From the NCBI GenBank assembly GCA_964016885.1, contig OZ024741.1:172918001-172982000 (forward strand): DNA of 64,000 nucleotides. The letters run 5' to 3'. This document shows, one piece after another, positions 1 through 64,000 of this stretch. This stretch comes from Eledone cirrhosa (Eukaryota). Each line of letters starts with the position of its first letter. The first letter of the stretch is position 1. The position numbers were made by a program, and so were the translations under genes. The notes under the pieces are model-generated. The model was not told where the DNA came from. It made no database searches and saw nothing but the letters and a program-made list of their open reading frames with translations.

Positions 1-3000
1 CAAGGTGTGATTAAAGGAGGTGACAGTGAACAAGGTGTGATGAGAGGTGGTGACAGTGGACAAGGTGTGAGGAGAGGAGAGGGTGGCAGTTGACAAGGTG
101 TGGTGAGAGGAGAGCAGTTGACAACGTGTGATGAGAAGGTGGCAGTTAACAAGGTTGATGAGAGGAGAGGGTGGCAGTTGACAAGGTGTGATGAGAGGAG
201 GTGACAGTGGACAAGGTGTGCTGAGAGGAGAGGGTGGAAGTTGACAAGGTGTGATGAGAGGGTGGCAGTTGACAAGGTGTGATGATTGGAGGTGACAGTT
301 GACAAGGTGTGATGAGAGGAGAGGGTGGCAGTTGAAAAGGTGTGATGAGAGGAGAGGGTGGCAGTTGACAAGGTGTGATGAGAGGGTGACAGTTGACAAG
401 GTGTGATGAGAGGAGAGGGTGGCAGTTGACAAGGTGTGATGAGAGGATGTGAAAGTTGAGAAGGTGTGATGAGAGGAGAGGGTGGCAGTTGACAAGGTGT
501 GGTGAGACGAGAGCGTGGCAGTTGACAAGTTGTGGTGAGGAGAGAGGGTGGCAGTTGACAAGGTGTGATGAGAGGAAAGGGTGGCAGTTGACAAGTTGTG
601 ATGAGAGGAGGTGACAGTTGACAAGGTGTGATGAGAGGAGAGGGTGGCAGTTGACAAGGTGTGATGAGAGGAGTTGACAGTTGACAAGGTGTGATGTGAG
701 GAGAGGGTGGCAGTTGACAAGGTGTGGTGAGACGAGAGCGTGGCAGTTGACAAGTTGTGGTGAGGAGAGAGGGTGGCAGTTGACAAGGTGTGATGAGAGG
801 AGAGGGTGGCAGTTGACAAGGTGTGATGAGAGGAGATGACAGTTGACAAGGTGTAATGAGAGGAGAGGGTGGCAGTTGACAATGTGTGATGAGAGGAGAG
901 GGTGGCAGTTGACAAGTTGTGGTGAGAGGAGAGGGTGGCAGTTGACAAGGTGTGATGAGAGGTGAAGGTGGCAGTTGACAAGGTGTGATGAGAGGAGGTG
1001 ACAGTTGACAAGGTGTGATGAGAGGAGAGGGTGGCAGTTGACAAGTTGTGGTGGGAGGAGAGGGTGGCAGTTGACAAGGTGTGATGAGAGGAGATGACAG
1101 TTGACAAGGTGTGATCAGAGGAGACGGTGGCAGTTGACAAGGTGTGATGAGAGGAGAGGGTGGCAGTTGACAAGGTGTGATGAGAGGAGGTGACAGTTGA
1201 CAAGGTGTGATGAGAAGAGAGGTTGGCAGTTGACAAGGTGTGTTGAGAGGAGAGGGTGGCAGTTGACAAGTTGTGGTGCGAGGAGAGGGTGGCAATTGAC
1301 AAGGTGTGATGAGAGGAGAGGGTGGCAGTTGACAAGTTGTGATGAGAGGAGGTGACAGTTGACAAGGTGTGATGAGAGGAGAGGGTGGCAGTTGACAAGG
1401 TGTGATGAGAGGAGAGGGTGGTAGTTGACAAGGTGTGATGAGAGGAGTTGACAGTTGACAAGGTGTGATGTGAGGAGAGGGTGGCAGTTGACAAGGTGTG
1501 GTGAGAGGAGAGGGTGGCAGTTGACAAGGTGTGAAGAGGGGAGAGGGTGAGAGTTGACAAGGTGAGATGAGAGGAGGTGAAAGTGGACAAGGTGTGGTGA
1601 GAGGAGAGGGTCGTAGTTGACAAGGTGTGATGAAAGGAGGTGGTGGCAGTTGACAAGGTGTGGTGAGAGGAGGTGACAGTGGACAATGTGTGATGAGAGG
1701 AGAGGGTGGCAGTTGACAAGGTGTGGTGAGAGGAGGGCGTGGCAGTTGACAAGTTGTGGTGAGAAGAGAGGGTGGCAGTTGACAAGGTGTGATGAGAGGA
1801 GAGGGTGGCAGTTGATAAGTTGTGGTAAGAGGAGAGCGTGGCAGTTGACAAGGTGTGATGAGAGGAGAGGGTGGCAGTTGACAAGGTGTGATGAGAGGAG
1901 GTGACAGTTGACAAGGTGTAATGAGAAGAGAGGGTGGCAGTTGACAAGGTGTGTTGAGAGGAGAGGGTGGCAGTTGAAAAGGTGTGGTGAGAGGAGAGGG
2001 TGGCAGTTGACAAGGTGTGATGAGAGGAGATGGTGACAGTTGACAAGGTGTGATGGGAGGAGATGGTGACAGTTGACAAGGTGTGATGAGAGGAGGTGGT
2101 GGCAGTTGAGAAGGTGTGGTGAGAGGAGGTGACAGTGGACAAGGTGTGATGAGAGGAGAGGGTGGCAGTTGAAAAGGTGTGGTGAGAGGAGAGGGTGGCA
2201 GTTGACAAAGTGTGAGGAGAGGGTGGCAGTTGACAAGGTGTGATTAAAGGAGGTGACAGTGGACAAGGTGTGATGAGAGGTGGTGACAGTGGACAAGGTG
2301 TGAGGAGAGGAGAGGGTGGCAGTTGACAAGGTGTGGTGAGAGGAGAGCAGTTGACAACGTGTGGTGAGAGGAGAGCAGTTGACAAGGTTGATGAGAGGAG
2401 AGGGTGGCAGTGGACAATGTGTGATGAGAAGGTGGCAGTTAACAAGGTTGATGAGAGGAGAGGGTGGCAGTTGACAAGGTGTGATGAGAGGAGGTGACAG
2501 TGGACAAGGTGTGCTGAGAGGAGAGGGTGGAAGTTGACAAGGTGTGATGAGAGGGTGGCAGTTGACAAGGTGTGATGATTGGAGGTGACAGTTGACAAGG
2601 TGTGATGAGAGGAGAGGGTGGCAGCTGAAAAGGTGTGATGAGAGGAGAGGGTGGCAGTTGACAAGGTGTGATGAGAGGGTGACAGTTGACAAGGTGTGAT
2701 GAGAGGAGAGGGTGGCAGTTGACAAGGTGTGATGAGAGGAGAGGGTGGTAGTTGACAAGGTGTGATGAGAGGATGTGAAAGTTGAGAAGGTGTGATGAGA
2801 GGAGAGGGTGGCAGTTGACAAGGTGTGATGAGAGGAAAGGGTGGGAGTTGACAAGTTGTGATGAGAGGAGGTGGCAGTTGACAAGGTGTGCTGAGAGGAG
2901 AGGGTGGCAGTTGACAAGTTGTGATGAGAGGAGGTGACAGTTGACAAGGTGTGATGAGAGGAGAGGGTGGCAGTTGACAGGGTGTGATGAGAGGAGAGGG

Positions 3001-6000
3001 TGGCAGTTGACAAGGTGTGATGAGAGGAGTTGACAGTTGACAAGGTGTGATGTGAGGAGAGGGTGGCAGTTGACAAGGTGTGGTGAGAGGAGAGCGTGGC
3101 AGTTGACAAGTTGTGGTGAGAAGAGAGGGTGGCAGTTGACAAGGTGTGATGAGAGGAGAGGGTGGCAGTTGATAAGTTGTGGTAAGAGGAGAGCGTGGCA
3201 GTTGACAAGGTGTGATGAGAGGAGAGGGTGGCAGTTGACAAGGTGTGATGAGAGGAGGTGACAGTTGACAAGGTGTAATGAGAAGAGAGGGTGGCAGTTG
3301 ACAAGGTGTGTTGAGAGGAGAGGGTGGCAGTTGACAAGTTGTGGTGCGAGGAGAGGGTGGCAATTGACAAGGTGTGATGAGAGGAGAGGGTGGCAGTTGA
3401 CAAGGTGTGATGAGAGGAGGTGACAGTTGACAAGGTGTGATGAGAGGAGAGGGTGGCAGTTGACAAGGTGTGATGAGAGGAGAGGGTGGTAGTTGACAAG
3501 GTGTGATGAGAGGAGTTGACAGTTGACAAGGTGTGATGTGAGGAGAGGGTGGCAGTTGACAAGGTGTGGTGAGAGGAGAGGGTGGCAGTTGACAAGGTGT
3601 GAAGAGGGGAGAGGGTGAGAGTTGACAAGGTGAGATGAGAGGAGGTGAAAGTGGACAAGGTGTGGTGAGAGGAGAGGGTCGTAGTTGACAAGGTGTGATG
3701 AGAGGAGAGGGTGGCAGTTGACAAGGTGTGGTGAGAGGAGGTGACAGTGGAGAATGTGTGATTAGAGGAGAGGGTGGCAGTTGACGAGGTGTGATGAGAG
3801 GAGGCGGTGGCAGTTGACAAGGTGTGAGTAAAGGAGGTGGTGGCAGTTGACAAGGTGTGGTGAGAGGAGGTGACAGTTGACAAGGTGTGATGAGAGGAGA
3901 GGGTGGCAGTTGACAAGGTGTGATGAGAGGAGAGGGTGGTAGTTGACAAGGTGTGATGAGAGGATGTGAAAGTTGAGAAGGTGTGATGAGAGGAGAGGGT
4001 GGCAGTTGACAAGGTGTGATGAGAGGAAAGGGTGGCAGTTGACAAGTTGTGATGAGAGGAGGTGACAGTTGACAAGGTGTGATGAGAGGAGAGGGTGGCA
4101 GTTGACAAGGTGTGATGAGAAGAGTTGACAGTTGACAAGGTGTGATGTGAGGAGAGGGTGGCAGTTGACAAGGTGTGGTGAGACGAGAGCGTGGCAGTTG
4201 ACAAGTTGTGGTGAGGAGAGAGGGTGGCAGTTGACAAGGTGTGATGAGAGGAGATGACAGTTGACAAGGTGTAATGAGAGGAGAGGGTGGCAGTTGACAA
4301 GGTGTGATGAGAGGAGAGGGTGGCAGTTGACAAGTTGTGGTGAGAGGAGAGGGTGGCAGTTGACAAGGTGTGATGAGAGGTGAAGGTGGCAGTTGACAAG
4401 GTGTGATGAGAGGAGGTGACAGTTGACAAGGTGTGATGAGAGGAGAGGGTGGCAGTTGACAAATTGTGGTGGGAGGAGAGGGTGGCAGTTGACAAGGTGT
4501 GATGAGAGGAGATGACAGTTGACAAGGTGTGATCAGAGGAGACGGTGGCAGTTGACAAGGTGTGATGAGAGGAGAGGGTGGCAGTTGATAAGTTGTGGTA
4601 AGAGGAGAGCGTGGCAGTTGACAAGGTGTGATGAGAGGAGAGGGTGGCAGTTGACAAGGTGTGATGAGAGGAGGTGACAGTTGACAAGGTGTGATGAGAA
4701 GAGAGGGTGGCAGTTGACAAGGTGTGTTGAGAGGAGAGGGTGGCAGTTGACAAGTTGTGGTGCGAGGAGAGGGTGGCAATTGACAAGGTGTGATGAGAGG
4801 AGAGGGTGGCAGTTGACAAGGTGTGATGAGAGGAGAGGGTGGTAGTTGACAAGGTGTGATGAGAGGAGTTGACAGTTGACAAGGTGTGATGTGAGGAGAG
4901 GGTGGCAGTTGACAAGGTGTGGTGAGAGGAGAGGGTGGCAGTTGACAAGGTGTGGTGAGAGGAGGTGACAGTGGAGAATGTGTGATTAGAGGAGAGGGTG
5001 GCAGTTGACGAGGTGTGATGAGAGGAGGTGGTGGCAGTTGACAAGGTGTGATGAAAGGAGGTGGTGGCAGTTGACAAGGTGTGGTGAGAGGAGGTGACAG
5101 TGGACAAGGTGTGATGAGAGGAGAGGGTGGCAGTTGACAAGGTGTGGTGAGAGGAGGGCGTGGCAGTTGACAAGTTGTGGTGAGAAGAGAGGGTGGCAGT
5201 TGACAAGGTGTGATGAGAGGAGAGGGTGGCAGTTGATAAGTTGTGGTAAGAGGAGAGCGTGGCAGTTGACAAGGTGTGATGAGAGGAGAGGGTGGCAGTT
5301 GACAAGGTGTGATGAGAGGAGGTGACAGTTGACAAGGTGTAATGAGAAGAGAGGGTGGCATTTGACAAGGTGTGGTGAGAGGAGGGCGTGGCAGTTGACA
5401 AGTTGTGGTGAGAGGACAGGGTGGCAGTTGAAAAGGTGTGGTGAGAGGAGAGGGTGGCAGTTGACAAGGTGTGATGAGAGGAGATGGTGACAGTTGACAA
5501 GGTGTGATGAGAGGAGATGGTGACAGTTGACAAGGTGTGATGAGAGGAGGTGGTGGCAGTTGAGAAGGTGTGGTGAGAGGAGGTGACAGTGGACAAGGTG
5601 TGATGAGAGGAGAGGGTGGCAGTTGAAAAGGTGTGGTGAGAGGAGAGGGTGTCAGTTGACAAAGTGTGAGGAGAGGGTGGCAGTTGACAAGGTGTGATTA
5701 AAGGAGGTGACAGTGGACAAGGTGTGATGAGAGGTGGTGACAGTGGACAAGGTGTGAGGAGAGGAGAGGGTGGCAGTTGACAAGGTGTGGTGAGAGGAGA
5801 GCAGTTGACAACGTGTGGTGAGAGGAGAGCAGTTGACAAGGTTGATGAGAGGAGAGGGTGGCAGTGGACAATGTGTGATGAGAAGGTGGCAGTTAACAAG
5901 GTTGATGAGAGGAGAGGGTGGCAGTTGACAAGGTGTGATGAGAGGAGGTGACAGTGGACAAGGTGTGCTGAGAGGAGAGGGTGGAAGTTGACAAGGTGTG

Positions 6001-9000
6001 ATGAGAGGGTGGCAGTTGACAAGGTGTGATGATTGGAGGTGACTGTTGACAAGGTGTGATGAGAGGAGAGGGTGGCAGTTGAAAAGGTGTGATGAGAGGA
6101 GAGGGTGGCAGTTGACAAGGTGTGATGAGAGGGTGACAGTTGACAAGGTGTGATGAGAGGAGAGGGTGGCAGTTGACAAGGTGTGATGAGAGGAGAGGGT
6201 GGTAGTTGACAAGGTGTGATGAGAGGATGTGAAAGTTGAGAAGGTGTGATGAGAGGAGAGGGTGGCAGTTGACAAGGTGTGATGAGAGGAAAGGGTGGCA
6301 GTTGACAAGTTGTGATGAGAGGAGGTGACAGTTGACAAGGTGTGATGAGAGGAGAGGGTGGCAGTTGACAGGGTGTGATGAGAGGAGAGGGTGGCAGTTG
6401 ACAAGGTGTGATGAGAGGAGTTGACAGTTGACAAGGTGTGATGTGAGGAGAGGGTGGCAGTTGACAAGGTGTGGTGAGAGGAGAGCGTGGCAGTTGACAA
6501 GTTGTGGGGAGAAGAGAGGGTGGCAGTTGACAAGGTGTGATGAGAGGAGAGGGTGGCAGTTGATAAGTTGTGGTAAGAGGAGAGCGTGGCAGTTGACAAG
6601 GTGTGATGAGAGGAGAGGGTGGCAGTTGACAAGGTGTGATGAGAGGAGGTGACAGTTGACAAGGTGTAATGAGAAGAGAGGGTGGCAGTTGACAAGGTGT
6701 GTTGAGAGGAGAGGGTGGCAGTTGACAAGTTGTGGTGCGAGGAGAGGGTGGCAATTGACAAGGTGTGATGAGAGGAGAGGGTGGCAGTTGACAAGGTGTG
6801 ATGAGAGGAGGTGACAGTTGACAAGGTGTGATGAGAGGAGAGGGTGGCAGTTGACAAGGTGTGATGAGAGGAGAGGGTGGTAGTTGACAAGGTGTGATGA
6901 GAGGAGTTGACAGTTGACAAGGTGTGATGTGAGGAGAGGGTGGCAGTTGACAAGGTGTGGTGAGAGGAGAGGGTGGCAGTTGACAAGGTGTGAAGAGGGG
7001 AGAGGGTGAGAGTTGACAAGGTGAGATGAGAGGAGGTGAAAGTGGACAAGGTGTGGTGAGAGGAGAGGGTCGTAGTTGACACGGTGTGATGAGAGGAGAG
7101 GGTGGCAGTTGACAAGGTGTGGTGAGAGGAGGTGACAGTGGAGAATGTGTGATTAGAGGAGAGGGTGGCAGTTGACGAGGTGTGATGAGAGGAGGTGGTG
7201 GCAGTTGACAAGGTGTGATGAAAGGAGGTGGTGGCAGTTGACAAGGTGTGGTGAGAGGAGGTGACAGTGGACAAGGTGTGATGAGAGGAGAGGGTGGCAG
7301 TTGACAAGGTGTGGTGAGAGGAGGTGACAGTGGACAAGGTGTGATGAGAGGAGAGGTTGGCAGTTGACAAGGTGTGATGAGAGGAGGTGAAAGTTGACAA
7401 GGTGTGATGAGAGGAGGAGGTGGCAGTTGACAAGGTGTGATGAGAGGAGAGGGTGGCAGTTGAAAAGGTGTGATGAGAGGACAGGGTGGCAGTTGAAAAG
7501 GTGTGATGAGAGGACAGGGTGGCAGTTGAAAAGGTGTGGTGAGAGGAGAGGGTGGCAGTTGACAAGGTGTGATGAGAGGAGATGGTGACAGTTGACAAGG
7601 TGTGATGAGAGGAGATGGTGACAGTTGACAAGGTGTGATGAGAGGAGGTGGTGGCAGTTGAGAAGGTGTGGTGAGAGGAGGTGACAGTGGACAAGGTGTG
7701 ATGAGAGGAGAGGGTGGCAGTTGAAAAGGTGTGGTGAGAGGAGAGGGTGGCAGTTGACAAAGTGTGAGGAGAGGGTGGCAGTTGACAAGGTGTGATGAAA
7801 GGAGGTGACAGTGGACAAGGTGTGATGAGAGGTGGTGACAGTGGACAAGGTGTGAGGAGAGGAGAGGGTGGCAGTTGACAAGGTGTGGTGAGAGGAGAGC
7901 AGTTGACAACGTGTGGTGAGAGGAGAGCAGTTGACAAGGTTGATGAGAGGAGAGGGTGGCAGTGGACAATGTGTGATGAGAAGGTGGCAGTTAACAAGGT
8001 TGATGAGAGGAGAGGGTGGCAGTTGACAAGGTGTGATGAGAGGAGGTGACAGTGGACAAGGTGTGCTGAGAGGAGAGGGTGGAAGTTGACAAGGTGTGAT
8101 GAGAGGGTGGCAGTTGACAAGGTGTGATGATTGGAGGTGACAGTTGACAAGGTGTGATGAGAGGAGAGGGTGGCAGTTGAAAAGGTGTGATGAGAGGAGA
8201 GGGTGGCAGTTGACAAGGTGTGATGAGAGGGTGACAGTTGACAAGGTGTGATGAGAGGAGAGGGTGGCAGTTGACAAGGTGTGATGAGAGGAGAGGGTGG
8301 TAGTTGACAAGGTGTGATGAGAGGATGTGAAAGTTGAGAAGGTGTGATGAGAGGAGAGGGTGGCAGTTGACAAGGTGTGATGAGATGAAAGGGTGGCAGT
8401 TGACAAGTTGTGATGAGAGGAGGTGGCAGTTGACAAGGTGTGCTGAGAGGAGAGGGTGGCAGTTGACAAGTTGTGATGAGAGGAGGTGACAGTTGACAAG
8501 GTGTGATGAGAGGAGAGGGTGGCAGTTGACAGGGTGTGATGAGAGGAGAGGGTGGCAGTTGACAAGGTGTGATGAGAGGAGTTGACAGTTGACAAGGTGT
8601 GATGTGAGGAGAGGGTGGCAGTTGACAAGGTGTGGTGAGAGGAGAGCGTGGCAGTTGACAAGTTGTGGTGAGAAGAGAGGGTGGCAGTTGACAAGGTGTG
8701 ATGAGAGGAGAGGGTGGCAGTTGATAAGTTGTGGTAAGAGGAGAGCGTGGCAGTTGACAAGGTGTGATGAGAGGAGAGGGTGGCAGTTGACAAGGTGTGA
8801 TGAGAGGAGGTGATAGTTGAAAAGGTGTAATGAGAAGAGAGGGTGGCAGTTGACAAGGTGTGTTGAGAGGAGAGGGTGGCAGTTGACAAGTTGTGGTGCG
8901 AGGAGAGGGTGGCAATTGACAAGGTGTGATGAGAGGAGAGGGTGGCATTTGACAAGGTGTGATGAGAGGAGGTGACAGTTGACAAGGTGTGATGAGAGGA

Positions 9001-12000
9001 GAGGGTGGCAGTTGACAAGGTGTGATGAGAGGAGAGGGTGGTAGTTGACAAGGTGTGATGAGAGGAGAGGGTGGCAGTTGACAAGGTGTGGTGAGAGGAG
9101 AGGGTGGCAGTTGACAAGGTGTGAAGAGGGGAGAGGGTGAGAGTTGACAAGGTGAGATGAGAGGAGGTGAAAGTGGACAAGGTGTGGTGAGAGGAGAGGG
9201 TCGTAGTGGACAAGGTGTGATGAGAGGAGAGGGTGGCAGTTGACAAGGTGTGGTGAGAGGAGGTGACAGTGGAGAATGTGTGATTAGAGGAGAGGGTGGC
9301 AGTTGACGAGGTGTGATGAGAGGAGGTGGTGGCAGTTGACAAGGTGTGATGAAAGGAGGTGGTGGCAGTTGACAAGGTGTGGTGAGAGGAGGTGACAGTG
9401 GACAAGGTGTGATGAGAGGAGAGGGTGGCAGTTGACAAGGTGTGGTGAGAGGAGGTGACAGTGGACAAGGTGTGATGAGAGGAGAGGGTGGCAGTTGACA
9501 AGGTGTGATGAGAGGAGGTGAAAGTTGACAAGGTGTGATGAGAGGAGGGGGTGGCAGTTGACAAGGTGTGATGAGAGGAGAGGGTGGCAGTTGAAAAGGT
9601 GTGATGAGAGGACAGGGTGGCAGTTGAAAAGGTGTGATGAGAGGACAGGGTGGCAGTTGAAAAGGTGTGGTGAGAGGAGAGGGTGGCAGTTGGCAAGGTG
9701 TGATGAGAGGAGATGGTGACAGTTGACAAGGTGTGATGAGAGGAGATGGTGACAGTTGACAAGGTGTGATGAGAGGAGGTGGTGGCAGTTGAGAAGGTGT
9801 GGTGAGAGGAGGTGACAGTGGACAAGGTGTGATGAGAGGAGAGGGTGGCAGTTGAAAAGGTGTGGTGAGAGGAGAGGGTGGCAGTTGACAAAGTGTGAGG
9901 AGAGGGTGGCAGTTGACAAGGTGTGATTAAAGGAGGTGACAGTGGACAAGGTGTGATGAGAGGTGGTGACAGTGGACAAGGTGTGAGGAGAGGAGAGGGT
10001 GGCAGTTGACAAGGTGTGGTGAGAGGAGGGCAGTTGACAACGTGTGGTGAGAAGGTGGCAGTTGACAAGGTTGATGAGAGGAGAGGGTGGCAGTGGACAA
10101 TGTGTGATGAGAGGGTGGCAGTTCACAAGGTGTGATGAGAGGAGGTGACAGTGGACAAGGTGTGCTGAGAGGAGAGGGTGGAAGTTGACAACGTGTGATG
10201 AGAGGGTGGCAGTTGACAAGGTGTGATGATTGGAGGTGACAGTTGACAAGGTGTGATGAGAGGAGAGGGTGGCAGTTGAAAAGGTGTGATGAGAGGAGAG
10301 GGTGGCATTTGACAAGGTGTGATGAGAGGGTGACAGTTGACAAGGTGTGATGAGAGGAGAGGGTGGCAGTTGACAAGGTGTGATGAGAGGAGAGGGTGGT
10401 AGTTGACAAGGTGTGATGAGAGGATGTGAAAGTTGAGAAGGTGTGATGAGAGGAGAGGGTGGTAGTTGACAAGGTGTGATTAGAGGAGGTGAAAGTTGAC
10501 AAGGTGTGATGAGAGGAAGGGGTGGCAGTTGACAAGGTGTGATGAGAGGACGTGACAGTTGACAAGGTGTGATGAGAGGAGGGGGTGGCAGTTGACAAGG
10601 TGTGATGAGAGGGCGTGACAGTTGACAAGGTGTGATGAGAGGAGAGGGTGGCAGTTGAAAAGGTGTGATGAGAGGAGAGGGTGGCAGTTGACAAGGTGTG
10701 GTGAGAGGAGGTGACAGTGGACAAGATCTGATGAGAGGAGAGGGTGGTAGTGGACAAGGTGTGATGAGAGGAGAGGGTGGCAGTTGACAAGGTGTGATGA
10801 GAGGAGGTGACAGTTGACAAGGTGTGATGAGAGGAGGTGACAGTTGACAAGGTGTGCTGAGAGGAGGTGGTGGAAGTTGATAAGGTGTGATGAGAGGAGA
10901 GGGTGGCAGTTGACAAGGTGTGATGAGAGGAGAGGATGGCAGTTGACAAGTTGTGGTGAGAGGAGAGGGTGGCAGTTGACAAGGTGTGATGAGAGGAGAG
11001 GGTGGCAGTTGACAAGGTGTGATGAGAGGAGTTGACAGTTGACAAGGTGTGATGTGAGGAGAGGGTGGCAGTTGACAAGGTGTGGTCAGAGGAGAGGGTG
11101 GCAGTTGACAAGGTGTGATGAGGGGAGACGGTGAGAGTTGACAAGGTGAGATGAGAGGAGGTGAAAGTGGACAAGGTGTGGTGAGAGCAGAGGGTGGTAG
11201 TTGACGAGGTGTGAAGAGAGGAGAGGGTGAGAGTTGACAAGGTGTGGTGAGAGGAGGTGACAGTGGACAAGGTGTGATGAGAGGAGAGGGTGGCAGTTGA
11301 CAAGGTGTGATGAGAGGAGGTGGTGGCAGTTGACAAGGTGTGATGAGAGGAGGTGGTGGCAGTTGACAAGGTGTGGTGAGAGGAGGTGACAGTGGACAAG
11401 GTGTGATGAGAGGAGAGGGTGGCAGTTGACAAGGTGTGATGAGAGGAGGTGGTGGCAGTTGACAAGGTGTGATGAGAGGAGGTGGTGGCAGTTGACAAGG
11501 TGTGGTGAGAGGAGGTGACAGTGGACAAGGTGTGATGAGAGGAGAGGGTGACATTTGACAAGGTGTGATGAGAGGAGGTGAAATTTGACAAGGTGTGATG
11601 ACAGGAGGGGGTGGCAGTTGACAAGGTGTGATGAGAGGACGTGACGGTTGACAAGGTGTGATGAGAGGAGAGGGTGGCAGTTGAAAAGGTGTGATGACAG
11701 GAGAGGGTGGCAGTTGAAAAGGTGTGATGAGAGGAGGTGACAGTTGACAAGGTGTGATGAGAGGAGATGGTGACAGTTGACAAGGTGTGATGAGAGGAGG
11801 TGGTGGCAGTTGACAAGGTGTGGTGAGAGGAGAGGGTGGATGTTGATAAGGTGTGATGAGAGGAGAGGGTGGCAGTGGACAAGGTGTGATGAGAGGAGAC
11901 GGTGGCAGTTGACAAGGTGTGGTGAGAGGAGGTGACAGTGGACAAGGTGTGATGAGAGGAGAGGGTGGCAGTTGACAAGGTGTGATGAGAGGAGGTGGTG

Positions 12001-15000
12001 GCAGTTGACAAGGTGTGATGAGAGGAGGTGGTGGCAGTTGACAAGGTGTGGTGAGAGGAGGTGACAGTGGACAAGGTGTGATGAGAGGAGAGGGTGGATG
12101 TTGATAAGGTGTGATGAGAGGAGAGGGTGGCAGTGGACAAGGTGTGATGAGAGGAGACGGTGGCAGTTGACAAGGTGTGGTGCGAGGAGAGGGTGGCAGT
12201 TGACAAGGTGTGATGAGAGGAGGTGACAGTTGACAAGGTGTGATGAGAGGAGGTGACAGTTGACAAGTTGTGATGAGAGGAGGTGACAGTTGACAAGGTG
12301 TGCTGAGAGGGGGTGGTGGAAGTTGATAAGGTGTGATGAGAGGAGAGTGTGGCAGTTGACAAGGTGTGGTGAGAGGAGGTGACGGTGGACAAGGTGTGAT
12401 GAGAGGAGAGGGTGGCTGTTAACAAGGTATGGTGAGAGGAGAGGGTGGTAGTTGACGAGGTGTGCTGAGAGGAGAGGGTGGTAGTTGACGAGGTGTGATG
12501 AGAGGAGGTGACGGTTGACAATGTATTATGAGAGGAGTGGGTGGCAGTTGACAAGGTGTGATGAGAGGAGGTGGTGGCAGTTGACAAGGTGTGGTGAGAG
12601 GAGGTGACAGTGGACAAGGTGTGATGAGAGGAGAGGGTGACATTTGACAAGGTGTGGTGAGAGGAGGTGACAGTGGACAAGGTTTGATGAGAGGAGAGGG
12701 TGGCAGTTTACAAGGTGTGATGAGAGGAGGGGGTGGCAGTTGACAAGGTGTGATGAGAGGACGTGACAGTTGACAAGGTGTGATGAGAGGAGAGGGTGGC
12801 AGTTGAAAAGGTGTGATGACAGGAGAGGGTGGCAGTTGAAAAGGTGTGATGAGAGGAGATGGTGACAGTTGACAAGGTGTGATGAGAGGAGATGGTGACA
12901 GTTGACAAGGTGTGATGAGATGAGGTGGTGGCAGTTGACAAGGTGTGGTGAGAGGAGGTGACAGTGGACAAGGTGTGATGAGAGGAGAGGGTGGATGTTG
13001 ATAAGGTGTGATGAGAGGAGAGGGTGGATGTTGACAAGGTGTGATGAGAGGAGACGGTGGCAGTTGACAATGTGTGGTGCGAGGAGATGGTGGCAGTTGA
13101 CAAGGTGTGATGAGAGGAGGTGACAGTTGACAAGGTGTGATAAGAGGAGGTGACAGTTGACAAGGTGTGATGAGAGTAGGTGACAGTTGACAAGGTCTGC
13201 TGAGAGGAGGTGGTGGAAGTTGATAAGGTGTGATGAGAGGAGAGGGTGGCAGTTGACAAGGTGTGGTGAGAGGAGGTGACAGTGGACAAGGTGTGATGAG
13301 AGGAGAGGGTGGCTGTTGACAAGGTATGGTGAAAGGAGAGGGTGGTAGTTGACGAGGTGTGCTGAGAGGAGAGGGTGGTAGTTGACGAGGTGTGATGAGA
13401 GGAGGTGACGGTTGACAAGGTATTATGAGAGGAGTGGGTGGCAGTTGACAAGGTGTGATGAGAGGAGAGGGTGGCAGTTGACAAGTTGTAATGAGAGGAG
13501 AGGGTGGCAGTTGACAAGGTGTGATGAGAGGAGGTGACAGTTGACAAGGTGTGGTGAGATGAGAGGGTGGCAGTTGACAAGGTGTGATGAGAGGAGTTGA
13601 CAGTTGACAAGGTGTGATGTGAGGAGAGGGTGGCAGTTGACAAGGTGTGGTGAGAGGACACGGTGGCAGTTGACAAGGTGTGATGAGAGGAGGTGGTGGC
13701 AGTTGACAAGGTGTTGTGAGAGGAGGTGAAAGTTGACAAGGTGTGATGAGAGGAGAGGGTGGCAGTTGACAAGGTGTGATGAGAGGAGGTGACAGTTGAC
13801 AAGGTGTGATGAGAGGAGAGGGTGGCAGTTGAAAAAGTGTGGTGAGAGGAGAGGGTGGCTGTTGACAAGGTGTGGTGAGTGGAGAGGGTGGCAGTTGACA
13901 AGGTGTGATGAGAGGAGATGGTGACAGTTGACAAGGTGTGATGAGAGGAGGTGGTGGCAGTTGACAAGGTGAGGTGAGAGGAGGTGACAGTGGACAAGGT
14001 GTGATGAGAGGAGAGGGTGGATGTTGATAAGGTGTGATGAGAGGAGAGGGTGGCAGTTGACAAGGTGTGGTGCGAGGAGAGGGTGGCAGTTGACAAGGTT
14101 TGGTGAGAGGAGAGGGTGGCAGTTGACAAGGTGTGATGAGAGGAGAGGGTGGCAGTTGACAAGGTGTGATAAGAGGAGAGGTTGGCAGTTGACAAGGTGT
14201 AATGAGGAGAGAGGGCGGCAGTTGACAAGGTGTGATGAGAGGAGGTGACAGTTTACAAGGTGTGATGAGAGGAGAGGGTGGCAGTTGACAAGGTGTGATG
14301 AGAGGAGAGGGCTGCAGTTGACAAGGTGTAATGAGGAGAGAGGGTGGCAGTTGACAAGGTGTGATGAGAGGAGAGGGTGGCTGTTGACAATGTGTGATGA
14401 GAGGAGTGGGTGGCAGTTGACAATGTGTGATGAGAGGACGAGAAAGTTGACAAGGTGTGATGAGAAGAGAGGGTGAGAGTTGACAAGGTGTGATGAGAGG
14501 AGGTGAAAGTGGACAAGGTGTGATTAGAGGAGAGGGTGGCAGATGACAAGGTGTGATGAGAGGAGTGGGTGGCAGTTGACAAGGTGTGATGAGAGGAAGT
14601 GAAAGTTGACAAGGTGTGATGAGAGGAGAGGGTGCCAGTTGACAAGGTGTGATGAGAGGAGAGGGTGGCAGTTGACAAGGTGTGATGAGAGGAGAGGGTG
14701 GCAGTTGGCAAGGTGTGGTGAGAGGAGAGGGTGGCAGTTGACAAGGTGCGATGAGAGGAGAGGGTGCCAGTTGACAAGGTGTGATGAGAGGAGAGGGTGG
14801 CAGTTGACAAGGTGTGATGAGAGGAGAGGGTGGCAGTTGACAAGGTGTGATGAGAGGAGTGGTTGGCAGTTGACAAGGTGTGATGAGAGGAGAGGGTGTT
14901 AGTTGACAAGGTTTGGTGAGAGGAGAGGGTGGCAGTTGACAAGGTGTGATGAGAGGAGAGGGTGGCAGTTGACAAGGTGTGATGAGAGGAGTGGTTGGCA

Positions 15001-18000
15001 GTTGACAAGGTGTGATGAGAGGAGAGGGTGGTAGTTGACAAGGTGTGATGAGAGGAGAGGGTGGTAGTTGACAAAGTGTGATGAGAGGAGAGGGTGGCAG
15101 TTGACAAGGTGTGATGAGAGGAGGTGGTGGCAGTTGACAAGGTGTGGTGAGAGGAGGTGAAAGCTGACAAGGTGTGATGAGAGGAGAGGGTGGCAGTTGA
15201 CAAGGTGTGGTGAGAGGAGGTGGTGGCAGTTGACAAGGTGTGATGAGAGGATGTGGTGGCAGTTGACAAGGTGTGGTGAGAGGAGGTGACAGTGGACAAG
15301 GTGTGATGAGAGGAGAGGGTGACATTTGACAAGGTGTGGTGAGAGGAGGTGACAGTGGACAAGGTGTGATGAGAGGAGAGGGTGGCAGTTGACAAGGTGT
15401 GATGAGAGGAGGTGAAATTTGACAAGGTGTGATGAGAGGAGGGGGTGGCAGTTGACAAGGTGTGATGAGAGGACGTGACAGTTGACAAGGTGTGATGAGA
15501 GGAGAGGGTGGCAGTTGAAAAGGTGTGATGACAGGAGAGGGTGGCAGTTGAAAAGGTGTGATGAGAGGAGGTGACAGTTGACAAGGTGTGATGAGAGGAG
15601 GTGGTGGCAGTTGACAAGGTGTGGTGAGAGGAGGTGACAGTGGACAAGGTGTGATGAGAGGAGAGGGTGGATGTTGATAAGATGTGATGAGAGGAGAGGG
15701 TGGCAGTGGACAAGGTGTGATGAGAGGAGACGGTGGCAGTTGACAAGGTGTGGTGAGAGGAGGTGACAGTGGACAAGGTGTGATGAGAGGAGAGGGTGGC
15801 AGTTGACAAGGTGTGATGAGAGGAGGTGGTGGCAGTTTGCAAGGTGTGATGAGAGGAGGTGGTGGCAGTTGACAAGGTGTGGTGAGAGGAGGTGACAGTG
15901 GACAAGGTGTGATGAGAGGAGAGTGTGGATGTTGATAAGGTGTGATGAGAGGTGAGGCTGGCAGTGGACAAGGTGTGATGAGAGGAGACGGTGGCAGTTG
16001 ACAAGGTGTGGTGCGAGGAGAGGGTGGCAGTTGACAAGGTGTGATGAGAGGAGGTGACAGTTGACAAGGTGTGATGACAGGAGGTGACAGTTGACAAGTT
16101 GTGATGAGAGGAGGTCTCAGTTGACAAGGTGTGCTGAGAGGGGGTGGTGGAAGTTGATAAGGCGTGATGAGAGGAGAGGGTGGCAGTTGACAAGGTGTGG
16201 TGAGAGGAGGTGACGGTGGACAAGGTGTGATGAGAGGAGAGGGTGGCTGTTAACAAGGTATGGTGAGAGGAGAGGGTGGTAGTTGACGAGGTGTGCTGAG
16301 AGGAGGTGACGGTTGACAAGGTGTTATGAGAGGAGTGGGTGGCAGTTGACAAGATGTGATGAGAGGAGAGGGTGGCAGTTGACAAGGTGTGATGAGAGGA
16401 GGTGGTGGCAGTTGACAAGGTGTGGTGAGAGGAGGTGACAGTGGACAAGGTGTGATGAGAGGAGAGGGTGACATTTGACAAGGTGTGGTGAGAGGAGGTG
16501 ACAGTGGACAAGGTGTGATGAGAGGAGAGGGTGGCAGTTTACAAGGTGTGATGAGAGGAGGTGAAAGTTGACAAGGTGTGATGAGAGGACGTGACAGTTG
16601 ACAAGGTGTGATGAGAGGAGAGGGTGGCAGTTGAAAAGGTGTGATGACAGGAGAGGGTGGCAGTTGAAAAGGTGTGATGAGAGGAGGTGACAGTTGACAA
16701 GGTGTGATGAGAGGAGATGGTAACAGGTGACAAGGTGTGATGAGAGGAGGTGGTGGCAGTTGACAAGGTGTGGTGAGAGGAGGTGACAGTGGACAAGGTG
16801 TGATGAGAGGAGAGGGTGGATGTTGATAAGGTGTGATGAGAGGAGAGGAGGCAGTTGACAAGGTGTGATGAGAGGAGACGGTGGCAGTTGACAATGTGTG
16901 ATGAGAGGAGAGGGTGGCTGTTGACAAGGTATGGTGAAAGGAGAGGGTGGTAGTTGACGAGGTGTGCTGAGAAGAGAGGGTGGTAGTTGACGAGGTGTGA
17001 TGAGAGGAGGTGACGGTTGACAAGGTATTATGAGAGGAGTGGGTGGCAGTTGACAAGGTGTGATGGGAGGAGAGGGTGGCAGTTGACAAGGTGTGATGAG
17101 AGGGGGTGACAGTTGACAAGGTGTGGTGAGATGAGAGGGTGGCAGTTGACAAGGTGTGATGAGAGGAGTTGACAGTTGACAAGGTGTGATGTGAGGAGAG
17201 GGTGGCAGTTGACAAGGTGTGGTGAGAGGACACGGTGGCAGTTGACAAGGTGTGATGAGAGGAGGTGGTGGCAGTTGACGAGGTGTTGTGAGAGGAGGTG
17301 AAAGTTGACAAGGTGTGATGAGAGGAGAGGGTGGCAGTTGACAAGGTGTGATGAGAGGAGGTGACAGTTGACAAGGTGTGATGAGAGGAGAGGGTGGCAG
17401 TTGAAAAATGTGGTGAGAGGAGAGGGTGGCTGTTGACAAGGTGTGGTGAGGGGAGAGGGTGGCAGTTGACAAGGTGTGATGAGAGGAGATGGTGACAGTT
17501 GACAAGGTGTGATGAGAGGAGGTGGTGGCAGTTGACAAGGCATGGTGAGAGGAGGTGACAGTGGACAAGGTGTGATGAGAGGAGAGGGTGGATGTTGATA
17601 AGGTGTGATGAGAGGAGAGGGTGGCAGTTGACAAGGTGTGGTGCGAGGAGAGGGTGGCAGTTGACAAGGTTTTGTGAGAGGAGAGGGTGGCAGTTGACAA
17701 GGTGTGATGAGAGGAGGTGACAGTTGACAAGGTGTGCTGAGAGGAGGTGCTGGAAGTTGATAAGGTGTGATGAGAGGAGAGGGTGGCAGTTGACAAGGTG
17801 TGATAAGAGGAGAGGTTGGTAGTTGACAAGGTGTAATGAGGAGAGAGGGCGGCAGTTGACAAGGTGTGATGAGAGGAGGTGACAGTTTACAAGGTGTGAT
17901 GAGAGGAGAGGGTGGCAGTTGACAAGGTGTGATGAGAGGAGAGGGCTGCAGTTGACAAGGTGTAATGAGGAGAGAGGGTGGCAGTTGACAAGGTGTGATG

Positions 18001-21000
18001 AGAGGAGAGGGTGGCTGTTGACAATGTGTGATGAGAGGAGTGGGTGGCAGTTGACAAGGTGTGATGAGAGGAGGTGAAAGTTGACAAGGTGTGATGAGAG
18101 GAGAGTGTGAGAGTTGACAAGGTGTGATGAGCGGAGGTGAAAGTGGACAAGGTGTGATTAGAGGAGAGGGTGGCAGTTGACAAGGTGTGATGAGAGGAGA
18201 GGGTGGCAGTTGGCAAGGTGTGGTGAGAGGAGAGTGTGAGAGTTGACAAGGTGTGATGAGCGGAGGTGAAAGTGGACAAGGTGTGATTAGAGGAGTGTGT
18301 GGCAGTTGACAAGGTGTGTTGAGAGGAGGTGAAAGTTGACAAGGTGTGATGAGAGGAGAGGGTGCCAGTTGACAAGGTTTGATGAGAGGAGAGGGTGGCA
18401 GTTGGCAAGGTGTGGTGAGAGGAGAGGGTGGCAGTTGACATGGTGCGATGAGAGGAGAGGGTGCCAGTTGACAAGGTGCGATGAGAGGAGAGGGTGCCAG
18501 TTGACAAGGTGTGATGAGAGGAGAGGGTGGCAGTTGACAAGGTGTGATGAGAGGAGAGGGTGGCAGTTGACAAGGTGTGATGAGAGGAGAGGGTGGCAGT
18601 TGGCAAGGTGTGGTGAGAGGAGAGGGTGGCAGTTGACAAGGTGCGATGAGAGGAGAGGGTGCCAGTTGACAAGGTGTGATGAGAGGAGAGGGTGGCAGTT
18701 GACAAGGTGTGATGAGAGGAGTGGTTGGCAGTTGACAAGGTGTGATGAGAGGAGAGGGTGGTAGTTGACAAGGTTTGGTGAGAGGAGAGGGTGGCAGTTG
18801 ACAAGGTGTGATGAGAGGAGAGGGTGGCAGTTGACAAGGTGTGATGAGAGGAGTGGTTGGCAGTTGACAAGGTGTGATGAGAGGAGAGGGTGGTAGTTGA
18901 CAAGGTGTGATGAGAGGAGAGGGAGATAGTTGACAAAGTGTGATGAGAGGAGAGGGTGGCAGTTGACAAGGTGTGATGAGAAGAGGTGGCAGTTGACAAG
19001 GTGTGATGAGAGGAGAGGGTGGCAGTTGACAAGGTGTGATGAGAGAAGGTGGTGGCAGTTGACAAGGTGTGGTGAGAGGAGAGGGTGGCAGTTGACGACA
19101 AGGTGTGATGAGAGGAAGTGACAGTTGACAAGGTGTGATGAGAGGAGAGGGTGGCAGTTGAAAAGTTGTGGTGAGAGGAGAGGGTGGCAGTTGACAAGGT
19201 GTGATGAGGGGAGAGGGTGGCAGTTGACAAGGTGTGATGAGAGGAGATGGTGACAGTTGACAAGATGTGATGAGAGGAGGTGGTGGCAGTTGACAAGGTG
19301 TGGTGAGAGGAGGTGACAGTGGACAAGGTGTGATGAGAGGAGAGGGTGGATGTTGATAAGGTGTGATGAGAGGAGAGGTTGGCAGTTGACAAGGTGTGCT
19401 TCTAGGAGAGGGTGGGTTTTGACAAGGTGTGATGAGAGGAGTTGACAGTTGACAAGATGTGATGAGAGGAGGTGACAGTTGACAAGGTGTGCTGAGAAGA
19501 GCTGGTGGAAGTTGATAAGGTGTGATGAGAGGAGAGGGTGGTAGTTGACAAGGTTTGGTGAGAGGATAGGGTGGCAGTTGACAAGGTGTGATGAGAGGAG
19601 GTGACAGTTTACAAGGTGTGATGAGAGGAGAGGGTGGCAGTTGACAAGGTGTGATGAGAGGAGAGGGTTGCAGTTGACAAGGTGTGATGAGAGGAGTCGG
19701 TGGCAGTTGACAAGGTGTGAGGAGAGAGGGTGACAGTTGACAAGGTGTGATGAGTGGAGAGGGTGGCAGTTGACAAGGTGTGATGAGAGGAGTCGGTGGC
19801 AGTTGACAAGGTGTGATGAGAGGAGGTGAAAATTGACAAGGTGTGCTGAGAGGAGAGGGTGAGAGTTGACAAGGTTTGGTGAGAGGAGAGGGTGGCAGTT
19901 GACAAGGTGTGATTAGAGGAGAGGGTGCCAGTTGACAAAGTGTGATGAGAGGAGAGGGTGGCAGTTGACAAGGTGTGATGAGAGGAGAGGGTGGCAATTG
20001 GCAAGGTGTGGTGAGAGGAGAAGGTGGCTGTTGACAAGGTGCGATGCGAGGAGAGGGTGCCAGTTGACAAGGTGTGATGAGAGGAGAGGGTGGCAGTTGA
20101 CAATGTGTGATGCGAGGAGAGGGTGGCAGTTGACAAGGTGTGATGATAGTAGAGGGTGGGAGTTGACAATGTGTGATGAGAGGAGAGTGTGAGAGTTGAC
20201 AAGGTGTAATGAGGGGAGAGGGTGGCAGTTGACAAGTTGTGATTAGAGGAGTGGGTGGTAGTTGACGAGGTGTGATGAGAGGAGAGGGTGGCAGTTGACA
20301 AGGTGTGATGAGAAGAGAGGGTGGCAGTTGACAAGGTGTGATGAGAGGAGAGGGTGGCAGTTGACAAGGTGTGATGAGAGGAGGTGACAGTTTACAAGGT
20401 GTGATGAGCGGAGTTGACAGTTGACAAGGTGTGATTTGAAGAAAGGGTGGCAGTTGACAAGGTGTGATGAGAGGAGGTGAAAGTTGACAAGGTGTGATGA
20501 GAGGAGAGGGTGAGAGTTGACAAGGTTTGGTGAGAGGAGAGGGTGGCAGTTGACAAGGTGTGGTGAGACAAGAGGGTGGCAGTTGACAAGGTGTGATGAG
20601 AGGAGATGGTGCCAGTTGACAAGGTGTGATGAGAGGAGAGGGTGGCAGTTGATAAGGTGGGATGAGAGGAGAGGGTGGCAGTTGACAAGGAGTGATGAGA
20701 GGAGTGGTTGGCAGTTGACAAGGTGTGATGAGAGGAGAGGGTGGTAGTTGACAAGGTGTGATGAGAGGAGGGGGTGCCAGTGGACAAGGTGTGATGAGAG
20801 GAGGTGGTGGCAGTTGACAAGGTGTGGTGAGAGGAGGTGAAAGTTGACAAGGTGTGATGAGAGGAGAGGGTGGCAGTTGACAAGGTGTGATGAGAGGAAG
20901 TGACAGTTGACAAGGTGTGATGAGAGGAGAGGGTGGCAGTTGAAAAGGTGTGGTGAGAGGAGAGGGTGGCTGTTGACAAGTTGTGATGAGGGGAGAGGGT

Positions 21001-24000
21001 GGCAGTTGACAAGGTGTGATGAGAGGAGATGGTGACAGTTGACAAAATGTGATGAGAGGAGGTGGTGGCAGTTGACAAGGTGTGGTGAGAGGAGGTGACA
21101 GTGGACAAGGTGTGATGAGAGGACAGGGTGGCAGTTGACAAGGTGTGGTTCTAGGAGAGGGTGGCTTTTGACAAGGTGTGATGAGAGGAGGTGACAGTTG
21201 ACAAGATTTGATGAGAGGAGGTGACAGTTGACAAGGTGTGCTGAGAGGAGCTGGTGGAAGTTGATAAGGTGTGATGAGAGGAGAGGGTGGTAGTTGACAA
21301 GGTTTGGTGAGAGGATAGGGTGGCATTTGACAAGGTGTGATGAGAGGAGAGGGTGGTAGTTGACAAGGTTTGGTGAGAGGAGAGGGTGGCAGTTGACAAG
21401 GTGTGATGAGAGGAGAGGGTTGCAGTTGACAAGGTGTAATGAGGAGAGAGGGTGACAGTTGACAAGGTGTGATGAGAGGAGAGGGTGGCAGTTGACAAGG
21501 TGTGATGAGAGGAGTGGGTGGCAGTTGACAAGGTGTGATGAGAGGAGGAGAAAGTTGACAAGGTGTGACGAGAGGAGAGGGTGAGAGTTGACAAGGTTTG
21601 GTAAGAGGAGAGGGTGGCAGTTGGCAATGTGTGGTGAGAGGAGAGGGTGTCAGTTGACAAGGTGTGATGAGAGGAGAGGGTGCCAGTTGACAAGATGTGA
21701 TGAGAGGAGAAGGTGGCAGTTGGCAAGGTGTGGTGAGAGGAGAGGGTGGCTGTTGACAAGGTGTGGTGAGGGGAGAGGGTGGCAGTTGACAAGGTGTGAT
21801 GAGAGGAGATGGTGACAGTTGACAAGGTGTGATGAGAGGAGGTGGTGGCAGTTGACAAGGCGTGGTGAGAGGAGGTGACAGTGGACAAGGTGTGATGAGA
21901 GGAGAGGGTGGATGTTGATAAGGTGTGATGAGAGGAGAGGGTGGCAGTTGACAAGGTGTGGTGCGAGGAGAGGGTGGCAGTTGACAAGGTTTGGTGAGAG
22001 GAGAGGGTGGCAGTTGACAAGGTGTGATGAGAGGAGGTGACAGTTGACAAGGTGTGCTGAGAGGAGGTGCTGGAAGTTGATAAGGTGTGATGAGAGGAGA
22101 GGGTGGCAGTTGACAAGGTGTGATAAGAAAAGAGGTTGGTAGTTGACAAGGTGTAATGAGGAGAGAGGGCGGCAGTTGACAAGGTGTGATGAGAGGAGGT
22201 GACAGTTTACAAGGTGTGATGAGAGGAGAGGGTGGCAGTTGACAATGTGTGATGAGAGGAGTGGGTGGCAGTTGACAATGTGTGATGAGAGGAGGTGAAA
22301 GTTGACAAGGTGTGATGAGAGGAGAGTGTGAGAGTTGACAAGGTGTGATGAGCGGAGGTGAAAGTGGACAAGGTGTGATTAGAGGAGAGGGTGGCAGTTG
22401 ACAAGGTGTGATGAGAGGAGGTGAAAGTTGACAAGGTGTGATGAGAGGAGAGGGTGAGAGTTGACAAGGTGTGTTGAGAGGAGGTGAAAGTTGACAAGGT
22501 GTGATGAGAGGAGAGGGTGCCAGTTGACAAGGTGTGATGAGAGGAGGTGAAAGTTGACAAGGTGTGATGAGAGGAGTGGGTGGCAGTTGACAAGGTGTGT
22601 TGAGAGGAGGTGAAAGTTGACAAGGTGTGATGAGAGGAGAGGGTGCCAGTTGACAAGGTGTGATGAGAGGAGAGGGTGGCAGTTGACAAGGTGTGATGAG
22701 AGGAGAGGGTGGCAGTTGGCAAGGTGTGGTGAGAGGAGAGGGTGGCAGTTGACAAGGTGCGATGAGAGGAGAGGGTGCCAGTTGACAAGGTGTGATGAGA
22801 GGAGAGGGTGGCAGTTGACAAGGTGTGATGAGAGGAGTGGGTGGCAGTTGACAAGGTGTGATGAGAGGAGGTGAAAGTTGACAAGGTGTAATGAGAGGAG
22901 AGGGTGAGAGTTGACAAGGTGTGTTGAGAGGAGGTGAAAGTTGACAAGGTGTGATGAGAGGAGAGGGTGCCAGTTGACAAGGTGTGATGAGAGGAGGTGA
23001 AAGTTGACAAGGTGTGATGAGAGGAGTGGGTGGCAGTTGACAAGGTGTGTTGAGAGGAGGTGAAAGTTGACAAGGTGTGATGAGAGGAGAGGGTGCCAGT
23101 TGACAAGGTGTGATGAGAGGAGAGGGTGGCAGTTGACAAGGTGTGATGAGAGGAGAGGGTGGCAGTTGGCAAGGTGTGGTGAGAGGAGAGGGTGGCAGTT
23201 GACAAGGTGCGATGAGAGGAGAGGGTGCCAGTTGACAAGGTGTGATGAGAGGAGAGGGTGGCAGTTGACAAGGTGTGATGAGAGGAGAGGGTGGCAGTTG
23301 ACAAGGTGTGATGAGAGGAGTGGTTGGCAGTTGACAAGGTGTGATGAGAGGAGAGGGTGGTAGTTGACAAGGTTTGGTGAGAGGAGAGGGTGGCAGTTGA
23401 CAAGGTGTGATGAGAGGAGAGGGTGGCAGTTGACAAGGTGTGATGAGAGGAGTGGTTGGCAGTTGACAAGGTGTGATGAGAGGAGAGGGTGGTAGTTGAC
23501 AAGGTGTGATGAGAGGAGAGGGAGATAGTTGACAAAGTGTGATGAGAGGAGAGGGTGGCAGTTGACAAGGTGTGATGAGAAGAGGTGGCAGTTGACAAGG
23601 TGTGATGAGAGGAGAGGGTGGCAGTTGACAAGGTGTGATGAGAGAAGGTGGTGGCAGTTGACAAGGTGTGGTGAGAGGAGAGGGTGGCAGTTGACGACAA
23701 GGTGTGATGAGAGGAAGTGACAGTTGACAAGGTGTGATGAGAGGAGAGGGTGGCAGTTGAAAAGTTGTGGTGAGAGGAGAGGGTGGCAGTTGACAAGGTG
23801 TGATGAGGGGAGAGGGTGGCAGTTGACAAGGTGTGATGAGAGGAGATGGTGACAGTTGACAAGATGTGATGAGAGGAGGTGGTGGCAGTTGACAAGGTGT
23901 GGTGAGAGGAGGTGACAGTGGACAAGGTGTGATGAGAGGAGAGGGTGGATGTTGATAAGGTGTGATGAGAGGAGAGGGTGGCAGTTGACAAGGTGTGCTT

Positions 24001-27000
24001 CTAGGAGAGGGTGGGTTTTGACAAGGTGTGATGAGAGGAGGTGACAGTTGACAAGATGTGATGAGAGGAGGTGACAGTTGACAAGGTGTGCTGAGAAGAG
24101 CTGGTGGAAGTTGATAAGGTGTGATGAGAGGAGAGGGTGGTAGTTGACAAGGTTTGGTGAGAGGATAGGGTGGCAGTTGACAAGGTGTGATGAGAGGAGG
24201 TGACAGTTTACAAGGTGTGATGAGAGGAGAGGGTGGCAGTTGACAAGGTGTGATGAGAGGAGAGGGTTGCAGTTGACAAGGTGTGATGAGAGGAGTCGGT
24301 GGCAGTTGACAAGGTGTGAGGAGAGAGGGTGACAGTTGACAAGGTGTGATGAGTGGAGAGGGTGGCAGTTGACAAGGTGTGATGAGAGGAGTCGGTGGCA
24401 GTTGACAAGGTGTGATGAGAGGAGGTGAAAATTGACAAGGTGTGCTGAGAGGAGAGGGTGAGAGTTGACAAGGTTTGGTGAGAGGAGAGGGTGGCAGTTG
24501 ACAAGGTGTGATGAGAGGAGAGGGTGGCAGTTGACAAGGTGTGATGAGAGGAGAGGGTGAGAGTTGACAAGGTTTGGTGAGAGGAGAGGGTGGCAGTTGA
24601 CAAGGTGTGGTGAGACAAGAGGGTGGCAGTTGACAAGGTGTGATGAGAGGAGATGGTGCCAGTTGACAAGGTGTGATGAGAGGAGAGGGTGGCAGTTGAT
24701 AAGGTGTGATGAGAGGAGAGGGTGGCAGTTGACAAGGAGTGATGAGAGGAGTGGTTGGCAGTTGACAAGGTGTGATGAGAGGAGAGGGTGGTAGTTGACA
24801 AGGTGTGATGAGAGGAGGGGGTGCCAGTGGACAAGGTGTGATGAGAGGAGGTGGTGGCAGTTGACAAGGTGTGGTGAGAGGAGGTGAAAGTTGACAAGGT
24901 GTGATGAGAGGAGAGGGTGGCAGTTGACAAGGTGTGATGAGAGGAAGTGACAGTTGACAAGGTGTGATGAGAGGAGAGGGTGGCAGTTGAAAAGGTGTGG
25001 TGAGAGGAGAGGGTGGCTGTTGACAAGTTGTGATGAGGGGAGAGGGTGGCAGTTGACAAGGTGTGATGAGAGGAGATGGTGACAGTTGACAAAATGTGAT
25101 GAGAGGAGGTGGTGGCAGTTGACAAGGTGTGGTGAGAGGAGGTGACAGTGGACAAGGTGTGATGAGAGGACAGGGTGGCAGTTGACAAGGTGTGGTTCTA
25201 GGAGAGGGTGGCTTTTGACAAGGTGTGATGAGAGGAGGTGACAGTTGACAAGATTTGATGAGAGGAGGTGACAGTTGACAAGGTGTGCTGAGAGGAGCTG
25301 GTGGAAGTTGATAAGGTGTGATGAGAGGAGAGGGTGGTAGTTGACAAGGTTTGGTGAGAGGATAGGGTGGCATTTGACAAGGTGTGATGAGAGGAGAGGG
25401 TGGTAGTTGACAAGGTTTGGTGAGAGGAGAGGGTGGCAGTTGACAAGGTGTGATGAGAGGAGAGGGTTGCAGTTGACAAGGTGTAATGAGGAGAGAGGGT
25501 GACAGTTGACAAGGTGTGATGAGAGGAGAGGGTGGCAGTTGACAAGGTGTGATGAGAGGAGTGGGTGGCAGTTGACAAGGTGTGATGAGAGGAGGAGAAA
25601 GTTGACAAGGTGTGACGAGAGGAGAGGGTGAGAGTTGACAAGGTTTGGTAAGAGGAGAGGGTGGCAGTTGGCAATGTGTGGTGAGAGGAGAGGGTGTCAG
25701 TTGACAAGGTGTGATGAGAGGAGAGGGTGCCAGTTGACAAGATGTGATGAGAGGAGAAGGTGGCAGTTGGCAAGGTGTGGTGAGAGGAGAGGGTGGCTGT
25801 TGACAAGGTGCGATGAGAGGGGAGGGTGCCAGTTGACAAGGTGTGATGAGAGTAGGTGACTGTTGACAATGTGTGATGAGAGGAGAGGGTGGCAGTTGAC
25901 AAGGTGAGATGAGAAGAGAGGGTGGCAGTTGACAAGGTGTAATGAGGGGAGAGGGTGGCAGTTGACAAGGTGTGATGAGAGGATGTGAAAGTTGACAAGG
26001 TGTGATGAGAGGAGAGGGTGGCAGTTGACAAGGTGTGATGAGAGGAGGTGAAAGTTGACAAGGTGTGATTAGAGGAGACGGTGGCAGATGACAAGGTGTG
26101 ATTAGAGGAGTGGGTGGCAGTTGACAAGGTGTGATGAGAGGAGGTGAAAGTTGACAAGGTGTGATGAGAGGAGAGGGTGGCAGTTGACAAGGTTTGATGA
26201 GAGGAAGTGACAGTTGACAAGGTGTGATGAGAGGAGAGGGTGGCAGTTGAAAAGGTGTGGTGAGAGGAGAGGGTGGCTGTTGACAAGGTGTGATGAGGGG
26301 AGAGGGTGGCACTTGACAAGGTGTGATTAGAGGAGATGGTGACAGTTGACAAGATGTGATGATTGGAGGTGGTGGCAGTTGACAAGGTGTGGTGAGAGGA
26401 GGTGACAGTGGACAAGGTGTGATGAGAGGAGAGGGTGGCAGTTGACAAGGTGTGGTTCTAGGAGAGGGTGGCTTTTGACAAGGTGTGATGAGAGGAGGTG
26501 ACAGTTGACAAGATTTGATGAGAGGAGGTGACAGTTGACAAGGTGTGCTGAGAGGAGCTGGTGGAAGTTGATAAGGTGTGATGAGAGGAGAGGGTGGTAG
26601 TTGACAAGGTTTGGTGAGAGGATAGGGTGGCAGTTGACAAGGTGTGATGAGAGGAGAGGGTGGTAGTTGACAAGGTTTGGTGAGAGGAGAGGGTGGCAGT
26701 TGACAAGGTGTGATGAGAGGAGAGGGTTGCAGTTGACAAGGTGTAATGAGGAGAGAGGGTGACAGTTGACAAGGTGTGCTGAGAGGAGCTGGTGGCATTT
26801 GACAAGGTGTGATGAGAGGAGTGGGTGGCAGTTGACAAGGTGTGATGAGAGGAGAGGGTGGCAGTTGACAAGGTGTGATGAGAGGAGAGGTTTGCAGTTG
26901 ACAAGGTGTAATGAGGAGAGAGGGTGACAGTTGACAAGGTGTGAGGAGAGGAGAGGGTGGCAGTTGACAAGGTGTGATGAGAGGAGTGGGTGGCAGTTGA

Positions 27001-30000
27001 CAAGGTGTGATGAGAGGAGGTGAAAGTTGACAAGGTGTGACGAGAGGAGAGGGTGAGAGTTGACAAGGTTTGGTGAGAGGAGAGGGTGGCAGTTGGCAAT
27101 GTGTGGTGAGAGGAGAGGGTGTCAGTTGACAAGGTGTGATGAGAGGAGAGGGTGCCAGTTGACAAGATGTGATGAGAGGAGAGTGTGGCAGTTGACAAGG
27201 TGTGATGAGAGGAGAGGGTGGCAGTTGGCAAGGTGTGGTGAGAGGAGAGGGTGGCTGTTGACAAGGTGCGATGAGAGGAGAGGGTGCCAGTTGACAAGGT
27301 GTGATGAGAGGAGAGGGTGGCAGTTGACAAGGTGTGATGCGAGGAGAGGGTGGCAGTTGACAAGGTGTGATGATAGCAGAGGTTGGGAGTTGACAATGTG
27401 TGATGAGAGGAGAGTGTGAGAGTTGACAAGGTGTAATGAGGGGAGTGGGTGGAAGTTGACAAGTTGTGATTAGAGGAGTGGGTATTAGTTGACGAGGTGT
27501 GATGAAAGGATAGGGTGGCAGTTGACAAGGTGTGATGAGAAGAGACGGTGGCAGTTGACAAGGTGTAATGAGGGGAGAGGGTGGCAGTTGACAAGGTGTG
27601 GTGAGAGGATGTGAAAGTTGACAAGGTGTGATGAGAGGAGAGGGTGGCAGTTGACAAGGTGTGATGAGAGGAGGTGACAGTTGACAAGGTGTGATTTGAG
27701 GAGAGGGTGGCAGTTGGCAAGTTGTGATGAGAGGAGGTGAAAGTGGACAACGTGTGATTAGAGGATAGGGTGGCAGTTGACAAGGTGTGATGAGAAGAGA
27801 GGGAGGCAGTTGACAAGGTGTGATGAGAGGAGAGGGTGCAGTTGGCAAGTTGTGATGAGAGGAGGTGAAAGTGGACAACGTGTGATTAGAGGAGAGGGTG
27901 GCAGATGACAAGGTGTGATTAGAGGAGAGGGTGGCAGTTGACAAGGTGTGGTGAGAAGAGAGGGTGGCAGTTGACAAGGTGTAATGAGGGGAGAGGGTGG
28001 CAGTTGACAAGGTGTGATGAGAGGAGGTGAAAGTTGACAAGGTGTGATGAGAGGAGAGGGTGAGAGTTGACAAGGTTTGGTGAGAGGAGAGGGTGGCAGT
28101 TGGCAAGGTGTGGTGACAGGAGAGGGTGGCAGTTGACAAGGTGTGATGAGAGGAGAGGGTGCCAGTTGACAAGGTGTGATGAGAGGAGAGGGTGGCAGTT
28201 GACAAGGTGTGATGAGAGGAGAGGGTGGCAGTTGGCAAGGTGTGGTGAGAGGAGAGGGTGGCAGTTGACAATGTGTGATGAGAGGATGTGAAAGTTGACA
28301 AGGTGTGATGAGAGGAGAGGGTGGCTGTTGACAAGGTGTGATGAGAGGAGAGGGTGGCAGTTGGCAAGGTGTGGTGAGAGGAGAGGGTGGCAGTTGACAA
28401 GGTGTGATGAGAGGAGAGGGTGCCAGTTTAAAAAGTGTGATGAGAGGAGTGGGTGGCAGTTGACAAGGTGTGATGAGAAGAGGTGGCAGTTGACAAGGTG
28501 TGATGAGAGGAGGTGGTGGCAGTTGACAAGGTGTGGTGAGAGGAGGTGAAAGTTGACAAGGTGTGATGAGAGGAGAGGGTGGCAGTTGAAAAGGTGTGGT
28601 GAGAGGAGAGGGTGGCTGTTGACAAGGTGTGATGAGGTGAGAGGGTTGCAGTTGACAAGTTGTGATGAGAGGAGATGGTGACAGTTGACAAGATGTGATA
28701 AGATGAGGTGGTGGCAGTTGACAAGGTGTGGTGAGAGGAGGTGACAGTGGACAAGGTGTGATGAGAGGAGAGCGTGGATGTTGATAAGGTGTGATGAGAG
28801 TAGAGGGTGGCAGTTGACAATGTGTAGTTCTAGGATAGGGTGGCATTTGACAAGGTGTGATGAGAGGAGGTGACAGTTGACAAGATGTGATGAGAGGAGG
28901 TGACAGTTGACAGGGTGTGCTGAGAGGAGCTGGTGGAAGTTGATATGGTGTGATGAGAGGAGAGGGTGGTAGTTGACAAGGTGTGGTGAAAGGATAGGGT
29001 GGCAGTTGAAAAGGTGTGATGAGAGGAGGTGACAGTTTACAAGGTGTGATGAGAGGAGAGGGTGGCAGTTGACAAGGTGTGATGAGAGGAGAGGGTTGCA
29101 GTTGACAAGGTGTAATGAGGAGAGAGGGTGACTGTTGACAAGGTGTGATGAGAGGAGAGGGTGCCAGTTGACAAGGTGTGATGAGAGGAGGTGGTGGTAG
29201 TTGACAAGGTGTGATGAGAGGAGGTTAAACTTGACAAGGTGTGATGAGAGGAGAGGGTGAGAGTTGACAAGTTTTGGTGAGAGGAGAGGGTGGCAGTTGG
29301 CAAGGTGTGGTGAGAGGAGAGGGTGGCAGTTGACAAGGTGTGATGAGATGAGAGGGTGGCAGTTGACAAGGTGTGATGAGAGGAAGTGACAGTTGAAAAG
29401 GTGTGGTGAGAGGAGAGGGTGGCTGTTGACAAGGTGTGATGAGGGGAGAGGGTGGCAGTTGACAAGGTGTGATGAGAGGAGATGGTGACAGTTGACAAGA
29501 TGTGATGAGAGGAGGTGGTGGCAGTTGACAAGGTGTGGTGAGAGGAGGTGACAGTGGACAAGGTGTGATGAGAGGAGAGGGTGGATGTTGATAACGTGTG
29601 ATGAGAGGAGAGGGTGGCAGTTGACAAGGTGTGGTTCTAGGAGAGGCTGGCAGTTGACAAGGTGTGATGAGAGGAGGTGACATTTGACAAGATGTGATGA
29701 GAGGAGGTGACAGTTGACAAGGTGTGCTGAGAGGAGCTGGTGGAAGTTGATAAGGTGTGATGCGAGGAGAGGGTGGTAGTTGACAAGGTTTGGTGAGAGG
29801 ATAGGTTGGCAGTTGACAAGGTGTGATGAGAGGGGGTGACAGTTTACAAGGTGTGATGAGAGGAGAGGGTGGCAGTTGACAAGGTGTGATGAGAGGAGAG
29901 GGTTGCAGTTGACAAGGTGTAATGAGGAGAGAGGGTGACAGTTGACAAGGTGTGATGAGAGGAGAGGGTGGCAGTTGACAAGGTGTGATGAGAGGAGTGG

Positions 30001-33000
30001 GTGGCAGTTGACAAGGTGTGATGAGAGGAGGTGAAAGTTGACAAGGTGTGATGAGAGGAGAGGGTGAGAGTTGACAAGGTTTGGTGAGAGGAGAGGGTGG
30101 CAGTTGGCAAGGTGTGGTGAGAGGAGAGGGTGGCAGTTGACAAGGTGTGATGAGAGGAGAGGGTGCCAGATGACAAGGTGTGATGAGAGGAGAGGGTGGC
30201 ATTTGGCAAGGTGTGGTTAGAGGAGAGGGTGGCTGTTGACAAGGTGCGATAAGAGGAGAGGGTGGCAGTTGACAAGGTGTGATGCGAGGAGAGAGTGGCA
30301 GTTGACAAGGTGTGATGATAGCAGAGGGTGGGAGTTGACAATGTGTGATGAGAGGAGAGTGTGAGAGTTGACAAGGTGTAATGAGGGGAGAGGGTGGAAG
30401 TTGACAATTTGTGATTAGAGGAGTGGGTGGTAGTTGACGAGGTGTGATGAGAGGAGAGGGTGACAGTTGACAAGGTGTGATGAGAGGAGAGGGTGGCAGT
30501 TGACAAGGTGTGATGAGAGGAGTGGGTGGCAGTTGACAAGGTGTGATGAGAGGAGGTGAAAGTTGACAAGGAGTGACGAGAGGAGAGGGTGAGAGTTGAC
30601 AAGATTTGGTGAGAGGAGAGGGTGGCAGTTGGCAATGTGTGGTGAGAGGAGAGGGTGGCAGTTGGCAAGGTGTGGTGAGAGGAGAGGGTGGCTGTTGACA
30701 AGATGCGATGAGAGGAGAGGGTGCCAGTTGACAAGGTGTGATGAGAGGAGAGGGTGGCAGTTGACCAGGTGTGATGCGAGGAGAGGGTGGCAGTTGACAA
30801 GGTGTGATGATAGCAGAGGGTGGGAGTTGACAATGTGTGATGAGAGGAGAGTGTGAGAGTTGACAAGGTGTAATGAGGGGAGTGGGTGGAAGTTGACAAG
30901 TTGTGATTAGAGGAGTGGGTGGTAGTTGACGAGGTGTGATGAAAGGAGAGGGTGGCAGTTGACAAGGTGTGATGAGAGGAGAGGGTGGCAGTTGACAAGG
31001 TGTGATGAGAGTAGGTGACTGTTGACAAGGTGTGATGAGAGGAGAGGGTGGCAGTTGACAAGGTGTGATGAGAAGAGAGGGTGGCAGTTGACAAGGTGTA
31101 ATGAGAGGAGAGGGTGCCAGATGACAAGGTGTGATGAGAGGAGAGGGTGGCATTTGGCAAGGTGTGGTGAGAGGAGAGGGTGGCTGTTGACAAGGTGCGA
31201 TGAGAGGAGAGGGTGGTAGTTGACAAGGTGTGATGAGAGGAGAGGGTGGCAGTTGACAAGGTGTGATGCGAGGAGAGGGTGGCAGTTGACAAGGTGTGAT
31301 GATAGCAGAGGGTGGGAGTTGACAATGTGTGATGAGAGGAGAGTGTGAGAGTTGACAAGGTGTAATGAGGGGAGAGGGTGGAAGTTGACAAGTTGTGATT
31401 AGAGGAGTGGGTGGTAGTTGACGAGGTGTGATGAGAGGAGAGGGTGGCAGTTGACAAGGTGTGATGAGAGTAGGTGACTGTTGACAAGGTGTGATGAGAG
31501 GAGAGGGTGGCAGTTGATAAGGTGTGATGAGAAGAGAGGGTGGCAGTTGACAAGGTGTAATGAGGGGAGAGGGTGGCAGTTGACAAGGTGTGATGAGAGG
31601 ATGTGAAAGTTGACAAGGTGTGATGAGAGGAGAGGGTGGCAGTTGACAAGGTGTGATGAGAGGAGGTGACAGTTTACAAGGTGTGATGAGAGGAGTTGAC
31701 AGTTGACAAGGTGTGATTTGAGGAGAGGAGGTGAAACTTGACAAGGTGTGATGAGAAGAGAGGGTGGCAGTTGACAAGGTGTGATGAGAAGAGAGGGTGG
31801 CAGTTGGCAAGGTGTGGTGAGAGGAGAGGGTGGCAGTTGACAAGGTGTGATGAGAGGAGAGGGTGGCAGTTGACAAGGTGTGATGAGAGGAGATGGTGGC
31901 AGTTGACAGGGTGTGATGAGAGGAGAAGGTGGTAGTTGACGATGTGTGATGAGAGGAGTGGTTGGCAGTTGACAACGTGTGATGAGAGGAGAGGGTGGTA
32001 GTTGACAAGGTTTGGTGAGAGGAGTGGGTGGCAGTTGACAAGGTGTGATGAGAAGAGGTGGCAGTTGACAAGGTGTGATGAGAGGAGAGGGTGGCAGTTG
32101 ACAAGGTGTGATGAGAGGAGGTGGTGGCAGTTGACAAGGTGTGGTGAGAGGAGGTGAAAGTTGACAAGGTGTGATGAGAGGAGAGGGTGGCAGTTGAAAA
32201 GGTGTGGTGAGAGGAGGGGGTGGCTGTTGACAAGGTGTGATGAGATGAGAGGGTTGCAGTTGACAAGCTGTGATGAGAGGAGATGGTGACAGTTGACAAG
32301 ATGTTATAAGAGGAGGTGGTGGCAGTTGACAAGGTGTGGTGAGAGGAGGTGACAGTGGACAATGTGTGATGAGAGGAGAGCGTGGATGTTGATAAGGTGT
32401 GATGAGAGTAGAGGTTGGCAGTTGACAATGTGTAGTTCTAGGGGAGGGTGGCATTTGACAAGCTGTGATGAGAGGAGGTGACAGTTGACAAGATGTGATG
32501 AGAGGAGGTGACAGTTGACAGGGTGTGCTGAGAGGAGCTGGTGGAAGTTGATATGGTGTGATGAGAGGAGAGGGTGGTAGTTGACAAGGTGTGGTGAGAG
32601 GATAGGGTGGCAGTTGACAAGGTGTGATGAGAGGAGGTGACAGTTTACAAGGTGTGATGAGAGGAGAGGGTGGCAGTTGACAAGGTGTGATGAGAGGAGA
32701 GGGTTGCAGTTGACAAGGTGTAATGAGGAGAGAGGGTGACAGTTGACAAGGTGTGATGAGAGGAGAGGGTGCCAGTTGACAAGGTGTGATGAGAGGAGTG
32801 GGTGGCAGTTGACAAGGTGTGATGAGAGGAGGTGACAGTTGACAAGGTGTGGTGGGAGGAGAGGGTGGCAGTTCACAAGGTGTGATGAGAGGAGGTGAAA
32901 CTTGACAAGGTGTGATGAGAGGAGAGGGTGAGAGTTGACAAGGTTTGGTGAGAGGAGAGGGTGGCAGTTGGCAAGGTGTGGTGAGAGGAGAGGGTGGCAG

Positions 33001-36000
33001 TTGACAAGGTGTGATGAGAGGAGAGGGTGGCAGTTGGCAAGGTGTGTTGAGAGGAGAGGGTGGCTGTTGACAAGGTGCTATGAGAGGAGAGGGTGCCAGT
33101 TGACAAGGTGTGATGATAGGAGAGGGTGGGAGTTGACAATGTGTGATGAGAGGAGAGTGTGAGAGTTGACAAGGTGTAATGAGGGGAGATGGTGGAAGTT
33201 GACAAGTTGTGATTAGAGGAGTGGGTGGTAGTTGACGAGGTGTGATGAGAGGAGAGGGTGGCAGTTGACAAGGTGTGATGAGAGGAGAGGGTGGCAGTTG
33301 ACAAGGTGTGATAAGAGGAGGTGACTGTTGACAAGGTGTGATGAGAGGAGGTGACAGTTGACAAGGTGTGATGAGAGGAGTTGACAGTTGACAAGGTGTG
33401 ATGAGAGGAGAGGGTGGCAGTTGACAAGGTGTGATGAGAGGAGAGGGTGGCAGTTGACAAGGTGTGGTGAGAGGAGGTGACAGTGGACAAGGTGTGATGA
33501 GAGGAGAGGGTGGATGTTGATAAGATGTGATGAGAGGAGAGGGTGGCAGTTGACAAGGTGTGGTTCTAGGAGAGGGTGGCTTTTGACAAGGTGTGATGAG
33601 ATGAGGTGACAGTTGACAAGATGTGATGAGAGGAGGTGACAGTTGACAAGGTGTGCTGAGAGGAGCTGGTGGAAGTTGATAAGGTGTGATGAGAGGAGAG
33701 GGTGGTAGTTGACAAGGTTTGGTGAGAGGATAGGGTGGCAGTTGACAAGGTGTGATGAGAGGAGAGGGTGGTAGTTGACAAGGTTTGGTGAGAGGAGAGG
33801 GTGGCAGTTGACAAGGTGTGATGAGAGGAGAGGGTTGCAGTTGACAAGGTGTAATGAGGAGAGAGGGTGACAGTTGACAAGGTGTGATGAGAGGAGAGGG
33901 TGGCAGTTGACAAGGTGTGATGAGAGGAGTGGGTGGCAGTTGACAAGGTGTGATGAGAGGAGGTGAAAGTTGACAAGGTGTGACGAGAGGAGAGGGTGAG
34001 AGTTGACAAGGTTTGGTGAGAGGAGAGGGTGGCAGTTGGCAATGTGTGGTGAGAGGAGAGGGTGGCAGTTGGCAAGGTGTGGTGAGAGGAGAGGGTGGCT
34101 GTTGACAAGGTGCGATGAGAGGAGAGGGTGCGAGTTGACAAGGTGTGATGAGAGGAGAGGGTGGCAGTTGACCAGGTGTGATGCGAGGAGAGGGTGGCAG
34201 TTGACAAGGTGTGATGATAGCAGAGGGTGGGAGTTGACAATGTGTGATGAGAGGAGAGTGTGAGAGTTGATAAGGTGTAATGAGGGGAGAGGGTGGCAGT
34301 TGACAAGTTGTGATTAGAGGAGTGGGTGGTAGTTGACGAGGTGTGATGAAAGGAGAGGGTGGCAGTTGACAAGCTGTGATGAGAGGAGAGGGTGGCAGTT
34401 GACAAGGTGTGATGAGAGTAGGTGACTGTTGACAAGGTGTGATGAGAGGAGAGGGTGGCAGTTGACAAGGTGTGATGAGAAGAGAGGGTGGCAGTTGACA
34501 AGGTGTAATGAGAGGAGTTGACAGTTGACAAGGTGTGATGAGAGGAGTTGACAGTTGACAAGGTGTGATTAGAGGAGAGGGTGGCAGTTGACAAGGTGTG
34601 GTGAGAAGAGAGGGTGGCAGTTGACAAGGTGTAATGAGGGGAGAGGGTGGCAGTTGACAAGGTGTGATGAGAGGAGGTGAAAGTTGACAAGGTGTGATGA
34701 GAGGATAGGGTGAGAGTTGACAAGGTTTGGTGAGAGGAGAGGGTGGCAGTTGACAAGGTGTGATGAGAGGAGAGGGTGCCAGTTGACAAGGTGTGATGAG
34801 AGGAGAGGGTGGCAGTTGACAAGGTGTGATGAGAGGAGAGGGTGGCAGTTGGCAAGGTGTGGTGAGAGGAGAGGGTGGCAGTTGACAATGTGTGATGAGA
34901 GGATGTGAAAGTTGACAAGGTGTGATGAGAGGAGAGGATGGCTGTTGACAAGGTGTGATGAGAGCAGAGGGTGGCAGTTGGCAAGGTGTGGTGAGAGGAG
35001 AGGGTGGCAGTTGACAAGGTGTGATGAGAGGAGATGGTGACAGTTGACAAGGTGTGATGAGAGGATGTGAAAGTTGACAAGGTGTGATGAGAAGAGGTGG
35101 CAGTTGACAAGGTGTGATGAGAGGAGAGGGTGGAAGTTGATATGGTGTGATGAGAGGAGAGGGTGGTAGTTGACAAGGTGTGGTGAGAGGATAGGGTGGC
35201 AGTTGACAAGGTGTGATGAGAGGAGGTGACAGTTTACAAGGTGTGATGAGAGGAGAGGGTGGCAGTTGACAAGGTGTGATGAGAGGAGAGGGTTGCAGTT
35301 GACAAGGTGTAATGAGGAGAGAGGGTGACAGTTGACAAGGTGTGATGAGAGGAGAGGGTGCCAGTTGACAAGGTGTGATGAGAGGAGTGGGTGGCAGTTG
35401 GCAAGGTGTGGTGAGAGGAGAGGGTGGCAGTTGACAAGGTGTGATGAGAGGAGAGGGTGGCAGTTGGCAAGGTGTGATGAGAGGAGGTGAAACTTGACAA
35501 GGTGTGATGAGAGGAGAGGGTGAGAGTTGACAAGGTTTGGTGAGAGGAGAGGGTGGCAGTTGGCAAGGTGTGGTGAGAGGAGAGGGTGGCAGTTGACAAG
35601 GTGTGATGAGAGGAGAGGGTGGCAGTTGGCAAGGTGTGTTGAGAGGAGAGGGTGGCTGTTGACAAGGTGCTATGAGAGGAGAGGGTGCCAGTTGACAAGG
35701 TGTGATGATAGGAGAGGGTGGGAGTTGACAATGTGTGATGAGAGGAGAGTGTGAGAGTTGACAAGGTGTAATGAGGGGAGATGGTGGAAGTTGACAAGTT
35801 GTGATTAGAGGAGTGGGTGGTAGTTGACGAGGTGTGATGAGAGGAGAGGGTGGCAGTTGACAAGGTGTGATGAGAGGAGAGGGTGGCAGTTGACAAGGTG
35901 TGATAAGAGGAGGTGACTGTTGACAAGGTGTGATGAGAGGAGGTGACAGTTGACAAGGTGTGATGAGAGGAGTTGACAGTTGACAAGGTGTGATGAGAGG

Positions 36001-39000
36001 AGAGGGTGGCAGTTGACAAGGTGTGATGAGAGGAGAGGGTGGCAGTTGACAAGGTGTGATGAGAGGAGAGGGTGGCTGTTGACAAGGTGTGGTGAGAGGA
36101 GGTGACAGTGGACAAGGTGTGATGAGAGGAGAGGGTGGATGTTGATAAGATGTGATGAGAGGAGAGGGTGGCAGTTGACAAGGTGTGGTTCTAGGAGAGG
36201 GTGGCTTTTGACAAGGTGTGATGAGAGGAGGTGACAGTTGACAAGATGTGATGAGAGGAGGTGACAGTTGACAAGGTGTGCTGAGAGGAGCTGGTGGAAG
36301 TTGATAAGGTGTGATGAGAGGAGAGGGTGGTAGTTGACAAGGTTTGGTGAGAGGATAGGGTGGCAGTTGACAAGGTGTGATGAGAGGAGAGGGTGGTAGT
36401 TGACAAGGTTTGGTGAGAGGAGAGGGTGGCAGTTGACAAGGTGTGATGAGAGGAGAGGGTTGCAGTTGACAAGGTGTAATGAGGAGAGAGGGTGACAGTT
36501 GACAAGGTGTGATGAGAGGAGAGGGTGGCAGTTGACAAGGTGTGATGAGAGGAGAGGGTGGCAGTTGACAAGGTGTGACGAGAGGAGAGGGTGAGAGTTG
36601 ACAAGGTTTGGTGAGAGGAGAGGGTGGCAGTTGGCAATGTGTGGTGAGAGGAGAGGGTGGCAGTTGGCAAGGTGTGGTGAGAGGAGAGGGTGGCTGTTGA
36701 CAAGGTGCGATGAGAGGAGAGGGTGCGAGTTGACAAGGTGTGATGAGAGGAGAGGGTGGCAGTTGACCAGGTGTGATGCGAGGAGAGGGTGGCAGTTGAC
36801 AAGGTGTGATGATAGCAGAGGGTGGGAGTTGACAATGTGTGATGAGAGGAGAGTGTGAGAGTTGACAAGGTGTAATGAGGGGAGTGGGTGAAAGTTGACA
36901 AGTTGTGATTAGAGGAGTGGGTGGTAGTTGACGAGGTGTGATGAAAGGAGAGGGTGGCAGTTGACAAGCTGTGATGAGAGGAGAGGGTGGCAGTTGACAA
37001 GGTGTGATGAGAGTAGGTGACTGTTGACAAGGTGTGATGAGAGGAGAGGGTGGCAGTTGACAAGGTGTGATGAGAAGAGAGGGTGGCAGTTGACAAGGTG
37101 TAATGAGGGGAGAGGGTGGCAGTTGACAAGGTGTGATGAGAGGAGGTGACAGTTTACAAGGTGTGATGAGAGGAGTTGACAGTTGACAAGGTGTGATTAG
37201 AGGAGAGGGTGAGAGTTGACAAGGTTTGGTGAGAAAAGAGGGTGGCAGTTGACAAGGTGTGATGAGAGGAGAGGGTGCCAGTTGACAAGGTGTGATGAGA
37301 GGAGAGGGTGGCAGTTGACAAGGTGTGATGAGAGGAGAGGGTGGCAGTTGGCAAGGTGTGGTGAGAGGACAGGGTGGCAGTTGACAATGTGTGATGAGAG
37401 GATGTGAAAGTTGACAAGGTGTGATGAGAGGAGAGGGTGGCTGTTGACAAGGTGTGATGAGAGGAGAGGGTGGCAGTTGGCAAGGTGTGGTGAGAGGAGA
37501 GGGTGGCAGTTGACAATGTGTGATGAGAGGATGTGAAAGTTGACAAGGTGTGATGAGAAGAGGTGGCAGTTGACAAGGTGTGATGAGAGGAGAGGGTGGA
37601 AGTTGATATGGTGTGATGAGAGGAGAGGGTGGTAGTTGACAAGGTGTGGTGAGAGGATAGGGTGGCAGTTGACAAGGTGTGATGAGAGGAGGTGACAGTT
37701 TACAAGGTGTGATGAGAGGAGAGGGTGGCAGTTGACAAGGTGTGATGAGAGGAGAGGGTTGCAGTTGACAAGGTGTAATGAGGAGAGAGGGTGACAGTTG
37801 ACAAGGTATGATGAGAGGAGAGGGTGCCAGTTGACAAGGTGTGATGAGAGGAGGTGAAACTTGACAAGGTGTGATGAGAGGAGAGGGTGAGAGTTGACAA
37901 GGTTTGGTGAGAGGAGAGGGTGGCAGTTGGCAAGGTGTGGTGAGAGGAGAGGGTGGCAGTTGACAAGGTGTTATGAGAGGAGAGGGTGGCAGTTGGCAAG
38001 GTGTGTTGAGAGGAGAGGGTGGCTGTTGTCAAGGTGCTATGAGAGGAGAGGGTGCCAGTTGACAAGGTGTGATGATAGGAGAGGGTGGGAGTTGACAATG
38101 TGTGATGAGAGGAGAGTGTGAGAGTTGACAAGGTGTAATGAGGGGAGATGGTGGAAGTTGACAAGTTGTGATTAGAGGAGTGGGTGGTAGTTGACGAGGT
38201 GTGATGAGAGGAGAGGGTGGCAGTTGACAAGGTGTGATGAGAGGAGAGGGTGGCAGTTGACAAGGTGTGATAAGAGGAGGTGACTGTTGACAAGGTGTGA
38301 TGAGAGGAGGTGACAGTTGACAAGGTGTGATGAGAGGAGTTGACAGTTGACAAGGTGTGATGAGAGGAGAGGGTGGCAGTTGACAAGGTGTGATGAGAGG
38401 AGAGGGTGGCAGTTGACAAGGTGTGATGAGAGGAGAGGGTGGCAGTTGACAAGGTGTGGTGAGAGGAGGTGACAGTGGACAAGGTGTGATGAGAGGAGAG
38501 GGTGGATGTTGATAAGATGTGATGAGAGGAGAGGGTGGCAGTTGACAAGGTGTGGTTCTAGGAGAGGGTGGCTTTTGACAAGGTGTGATGAGAGGAGGTG
38601 ACAGTTGACAAGATGTGATGAGAGGAGGTGACAGTTGACAAGGTGTGCTGAGAGGAGCTGGTGGAAGTTGATAAGGTGTGATGAGAGGAGAGGGTGGTAG
38701 TTGTCAAGGTTTGGTGAGAGGATAGGGTGGCAGTTGACAAGGTGTGATGAGAGGAGAGGGTGGTAGTTGACAAGGTTTGGTGAGAGGAGAGGGTGGCAGT
38801 TGACAAGGTGTGATGAGAGGAGAGGGTTGCAGTTGACAAGGTGTAATGAGGAGAGAGGGTGACAGTTGACAAGGTGTGATGAGAGGAGAGGGTGGCAGTT
38901 GACAAGGTGTGATGAGAGGAGTGGGTGGCAGTTGACAAGGTGTGATGAGAGGAGGTGAAAGTTGACAAGGTGTGACGAGAGGAGAGGGTGAGAGTTGACA

Positions 39001-42000
39001 AGGTTTGGTGAGAGGAGAGGGTGGCAGTTGGCAATGTGTGGTGAGAGGAGAGGGTGGCAGTTGGCAAGGTGTGGTGAGAGGAGAGGGTGGCTGTTGACAA
39101 GGTGCGATGAGAGGAGAGGGTGCGAGTTGACAAGGTGTGATGAGAGGAGAGGGTGGCAGTTGACCAGGTGTGATGCGAGGAGAGGGTGGCAGTTGACAAG
39201 GTGTGATGATAGCAGAGGGTGGGAGTTGACAATGTGTGATGAGAGGAGAGTGTGAGAGTTGACAAGGTGTAATGAGGGGAGTGGGTGAAAGTTGACAAGT
39301 TGTGATTAGAGGAGTGGGTGGTAGTTGACGAGGTGTGATGAAAGGAGAGGGTGGCAGTTGACAAGCTGTGATGAGAGGAGAGGGTGGCAGTTGACAAGGT
39401 GTGATGAGAGTAGGTGACTGTTGACAAGGTGTGATGAGAGGAGAGGGTGGCAATTGACAAGGTGTGATGAGAAGAGAGGGTGGCAGTTGACAAGGTGTAA
39501 TGAGGGGAGAGGGTGGCAGTTGACAAGGTGTGATGAGAGGAGGTGACAGTTTACAAGGTGTGATGAGAGGAGTTGACAGTTGACAAGGTGTGATTAGAGG
39601 AGAGGGTGGCAGTTGACAAGGTGTGATGAGAGGAGAGGGTGCCAGTTGACAAGGTGTGATGAGAGGAGAGGGTGGCAGTTGACAAGGTGTGATGAGAGGA
39701 GAGGGTGGCAGTTGGCAAGGTTTGGTGAGAGGAGAGGGTGGCAGTTGACAATGTGTGATGAGAGGATGTGAAAGTTGACAAGGTGTGATGAGAGGAGAGG
39801 GTGGCTGTTGACAAGGTGTGATGAGAGGAGAGGGTGGCAGTTGGCAAGGTGTGGTGAGAGGAGAGGGTGGCAGTTGACAATGTGTGATGAGAGGATGTGA
39901 AAGTTGACAAGGTGTGATGAGAAGAGGTGGCAGTTGACAAGGTGTGATGAGAGGAGAGGGTGGCAGTTGACAAGGTGTGATGAGAGGAGGTGGTGGCAGT
40001 TGACAAGGTGTGGTGAGAGGAGGTGAAAGTTGACAAGGTGTGATGAGAGGAGAGGGTGGCAGTTGACAAGGTGTGATGAGAGGAAGTGACAGTTGAAAAG
40101 GTGTGGTGAGAGGAGAGGGTGGCTGTTGACAAGGTGTGATGAGGGGAGAGGGTGGCAGTTGACAAGGTGTGATGAGAGGAGATGGTGACAGTTGACAAGA
40201 TGTGATGAGAGGAGGTGCTGGCAGTTGACAAGGTGTGGTGAGAGGAGGTGACAGTGGACAAGGTGTGATGAGAGGAGAGGGTGGATGTTGATAAGGTGTG
40301 ATGAGAGGAGAGGGTGGCAGTTGACAAGGTGTGTTTCTAGGAGAGGCTGGCAGTTGACAAGGTGTGATGAGAGGAGGTGACAGTTGACAAGATGTGATGA
40401 GAGGAGGTGACAGTTGACAAGGTGTGCTGAGAGGAGCTGGTGGAAGTTGATAAGGTGTGATGCGAGGAGAGGGTGGTAGTTGACAAGGTTTGGTGAGAGG
40501 ATAGGTTGGCAGTTGACAAGGTGTGATGAGAGGAGGTGACAGTTTACAAGGTGTGATGAGAGGAGAGAGTGGCAGTTGACAAGGTGTGATGAGAGTAGAG
40601 GGTTGCAGTTGACAAGGTGTAATGAGGAGAGAGGGTGACAGTTGACAAGGTGTGATGAGAGGAGAGGCTGGCAGTTGACAAGGTGTGATGAGAGGAGAGG
40701 GTGGCAGTTGACAAGGTGTGATGAGAGTAGGTGATTGTTGACAAGGTGTGATGAGAGGAGAGGGTGGCAGTTGACAAGGTGTGATGAGAAGAGAGGGTGG
40801 CAGTTGAAAAGGTGTAATGAGGGGAGAGGGTGGCAGTTGACAAGGTGTGATGAGAGGATGTGAAAGTTGACAAGGTGTGATGGGAGGAGAGGGTGGCAGT
40901 TGACAAGGTGTGATGAGAGGAGGTGACTGTTTACAAGGTGTGATGAGAGGAGTTGACAGTTGACAAGGTGTGATTTGAGGAGAGGGTGGCAGTTGACAAT
41001 GTGTGATGAGAAGAGAGGGTGGCTGTTGACAAGGTGTGATGAGAGGAGAGGGTGGCAGTTGGCAAGGTGTGATGAGAGGAGGTGAAAGTGGACAACGTGT
41101 GATTAGAGGAGAGGGTGGCAGATGACAAGGTGTGATTAGAGGAGAGGGTGGCAGTTGACAAGGTGTGGTGAGAAGAGAGGGTGGCAGTTGACAAGGTGTA
41201 ATGAGGGGAGAGGGTGGCAGTTGACAAGTTGTGATGAGAGGAGGTGAAAGTTGACAAGGTGTGATGAGAGGAGAGGGTGAGAGTTGACAAGGTTTGGTGA
41301 GAGGAGAGGGTGGCAGTTGGCAAGGTGTGGTGAGAGGAGATGGTGGCAGTTGACAAGGTGTGATGAGAGGAGAGGGTGCCAGTTGACAAGGTGTGATGAG
41401 AGGAGAGGGTGGCAGTTGACAAGGTGTGATGAGAGGAGAGGGTGGCAGTTGGCAAGGTGTGGTGAGAGGAGAGGGTGGCAGTTGACAATGTGTGATGAGA
41501 GGATGTGAAAGTTGACAAGGTGTGATGAGAGGAGAGGGTGGCTGTTGACAAGGTGTGATGAGAGGAGAGGGTGGCAGTTGGCAAGGTGTGGTGAGAGGAG
41601 AGGCTGGCAGTTGACAAGGTGTGATGAGAGGAGAGGGTGCCAGTTTAAAAAGTCTGATGAGAGGAGTGGGTGGCAGTTGATAAGGTGTGATGAGAAGAGG
41701 TGGCAGTTGACAAGGTGTGATGAGAGGAGAGGGTGGCAGTTGACAAGGTGTGATGAGAGGAAGTGACAGTTGACAAGGTGTGGTGAGAGGAGGTGAAAGT
41801 TGACAAGGTGTGATGAGGGGAGAGGGTGGCAGTTCACAAGATGTGATGAGAGGAGGTGGTGGCAGTTGACAAGGTGTGGTGAGAGGAGGTGACAGTGGAC
41901 AAGGTGTGATGAGAGGAGAGGGTGGATGTTGATAAGGTGTGATGAGAGGAGAGGGTGGCAGTTGACAAGGTGTGATGAGAGGAAGTGACAGTTGAAAAGG

Positions 42001-45000
42001 TGTGGTGAGAGGAGAGGGTGGCTGTTGACAAGGTGTGATGAGGGGAGAGGGTGGCAGTTGACAAGGTGTGATGAGAGGAGGTGAGAGTTGACAAGATGTG
42101 ATGAGAGGAGGTGACAGTTGACAAGGTGTGCTGAGAGGAGCTGGTGGAAGTTGATAAGGTGTGATGAGAGGAGAGGGTGGTAGTTGACAAGGTGTGATGA
42201 GAGGAGAGGGTGGTAGTTGACAAGGTTTGGTGAGAGGAGAGGGTGGTAGTTGACAAGGTGTGATGAGAGGAGGTGACAGTTTACAATGTGTGATGAGAGG
42301 AGAGGGTGGCAGTTGACAAGGTGTGATGAGAGGAGAGGGTGGCAGTTGACAAAGTGTGATGAGAGGAGAGGGTGGTAGTTGACAAGGTTTGGTGAGAGGA
42401 TAGGTTGGCAGTTGACAAGGTGTGATGAGAGGAGGTGACAGTTTACAATGTGTGATGAGAGGAGAGGGTGGCAGTTGACAAGGTGTGATGAGAGGAGAGG
42501 GTTGCAGTTGACAAGGTGTAATGAGGAGAGAGGGTGACAGTTGACAAGGTGTGATGAGAGGAGAGGGTGGCAGTTGACAAGGTGTGATGAGAGGAGTGGG
42601 TGGCAGTTGACAAGTTGTGATGAGAGGAGGTGAAAGTTGACAGGGTGTGATGAGAGGAGAGGGTGAGAGTTGACAAGGTTTGGTGAGAGGAGAGGGTGGC
42701 AGTTGGCAAGGTGTGGTGAGAGGAGAGGGTGGCAGTTGACAAGGTTTGATGAGAGGAGAGGGTGCCAGATGACAGGGTGTGATGAGAGGAGAGGGTGGTA
42801 GTTGACAAGGTTTGGTGAGAGGATAGGTTGGCTGTTGACAAGGTGCGATGAGAGGAGAGGGTGCCAGTTGACGAGGTGTGATGAGAGGAGAGGGTGGCAG
42901 TTGACAATGTGTGATGCGAGGAGAGGGTGGCAGTTGACAAGGTGTGATGATAGCAGAGGGTGGGAGTTGACAATGTGTGATGAGAGGAGAGTGTGAGAGT
43001 TGACAAGGTGTAATGAGGGGAGAGGGTGGAAGTTGACAAGTTGTGATTAGAGGAGTGGGTGGTAGTTGACGAGGTGTGATGAGAGGAGAGGGTGGCAGTT
43101 GACAATGTGTGATGAGAGTAGGTGACTGTTGACAAGGTGTGATGAGAGGAGAGGGTGGCAGTTGATAAGGTGTGATGAGAAGAGAGGGTGGCAGTTGACA
43201 AGGTGTAATGAGGGGAGAGGGTGGCAGTTGACAAGGTGTGATGAGAGGATGTGAAAGTTGACAAGGTGTGATGAGAGGAGAGGGTGGCAGTTGACAAGGT
43301 GTGATGAGAGGAGGTGACAGTTTACAAGGTGTGATGAGAGGAGTTGACAGTTGACAAGGTGTGATTTGAGGAGAGTGTGGCAGTTGACAAGGTGTGATGA
43401 GAAGAGAGGGTGGCAGTTGACAAGGTGTGATGAGAGGAGAAGGTGGTAGTTGACGATGTGTGAGGAGAGGAGTGGTTGGCAGTTGACAACGTGTGATGAG
43501 AGGAGAGGGTGGTAGTTGACAAGGTTTGGTGAGAGGAGTGGGTGGCAGTTGACAAGGTGTGATGAGAAGAGGTGGCAGTTGACAAGGTGTGATGAGAGGA
43601 GAGGGTGGCTGTTTACAAGGTGTGATGAGAGGAGGTGGTGGCAGTTGACAAGGTGTGGTGAGAGGAGGTGAAAGTTGACAAGGTGTGATGAGAGGAGAGG
43701 GTGGCAGTTGAAAAGGTGTGGTGAGAGGAGAGGGTGGCTGTTTACAAGGTGTGATGAGGGGAGAGGGTTCCAGTTGACAAGGTGTGATGAGAGGAGATGG
43801 TGACAGTTGACAAGATGTGATAAGAGGAGGTGGTGGCAGTTGACAAGGTGTGGTGAGAGGAGGTGACAGTGGACAAGGTGTGATGAGAGGAGAGGGTGGA
43901 TGTTGATAAGGTGTGATGAGAGTAGAGGGTGGCAGTTGACAATGTGTAGTTCTAGGAGAGGGTGGCATTTGACAAGGTGTGATGAGAGGAGGTGACAGTT
44001 GACAAGATGTGATGAGAGGATGTGACAGTTGACAGGGTGTGCTGAGAGGAGCTGGTGGAAGTTGATATGGTGTGATGAGAGGAGAGGGTGGTAGTTGAAA
44101 AGGTGTGGTGAGAGGATAGGGTGGCAGTTGACAAGGTGTGATGAGAGGAGGTGACAGTTTACAAGGTGTGATGAGAGGAGAGGGTGGCAGTTGACAAGGT
44201 GTGATGAGAGGAGAGGGTTGCAGTTGACAAGGTGTGATGAGGAGAGAGGGTGACAGTTGACAAGGTGTGATGAGAGGAGAGGGTGCCAGTTGACAAGGTG
44301 TGATGAGGAGAGAGGGTGACAGTTGACAAGGTGTGATGAGAGGAGTGGGTGGCAGTTGACAAGGTGTGATGAGAGGAGGTGAAACTTGACAAGGTGTGAT
44401 GAGAGGAGAGGGTGAGAGTTGACAAGGTTTGGTGAGAGGAGAGGGTGGCAGTTGACAAGGTGCTATGAGAGGAGAGGGTGCCAGTTGACAAGGTGTGATG
44501 AGAGGAGAGGGTGGCAGTTGACAAGGTGTGATGATAGGAGAGGTTGGGAGTTGACAATGTGTGATGAGAGGAGAGTGTGAGAGTTGACGAGGTGTGATGA
44601 GAGGAGAGGGTGGCAGTTGACAAGGTGTGATGAGAGGAGAGGGTGGCAGTTGACAAGGTGTGATAAGAGGAGTGGTTGGCAGTTGACAAGGTGTGATGAG
44701 AGGAGGTGACAGTTGACAAGGTGTGATGAGAGGAGTTGACAGTTGACAAGGTGTGATTTGAGGATAGGGTGGCAGTTGACAGGGTGTGATGAGAAGAGAG
44801 GGTGGCAGTTGACAAGGTGTGATGAGAGGAGAGGGTGGCAGTTGGCAAGTTGTGGTGAGAGGAGAGGGTAGCAGTTGACAAGGTGTGATGAGAGGAGAGG
44901 GTGGCATTTGACTAGGTGTGATGAGAGGAGAGGGTGGCAGTTGACAAGGTGTGATGAGAGGAGTGGGTGGCAGTTGACAAGGTGTGATGTGAAGAGAGAG

Positions 45001-48000
45001 TGGCAGTTGACAAGGTGTGGTGAGAGGACAGGGTGGCAGTTGACAAGGTGTGATGAGAGGAGGTGACAGTTGACAAGGTGTTATGAGAGGAAAAGGTGGC
45101 AGTTGCCAAGATGTGGTGAGAGGAGGGGGTGGCAGTTGACAAGGTGTGATCAGGGGAGAGGGTGACAGTTGACAAGGTGTGATGAAAGGGGGTGGTGGCA
45201 GTTGACAAGGTGTGGTGAGAGGAGGTGACAGTGGACAAGGTGTGATGAGAGAAGAGGGTGGCAGTTGACAAGGTTTGATGAGAGGAGAGGGTGACAGTTG
45301 ACAAGGTGTGATGAAAGGGGGTGGTGGCAGTTGACAAGGTGTGGTGAGAGGAGGTGACAGTGGACAAGGTGTGATGAGAGAAGAGGGTGGCAGTTGACAA
45401 GGTTTGATGAGAGGAGAGGGTGGCAGTTGACAAGGTGTGATGAGAGGAGGTGAAAGATGACAAGGTGTGATGAGAGGAGAGGGTGAGAGTTGACAAAGTT
45501 TGGTGAGAGGAGAGGGTGGCAGTTGGCAAGGTGTGGTGAGAGGAGAGGGTGTCTGTTGACAAGGTGCGATGAGATGAGAGGGTGCCAGTTGACAAGCTGT
45601 GATGAGAGGAGAGGGTGGCAGTTGACAAGGTGTGATGAGAGGAGAGGGTGGCAGTTAACAAGGTGTGGTGAGAGGAGAGGGTGGCACTTGACAAGGTGTG
45701 ATGAGAGGAGAGGGTGGCAATTGACAAGTTGTGATGAGGGGAGAGGGTGGCAGTTGACAAGGTTTGATGAGAGGAGGTGGTGGCAGTTGACAAGGTGTGG
45801 TGAGAGGAGGTGCAAGTTGACAAGGTGTGATGAGAGTAGAGGGTGGCAGTTGAAAAGGTGTGGTGAGAGGAGAGGGTGCTGTTGACAAGTTGTGATGAGG
45901 GGAGAGGGTGGCAGTTGACAAGGTGTGATGAGAGGAGAGGGTGGCAGTTGACAAGGTGTGATGAGAGGAGAGGGTGGCAGTTGACAAGGTGTGATGAGAG
46001 GAGACGGTGGCAGTTGACAAGGTGTGATGAGAGGAGACGGTGGCAGTTGACAAGGTGTGATGAGAGGAGAGGGTGGCAGTTGACAGGGTGTGATGAGAGG
46101 AGAAGGTGGTAGTTGACGATGTGTGATGAGAGGAGAGGGTGGCAGTTGACAGGGGGTGATGAGATTAGTGCGTGGCAGTTGACAAGGTGTGATGAGAGGA
46201 GAGGGTGGCAGTTGAAAAGGTGTGGTGAGAGGAGAGGGTGGCAGTTGACAAGGTATGATGAGAAGAGAGGGTGGCAGTTAACAAGGTGTGATGAGAGGAG
46301 AGGGTGGAATTTGACAAATTGTGATGAGAGGAGAGGGTGGTAGTTGACAAGGTGTGATGAGAGGAGGTGGTGGCAGTTGACAAGGTGTGATGAGAGGAGA
46401 GGGTGGCATTTGACAAGGTGTGATGAGAGGAGAGAGTGGCAGTTGACAAGGTGTGATGAGAGGAGAGGGTGGTAGTTGACAAGGTGTGATGAGAGGAGGT
46501 GACAGTTGACAAGGTGTGATGAGAGGAGAGGGTGGCAGTTGAAAATGTGTGATGAGAGGAGAGGGTGGCAGTTGACAAGGTGTGATGAGGGGAGAGGGTG
46601 GCAGTTGACAAGGTGTGATGAGAGGCGGTAAAATTTGACCAGGTGTGATGGGAGGAGAGGGTGGCAGTTGACAAGGTGTGATGAGAGGAGGTGGTGGCAG
46701 TTGAGAAGGTGTGGTGAGAGGAGAGGGTGGCACTTGACAAGGTGTGATGAGAGGAGGTGGTGACAGTTGACAGGGTGTGATGAGAGGAGGTGAAAGTGGA
46801 CAAGGTGTGGTGAGAGGAGAGGGTGGTAGTTGCCGAGGTGTGATGAGAGGAGAGGGTGACAGTTGACAAGGTGTGATGAGAGGAGAGGGAGGCAGTTGAC
46901 AAGGTGTGATGAGAGGAGGTGACAGTTGACAAGGTGTGATGAGAGGAGAGGGTGGCAGTTGACAAGGTATGATGAGAGGAGAGGGTGGCAGTTGACAAGG
47001 TGTGATGAGAGGAGGTGAAAGTTGACAAGGTGTAATGAGGGGAGAGGTTGGCAGTTGACAGGGTGTGATGTGAGGAGAGGGTGGTAGTTGACGAGGTGTG
47101 ATGAGAGGAGAGGGTGGCAGTTGACAAGGTATGATGAGAGGAGGTGACAGTTGACAAGGTGTGATGAGAGGAGAGGGTGGCAGTTGACAAGGTTTGATGA
47201 GAGGTGAGGGTGGCAGTTGACAAGGTATGATGAGAGGAGAGGGTGGCAGTTGACAAGGTGTAATGAGGGGAGAGGTTGGCAGTTGACAGGGTGTGATGTG
47301 AGGAGAGGGTGGTAGTTGACGAGCTGTGATGAGAGGAGAGGGTGGCAGTTGACAAGGTGTGATGAGAGGAGAGGGAGGCAGTTGACAAGGTGTGATGAGA
47401 GGAGGTGACAGTTGACAAGGTGTGATGAGAGGAGAGGGTGGCAGTTGACAAGGTATGATGAGAGGAGAGGGTGGCAGTTGACAAGGTGTGATGAGAGGAG
47501 GTGAAAGTTGACAAGGTGTAATGAGGGGAGAGGTTGGCAGTTGACAGGGTGTGATGTGAGGAGAGGGTGGTAGTTGACGAGGTGTGATGAGAGGAGAGGG
47601 TGGCAGTTGACAAGGTATGATGAGAGGAGGTGACAGTTGACAAGGTGTGATGAGAGGAGAGGGTGGCAGTTGACAAGGTTTGATGAGAGGTGAGGGTGGC
47701 AGTTGACAATGTATGATGAGAGGAGAGGGTGGCAGTTGACAAGGTGTAATGAGGGGAGAGGTTGGCAGTTGACAGGGTGTGATGTGAGGAGAGGGTGGTA
47801 GTTGACGAGGTGTGATGAGAGGAGAGGGTGGCAGTTGACAAGGTGTGATGAGAGGAGAGGGTGGCATTTGACAAGGTGTGATGAGAGGAGGTGAAAGTTG
47901 ACAAGGTGTGATGAGAGGAGAGGGTGGCAGTTGACAAGGTGTGATGAGAGGGTGACAGTTGACAAGGTGTGATGAGAGGAGAGGGTGGCAGTTGACAAGG

Positions 48001-48530
48001 TATGATGAGAGGAGAGGGTGGCAGTTGACAAGGTGTGATGAGAGGAGAGGGTGGCAGTTGACAAGGTGTGATGAGAGGAGAAGGTGGCAGTTGACAAGTT
48101 GTGATGAGAGGAGGTGACAGTTGACAAGGTGTGATGAGAGGAGAGGGTGGCAGTTGACAAGGTGTGATAAGAGGAGAGGGTGGCAGTTGACAAGGTGTGA
48201 TGAGAGGAGAAGGTGGCAGTTGACAAGTTGTGATGAGAGGAGGTGACAGTTGACAAGGTGTGATGAGAGGAGAGGGTGGCAGTTGACAAGGTGTGATGAG
48301 AGGAGAGGTTGGCAGTTGACAAGGTGTGGTGAGAGGAGGTGACAGTTGACAAGGTGTGATGAGAGGAGAGGGTGGCAGTTGACAAGGTGTGGTGAGAGGA
48401 GGTGACAGTTGACAAGGTGTGATGAGAGGAGAGGGTGCCAGTTGACAAGGTGTGATGAGGGGAGAGGGTGGCAGTTGACAAGTTGTGATGAGAAGAGAGG
48501 GTGGCAGTTGACAATGTGTGATGCGAGATG
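1..48530. repeat. Giant G-rich minisatellite/satellite array; 33-bp unit with 30-bp variant, about 1,500 units, truncated by the window's left edge
   Basis: Continuous tandem copies of GACAAGGTGTGATGAGAGGAGAGGGTGGCAGTT (33 bp) and GACAAGGTGTGATGAGAGGAGGTGACAGTT (30 bp) with many recurrent point variants. Abrupt end at ~48,530. The consensus unit is 16 G, 9 A, 6 T, 2 C. Unit count estimated from length divided by ~32 bp. Confidence 0.99.
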
Positions 48531-48771
48531 AGCGCCGTGAATAGCAAACAAAGAGAGAGTTAGACAGACCCGACCCTCCTGTTCACTTTTCTCCAACTTA
48601 TCCCTCACTTCCCTAATGTTTCTCCATCTATATTCTCACCGGGTTTTATTTTCATCGTGTAACCCATGCCAACACAGAAAAAAAGAAAGAAGCGTCGCCT
48701 CATTTGCACTCCCCTCCTGCTCTACCACATCCCCAATTTGTCCTCTGCACACCCCATGCCATACCCGATTT

Positions 48772-48896
48772 ACTTACTTCTTCACTCCATGCCAGCACGG
48801 AAATCCAGGTACGTCTCACCAGATACCACTCAAGACAACTCACGCTCTTCAAAACCACGTCCTATGATTTGATGAAGATTTGCCTACCTTTTATAG
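48772..48896 (-). promoter_or_regulatory. Candidate Pol II core promoter (TATA + Inr-like) and 5' splice donor, pointing into the satellite
   Basis: Minus strand: TATAAAAG at 48895-48888; TCA(+1)TAG with A at 48865, 30 nt downstream of the first T; GAA|GTAAGT donor at 48778/48777, alternative CTG|GTGAGA at 48820/48819. Motif-only evidence. Confidence 0.25.
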
Positions 48897-48982
48897 CAGG
48901 TCAAGCTACCCTGTAGAAGCTTCCTAATTTCTCGTTAAAACACCTGTATACCGATTCTCGACCACACTGGCATATATATATA

Positions 48983-49072
48983 TATTAAAATAACAGATTA
49001 AAGTTTAAGCAAAGAATCGTTAAGGGTTTAAGCAGCGATTCTTTGCTTAAATTTTAATCTGTTATTTTAATA
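48983..49072. repeat. Near-perfect inverted repeat (about 39-bp arms, 12-nt loop); possible miniature foldback/MITE at a TA run
   Basis: TATTAAAATAACAGATTAAAGTTTAAGCAAAGAATCGTT followed by AGCGATTCTTTGCTTAAATTTTAATCTGTTATTTTAATA; 2 mismatches; left end abuts (TA)n. Confidence 0.85.
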
Positions 49073-49169
49073 AATATTTGCTCTACGGTTCTTATTTATT
49101 TGATATATATTTATCCTTATCGAGCCCTCTTTGGATTTTAGTCTTCAAATGTATTATTATTACTATATA

Positions 49170-49311
<142 letters not shown>

Positions 49312-49861
49312 CATATATATATGAGTTGGTTTTCTCGATGCTTCTGTCCTTGTGGCTGGCTCACCGGTCGCTGTCTTCAATCTGTCAAGCTGTCTAAACG
49401 TATGCTATTACTCTAAGGTGACACTACCTTATCGAGTGCTTTGCTACACATTCCGGATTGCATATCGTTAGCTTGGCCACAGTCAGAGCTTCGATTTTAC
49501 TGAACTTCCATTTGTATTATTATCTTAATTAATTAATTTAATTAGACAATTCTATTGATTGGTGACTTATTTATGTTTGTTTAATAACGTCTAGTCGAGA
49601 GCTTTATTCGGTTTGTGGAAGGGAATTTATTGCTTTGTTCAAAATTTGAATTTCGACCGCCAAACCGGGGTTACCTCCCTTTGGGGAAAACTACGTGACA
49701 GCCAGCAGTTTTACTGCTACAATTTACACCCGATCGCGGTACAGAACGGAAGCCCTGTTGATAAAGTGAATCCACTGTTTGATCATCCAAAACCAAAAGC
49801 TTGCATACTGCGCAAGTGGAATTGTTGATTTCGGTTCATAGAAACCTATCGGAGATATTGC

Positions 49862-49918
49862 ATAATTGTTTCTACTTTAGGCACAAGGCCAGCAATTACC
49901 CAGTGCATTACTGGTGGC
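49862..49918 (-). mobile_element. Short 3' fragment of a tRNA-derived SINE
   Basis: Minus strand reads ACCAGTAATGCACTGGGTAATTGCTGGCCTTGTGCCTAAAGTAGAAACAATTAT, resembling the ACCAGT..ACTGGGG segment of the SINEs at 56.9 and 58.9 kb and the 3' end of the 55.0-kb relic. Confidence 0.45.
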
Positions 49919-50793
49919 TGATATGGTCCAGATTTGTCAAATTATCCTGAGTTGGTTTTCTCGTTGCTTTGGTCCTTGTGGCTGAATCAAACGACCAGAA
50001 ATGGTATTACGTCGGGTCTACCACTACCTCCTTTAAATCCGCTGGTATTGTCATCGATTTTCGATTAAACATCCTGAACACCGTTATGTAACCACGCTCG
50101 CCAATAAGACCTGGCAACTGCGTGAGTACAACCGGCAGTTCACCTTAAAATGGGATAAATTATCCAGCGCTAGTGCATATCGGAGTGGATTGAAGTACTG
50201 CAGATTATGCAACCTTGAACTCTTTTATATCTTGAAATCTAAAAACAACTTACTAAATGACAGAATCGAACGATCGTTATACTGCAACCACAAACTGAAG
50301 GGTAAATTTTCTCACTATAAAATAACTTAACATAATATGAACCCGAGATTACTACACCATTTTCACGCTAACTAATTTCACTCAATAACTACTTTCTAAC
50401 TATACCCCCCCCCCCCACACACACACACACTACAAGCCAGTACCTTGCTTATCGTAATAAATGGATACTTAAGTGCGATCAGCAAACTACAACTACAAAC
50501 TCGGTGTATATCGCCTTTCCTTCCCCTTCTCTTAGCTTTTTTTTGTCCCCTCTCTCTCTCTTTCTCTTTCTCTCTCCCTCACCCTCTGTCTATCTCCCTA
50601 CTTCCCCACATCTATCAACCTGCTCTCTGTGGCAATAACTAATTCCAAACTTGACAATATCAACACAATGCCTAAGTTGTCACTTTGAGAATAAGCAGTA
50701 TAATAAAACCACTTGTTGGACCCCTATCATAACATTTAGATTAAGCTATTTGTATTCTTCAAACCACTCTCTCCCATTTCTCCGACCCCTACA

Positions 50794-50797
50794 TATC

Positions 50798-50857
<60 letters not shown>

Positions 50858-50860
50858 TCC
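50794..50860. repeat. (CT)n microsatellite
   Basis: Visible CT run within a pyrimidine-rich stretch. Confidence 0.95.
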
Positions 50861-51109
50861 CCTTCCTTCTCTCTTCCTTTTCTACTCTATCTTCCCCAAT
50901 AACTCCCTTTAAGAAATACAAGGAAATTTACAGTTTAGCCATTTGCTCTGGAGACATGGTAGAATAAACAGCATTTGAAAATTGAGTATCTGCAAATAAA
51001 TAACTACCAATTTGCACATAGTATGACTAGGCTGTATAACTACTATAGAAACATTTGTTAGCACTCGGAATAAATTACCTTTTTATGATGTCTACCTGTT
51101 TTATTATTC

Positions 51110-51115
<6 letters not shown>

Positions 51116-51147
<32 letters not shown>

Positions 51148-51220
51148 CATGCATACATACATACATACATACATACATACATACATACATACATACATAC
51201 ATACATACATACATACATAC
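51116..51220. repeat. (TA)n-(TACA)n compound microsatellite; 5' flank of retrotransposon copy 1
   Basis: Direct inspection. Confidence 0.98.
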
Positions 51221-52480
51221 TTATGCTGTGCCAATTCTAACGCCAACATTTGGCCTACTGAACTGGTCATTGCAAGAACTAAGTGAGATGGATGTTAGAA
51301 CTCGAAAACTTCTCAGTGTTACTGGGAACTTTAACATCAATGGTGATGTGGATACGCTATACTTCTCACGCAAGGAAGGTGGCCGGGGTCTAAAATCAAT
51401 ATTAACAACATATGAGACCCGGATAGTAACACTGAAGCAACACCTTCAACAGAGGAAAAAGGTTGGCAACCATCTTGCCCAGGTTTATGACCATGAAAAA
51501 AGAAATATCATTAGAATAGCGACTGATCTGGAGGAGAGATATGGAATAAAGCCTGATATAAATCTCTCACCCAGAGAAATCGGAAGATCCTATTCAATGT
51601 TCAAACAAGATAAAAAAATTGACCAATTTACAGAAAAAGTTGTGCATGGATACTTGAGGCGTAAAACACAGACCATAGGGAGGATAAACCACTCAAAAAG
51701 CCTGGCATGGAGTTCCGACAAGTTTATGACATCACACCTTGAGGGATATCTCTATGCAATACAGGAACAAGAACTCCCTACCAAATATCTGCTGCACAAA
51801 AGAGGAGGGCCAGCAGCTGACAATAAATGTAGGCTATGTAAAACAAAGATCGAGGATGTAAGCCACATTGTTGCCGGCTGCGAAAGAATGTCATCTCGCT
51901 ACTACCTCCCCATGAGACACGATGGGATAGCTAGAACCATCTGGAACGCACTTCGGAAAACAAAATTAACAACAAACGAGGCAGAATATATTGAGACAGA
52001 TGGCACTAAGGAATACTGGTGGAACCTGAAAATAAAAACTGCCACCAAATTAAAGCACAACCGGCCTGATATTGTTGTTTGGGACCACACATTGAAAACG
52101 TGTTCTGTTGTGGAGATCAGCTGCCCACTTGATGTAAACGTTGTCAGAAAAATACAGGAGACGGAGGACATCTACGGACCATTGATGAGGAGTTTACAAA
52201 TCCAGTATCCAAGATACACCTTTAGCTTCATACCCATCATTATTGGTGCTACGGGTTATATACCAACCCGCTTGGACCAAAGTATGACTGAACTTGGATT
52301 TGCGGACAAAAAGCGCAGCTCCCTAATTCATAGTCTAAAAATGGCTGCGATAGCTGGCACCTTCAAAATTTGCAAAACATTCTTGCGATTCAAGGGATGA
52401 CAATTTCTTTTCTTTTACAACCTTGCCACCAGGAAGGTGGCCGGTCAAAAATATATACTCGAAATTAAGAGAAAGAGAAA
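51217..52480 (+). mobile_element. 5'-truncated RLE-type non-LTR retrotransposon (R4/Dong-like clade), copy 1: RT C-terminus, CCHC knuckle, restriction-like endonuclease, ~80-bp 3' UTR
   Basis: Open frame 51228-52400 with RKEGGRGL, CRLCKTKIEDVSHIVAGC (CX2CX8HX4C), RHD, and NRPDIVVWD..VVEISCP (PD..D/E endonuclease). No poly(A); runs directly into (ACAT)n at 52481. Confidence 0.93.
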
Positions 52481-52506
52481 ACATACATACATACATACAT
52501 ACATAC

Positions 52507-54742
52507 GGCAAGATCTCATACGGCTGTTTACAGAAACCATTAAAGGCACACAAGAACTGCCCAGATGGTTATCAACTGCCACTACTCTCCTCATTCCCCA
52601 AAATAGCCAAACCACCCTTGCTAAAAATTACTGCCCAATAGCCTGCCAAAAGATCATGTATAAATTATATACTGGGTGCCTTAACCTGTTTTTACAGGAT
52701 CACTGTGCTACCAACAACATCATAACACCTGAGCAAGCTGGTGGAAAGAGGAAGGTGTGGGGTTACATAGATCACCTACTAACTAATAAAATGATTCAGG
52801 AAAAAACAACAAAGAATCGCAGAAACATGACTGTGGTGTGGCTGGACTATCAAAAAGCATTTGATAGTGTACCTCATGGGTGGATTATTAAGGCTTTACA
52901 GTTAGCCAAAGTCCCACAACCATTGGTAGCTGCTGTTGAAGGCCTGACCAAGAACTGGTACACCAATTTGATCCTTAGAGGTGAGAAGGAGCAAGTTAAG
53001 ACTGATAAGATACATTACCAGAAGGGCATCTTTCAGGGTGATAGCTTGTCAGTGCTACTCTTCGTTCTCTCACTGAATCCACTATATTACCTACTCAGGA
53101 AACAAGGTGGGCAAAGAAGTGGGTCCAGAAGTATCTCCCATCTTTTCTTTGTTGATGACCTGAAGTTGTATGGGCCAAATATCAATGACATCAAGAAACA
53201 ATTGGACCTCATTACACAATTTTCAACAGACATCAAAATGAAATTTGGTGAGTCCAAGTGTGCATATTTAGCAGTAACACGTGGAAGAGCTGTGCCCTCC
53301 TCTAGAAATCTAGAGATGAACGGCCTGACAATACAACCTCTACAGTCAGGTGACAACTACAGATATCTTGGACTGGATGAGAATGTCAGATATGATGGAC
53401 CCATAAATAAGGAGAGAACCAGAACTAAATACCTCAGAAGAGTAAAGAAAATATGGTCATCAGAACTGTCAGCGTACAACAAATACATTGCCCACAATAC
53501 TTATGCTGGGCCAATTCTAACTCCAACATTTGGCCTGCTGAACTGGTCATTGCAAAATCTAAGTGAGATGGGTGTTAGAACTCGCAAAATTCTCAGTGTT
53601 ACTGGGAACTTTAACACCAATGGTGATGTGGATAGGCTATACTTCTCACGCAAGGAAGGTGGCCGGGGTCTAAAATCAATATTAACAACATATGAGACCC
53701 GGATAGTAACACTGAAGCAACACCTTCAACAGAGGAAAAAGATTGGCAACCATCTTGCCCACGTTTATGAGCATGGAAAAAAATATCATTAGAATAGCGA
53801 CTGATCTGGAGGAGAGATATGGAATAAAGCCTGATATAAATCTCTCACCCAGAGAAATCAATGTTCAAACAGGATGAAAAAATTGACCAATTTACAGAAA
53901 AAGTTGTGCATGGATATTTGAGGCGTAAAACACAGACCTTAGAGGGGATAAACCACTCAAAAAGCCTGGCTTGGAGTTCCGACAAGTTTATGACATCACA
54001 CCTTGAGTGATATCTCTATGCAATACAGGAACAAGAACTCCCTACCAAATATCTGCTGCACAAAAGAGGAGGGCCAGCAGCTGACAATAAATGTAGGCTA
54101 TGTAAAACAAAGATCGAGGATGTAAGCCACATTGTTGCCAGCTGCGAAAGAATGTCATCTCGCTACTACCTACCAATGAGACACGATGGGATAGCTAGAA
54201 CCATCTGGAACGCACTTCGGAAAACAAAATTAACAACAAACGAGGCAGAATATATTGAGACAGATGGCACTAAGGAATACTGGTGGAACCTGAAAATAAA
54301 AACTGCCACCAAATTAAAGCACAACCGGCCTGATATTGTTGTTTGGGACCACACATTGAAAACGTGTTCTGTTGTGGAGATCAGCTGCCCACTTGATGTA
54401 AACGTTGTCAGAAAAATACAGGAGAAGGAGGACATTTACGGACCATTGATGAGGAGTTTACAAATCCAGTATCCAAGAAACACCTTTAGCTTCATACCCA
54501 TCATTATTGGAGCTACGGGTTATACCAACCCGCTTGGACCAAAGTCCGACTGAACTTGGATTTGCGGACAAAAAGCGCACCTCCCTAATTCATAGTCTAC
54601 AAATGGCTGCGATAGCTGGCACCTTCAACATTTGCAAAACATTCTGTCGATTCAAGGGATGACAATTTCTTTTCTTTTACAACGTTGCCACCAGGAAGGT
54701 GGCCGGTCAAAAAAATATACTCGAAATTAAGAGAAAGAGATA
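52507..54742 (+). mobile_element. 5'-truncated, degraded R4/Dong-like non-LTR retrotransposon, copy 2, including the reverse transcriptase domain
   Basis: RT motifs NYCPIAC, EQAGG, WLDYQKAFDSVPH, GIFQGDSLS, HLFFVDDLKLY, KFGESKC, YRYLG. The 3' 1.25 kb is highly similar to copy 1 but has a 2-nt deletion (~53,780), a 14-nt deletion (~53,860), a GGA>TGA stop (~54,008) and a 2-nt deletion (~54,522). Flanked by (TACA)n on both sides. Confidence 0.95.
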
Positions 54743-54812
54743 ACATACATACATACATACATACATACATACATACATACATACATACATACATACATAC
54801 ATACATACATAC
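54743..54812. repeat. (ACAT)n tract 3' of retrotransposon copy 2
   Basis: Direct inspection. Confidence 0.98.
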
Positions 54813-54969
54813 TTGCATACAAATTAATTGCGTCTGTGGAGATAGGTAGCACAGATTCGTTGCTTGAATAGAAAGTGAAACAATATTGAAATAGGGAAGA
54901 TTTTACATTGTCAAAATCGGAAGAGCAACGGATCAAATGACTTTCTGTATCTAATTATGTCCCTTTAGT

Positions 54970-55112
54970 TTCTGGCTTCAAATCAGAGCGAGATCAATTT
55001 TGTCTTTCAAATTACTTGGGTCGATGAAATAAAGCACTAATGATGTACTGTGGTCAATATTATCACTGTTTCCTCTCAACAAATTATATTGTTCTATGTC
55101 TACATGTGTTAA
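54970..55112 (+). mobile_element. Old degenerate tRNA-derived SINE relic
   Basis: GGCTTCAAATC (B-box-like), TCAATTTTGTCTTTC, GGGTCGATGAAATAAAGCAC and GTACTGTGGTCAAT align by eye with the 58853-59145 SINE. Confidence 0.5.
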
Positions 55113-55418
55113 AAGAAATTACTTTTTTAAAAACAGTGAAAGAGAGAAGAAATATATATGTAGCATGAGGTCGAGATAACATGAAAAGATAGGTGATACC
55201 AATATATATATATAAGAGAATGATATTAATTAAAGAAGGAACAGATGAGTGAGGAAAAAGGGATGATAGAAAAAAAACACGAGAGAAAGAAGAAAAATAA
55301 ACGATGACGAGAAAGAAAATTTTATAGTATGTTTTCTGATGCCAATATTTTTTGTCCGTGGGGAAACCTTTGTTAGAGTTAATGAAAGTTTTGTCAAGAG
55401 CTGGTTTCCTTTATTTAG

Positions 55419-55487
55419 ACATTTTTTGTGGATGCGGTTTGCATTATTAATGTTCAGCTGTGCAAAGAACTGATATGTTTAGAGAAG
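55419..55487 (+). CDS. Weak candidate internal coding exon (69 nt, phase 0; TFFVDAVCIINVQLCKELICLEK)
   Basis: TTTCCTTTATTTAG acceptor, AAG|GTGAGC donor, length divisible by 3, only frame 0 open. No protein similarity recognised. Confidence 0.2.
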
Positions 55488-56236
55488 GTGAGCATAAAGT
55501 TAGTTACCTCTCCTATTCCATATGAATCATTAACATCTATGTGAAAATGATTCCCTTCATACATCAACTATTAACCATAAATTTCAGCAGATGGATTCCT
55601 TTCATCTATCAACAACGACCGTAAATTTTATTTGATGTTCAACGCGTATATTCAAAAAGCTGCTGCTATCGTCGTGATATTGTCCAAATCATATTAGCAT
55701 ACGACACGAAAATATTAGGTGTAGGCGAATCTCAAAACAAGAATCAATACAGTTATATAAAAATCAATAATGTTTGGCATACATACACACAAACTGTCGA
55801 TGCGCTGTTATTTAAGCCTGGGTCATCATGTACATTGTGGTGCATTGTCCATCGTAATGTTAATTCCTCGGCAACAATGTGCTAAAGACCTGGGTTTGGT
55901 CCCAGTTTTTAATTTATTGTGGGGCAGTCTTTCCCTGTTCTGCAAGATAAAAAGTGTATAAATTAATCAATATTCTAAAGGAGGAGGTTATAGGAAAGGA
56001 GGAGGTTATAGAACACTAGTTTGACAGCTTTATTTCCCTCTGAAGAAGAGATATTATCTCGAAAATTTAGGACATTTAAATAAATCTAAGGTAAAAGACT
56101 AATTGTCAACAATATCTTTTGCATTTGCATTCTTTATTCTATGTCCATACCTGCATTGTTTTGGCTTTACTATACATATACAAACGTTTATACAATATTC
56201 TAAAGTTTTTATATGAATGAATACTCGCTCTAAAAC

Positions 56237-56268
<32 letters not shown>

Positions 56269-56844
56269 TCTGAGTTTCAAATATCAATAATAATATTCGA
56301 TTCGTTTGCAATAATGCAAACACCCTCTTTTAAGCCATGTCAGTAGAATGAGACCGTCATTCTCTTTTGTTGGTTATATATATATATATATATATATATA
56401 AACGGAAAAAATGAAACGAAATTTCATTTCCCACTCTTAGTAGGGCTGTTACTTAAATATAAGTATGTACACGTACATACATATATGTATACAGACGTAC
56501 AGTAGTATGTATATATATATATACATACATGCACACATATATATATATGTACGTATGAATTCACCGAACATTTATTTAATGATCGGTGTGTTTGTAAACA
56601 AACATCCCGTATTAAGCCGTAGTGTCTAGCAACCATCGTTGCTCGTTTGTTCAACACTGACAAAGGAACGCTGTACTAGTTTCAAGCTTATTAGCTATCG
56701 TCAGCAACGTATACCTTCCTGTCAGATGATTGAACGTCTGAAAGTATATACTTTCCTTATGCATATTAACGGCTGAGCAGCCTAATTTGCATATCGAGTG
56801 GGTTAATCGGCCGGGTGCACCGAAAACGATAAACGGAAAAAAAA

Positions 56845-56879
<35 letters not shown>

Positions 56880-56880
56880 A

Positions 56881-57115
56881 ACAGAATGCTTTGGGGGTAT
56901 ACGTTCTGGCTCTCTGCGTTCTGAGTTCGAGTCCCGCCAAGGTCAACTTTGCCTTTCGATGTTGATAAAAAGTACCAGTCTAGAACTGGGATTGATTCTT
57001 CTTTTATATCTCTTTCTCACTTCCTCTCTTTAACTTTCTGTCTTTCTCTGGATGAAGGAGGAAATGGGCTCTGCCAGGTTTTAAAAAGGCCCAAGAAACG
57101 CCATGTTACTACAAC
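56881..57115 (+). mobile_element. 5'-truncated tRNA-derived SINE (family A)
   Basis: B box GAGTTCGAGTCCCGCC followed by GTCAACTTTGCCTTT..GATAAAAAGTACCAGTCTAGAACTGGG; 3' part shared with 58853-59145. Confidence 0.8.
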
Positions 57116-57915
57116 GCCCCCACGACTCCATCAGGAACATAAAGAATTTAATTCCTTAACAGATTAATATACACCGAACTCTCCATTATGTATTGAGTTC
57201 TTTCTTTGAGTTATAGTCTTCTTCTTGGACTATGAATTAACAACATATATGCATACATAAATATATATTGCCGACTAAGTTAACAAAGAAAACAATGTAA
57301 AGTGTAGTTATAACCCCCAAGACTCTCCAAATTGAAGCCAAAATGCAATGATAACAACACTGAACAATTGTTCAATAGTTTAGCCTAGAGGAAATTAACA
57401 GAAAATGAAATAAATAAATATTTTCGGACGCTAATCCTTGAAATGGCGATAATGGAAACAAAGCAAAGCGAAGTTGACAGCAAGTTGGCTAGGTCAAGTG
57501 AAGAAGACAGAATAGCCAGCATTCTGGGCAGGAATAGTATGGAGGTGAAGATGAATGGATATAGATATAAAAGGGAACATAGATTGAGGGAGAAAGGTAT
57601 AGAGTGAAAGAATTAGAGAAAAGAGAGAAAATGATATATATATATAGGGAGGGAGAGAGAGAGAGAAAGAGAAAGGGGAGGGGAGAGAGAGAAAGAGAGA
57701 GGGGGAGAGAAGAGAGAGAGAGATCGACAAATAGGGAGCAGGTGGTATTAACATGTAAATATTTGCATCTATATATTGAAGTCAGGCCTGCGTTGGCTAA
57801 TGGCAAATATTTATGTACGTATGTTCATAAATAAACACCCTCACACACACTTATATATATGCATATATATATGTGTGTGTGTGTGTGTGTACGTAATATA
57901 TATATATAAATATAT

Positions 57916-58128
57916 CGACGGTCCATCGACGTTCGTCAAATCGGACCGAGGAAACAATGTTTCCGTTGGTCTTTCCAATTGCTAATACTATCTATCGGTC
58001 GCAACTCCAGGTAGGAGTAACATGAAATAAAGTGTCTTGTCGAAGGACATAACACATCACCCGGTCCCGGAATCGAACGCACGCCTCATGATTGCGAATC
58101 CAATTCTCTAACCACTCAGCCACGCGCC
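57916..58128 (-). mobile_element. tRNA-derived CORE-like SINE (family B)
   Basis: Minus strand: A box TGGCTGAGTGG, B box CGTTCGATTCC, CORE-like TGTCCTTCGACAAGACACTTTATTTCA; close second copy at 61232-61450. Confidence 0.85.
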
Positions 58129-58135
58129 ATATATA

Positions 58136-58450
58136 CGAGGGCAATCCCAAAAGTAAGGTCTCCTTCCGATATTGCAACTTTTCCGTTAAAATCCTGTGGA
58201 TGGTGCTTCGGGAAACCTCAGGAACCAAAGTGCAGAGAGCATCCAGAGTGATCCACCGATCTTTACGCATGTTTTCCTCGGAAGGAGACCTTACTTTGGG
58301 GATTGCCAAGATTGAGCATCCCAGCGAAGCGCGCGCATGCTTGTTTGGGAGTGCAGGAAGCACCAATCACAACAGTGTTGCCAACAGTCGTACGAACAGT
58401 TTCTCTGCGTCCCCATCGCTTTGGAGACCTTACTTTTTTGATTACCCTCG
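58136..58450 (-). mobile_element. Internally deleted mariner-type element (MITE), 28-bp TIRs, TA target duplication
   Basis: Left TIR CGAGGGCAATCCCAAAAGTAAGGTCTCC (58136-58163) vs reverse complement of right TIR CGAGGGTAATCAAAAAAGTAAGGTCTCC (58423-58450), 25/28 match; TA on both sides. Internal minus-strand peptide RWITLDALCTLVPEVSRSTIHRILTEKLQYRK resembles the mariner transposase HTH region. Confidence 0.9.
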
Positions 58451-58852
58451 TATATATGTCCTCAGATATGTGTTAATTTAACTTAATAACAAATGTTTAG
58501 ATAATCCAATATGGAGAAAGCAAGCTTTGCTAAACATCAATTTTTGTACATATTATAAAGATCCTTTACATATATATATATATCAGGTGCGCTTGTCAAA
58601 CCCTTTTTTCATCATTCTCCTTTAATATATATATATATAGTACAGTTGACGATGATAGACCCTGGGAAAACTGGAGCTAAATCGACACGCAGACAGATCC
58701 CCATTTCATTGGCTATTTGCTGGGGATTATGATGATTTCGAGGACAAGCTCATTCACCCAAGTGCCTCATGGATTGCAATGATACATGTCGAAACGGTAA
58801 AATGCGGTAAAATAGATACGATGAATCTTTTCGACTATACATATATACATAC

Positions 58853-59145
58853 AAAGGCGGTGAATTGTCAGAGTCGTTATAACGTCGGATAGAATGCTTT
58901 GCGGTATTCGTTTCGGTTCTCTGCTCTCTGAGTTCAAATCCCGCCGAGGCTAACTTTGCCTTTATCCATTCAAGGTCGATAAAAAAAGTACCAGTCTAGT
59001 ACTGGGGTCGATTCTTCGACTGTGGCTCTTTCTCACTTCCATTTACCCACTCTCTACCGTTCTCTGGAAGAATTCTGCTGGAAATAAGATGGGTTCTGCC
59101 AGGTTTAAAAGAAAAATGCCCTCGAAAAGCGCCTACGACTACCTC
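58853..59145 (+). mobile_element. Near full-length tRNA-derived SINE (family A)
   Basis: GGCGGTGAATTGTCAGAGTCGTTA head, B box GAGTTCAAATCCCGCC, central CTTTGCCTTTATCCATTCAAGGTCGATAAAA..GTACCAGT; followed by (TCCA)n(TACA)n. Confidence 0.85.
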
Positions 59146-59290
59146 AGGAGTTACGAGTCTATCCATCCATCCATCCATACATACATACATACATACATAC
59201 ATAATTACATATAAATAGATATACGTGCATGTATGTGTGTGTGTGTGTACGTGTGTGTGTGTGTACACGTCATTTCTTTTGACTCTACAG

Positions 59291-59332
59291 GAATTTGAAG
59301 AAGACATAGCACCACATGGCGAGAAGAAGTAG
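59291..59332 (+). CDS. Weak candidate terminal coding exon (EFEEDIAPHGEKK*)
   Basis: Acceptor CATTTCTTTTGACTCTACAG| followed by a purine-rich phase-0 frame ending in TAG. No homolog recognised. Confidence 0.2.
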   Translation, partial: EFEEDIAPHGEKK

Positions 59333-60469
59333 GGGAAAAGGAAGAGAGGAAAGTGGGAACCATTTCAATCAAATGAAAATACCATTATTGTTATAAAACT
59401 ACTCAGAACGCAAAGGAAAATGTAAACAAGCCATGTCAAAATAATAAAGAAAACTAATTAGGCGATCAAAACCGCATAAGGAAAACAATGCGGAATGTTA
59501 TACTTGTAAAGGGTGAAACGGAAATGACAACTTTATGAATTTAACGCTACGTTATCTCAGCGTGAGCAGGAAGTGAATGACGAAAGAGAAAAAAAACGCC
59601 ATTATTGTCATGCAAATTTTTTTTTCTTGGACATCGTACACGAAAATGAAAAGATATGTAAATTGCTTGAATAAATTTTCTCCAATACCCGAAGACAAAC
59701 ATGCAAAGCACCCTGGGATTCTTTTATGGCGTCCGATATAATAATAAGCTAGTGTTTATTCCAAAATTGAAAAAATATTTCTCTTAATAGATCCAAATGG
59801 ATTAAGTCAACCATAAACTCCATTATGTTATATAGAAAGTACTCTCTAGAAGGTTCCAGAGTGTTATACCACTCAATGCTTCTCATTTGTGTTTTCGGCT
59901 ATTGTATGTTTCTTTCCTTTCTGCATACTTTCATTCTTTTTGTTTTTTCTTTCTTTTTCTTTCTTGCTTTGTTATTATCTTTCCTGCCATTCGCCCAAGA
60001 CATTTTTATTTTGTCCTATTTCTTCTTTTTGTTTCTGTTCTTGTTAATTTTCTTTCTTTCTTCATTTTATCCACATATTCGCCAGACATCCTATATCCTC
60101 TTCATGGCAGATGAAGCTTGAATAGCTAATATGCCCATAGCAGAAGACTTATCGGAATAGAGATATGTCATATATTATGTTTATATATGTATATATGTGA
60201 ATATATGTATCTGTGTGTGACAGTGTTCGCGTGAGTGTTTATATATGTGTATGTGTATATGTTTGTATATGTATGTGTATTTAGGCACAGACGCGCGCAC
60301 AATTACACACACACACACATACACACATACATACATACATGTGTGTGTGTAAGTGTGTGTGTGTGTGTGTGTCAGTATGTTTACTTATACATATTTACAT
60401 ATACATTTCTCGCAGATTCATTTATAAACTTCTAATGTTTGTACAGATAAGAATATATAATATATAAGT

Positions 60470-60892
<423 letters not shown>

Positions 60893-61231
60893 GCAAGACG
60901 ACAAATGACACCAAAAAAATGTAAGAAAGCCACTTTGTACAGATAATCCTGGATATGTTGTTATTAAACAGATAAAGAAGAAAGAGGTTTAAGAAATTAA
61001 AATTAAAACAATCTTAATAAGTATTAGAAAAATTAAAGATGTTATGAAGGAATTAGATTGAAAAGAAAGTAAGAGAGGTGAAAGATTAAAACATATAGAG
61101 CGATGTTGGGAAACAACTAATAGAATTGAGGTGGGGAAAAGAGGGTGAATGTAACGAGAGGCGGATAAGAGATATGGCGTCCTGGCAAAGAAAGGAGCGT
61201 GGTGTGAAATACCTTAGGTCAGGAAATAATT

Positions 61232-61450
61232 TGTCGATCGACTTTCGTCAAATCGGACCGAGGAAACAATGTTTCCGTTGGTCTTTTCAATTGCTAATAC
61301 TATCTATCGGTCGCAAATCGAAGTAGAAGGAGCAACGTGAAATAAAGTGTCTTGCTCAAGGACATAACGCATCGCCCGGTCCAGGAATCGAACCGACAAC
61401 CTCACGATTACGAATCCAGTTCTCTAACCAATCAGCCACATGCCTTCACA
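61232..61450 (-). mobile_element. tRNA-derived CORE-like SINE (family B), second copy
   Basis: Minus strand: TGGCTGATTGG A box, GGTTCGATTCC B box, TGTCCTTGAGCAAGACACTTTATTTCAC CORE-like segment; 3' part nearly identical to 57932-58005. Confidence 0.88.
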
Positions 61451-61574
61451 TGGGTCAGGAAAAGAGGGTAAAATATAATAGGAAAGAGAAATTGTTGCTT
61501 AGAAAAACATTTCACACCCAAATTTGGAAGATTAGAACATTCGTGTCTGTCGGTCAGTCATAATGTTTAGGCAA

Positions 61575-62025
61575 ACATACATACATATATGATGGCTGCC
61601 CCCTCGATATTGCACGAAAAAATAAAATAGAATTTAAAAAATAAAAAATAAAAAACAAACATATACATTGATAATTAACGATGCTGCGATCGGATTTGGC
61701 TTTTTAGCTCAGCCAATGATCTAAAATATCTTGCACAGAGTTGGCAACCATGATAAAAACATTCACTGGCAATAGCCGGCTATGGTAGGATTTCATGTAC
61801 TTTTGCATGTTGTTTGAGCCCTCCTGCTGATCTACACTCTCTTCCACATGCTTGACAGGTATGATGAGTAGCATCTCTGACAGGAGCCTGGTAGTCAACC
61901 ACTGGTCTCACTTTATGACTGCCAAGATGACTTTTGAGTACAGCTTTGCTGAGGCAGAGTCTTGCATAGACGCTGCATGTCAGCTCCATAGGAGGACCTT
62001 TGCTGTCTGGAAATGCAACAGCATT
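61575..62025 (-). mobile_element. 3' end of an RTE-like LINE: three degenerate C2H2 fingers, 3' UTR and (ATGT)n tail
   Basis: One minus frame: CSVYARLCLSKAVLKSHLGSH, CQACGRECRSAGGLKQHAKVH, an in-frame TAG at 61782-61780, then CQLCARYFRSLAELKSQIRSQHR*. Ends CGAGGGGGCAGCCATCATATATGTATGT. Clade assignment is from recalled RTE C-terminal fingers. Confidence 0.65.
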
Positions 62026-62597
62026 TACATACATACATGGTGGCTGCCAACTCGTTTTCGAGTACGGCCACTACTTTATATCCATGTAGGAGAACCCCTA
62101 CCGATGCGCTGAACGAGTGTGACTTTTTAGTCCAGTCAGCGACTTGAAAACTCTGGTACAAACACTACACTTGTGACAATTATTGACACATAGTGCTGGG
62201 CCCATGGTACCATGTGACGACAAGTGCAGAGAGATCTCCAGATATAAGTAATGCCTGTGACGTGAAGCTTTTATAGTGAGCAAAGGCACTGCACAAAGCC
62301 AGTCCCACTCTCTTAACCAAGATGATATTTACCAAAAAGAAGAACAAGTCAACATCATTGGATACCATCAGAGTTACAGGTGTTATATCAGAGTTTTCCT
62401 TCTCCTAGAATTCTGCCTTGACAAAGGCTAAGGGGTCATCTCTCCCGGTGATTTTGGATGGCCATTGACTCTTAAGAGCTCCATTGCCCTTTGACAGGAT
62501 TTGTTTTTAGTCCTGCAGGATGTCCAAAGTCACCCTCCTCACCAAGAAACCTTGGTTGGGTTGCCAGTTTAGTCGCCAACGACCAGACCATGGACAG
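62026..62597 (-). mobile_element. Bipartite non-autonomous RTE-derived element (5'-UTR-like part fused to last zinc finger and 3' tail)
   Basis: Minus strand has TCTAGGAGAAGGAAAACTCTGA (recalled RTE 5'-region motif), the CSVCTRVFKSLTGLKSHTRSAHR* finger, a CTCG-AAAA-CGAG stem-loop and a GGCAGCCACC-(ATGT)n tail; no endonuclease or RT in between. Confidence 0.7.
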
Positions 62598-62890
62598 GTT
62601 GCCCCCTCGTTATCGAGTATGGCCATTGCACGATATACGGTTATTAATAATTATTAATTAATTCTATCCTGCAATGCCTGTGCGTGAAGATATTTTTTAA
62701 AGTGAGGAAAGACTGTGCACTGAGCCAATCCCACTCTCTGAGCGACAGTAGCTATAACCCGAAAAGAAGAAAAGATCAACATCATCGGTAACTACTGAGC
62801 CGCAGGTTTTATATCGGAGTTATCCCAGTTTCCTGAGTTGCCTTCTCCTAGAAGAATACCCTGACAAAGGCTAGGGGTCCTTCACTCCCA
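62598..62890 (-). mobile_element. Diverged, shorter bipartite RTE-derived element
   Basis: 62670-62880 aligns with 62250-62437; 3' end has GGCCATACTCG-ATAA-CGAGGGGGCAACC; lacks the zinc-finger segment. Confidence 0.65.
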
Positions 62891-63020
62891 CTGGTTTAAC
62901 CGCGCGATCGGGTGTCCAGCCCGACTATTTCTATGTCCCCGCGCATATACCTACACATGCACCCATGTATATACACATATACATATACATATGTACATGT
63001 GCATATACATATTTACACAC

Positions 63021-63115
63021 TTTTGGATGGCCGTTGACTCTTATGAGTTCTTCCGCCCTTTTTCAGGTTATGTTTTTTGTCCTGCACGGTGTCCAAAATC
63101 ACCCTCCTCACCAAG
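63021..63115 (-). mobile_element. Fragment of the same RTE-derived 5' region
   Basis: TTTTGGATGGCCGTTGACTCTTA..TCACCCTCCTCACCAAG matches 62452-62546. Confidence 0.75.
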
Positions 63116-63420
63116 TAAAGATACATATATACATACATACATACACGCATACATACATGTAAAACATTCCAAAAATGTTGCATCTAATAACTGCATATAC
63201 ACATGTAGATACAAAGCGTATACACATGCACACATACAACTCAAAACATATACATCCACACATACAATAACATCCATACCTACATATGCATGCATGCAGA
63301 CACGCATACATATCTACCTAGTTGATGTTGTGTAAATTCCAATGAGAGAGTCTTGTGTCTATGTTAGAAACCGACTCTCTCTCTATTGGTAAAACTTTGT
63401 GAAATTATAAAACCAGAAGA

Positions 63421-63804
63421 ACATACATACATACACACATACATACATACATACATGGTGGCTGCCAACTCGTTTTCGAGTACGGCCACTACTTTACATC
63501 CATGTAGGATAACCCCTACCGAAGCGCTGAACGAGTGTGACTTTTTAGTCCAGCCAGCGACTTGAAACCTCTGGTACAAACACTACACCTGTGACAATCA
63601 TTGACACATAGTGCTAGGCCCATGGTAGGACAATTATTGACACATAGTGCTGGGCCCATGTGAGGACAAGTGCAGAGAGATCTCCAGATATAAAGCAATG
63701 CCTGTGCCGTGAAGCTTTTATAGTGAGCAAAGGCACTGCACAAAGCCAGTCCCACTCTCTTAACCAAGATGCTATTTACCAAAAAGAAGAACAAGTCAAC
63801 ATCA
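63421..63804 (-). mobile_element. 5'-truncated copy of the bipartite RTE-derived element, embedded in (TACA)n
   Basis: 63457-63804 is closely similar to 62039-62358; contains a ~36-bp internal tandem duplication (63593-63660); (ACAT)n on both sides. Confidence 0.85.
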
Positions 63805-63870
63805 TACATACATACATACATACATACATACATACATACATACATACATACATACATACATACATACATA
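63805..63870. repeat. (TACA)n tract
   Basis: Direct inspection. Confidence 0.98.
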
Positions 63871-64000
63871 ACACCTAAATGTGATAACAAGTGCAGACTC
63901 TGCAGAACTAACATCGAGGATATCACCCATGTCATCAGCAACTGCCCAAAGATGTCATCGCGGTACTATCTACCTATGAGGCATGATGTAGTGGCCAAAA
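63871..64000 (+). mobile_element. Third 5'-truncated R4/Dong-like retrotransposon (diverged subfamily), running off the window end
   Basis: Manual translation from 63871: TPKCDNKCRLCRTNIEDITHVISNCPKMSSRYYLPMRHDVVAK, homologous to DNKCRLCKTKIEDVSHIVAGCERMSSRYYLPMRHDGIAR of copy 1. Not in the ORF track. Confidence 0.9.

What the first reader, a model, noticed from the sequence alone, without database searches (positions are those of the whole stretch)
51116..54812. RLE retrotransposon apparently specific for (TACA)n, stacked head-to-tail inside one microsatellite
Seen: (TACA)n - copy 1 - (ACAT)6 - copy 2 - (ACAT)17. Same orientation, different 5' truncation points, nearly identical 3' ends (GAAATTAAGAGAAAGAGA) joined straight to ACAT repeats without poly(A). 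Different truncations and private mutations point to two independent insertions rather than a tandem duplication. Known: R4-clade elements with a PD..D restriction-like endonuclease are often target-specific (R4 in large-subunit rDNA, Dong in TAA repeats). Inference: this family targets (TACA)n. I do not know whether that specificity is already catalogued. A new sequence-specific TPRT enzyme would be of interest for gene insertion.
Basis: partly seen in the sequence, partly recalled or inferred. Interest (0 to 1): 0.75.

Follow-up and report, generated by a model that had tools for sequence, protein, structure and literature searches.

The report
Dong-like retrotransposon targeting ACAT microsatellites
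Two broken copies of a young jumping-gene family sit head-to-tail in one ACAT repeat, and across this (likely octopus) genome the family almost always lies in ACAT repeats facing the same way, likely because its own enzyme picks that repeat, which would be a new target for a known group of repeat-seeking jumping genes.

Summary
Observation confirmed. Two 5'-truncated copies (96.9% identical, different subfamilies) of a ~4.2-kb single-ORF non-LTR retrotransposon (RT, CCHC knuckle, PD..D..K restriction-like endonuclease, predicted N-terminal helical domain, no zinc fingers) lie in one (ACAT)n array. The family has 4,516 exact 3'-end matches genome-wide. In a position-ordered sample, 56 of 64 5' junctions and 67 of 73 3' ends have same-strand (ACAT)n within 40 nt, against 1.7% of control positions; (AT)n is far commoner yet unused. 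29 of 30 full-length 5' ends also abut it, so the repeat is not merely a 3' tail. The two flanks of a copy share locus-specific imperfect units (p=0.0005), which favours pre-existing arrays; no empty site was found. It works like Dong (R4 clade), whose published target is (TAA)n. I found no paper giving an (ACAT)n target; Repbase/Dfam and two key papers could not be checked. None of 16 full-length copies has an unbroken ORF. The scan noted this family before on other DNA of this genome. Verdict: new target variant of a known kind, moderate interest.

The parts
51116..51220 (+). Upstream microsatellite: (TA)n, then (ACAT)n with one variant unit; the last 4 nt (51217-51220) also match the element (microhomology at the 5' junction of copy 1)
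51221..52480 (+). Copy 1: 5'-truncated 3' part (about 1.26 kb of 4.2 kb), AA-type subfamily; open frame to the stop at 52398-52400, then 3' UTR
51828..51881 (+). CCHC zinc knuckle in copy 1
   Evidence: translation; zf-RVT match E 1e-5, just under Pfam's cut-off; C, H and C invariant in alignment A2
52065..52400 (+). Restriction-like endonuclease region (PD..D..K type) in copy 1; the conserved lysine position is substituted in this copy
   Evidence: P561, D562, K593, Y597 invariant among 35 aligned proteins
52481..52506 (+). Middle (ACAT)6.5 array: 3' flank of copy 1 and 5' flank of copy 2
52507..54742 (+). Copy 2: 5'-truncated (about 2.24 kb), TA-type subfamily; RT domain (FVDD at 53148-53159), then frameshifts and a stop in the 3' half
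   Evidence: RVT_1 E 1.5e-21
54743..54812 (+). Downstream (ACAT)17 array

Best explanation
These are two truncated copies of a young, abundant single-ORF non-LTR retrotransposon family that lies almost always in same-strand (ACAT)n microsatellites, likely an R4/Dong-clade element whose own protein is inferred to recognise and nick pre-existing (ACAT)n arrays and copy its RNA in by target-primed reverse transcription. Shown: structure, copy number, strand and phase bias at both ends, different subfamilies for the two copies. Inferred: the protein (probably its N-terminal Myb-like domain with the endonuclease) binds ACAT repeats mainly upstream of the cut and nicks the ATGT strand at a mostly fixed phase; the nick primes reverse transcription from the RNA 3' end; cDNA often stops early and is joined to the upstream array through 0-4 nt of microhomology. 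Each insertion leaves an array on either side, so later copies can land next to earlier ones in the same orientation, which gives head-to-tail stacks like this one.
For: 5' junctions, position-ordered sample: 56 of 64 with same-strand ACAT, 2 opposite; truncated copies only, 50 of 58; 3' ends 67 of 73, 0 opposite. Score-selected sample: 47 of 49 truncated, 17 of 18 full-length 5' ends, 57 of 65 3' ends. First 30 full-length 5' ends on C1: 29 of 30, background 1.7%. Genome-wide, 134 of 149 reverse-strand full-length 5' ends have CATACATA within 14 nt (one count per site read from the listing). Repeat class upstream: ACAT 55, AT 0 of 64, whereas control tiles are AT 889 and ACAT 65 of 13,320. 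Fixed 3' phase in 2,893 of 4,516. The two flanks of a copy share imperfect 8-mers: 251 against 121.6 +/- 20.6 permuted, p=0.0005, 136 insertions. Subfamily alleles separate the window copies. Protein: one frame of about 1,170 codons, RT + CCHC + PD..K, best solved relatives R2 proteins, compact helical N-terminal domain at pLDDT about 95. Dong targeting of (TAA)n and the Myb/SANT-like N-terminus are stated in PMC7998251 and PMC3812793 (passages).
Against: No empty (pre-insertion) site was found, so a pre-existing target is inferred. 8 of 64 5' junctions lack ACAT within 40 nt and 36% of 3' ends are off the main phase. 5' arrays are longer and purer than 3' arrays (median perfect run 33.5 against 15 nt, p=0.006; purity 0.64 against 0.47), which upstream binding would explain but so would array growth at insertion. 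8 of 10 control arrays of 16 nt or more abut this or a co-resident element (6 from one locus), so arrays and elements are entangled. The window copies share one substitution absent from 54 other copies. No target-site duplication length could be fixed. None of 16 full-length copies has an unbroken ORF.
Confidence: 0.8

Rival explanations
1. The arrays are made or lengthened by the insertion itself: the element needs only a short ACA(T) seed, and RT slippage or template jumping onto an (ACAU)n RNA tail, or repair synthesis, builds the long pure 5' array.
For: 5' perfect runs cluster at about 50-90 nt and exceed 3' runs; some 3' flanks hold only 1-2 units; most long control arrays abut elements.
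Against: 31 of 136 5' flanks are degenerate (purity below 0.3), and the two flanks share locus-specific imperfect units, p=0.0005; one copy sits in a higher-order CATA-containing satellite present on both sides (L038).
Confidence: 0.12
2. Target choice comes from base-pairing, not protein recognition: read-through transcripts carry an (ACAU)n tail that anneals to nicks or breaks in ATGT strands, with a loosely specific endonuclease.
For: The true 3' end cannot be separated from the target by sequence; 24% of 125 canonical 3' ends do not begin with ACAT; the opposite-strand short element also uses these arrays.
Against: A tail-annealing model does not predict long arrays upstream of the junction when the downstream side has 1-2 units. 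Variant bases directly after the terminus look target-derived. RLE elements are mostly sequence-specific (PMC4640811 passages).
Confidence: 0.06
3. The window pair is a local tandem duplication, or one template-jump event, rather than two separate insertions.
For: One shared substitution absent from 54 other copies; copy 1 ranks 3rd of 55 among copy 2's closest relatives.
Against: Copy 1 carries AA-subfamily alleles and copy 2 TA-subfamily alleles; copy 2 ranks 46th of 55 for copy 1; 12 and 28 unshared departures against 1 shared; the smallest clade holding both has 32 of 56 copies. A template jump between two different RNAs is not excluded.
Confidence: 0.05
4. Passive accumulation: the element inserts at random and survives only in microsatellites.
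For: Passive accumulation near CA repeats is suggested for Waldo-A/B (PMC3812793 passage).
Against: Strand bias of 56 to 2, fixed phase, avoidance of the 14-fold commoner (AT)n, and young age (1.6% mean divergence).
Confidence: 0.01

Closest known systems
Dong (R4 clade; Bombyx Dong, DongAg, snail DongBg, ostracod Dong1/2)
   Same: Single ORF with RT and restriction-like endonuclease, no N-terminal zinc fingers, likely Myb/SANT-like N-terminus, insertion in a microsatellite (PMC7998251, PMC3812793 passages). 30% identity over 687 aligned columns to a Spodoptera frugiperda protein, a species listed among R4/Dong carriers in PMC7998251; that it is the same protein was not checked.
   Different: The target is the tetranucleotide (ACAT)n instead of (TAA)n. 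No HDV-like ribozyme was detected at the 5' end, whereas Dong has one (PMC3774820 passages).
Octopus Dong-R4 families in repeat annotations (O. vulgaris: 5 recently active families, 1,129 insertions; O. bimaculoides Dong consensus)
   Same: Same annotation class; mean insertion length about 4.19 kb (4,732,901 bp / 1,129; PMC13282606 Table 1) matches the 4.2 kb found here. Closest named protein is from Argonauta hians, 53%.
   Different: No target is reported in the main text of PMC13282606 ('target' 0 occurrences) or PMC9115989 ('target site' 0). Identity with those families was not testable; supplements were not read.
R2 (28S rDNA-specific RLE element)
   Same: Best solved relatives by sequence and fold; TPRT mechanism; RT, CCHC knuckle and RLE.
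   Different: R2 has 1-3 N-terminal zinc fingers (PMC13580325 passage) and an rDNA target; about 20% structural-alignment identity.
Other microsatellite-specific non-LTR elements: Togen (TG)n, some HERO families, Kibi (TC)n, Koshi (TTC)n, Mino (AC)n
   Same: Microsatellite-directed insertion (PMC4640811, PMC3812793 passages).
   Different: Different clades (Kibi and Koshi are Tx1 APE elements, Mino R1; clade labels recalled) and different repeats.

Membership tests
RLE-type non-LTR retrotransposon | Single ORF with RT followed by CCHC knuckle and PD..D..K endonuclease | tested here: met
   L033 reads in one frame of about 1,170 codons with 2 internal stops; RVT_1 and zf-RVT above cut-off; invariant C, H, C, PD, K
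RLE-type non-LTR retrotransposon | Fixed 3' end, variable 5' truncation, no LTRs | tested here: met
   4,516 exact 3'-end matches against 324 exact 5'-end matches; 58 of 64 sampled copies truncated at scattered points
R4/Dong clade | No N-terminal zinc fingers | tested here: met
   No C2H2 motif in the N-terminal region; no such Pfam match
R4/Dong clade | Divergent N-terminal Myb/SANT-like domain | tested here: inconclusive
   Confident helical domain at residues 27-79; the family profile aligns weakly to the Myb-like stretch of R2Tg, independent E 0.89 (Myb label recalled); no Pfam Myb match; the isolated-domain model was too poor to search, pLDDT 53
R4/Dong clade | RT phylogeny grouping with named R4, Dong and Rex6 | not testable with these tools
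   No named reference sequence came back; homologs of 1,100-1,400 aa at 28-35% from insects and unnamed sources are much closer than R2
Dong in the strict sense | (TAA)n target | tested here: not met
   Flanks are (ACAT)n
R4/Dong clade | HDV-like self-cleaving ribozyme at the 5' end | tested here: inconclusive
   No ribozyme family in an Rfam scan of one full-length 5' UTR; fold z-score -1.39; pseudoknots were not modelled
R2 | 28S rDNA target and N-terminal zinc fingers | tested here: not met
Sequence-specific retrotransposon | Endonuclease cleaves the target sequence specifically | not testable with these tools
   Needs biochemistry; junction statistics only

The most novel reading that the evidence does not exclude
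An R4/Dong enzyme retargeted to a tetranucleotide repeat that also lengthens the upstream (ACAT)n array as it inserts, so the family manufactures its own landing sites and is a main source of this genome's long ACAT microsatellites, shared with a second R4-like family and an opposite-strand RTE-derived element.
Probability: 0.15. Interest if true: 0.72.

Novelty: new variant of a known kind. Interest (0 to 1): 0.42.

Why it matters
How RLE retrotransposons change targets is open, and only R2 has solved structures among the matches. A Dong-like protein without zinc fingers that selects (ACAT)n, a second family about 45-55% identical that ends in the same repeat, and (per earlier unreviewed notes, not tested here) TAA-targeting Dong families in the same genome would give a natural comparison for finding the residues that set the target. 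It also bears on why octopus genomes hold mixed element stacks in microsatellites. As a gene-insertion tool it is less attractive than R2: the target is a dispersed microsatellite rather than one safe locus (inference), and no intact ORF was seen in 16 full-length copies.

Tried and rejected
Empty-site search: (a) runs X1, X2, X3 and X5 laid on the locus showed no joint skipping the elements among the 15 of 199 joints listed, and the repeats were skipped by the tool; (b) a test for adjacent outer flanks elsewhere among held loci, 137 insertions, gave only element-to-element neighbours in the part shown (output cut; full neighbour table); (c) the window's left flank is another repeat whose copies continue differently, and the right flank is unique. 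Target-site duplication length could not be fixed inside repeats; one locus (L032/L008) suggests about 4 nt. Rfam scans of the 5' UTR and of the short co-resident elements gave only AT-rich chance matches below gathering scores. The single-sequence fold of the N-terminal domain failed. Tandem duplication and passive accumulation were rejected. My first idea that upstream short elements were 3'-truncated by this LINE was dropped once they proved to be 5'-truncated elements on the opposite strand. Run X1 held only 0.05 of the flank's words and is not used as evidence of an orthologous site. Papers not held: Kojima and Fujiwara 2004, Fell et al. 2025, Biedler et al. 2015.

Full report
Observation. 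The sequence shows (TA)n and (ACAT)n at 51116-51220, copy 1 at 51221-52480, (ACAT)6.5 at 52481-52506, copy 2 at 52507-54742 and (ACAT)17 at 54743-54810. The copies are co-oriented, end alike without poly(A), and are 96.9% identical over the shared 1.27 kb. Copy 1 keeps an open frame with the CCHC knuckle and PD..D..K endonuclease region; copy 2 has the RT domain (RVT_1, E 1.5e-21) followed by frameshifts and a stop. Both are 5'-truncated and cannot encode the full protein.

The family. The genome (G000, 3.0 Gb) has 4,516 exact matches to a 23-nt 3'-end motif and 324 to a 23-nt 5'-end motif; both are lower bounds on copy number. Of 23 long loci examined, 16 held both ends; most span 4.15-4.22 kb, they average 97.3% pairwise identity, and none has an unbroken ORF. 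One (L033) reads in a single frame of about 1,170 codons with two internal stops. Among 56 copies spanning the last 1.26 kb, mean divergence from the column majority is 1.6%, so the family is young. The closest named protein is from Argonauta hians (53%); the host is therefore likely an octopod (inference).

Target test. For a sample not chosen by score I took 70 loci around 3'-end matches in positional order on contig C1 (matches already held were skipped, and this is a small part of the 4,516). They gave 73 copies with a 3' end, 64 of them with the 5' junction in hand; 9 ran beyond the locus. Same-strand (ACAT)2 lay within 40 nt upstream in 56 of 64 (opposite strand 2), downstream in 67 of 73 (opposite 0), on both sides in 50 of 64 and on at least one side in 64 of 64. 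Control: 1.7% of 39,840 positions in 20 fixed 10-kb regions, which themselves include some of these elements. A score-selected sample gave 47 of 49 truncated and 17 of 18 full-length 5' ends. The first 30 full-length 5' ends on C1 gave 29 of 30, and 134 of 149 reverse-strand full-length ends genome-wide have CATACATA within 14 nt. By repeat class the upstream 30 nt were ACAT in 55, AT in 0, opposite-strand in 1 and none in 8 of 64, while control tiles are AT 889 and ACAT 65 of 13,320. The 3' junction is in one phase in 2,893 of 4,516 ends. In a RAD-seq run of another sample, 447 reads (possibly copies of few molecules) show a further truncated copy with a CATA-repeat loose end at its 5' side. 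Because truncation points are scattered, the 5' repeat cannot be an encoded part of the element.

Was the array there first? No empty site was recovered. Indirect evidence favours a pre-existing array: across 136 insertions the two flanks share 251 imperfect 8-mers against 121.6 +/- 20.6 in 2,000 permutations (p=0.0005), and 31 upstream flanks are degenerate. Against a purely passive target, upstream runs are longer and purer than downstream ones (median 33.5 against 15 nt, p=0.006), and 8 of 10 long control arrays abut one of these elements (6 from one locus). I read the asymmetry as binding mainly upstream of the cut, as recalled for R2, but growth of the array at insertion is not excluded.

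Two insertions or one duplication? The terminal TA or AA is linked to internal alleles (p down to 1e-10), so it is element-encoded and marks subfamilies. Copy 1 is AA-type and copy 2 TA-type. They have 12 and 28 unshared departures and 1 shared; the shared one is absent from the other 54 copies, and copy 1 ranks third among copy 2's neighbours, but copy 2 ranks 46th of 55 for copy 1. Two source elements are therefore likely. Stacking is common and needs no special mechanism: 9 of 137 insertions have a copy of the same family directly upstream and 12 directly downstream in the same orientation.

Protein and clade. RT, CCHC and PD..K residues are invariant in 35 aligned homologs. R2 proteins are the best solved matches by profile and by fold. 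A model of 880 residues (mean pLDDT 87.9) has a compact helical N-terminal domain, which aligns only weakly to the Myb-like stretch of R2; no zinc fingers are present. This matches the description of R4/Dong in PMC7998251. No named Dong, R4 or Rex6 sequence came back, so no reference tree was built and clade membership is likely rather than shown. No HDV-like ribozyme was detected.

Co-tenants. The same arrays hold a second R4-like family in the same orientation (about 45-55% protein identity; 27 of 28 3' ends followed by ACATA) and a short element of about 606 bp with 23,421 exact motif matches. The latter lies on the opposite strand, is 5'-truncated in 16 of 30 sampled copies, ends in what reads as a C2H2 finger remnant like the RTE described in PMC9115989 (my reading), and is less selective: ACAT at its fixed end in 16 of 30, otherwise mostly (AT)n. 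Both occur in the window at 62038-64000.

Literature. Passages read: PMC7998251 and PMC3812793 (Dong targets (TAA)n in insects, molluscs and cnidarians), PMC4640811 (most RLE clades target-specific; Togen, HERO), PMC3774820 (Dong ribozyme), PMC9115989 (octopus Dong, no target), PMC13580325, PMC7650587 (nothing relevant). Of PMC13282606 I read the first of three parts and term passages: five recently active Dong-R4 families in O. vulgaris, no mention of a target. Eight full-text searches (listings only, apart from the papers above) showed no (ACAT)n, (CATA)n or (TACA)n target for a retrotransposon. Repbase, Dfam, Kojima and Fujiwara 2004, Fell et al. 2025 and all supplements were not seen and could already list it.

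Earlier notes of this scan. Three unreviewed notes on other DNA of this genome describe the same two families and the opposite-strand element in CATA/ACAT repeats. I had reached this reading before looking, and they are not independent evidence. Others report TAA-targeting Dong families in this genome, which I did not test.

Verdict. It works like Dong and likely belongs to the R4/Dong clade, with a target that differs from the published one. New variant of a known kind; interest 0.42.

Noticed in passing
window 1-48527: A 48.5-kb tandem satellite with a 33-bp unit and 129-bp higher-order period, about 85% matches.
   Followed up: no
window 63159-63419 and 63870-64000: Fragments of a second R4-like LINE family, same orientation, also bounded by (ACAT)n; about 45-55% protein identity to the family of the finding; 27 of 28 3' ends followed by ACATA.
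   Followed up: partly
window 62038-62592, 62600-63118, 63456-63804: Short opposite-strand, 5'-truncated elements of two related families, likely RTE-derived, lying in (AT)n and (ACAT)n; one has 23,421 exact motif matches genome-wide.
   Followed up: partly
window 50501-51115: Another dispersed repeat (1,078 candidates) that ends at the same point before (TA)n in several copies and occurs in inverted pairs at some loci.
   Followed up: partly
L038:1982-2346 (5' UTR of a full-length copy): A 26-bp unit of the element's 5' UTR, present once or twice in other copies, is expanded to about 20 tandem copies.
   Followed up: no
L004 and L170, 5' junctions: Opposite-strand (ATGT)n upstream of the junction; L004 also holds an inverted internal piece of the element, as in 5'-inversion events.
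   Followed up: no
L179 and L181 (C1, about 1 Mb apart): Two full-length copies with near-identical flanks, suggesting a segmental duplication.
   Followed up: no
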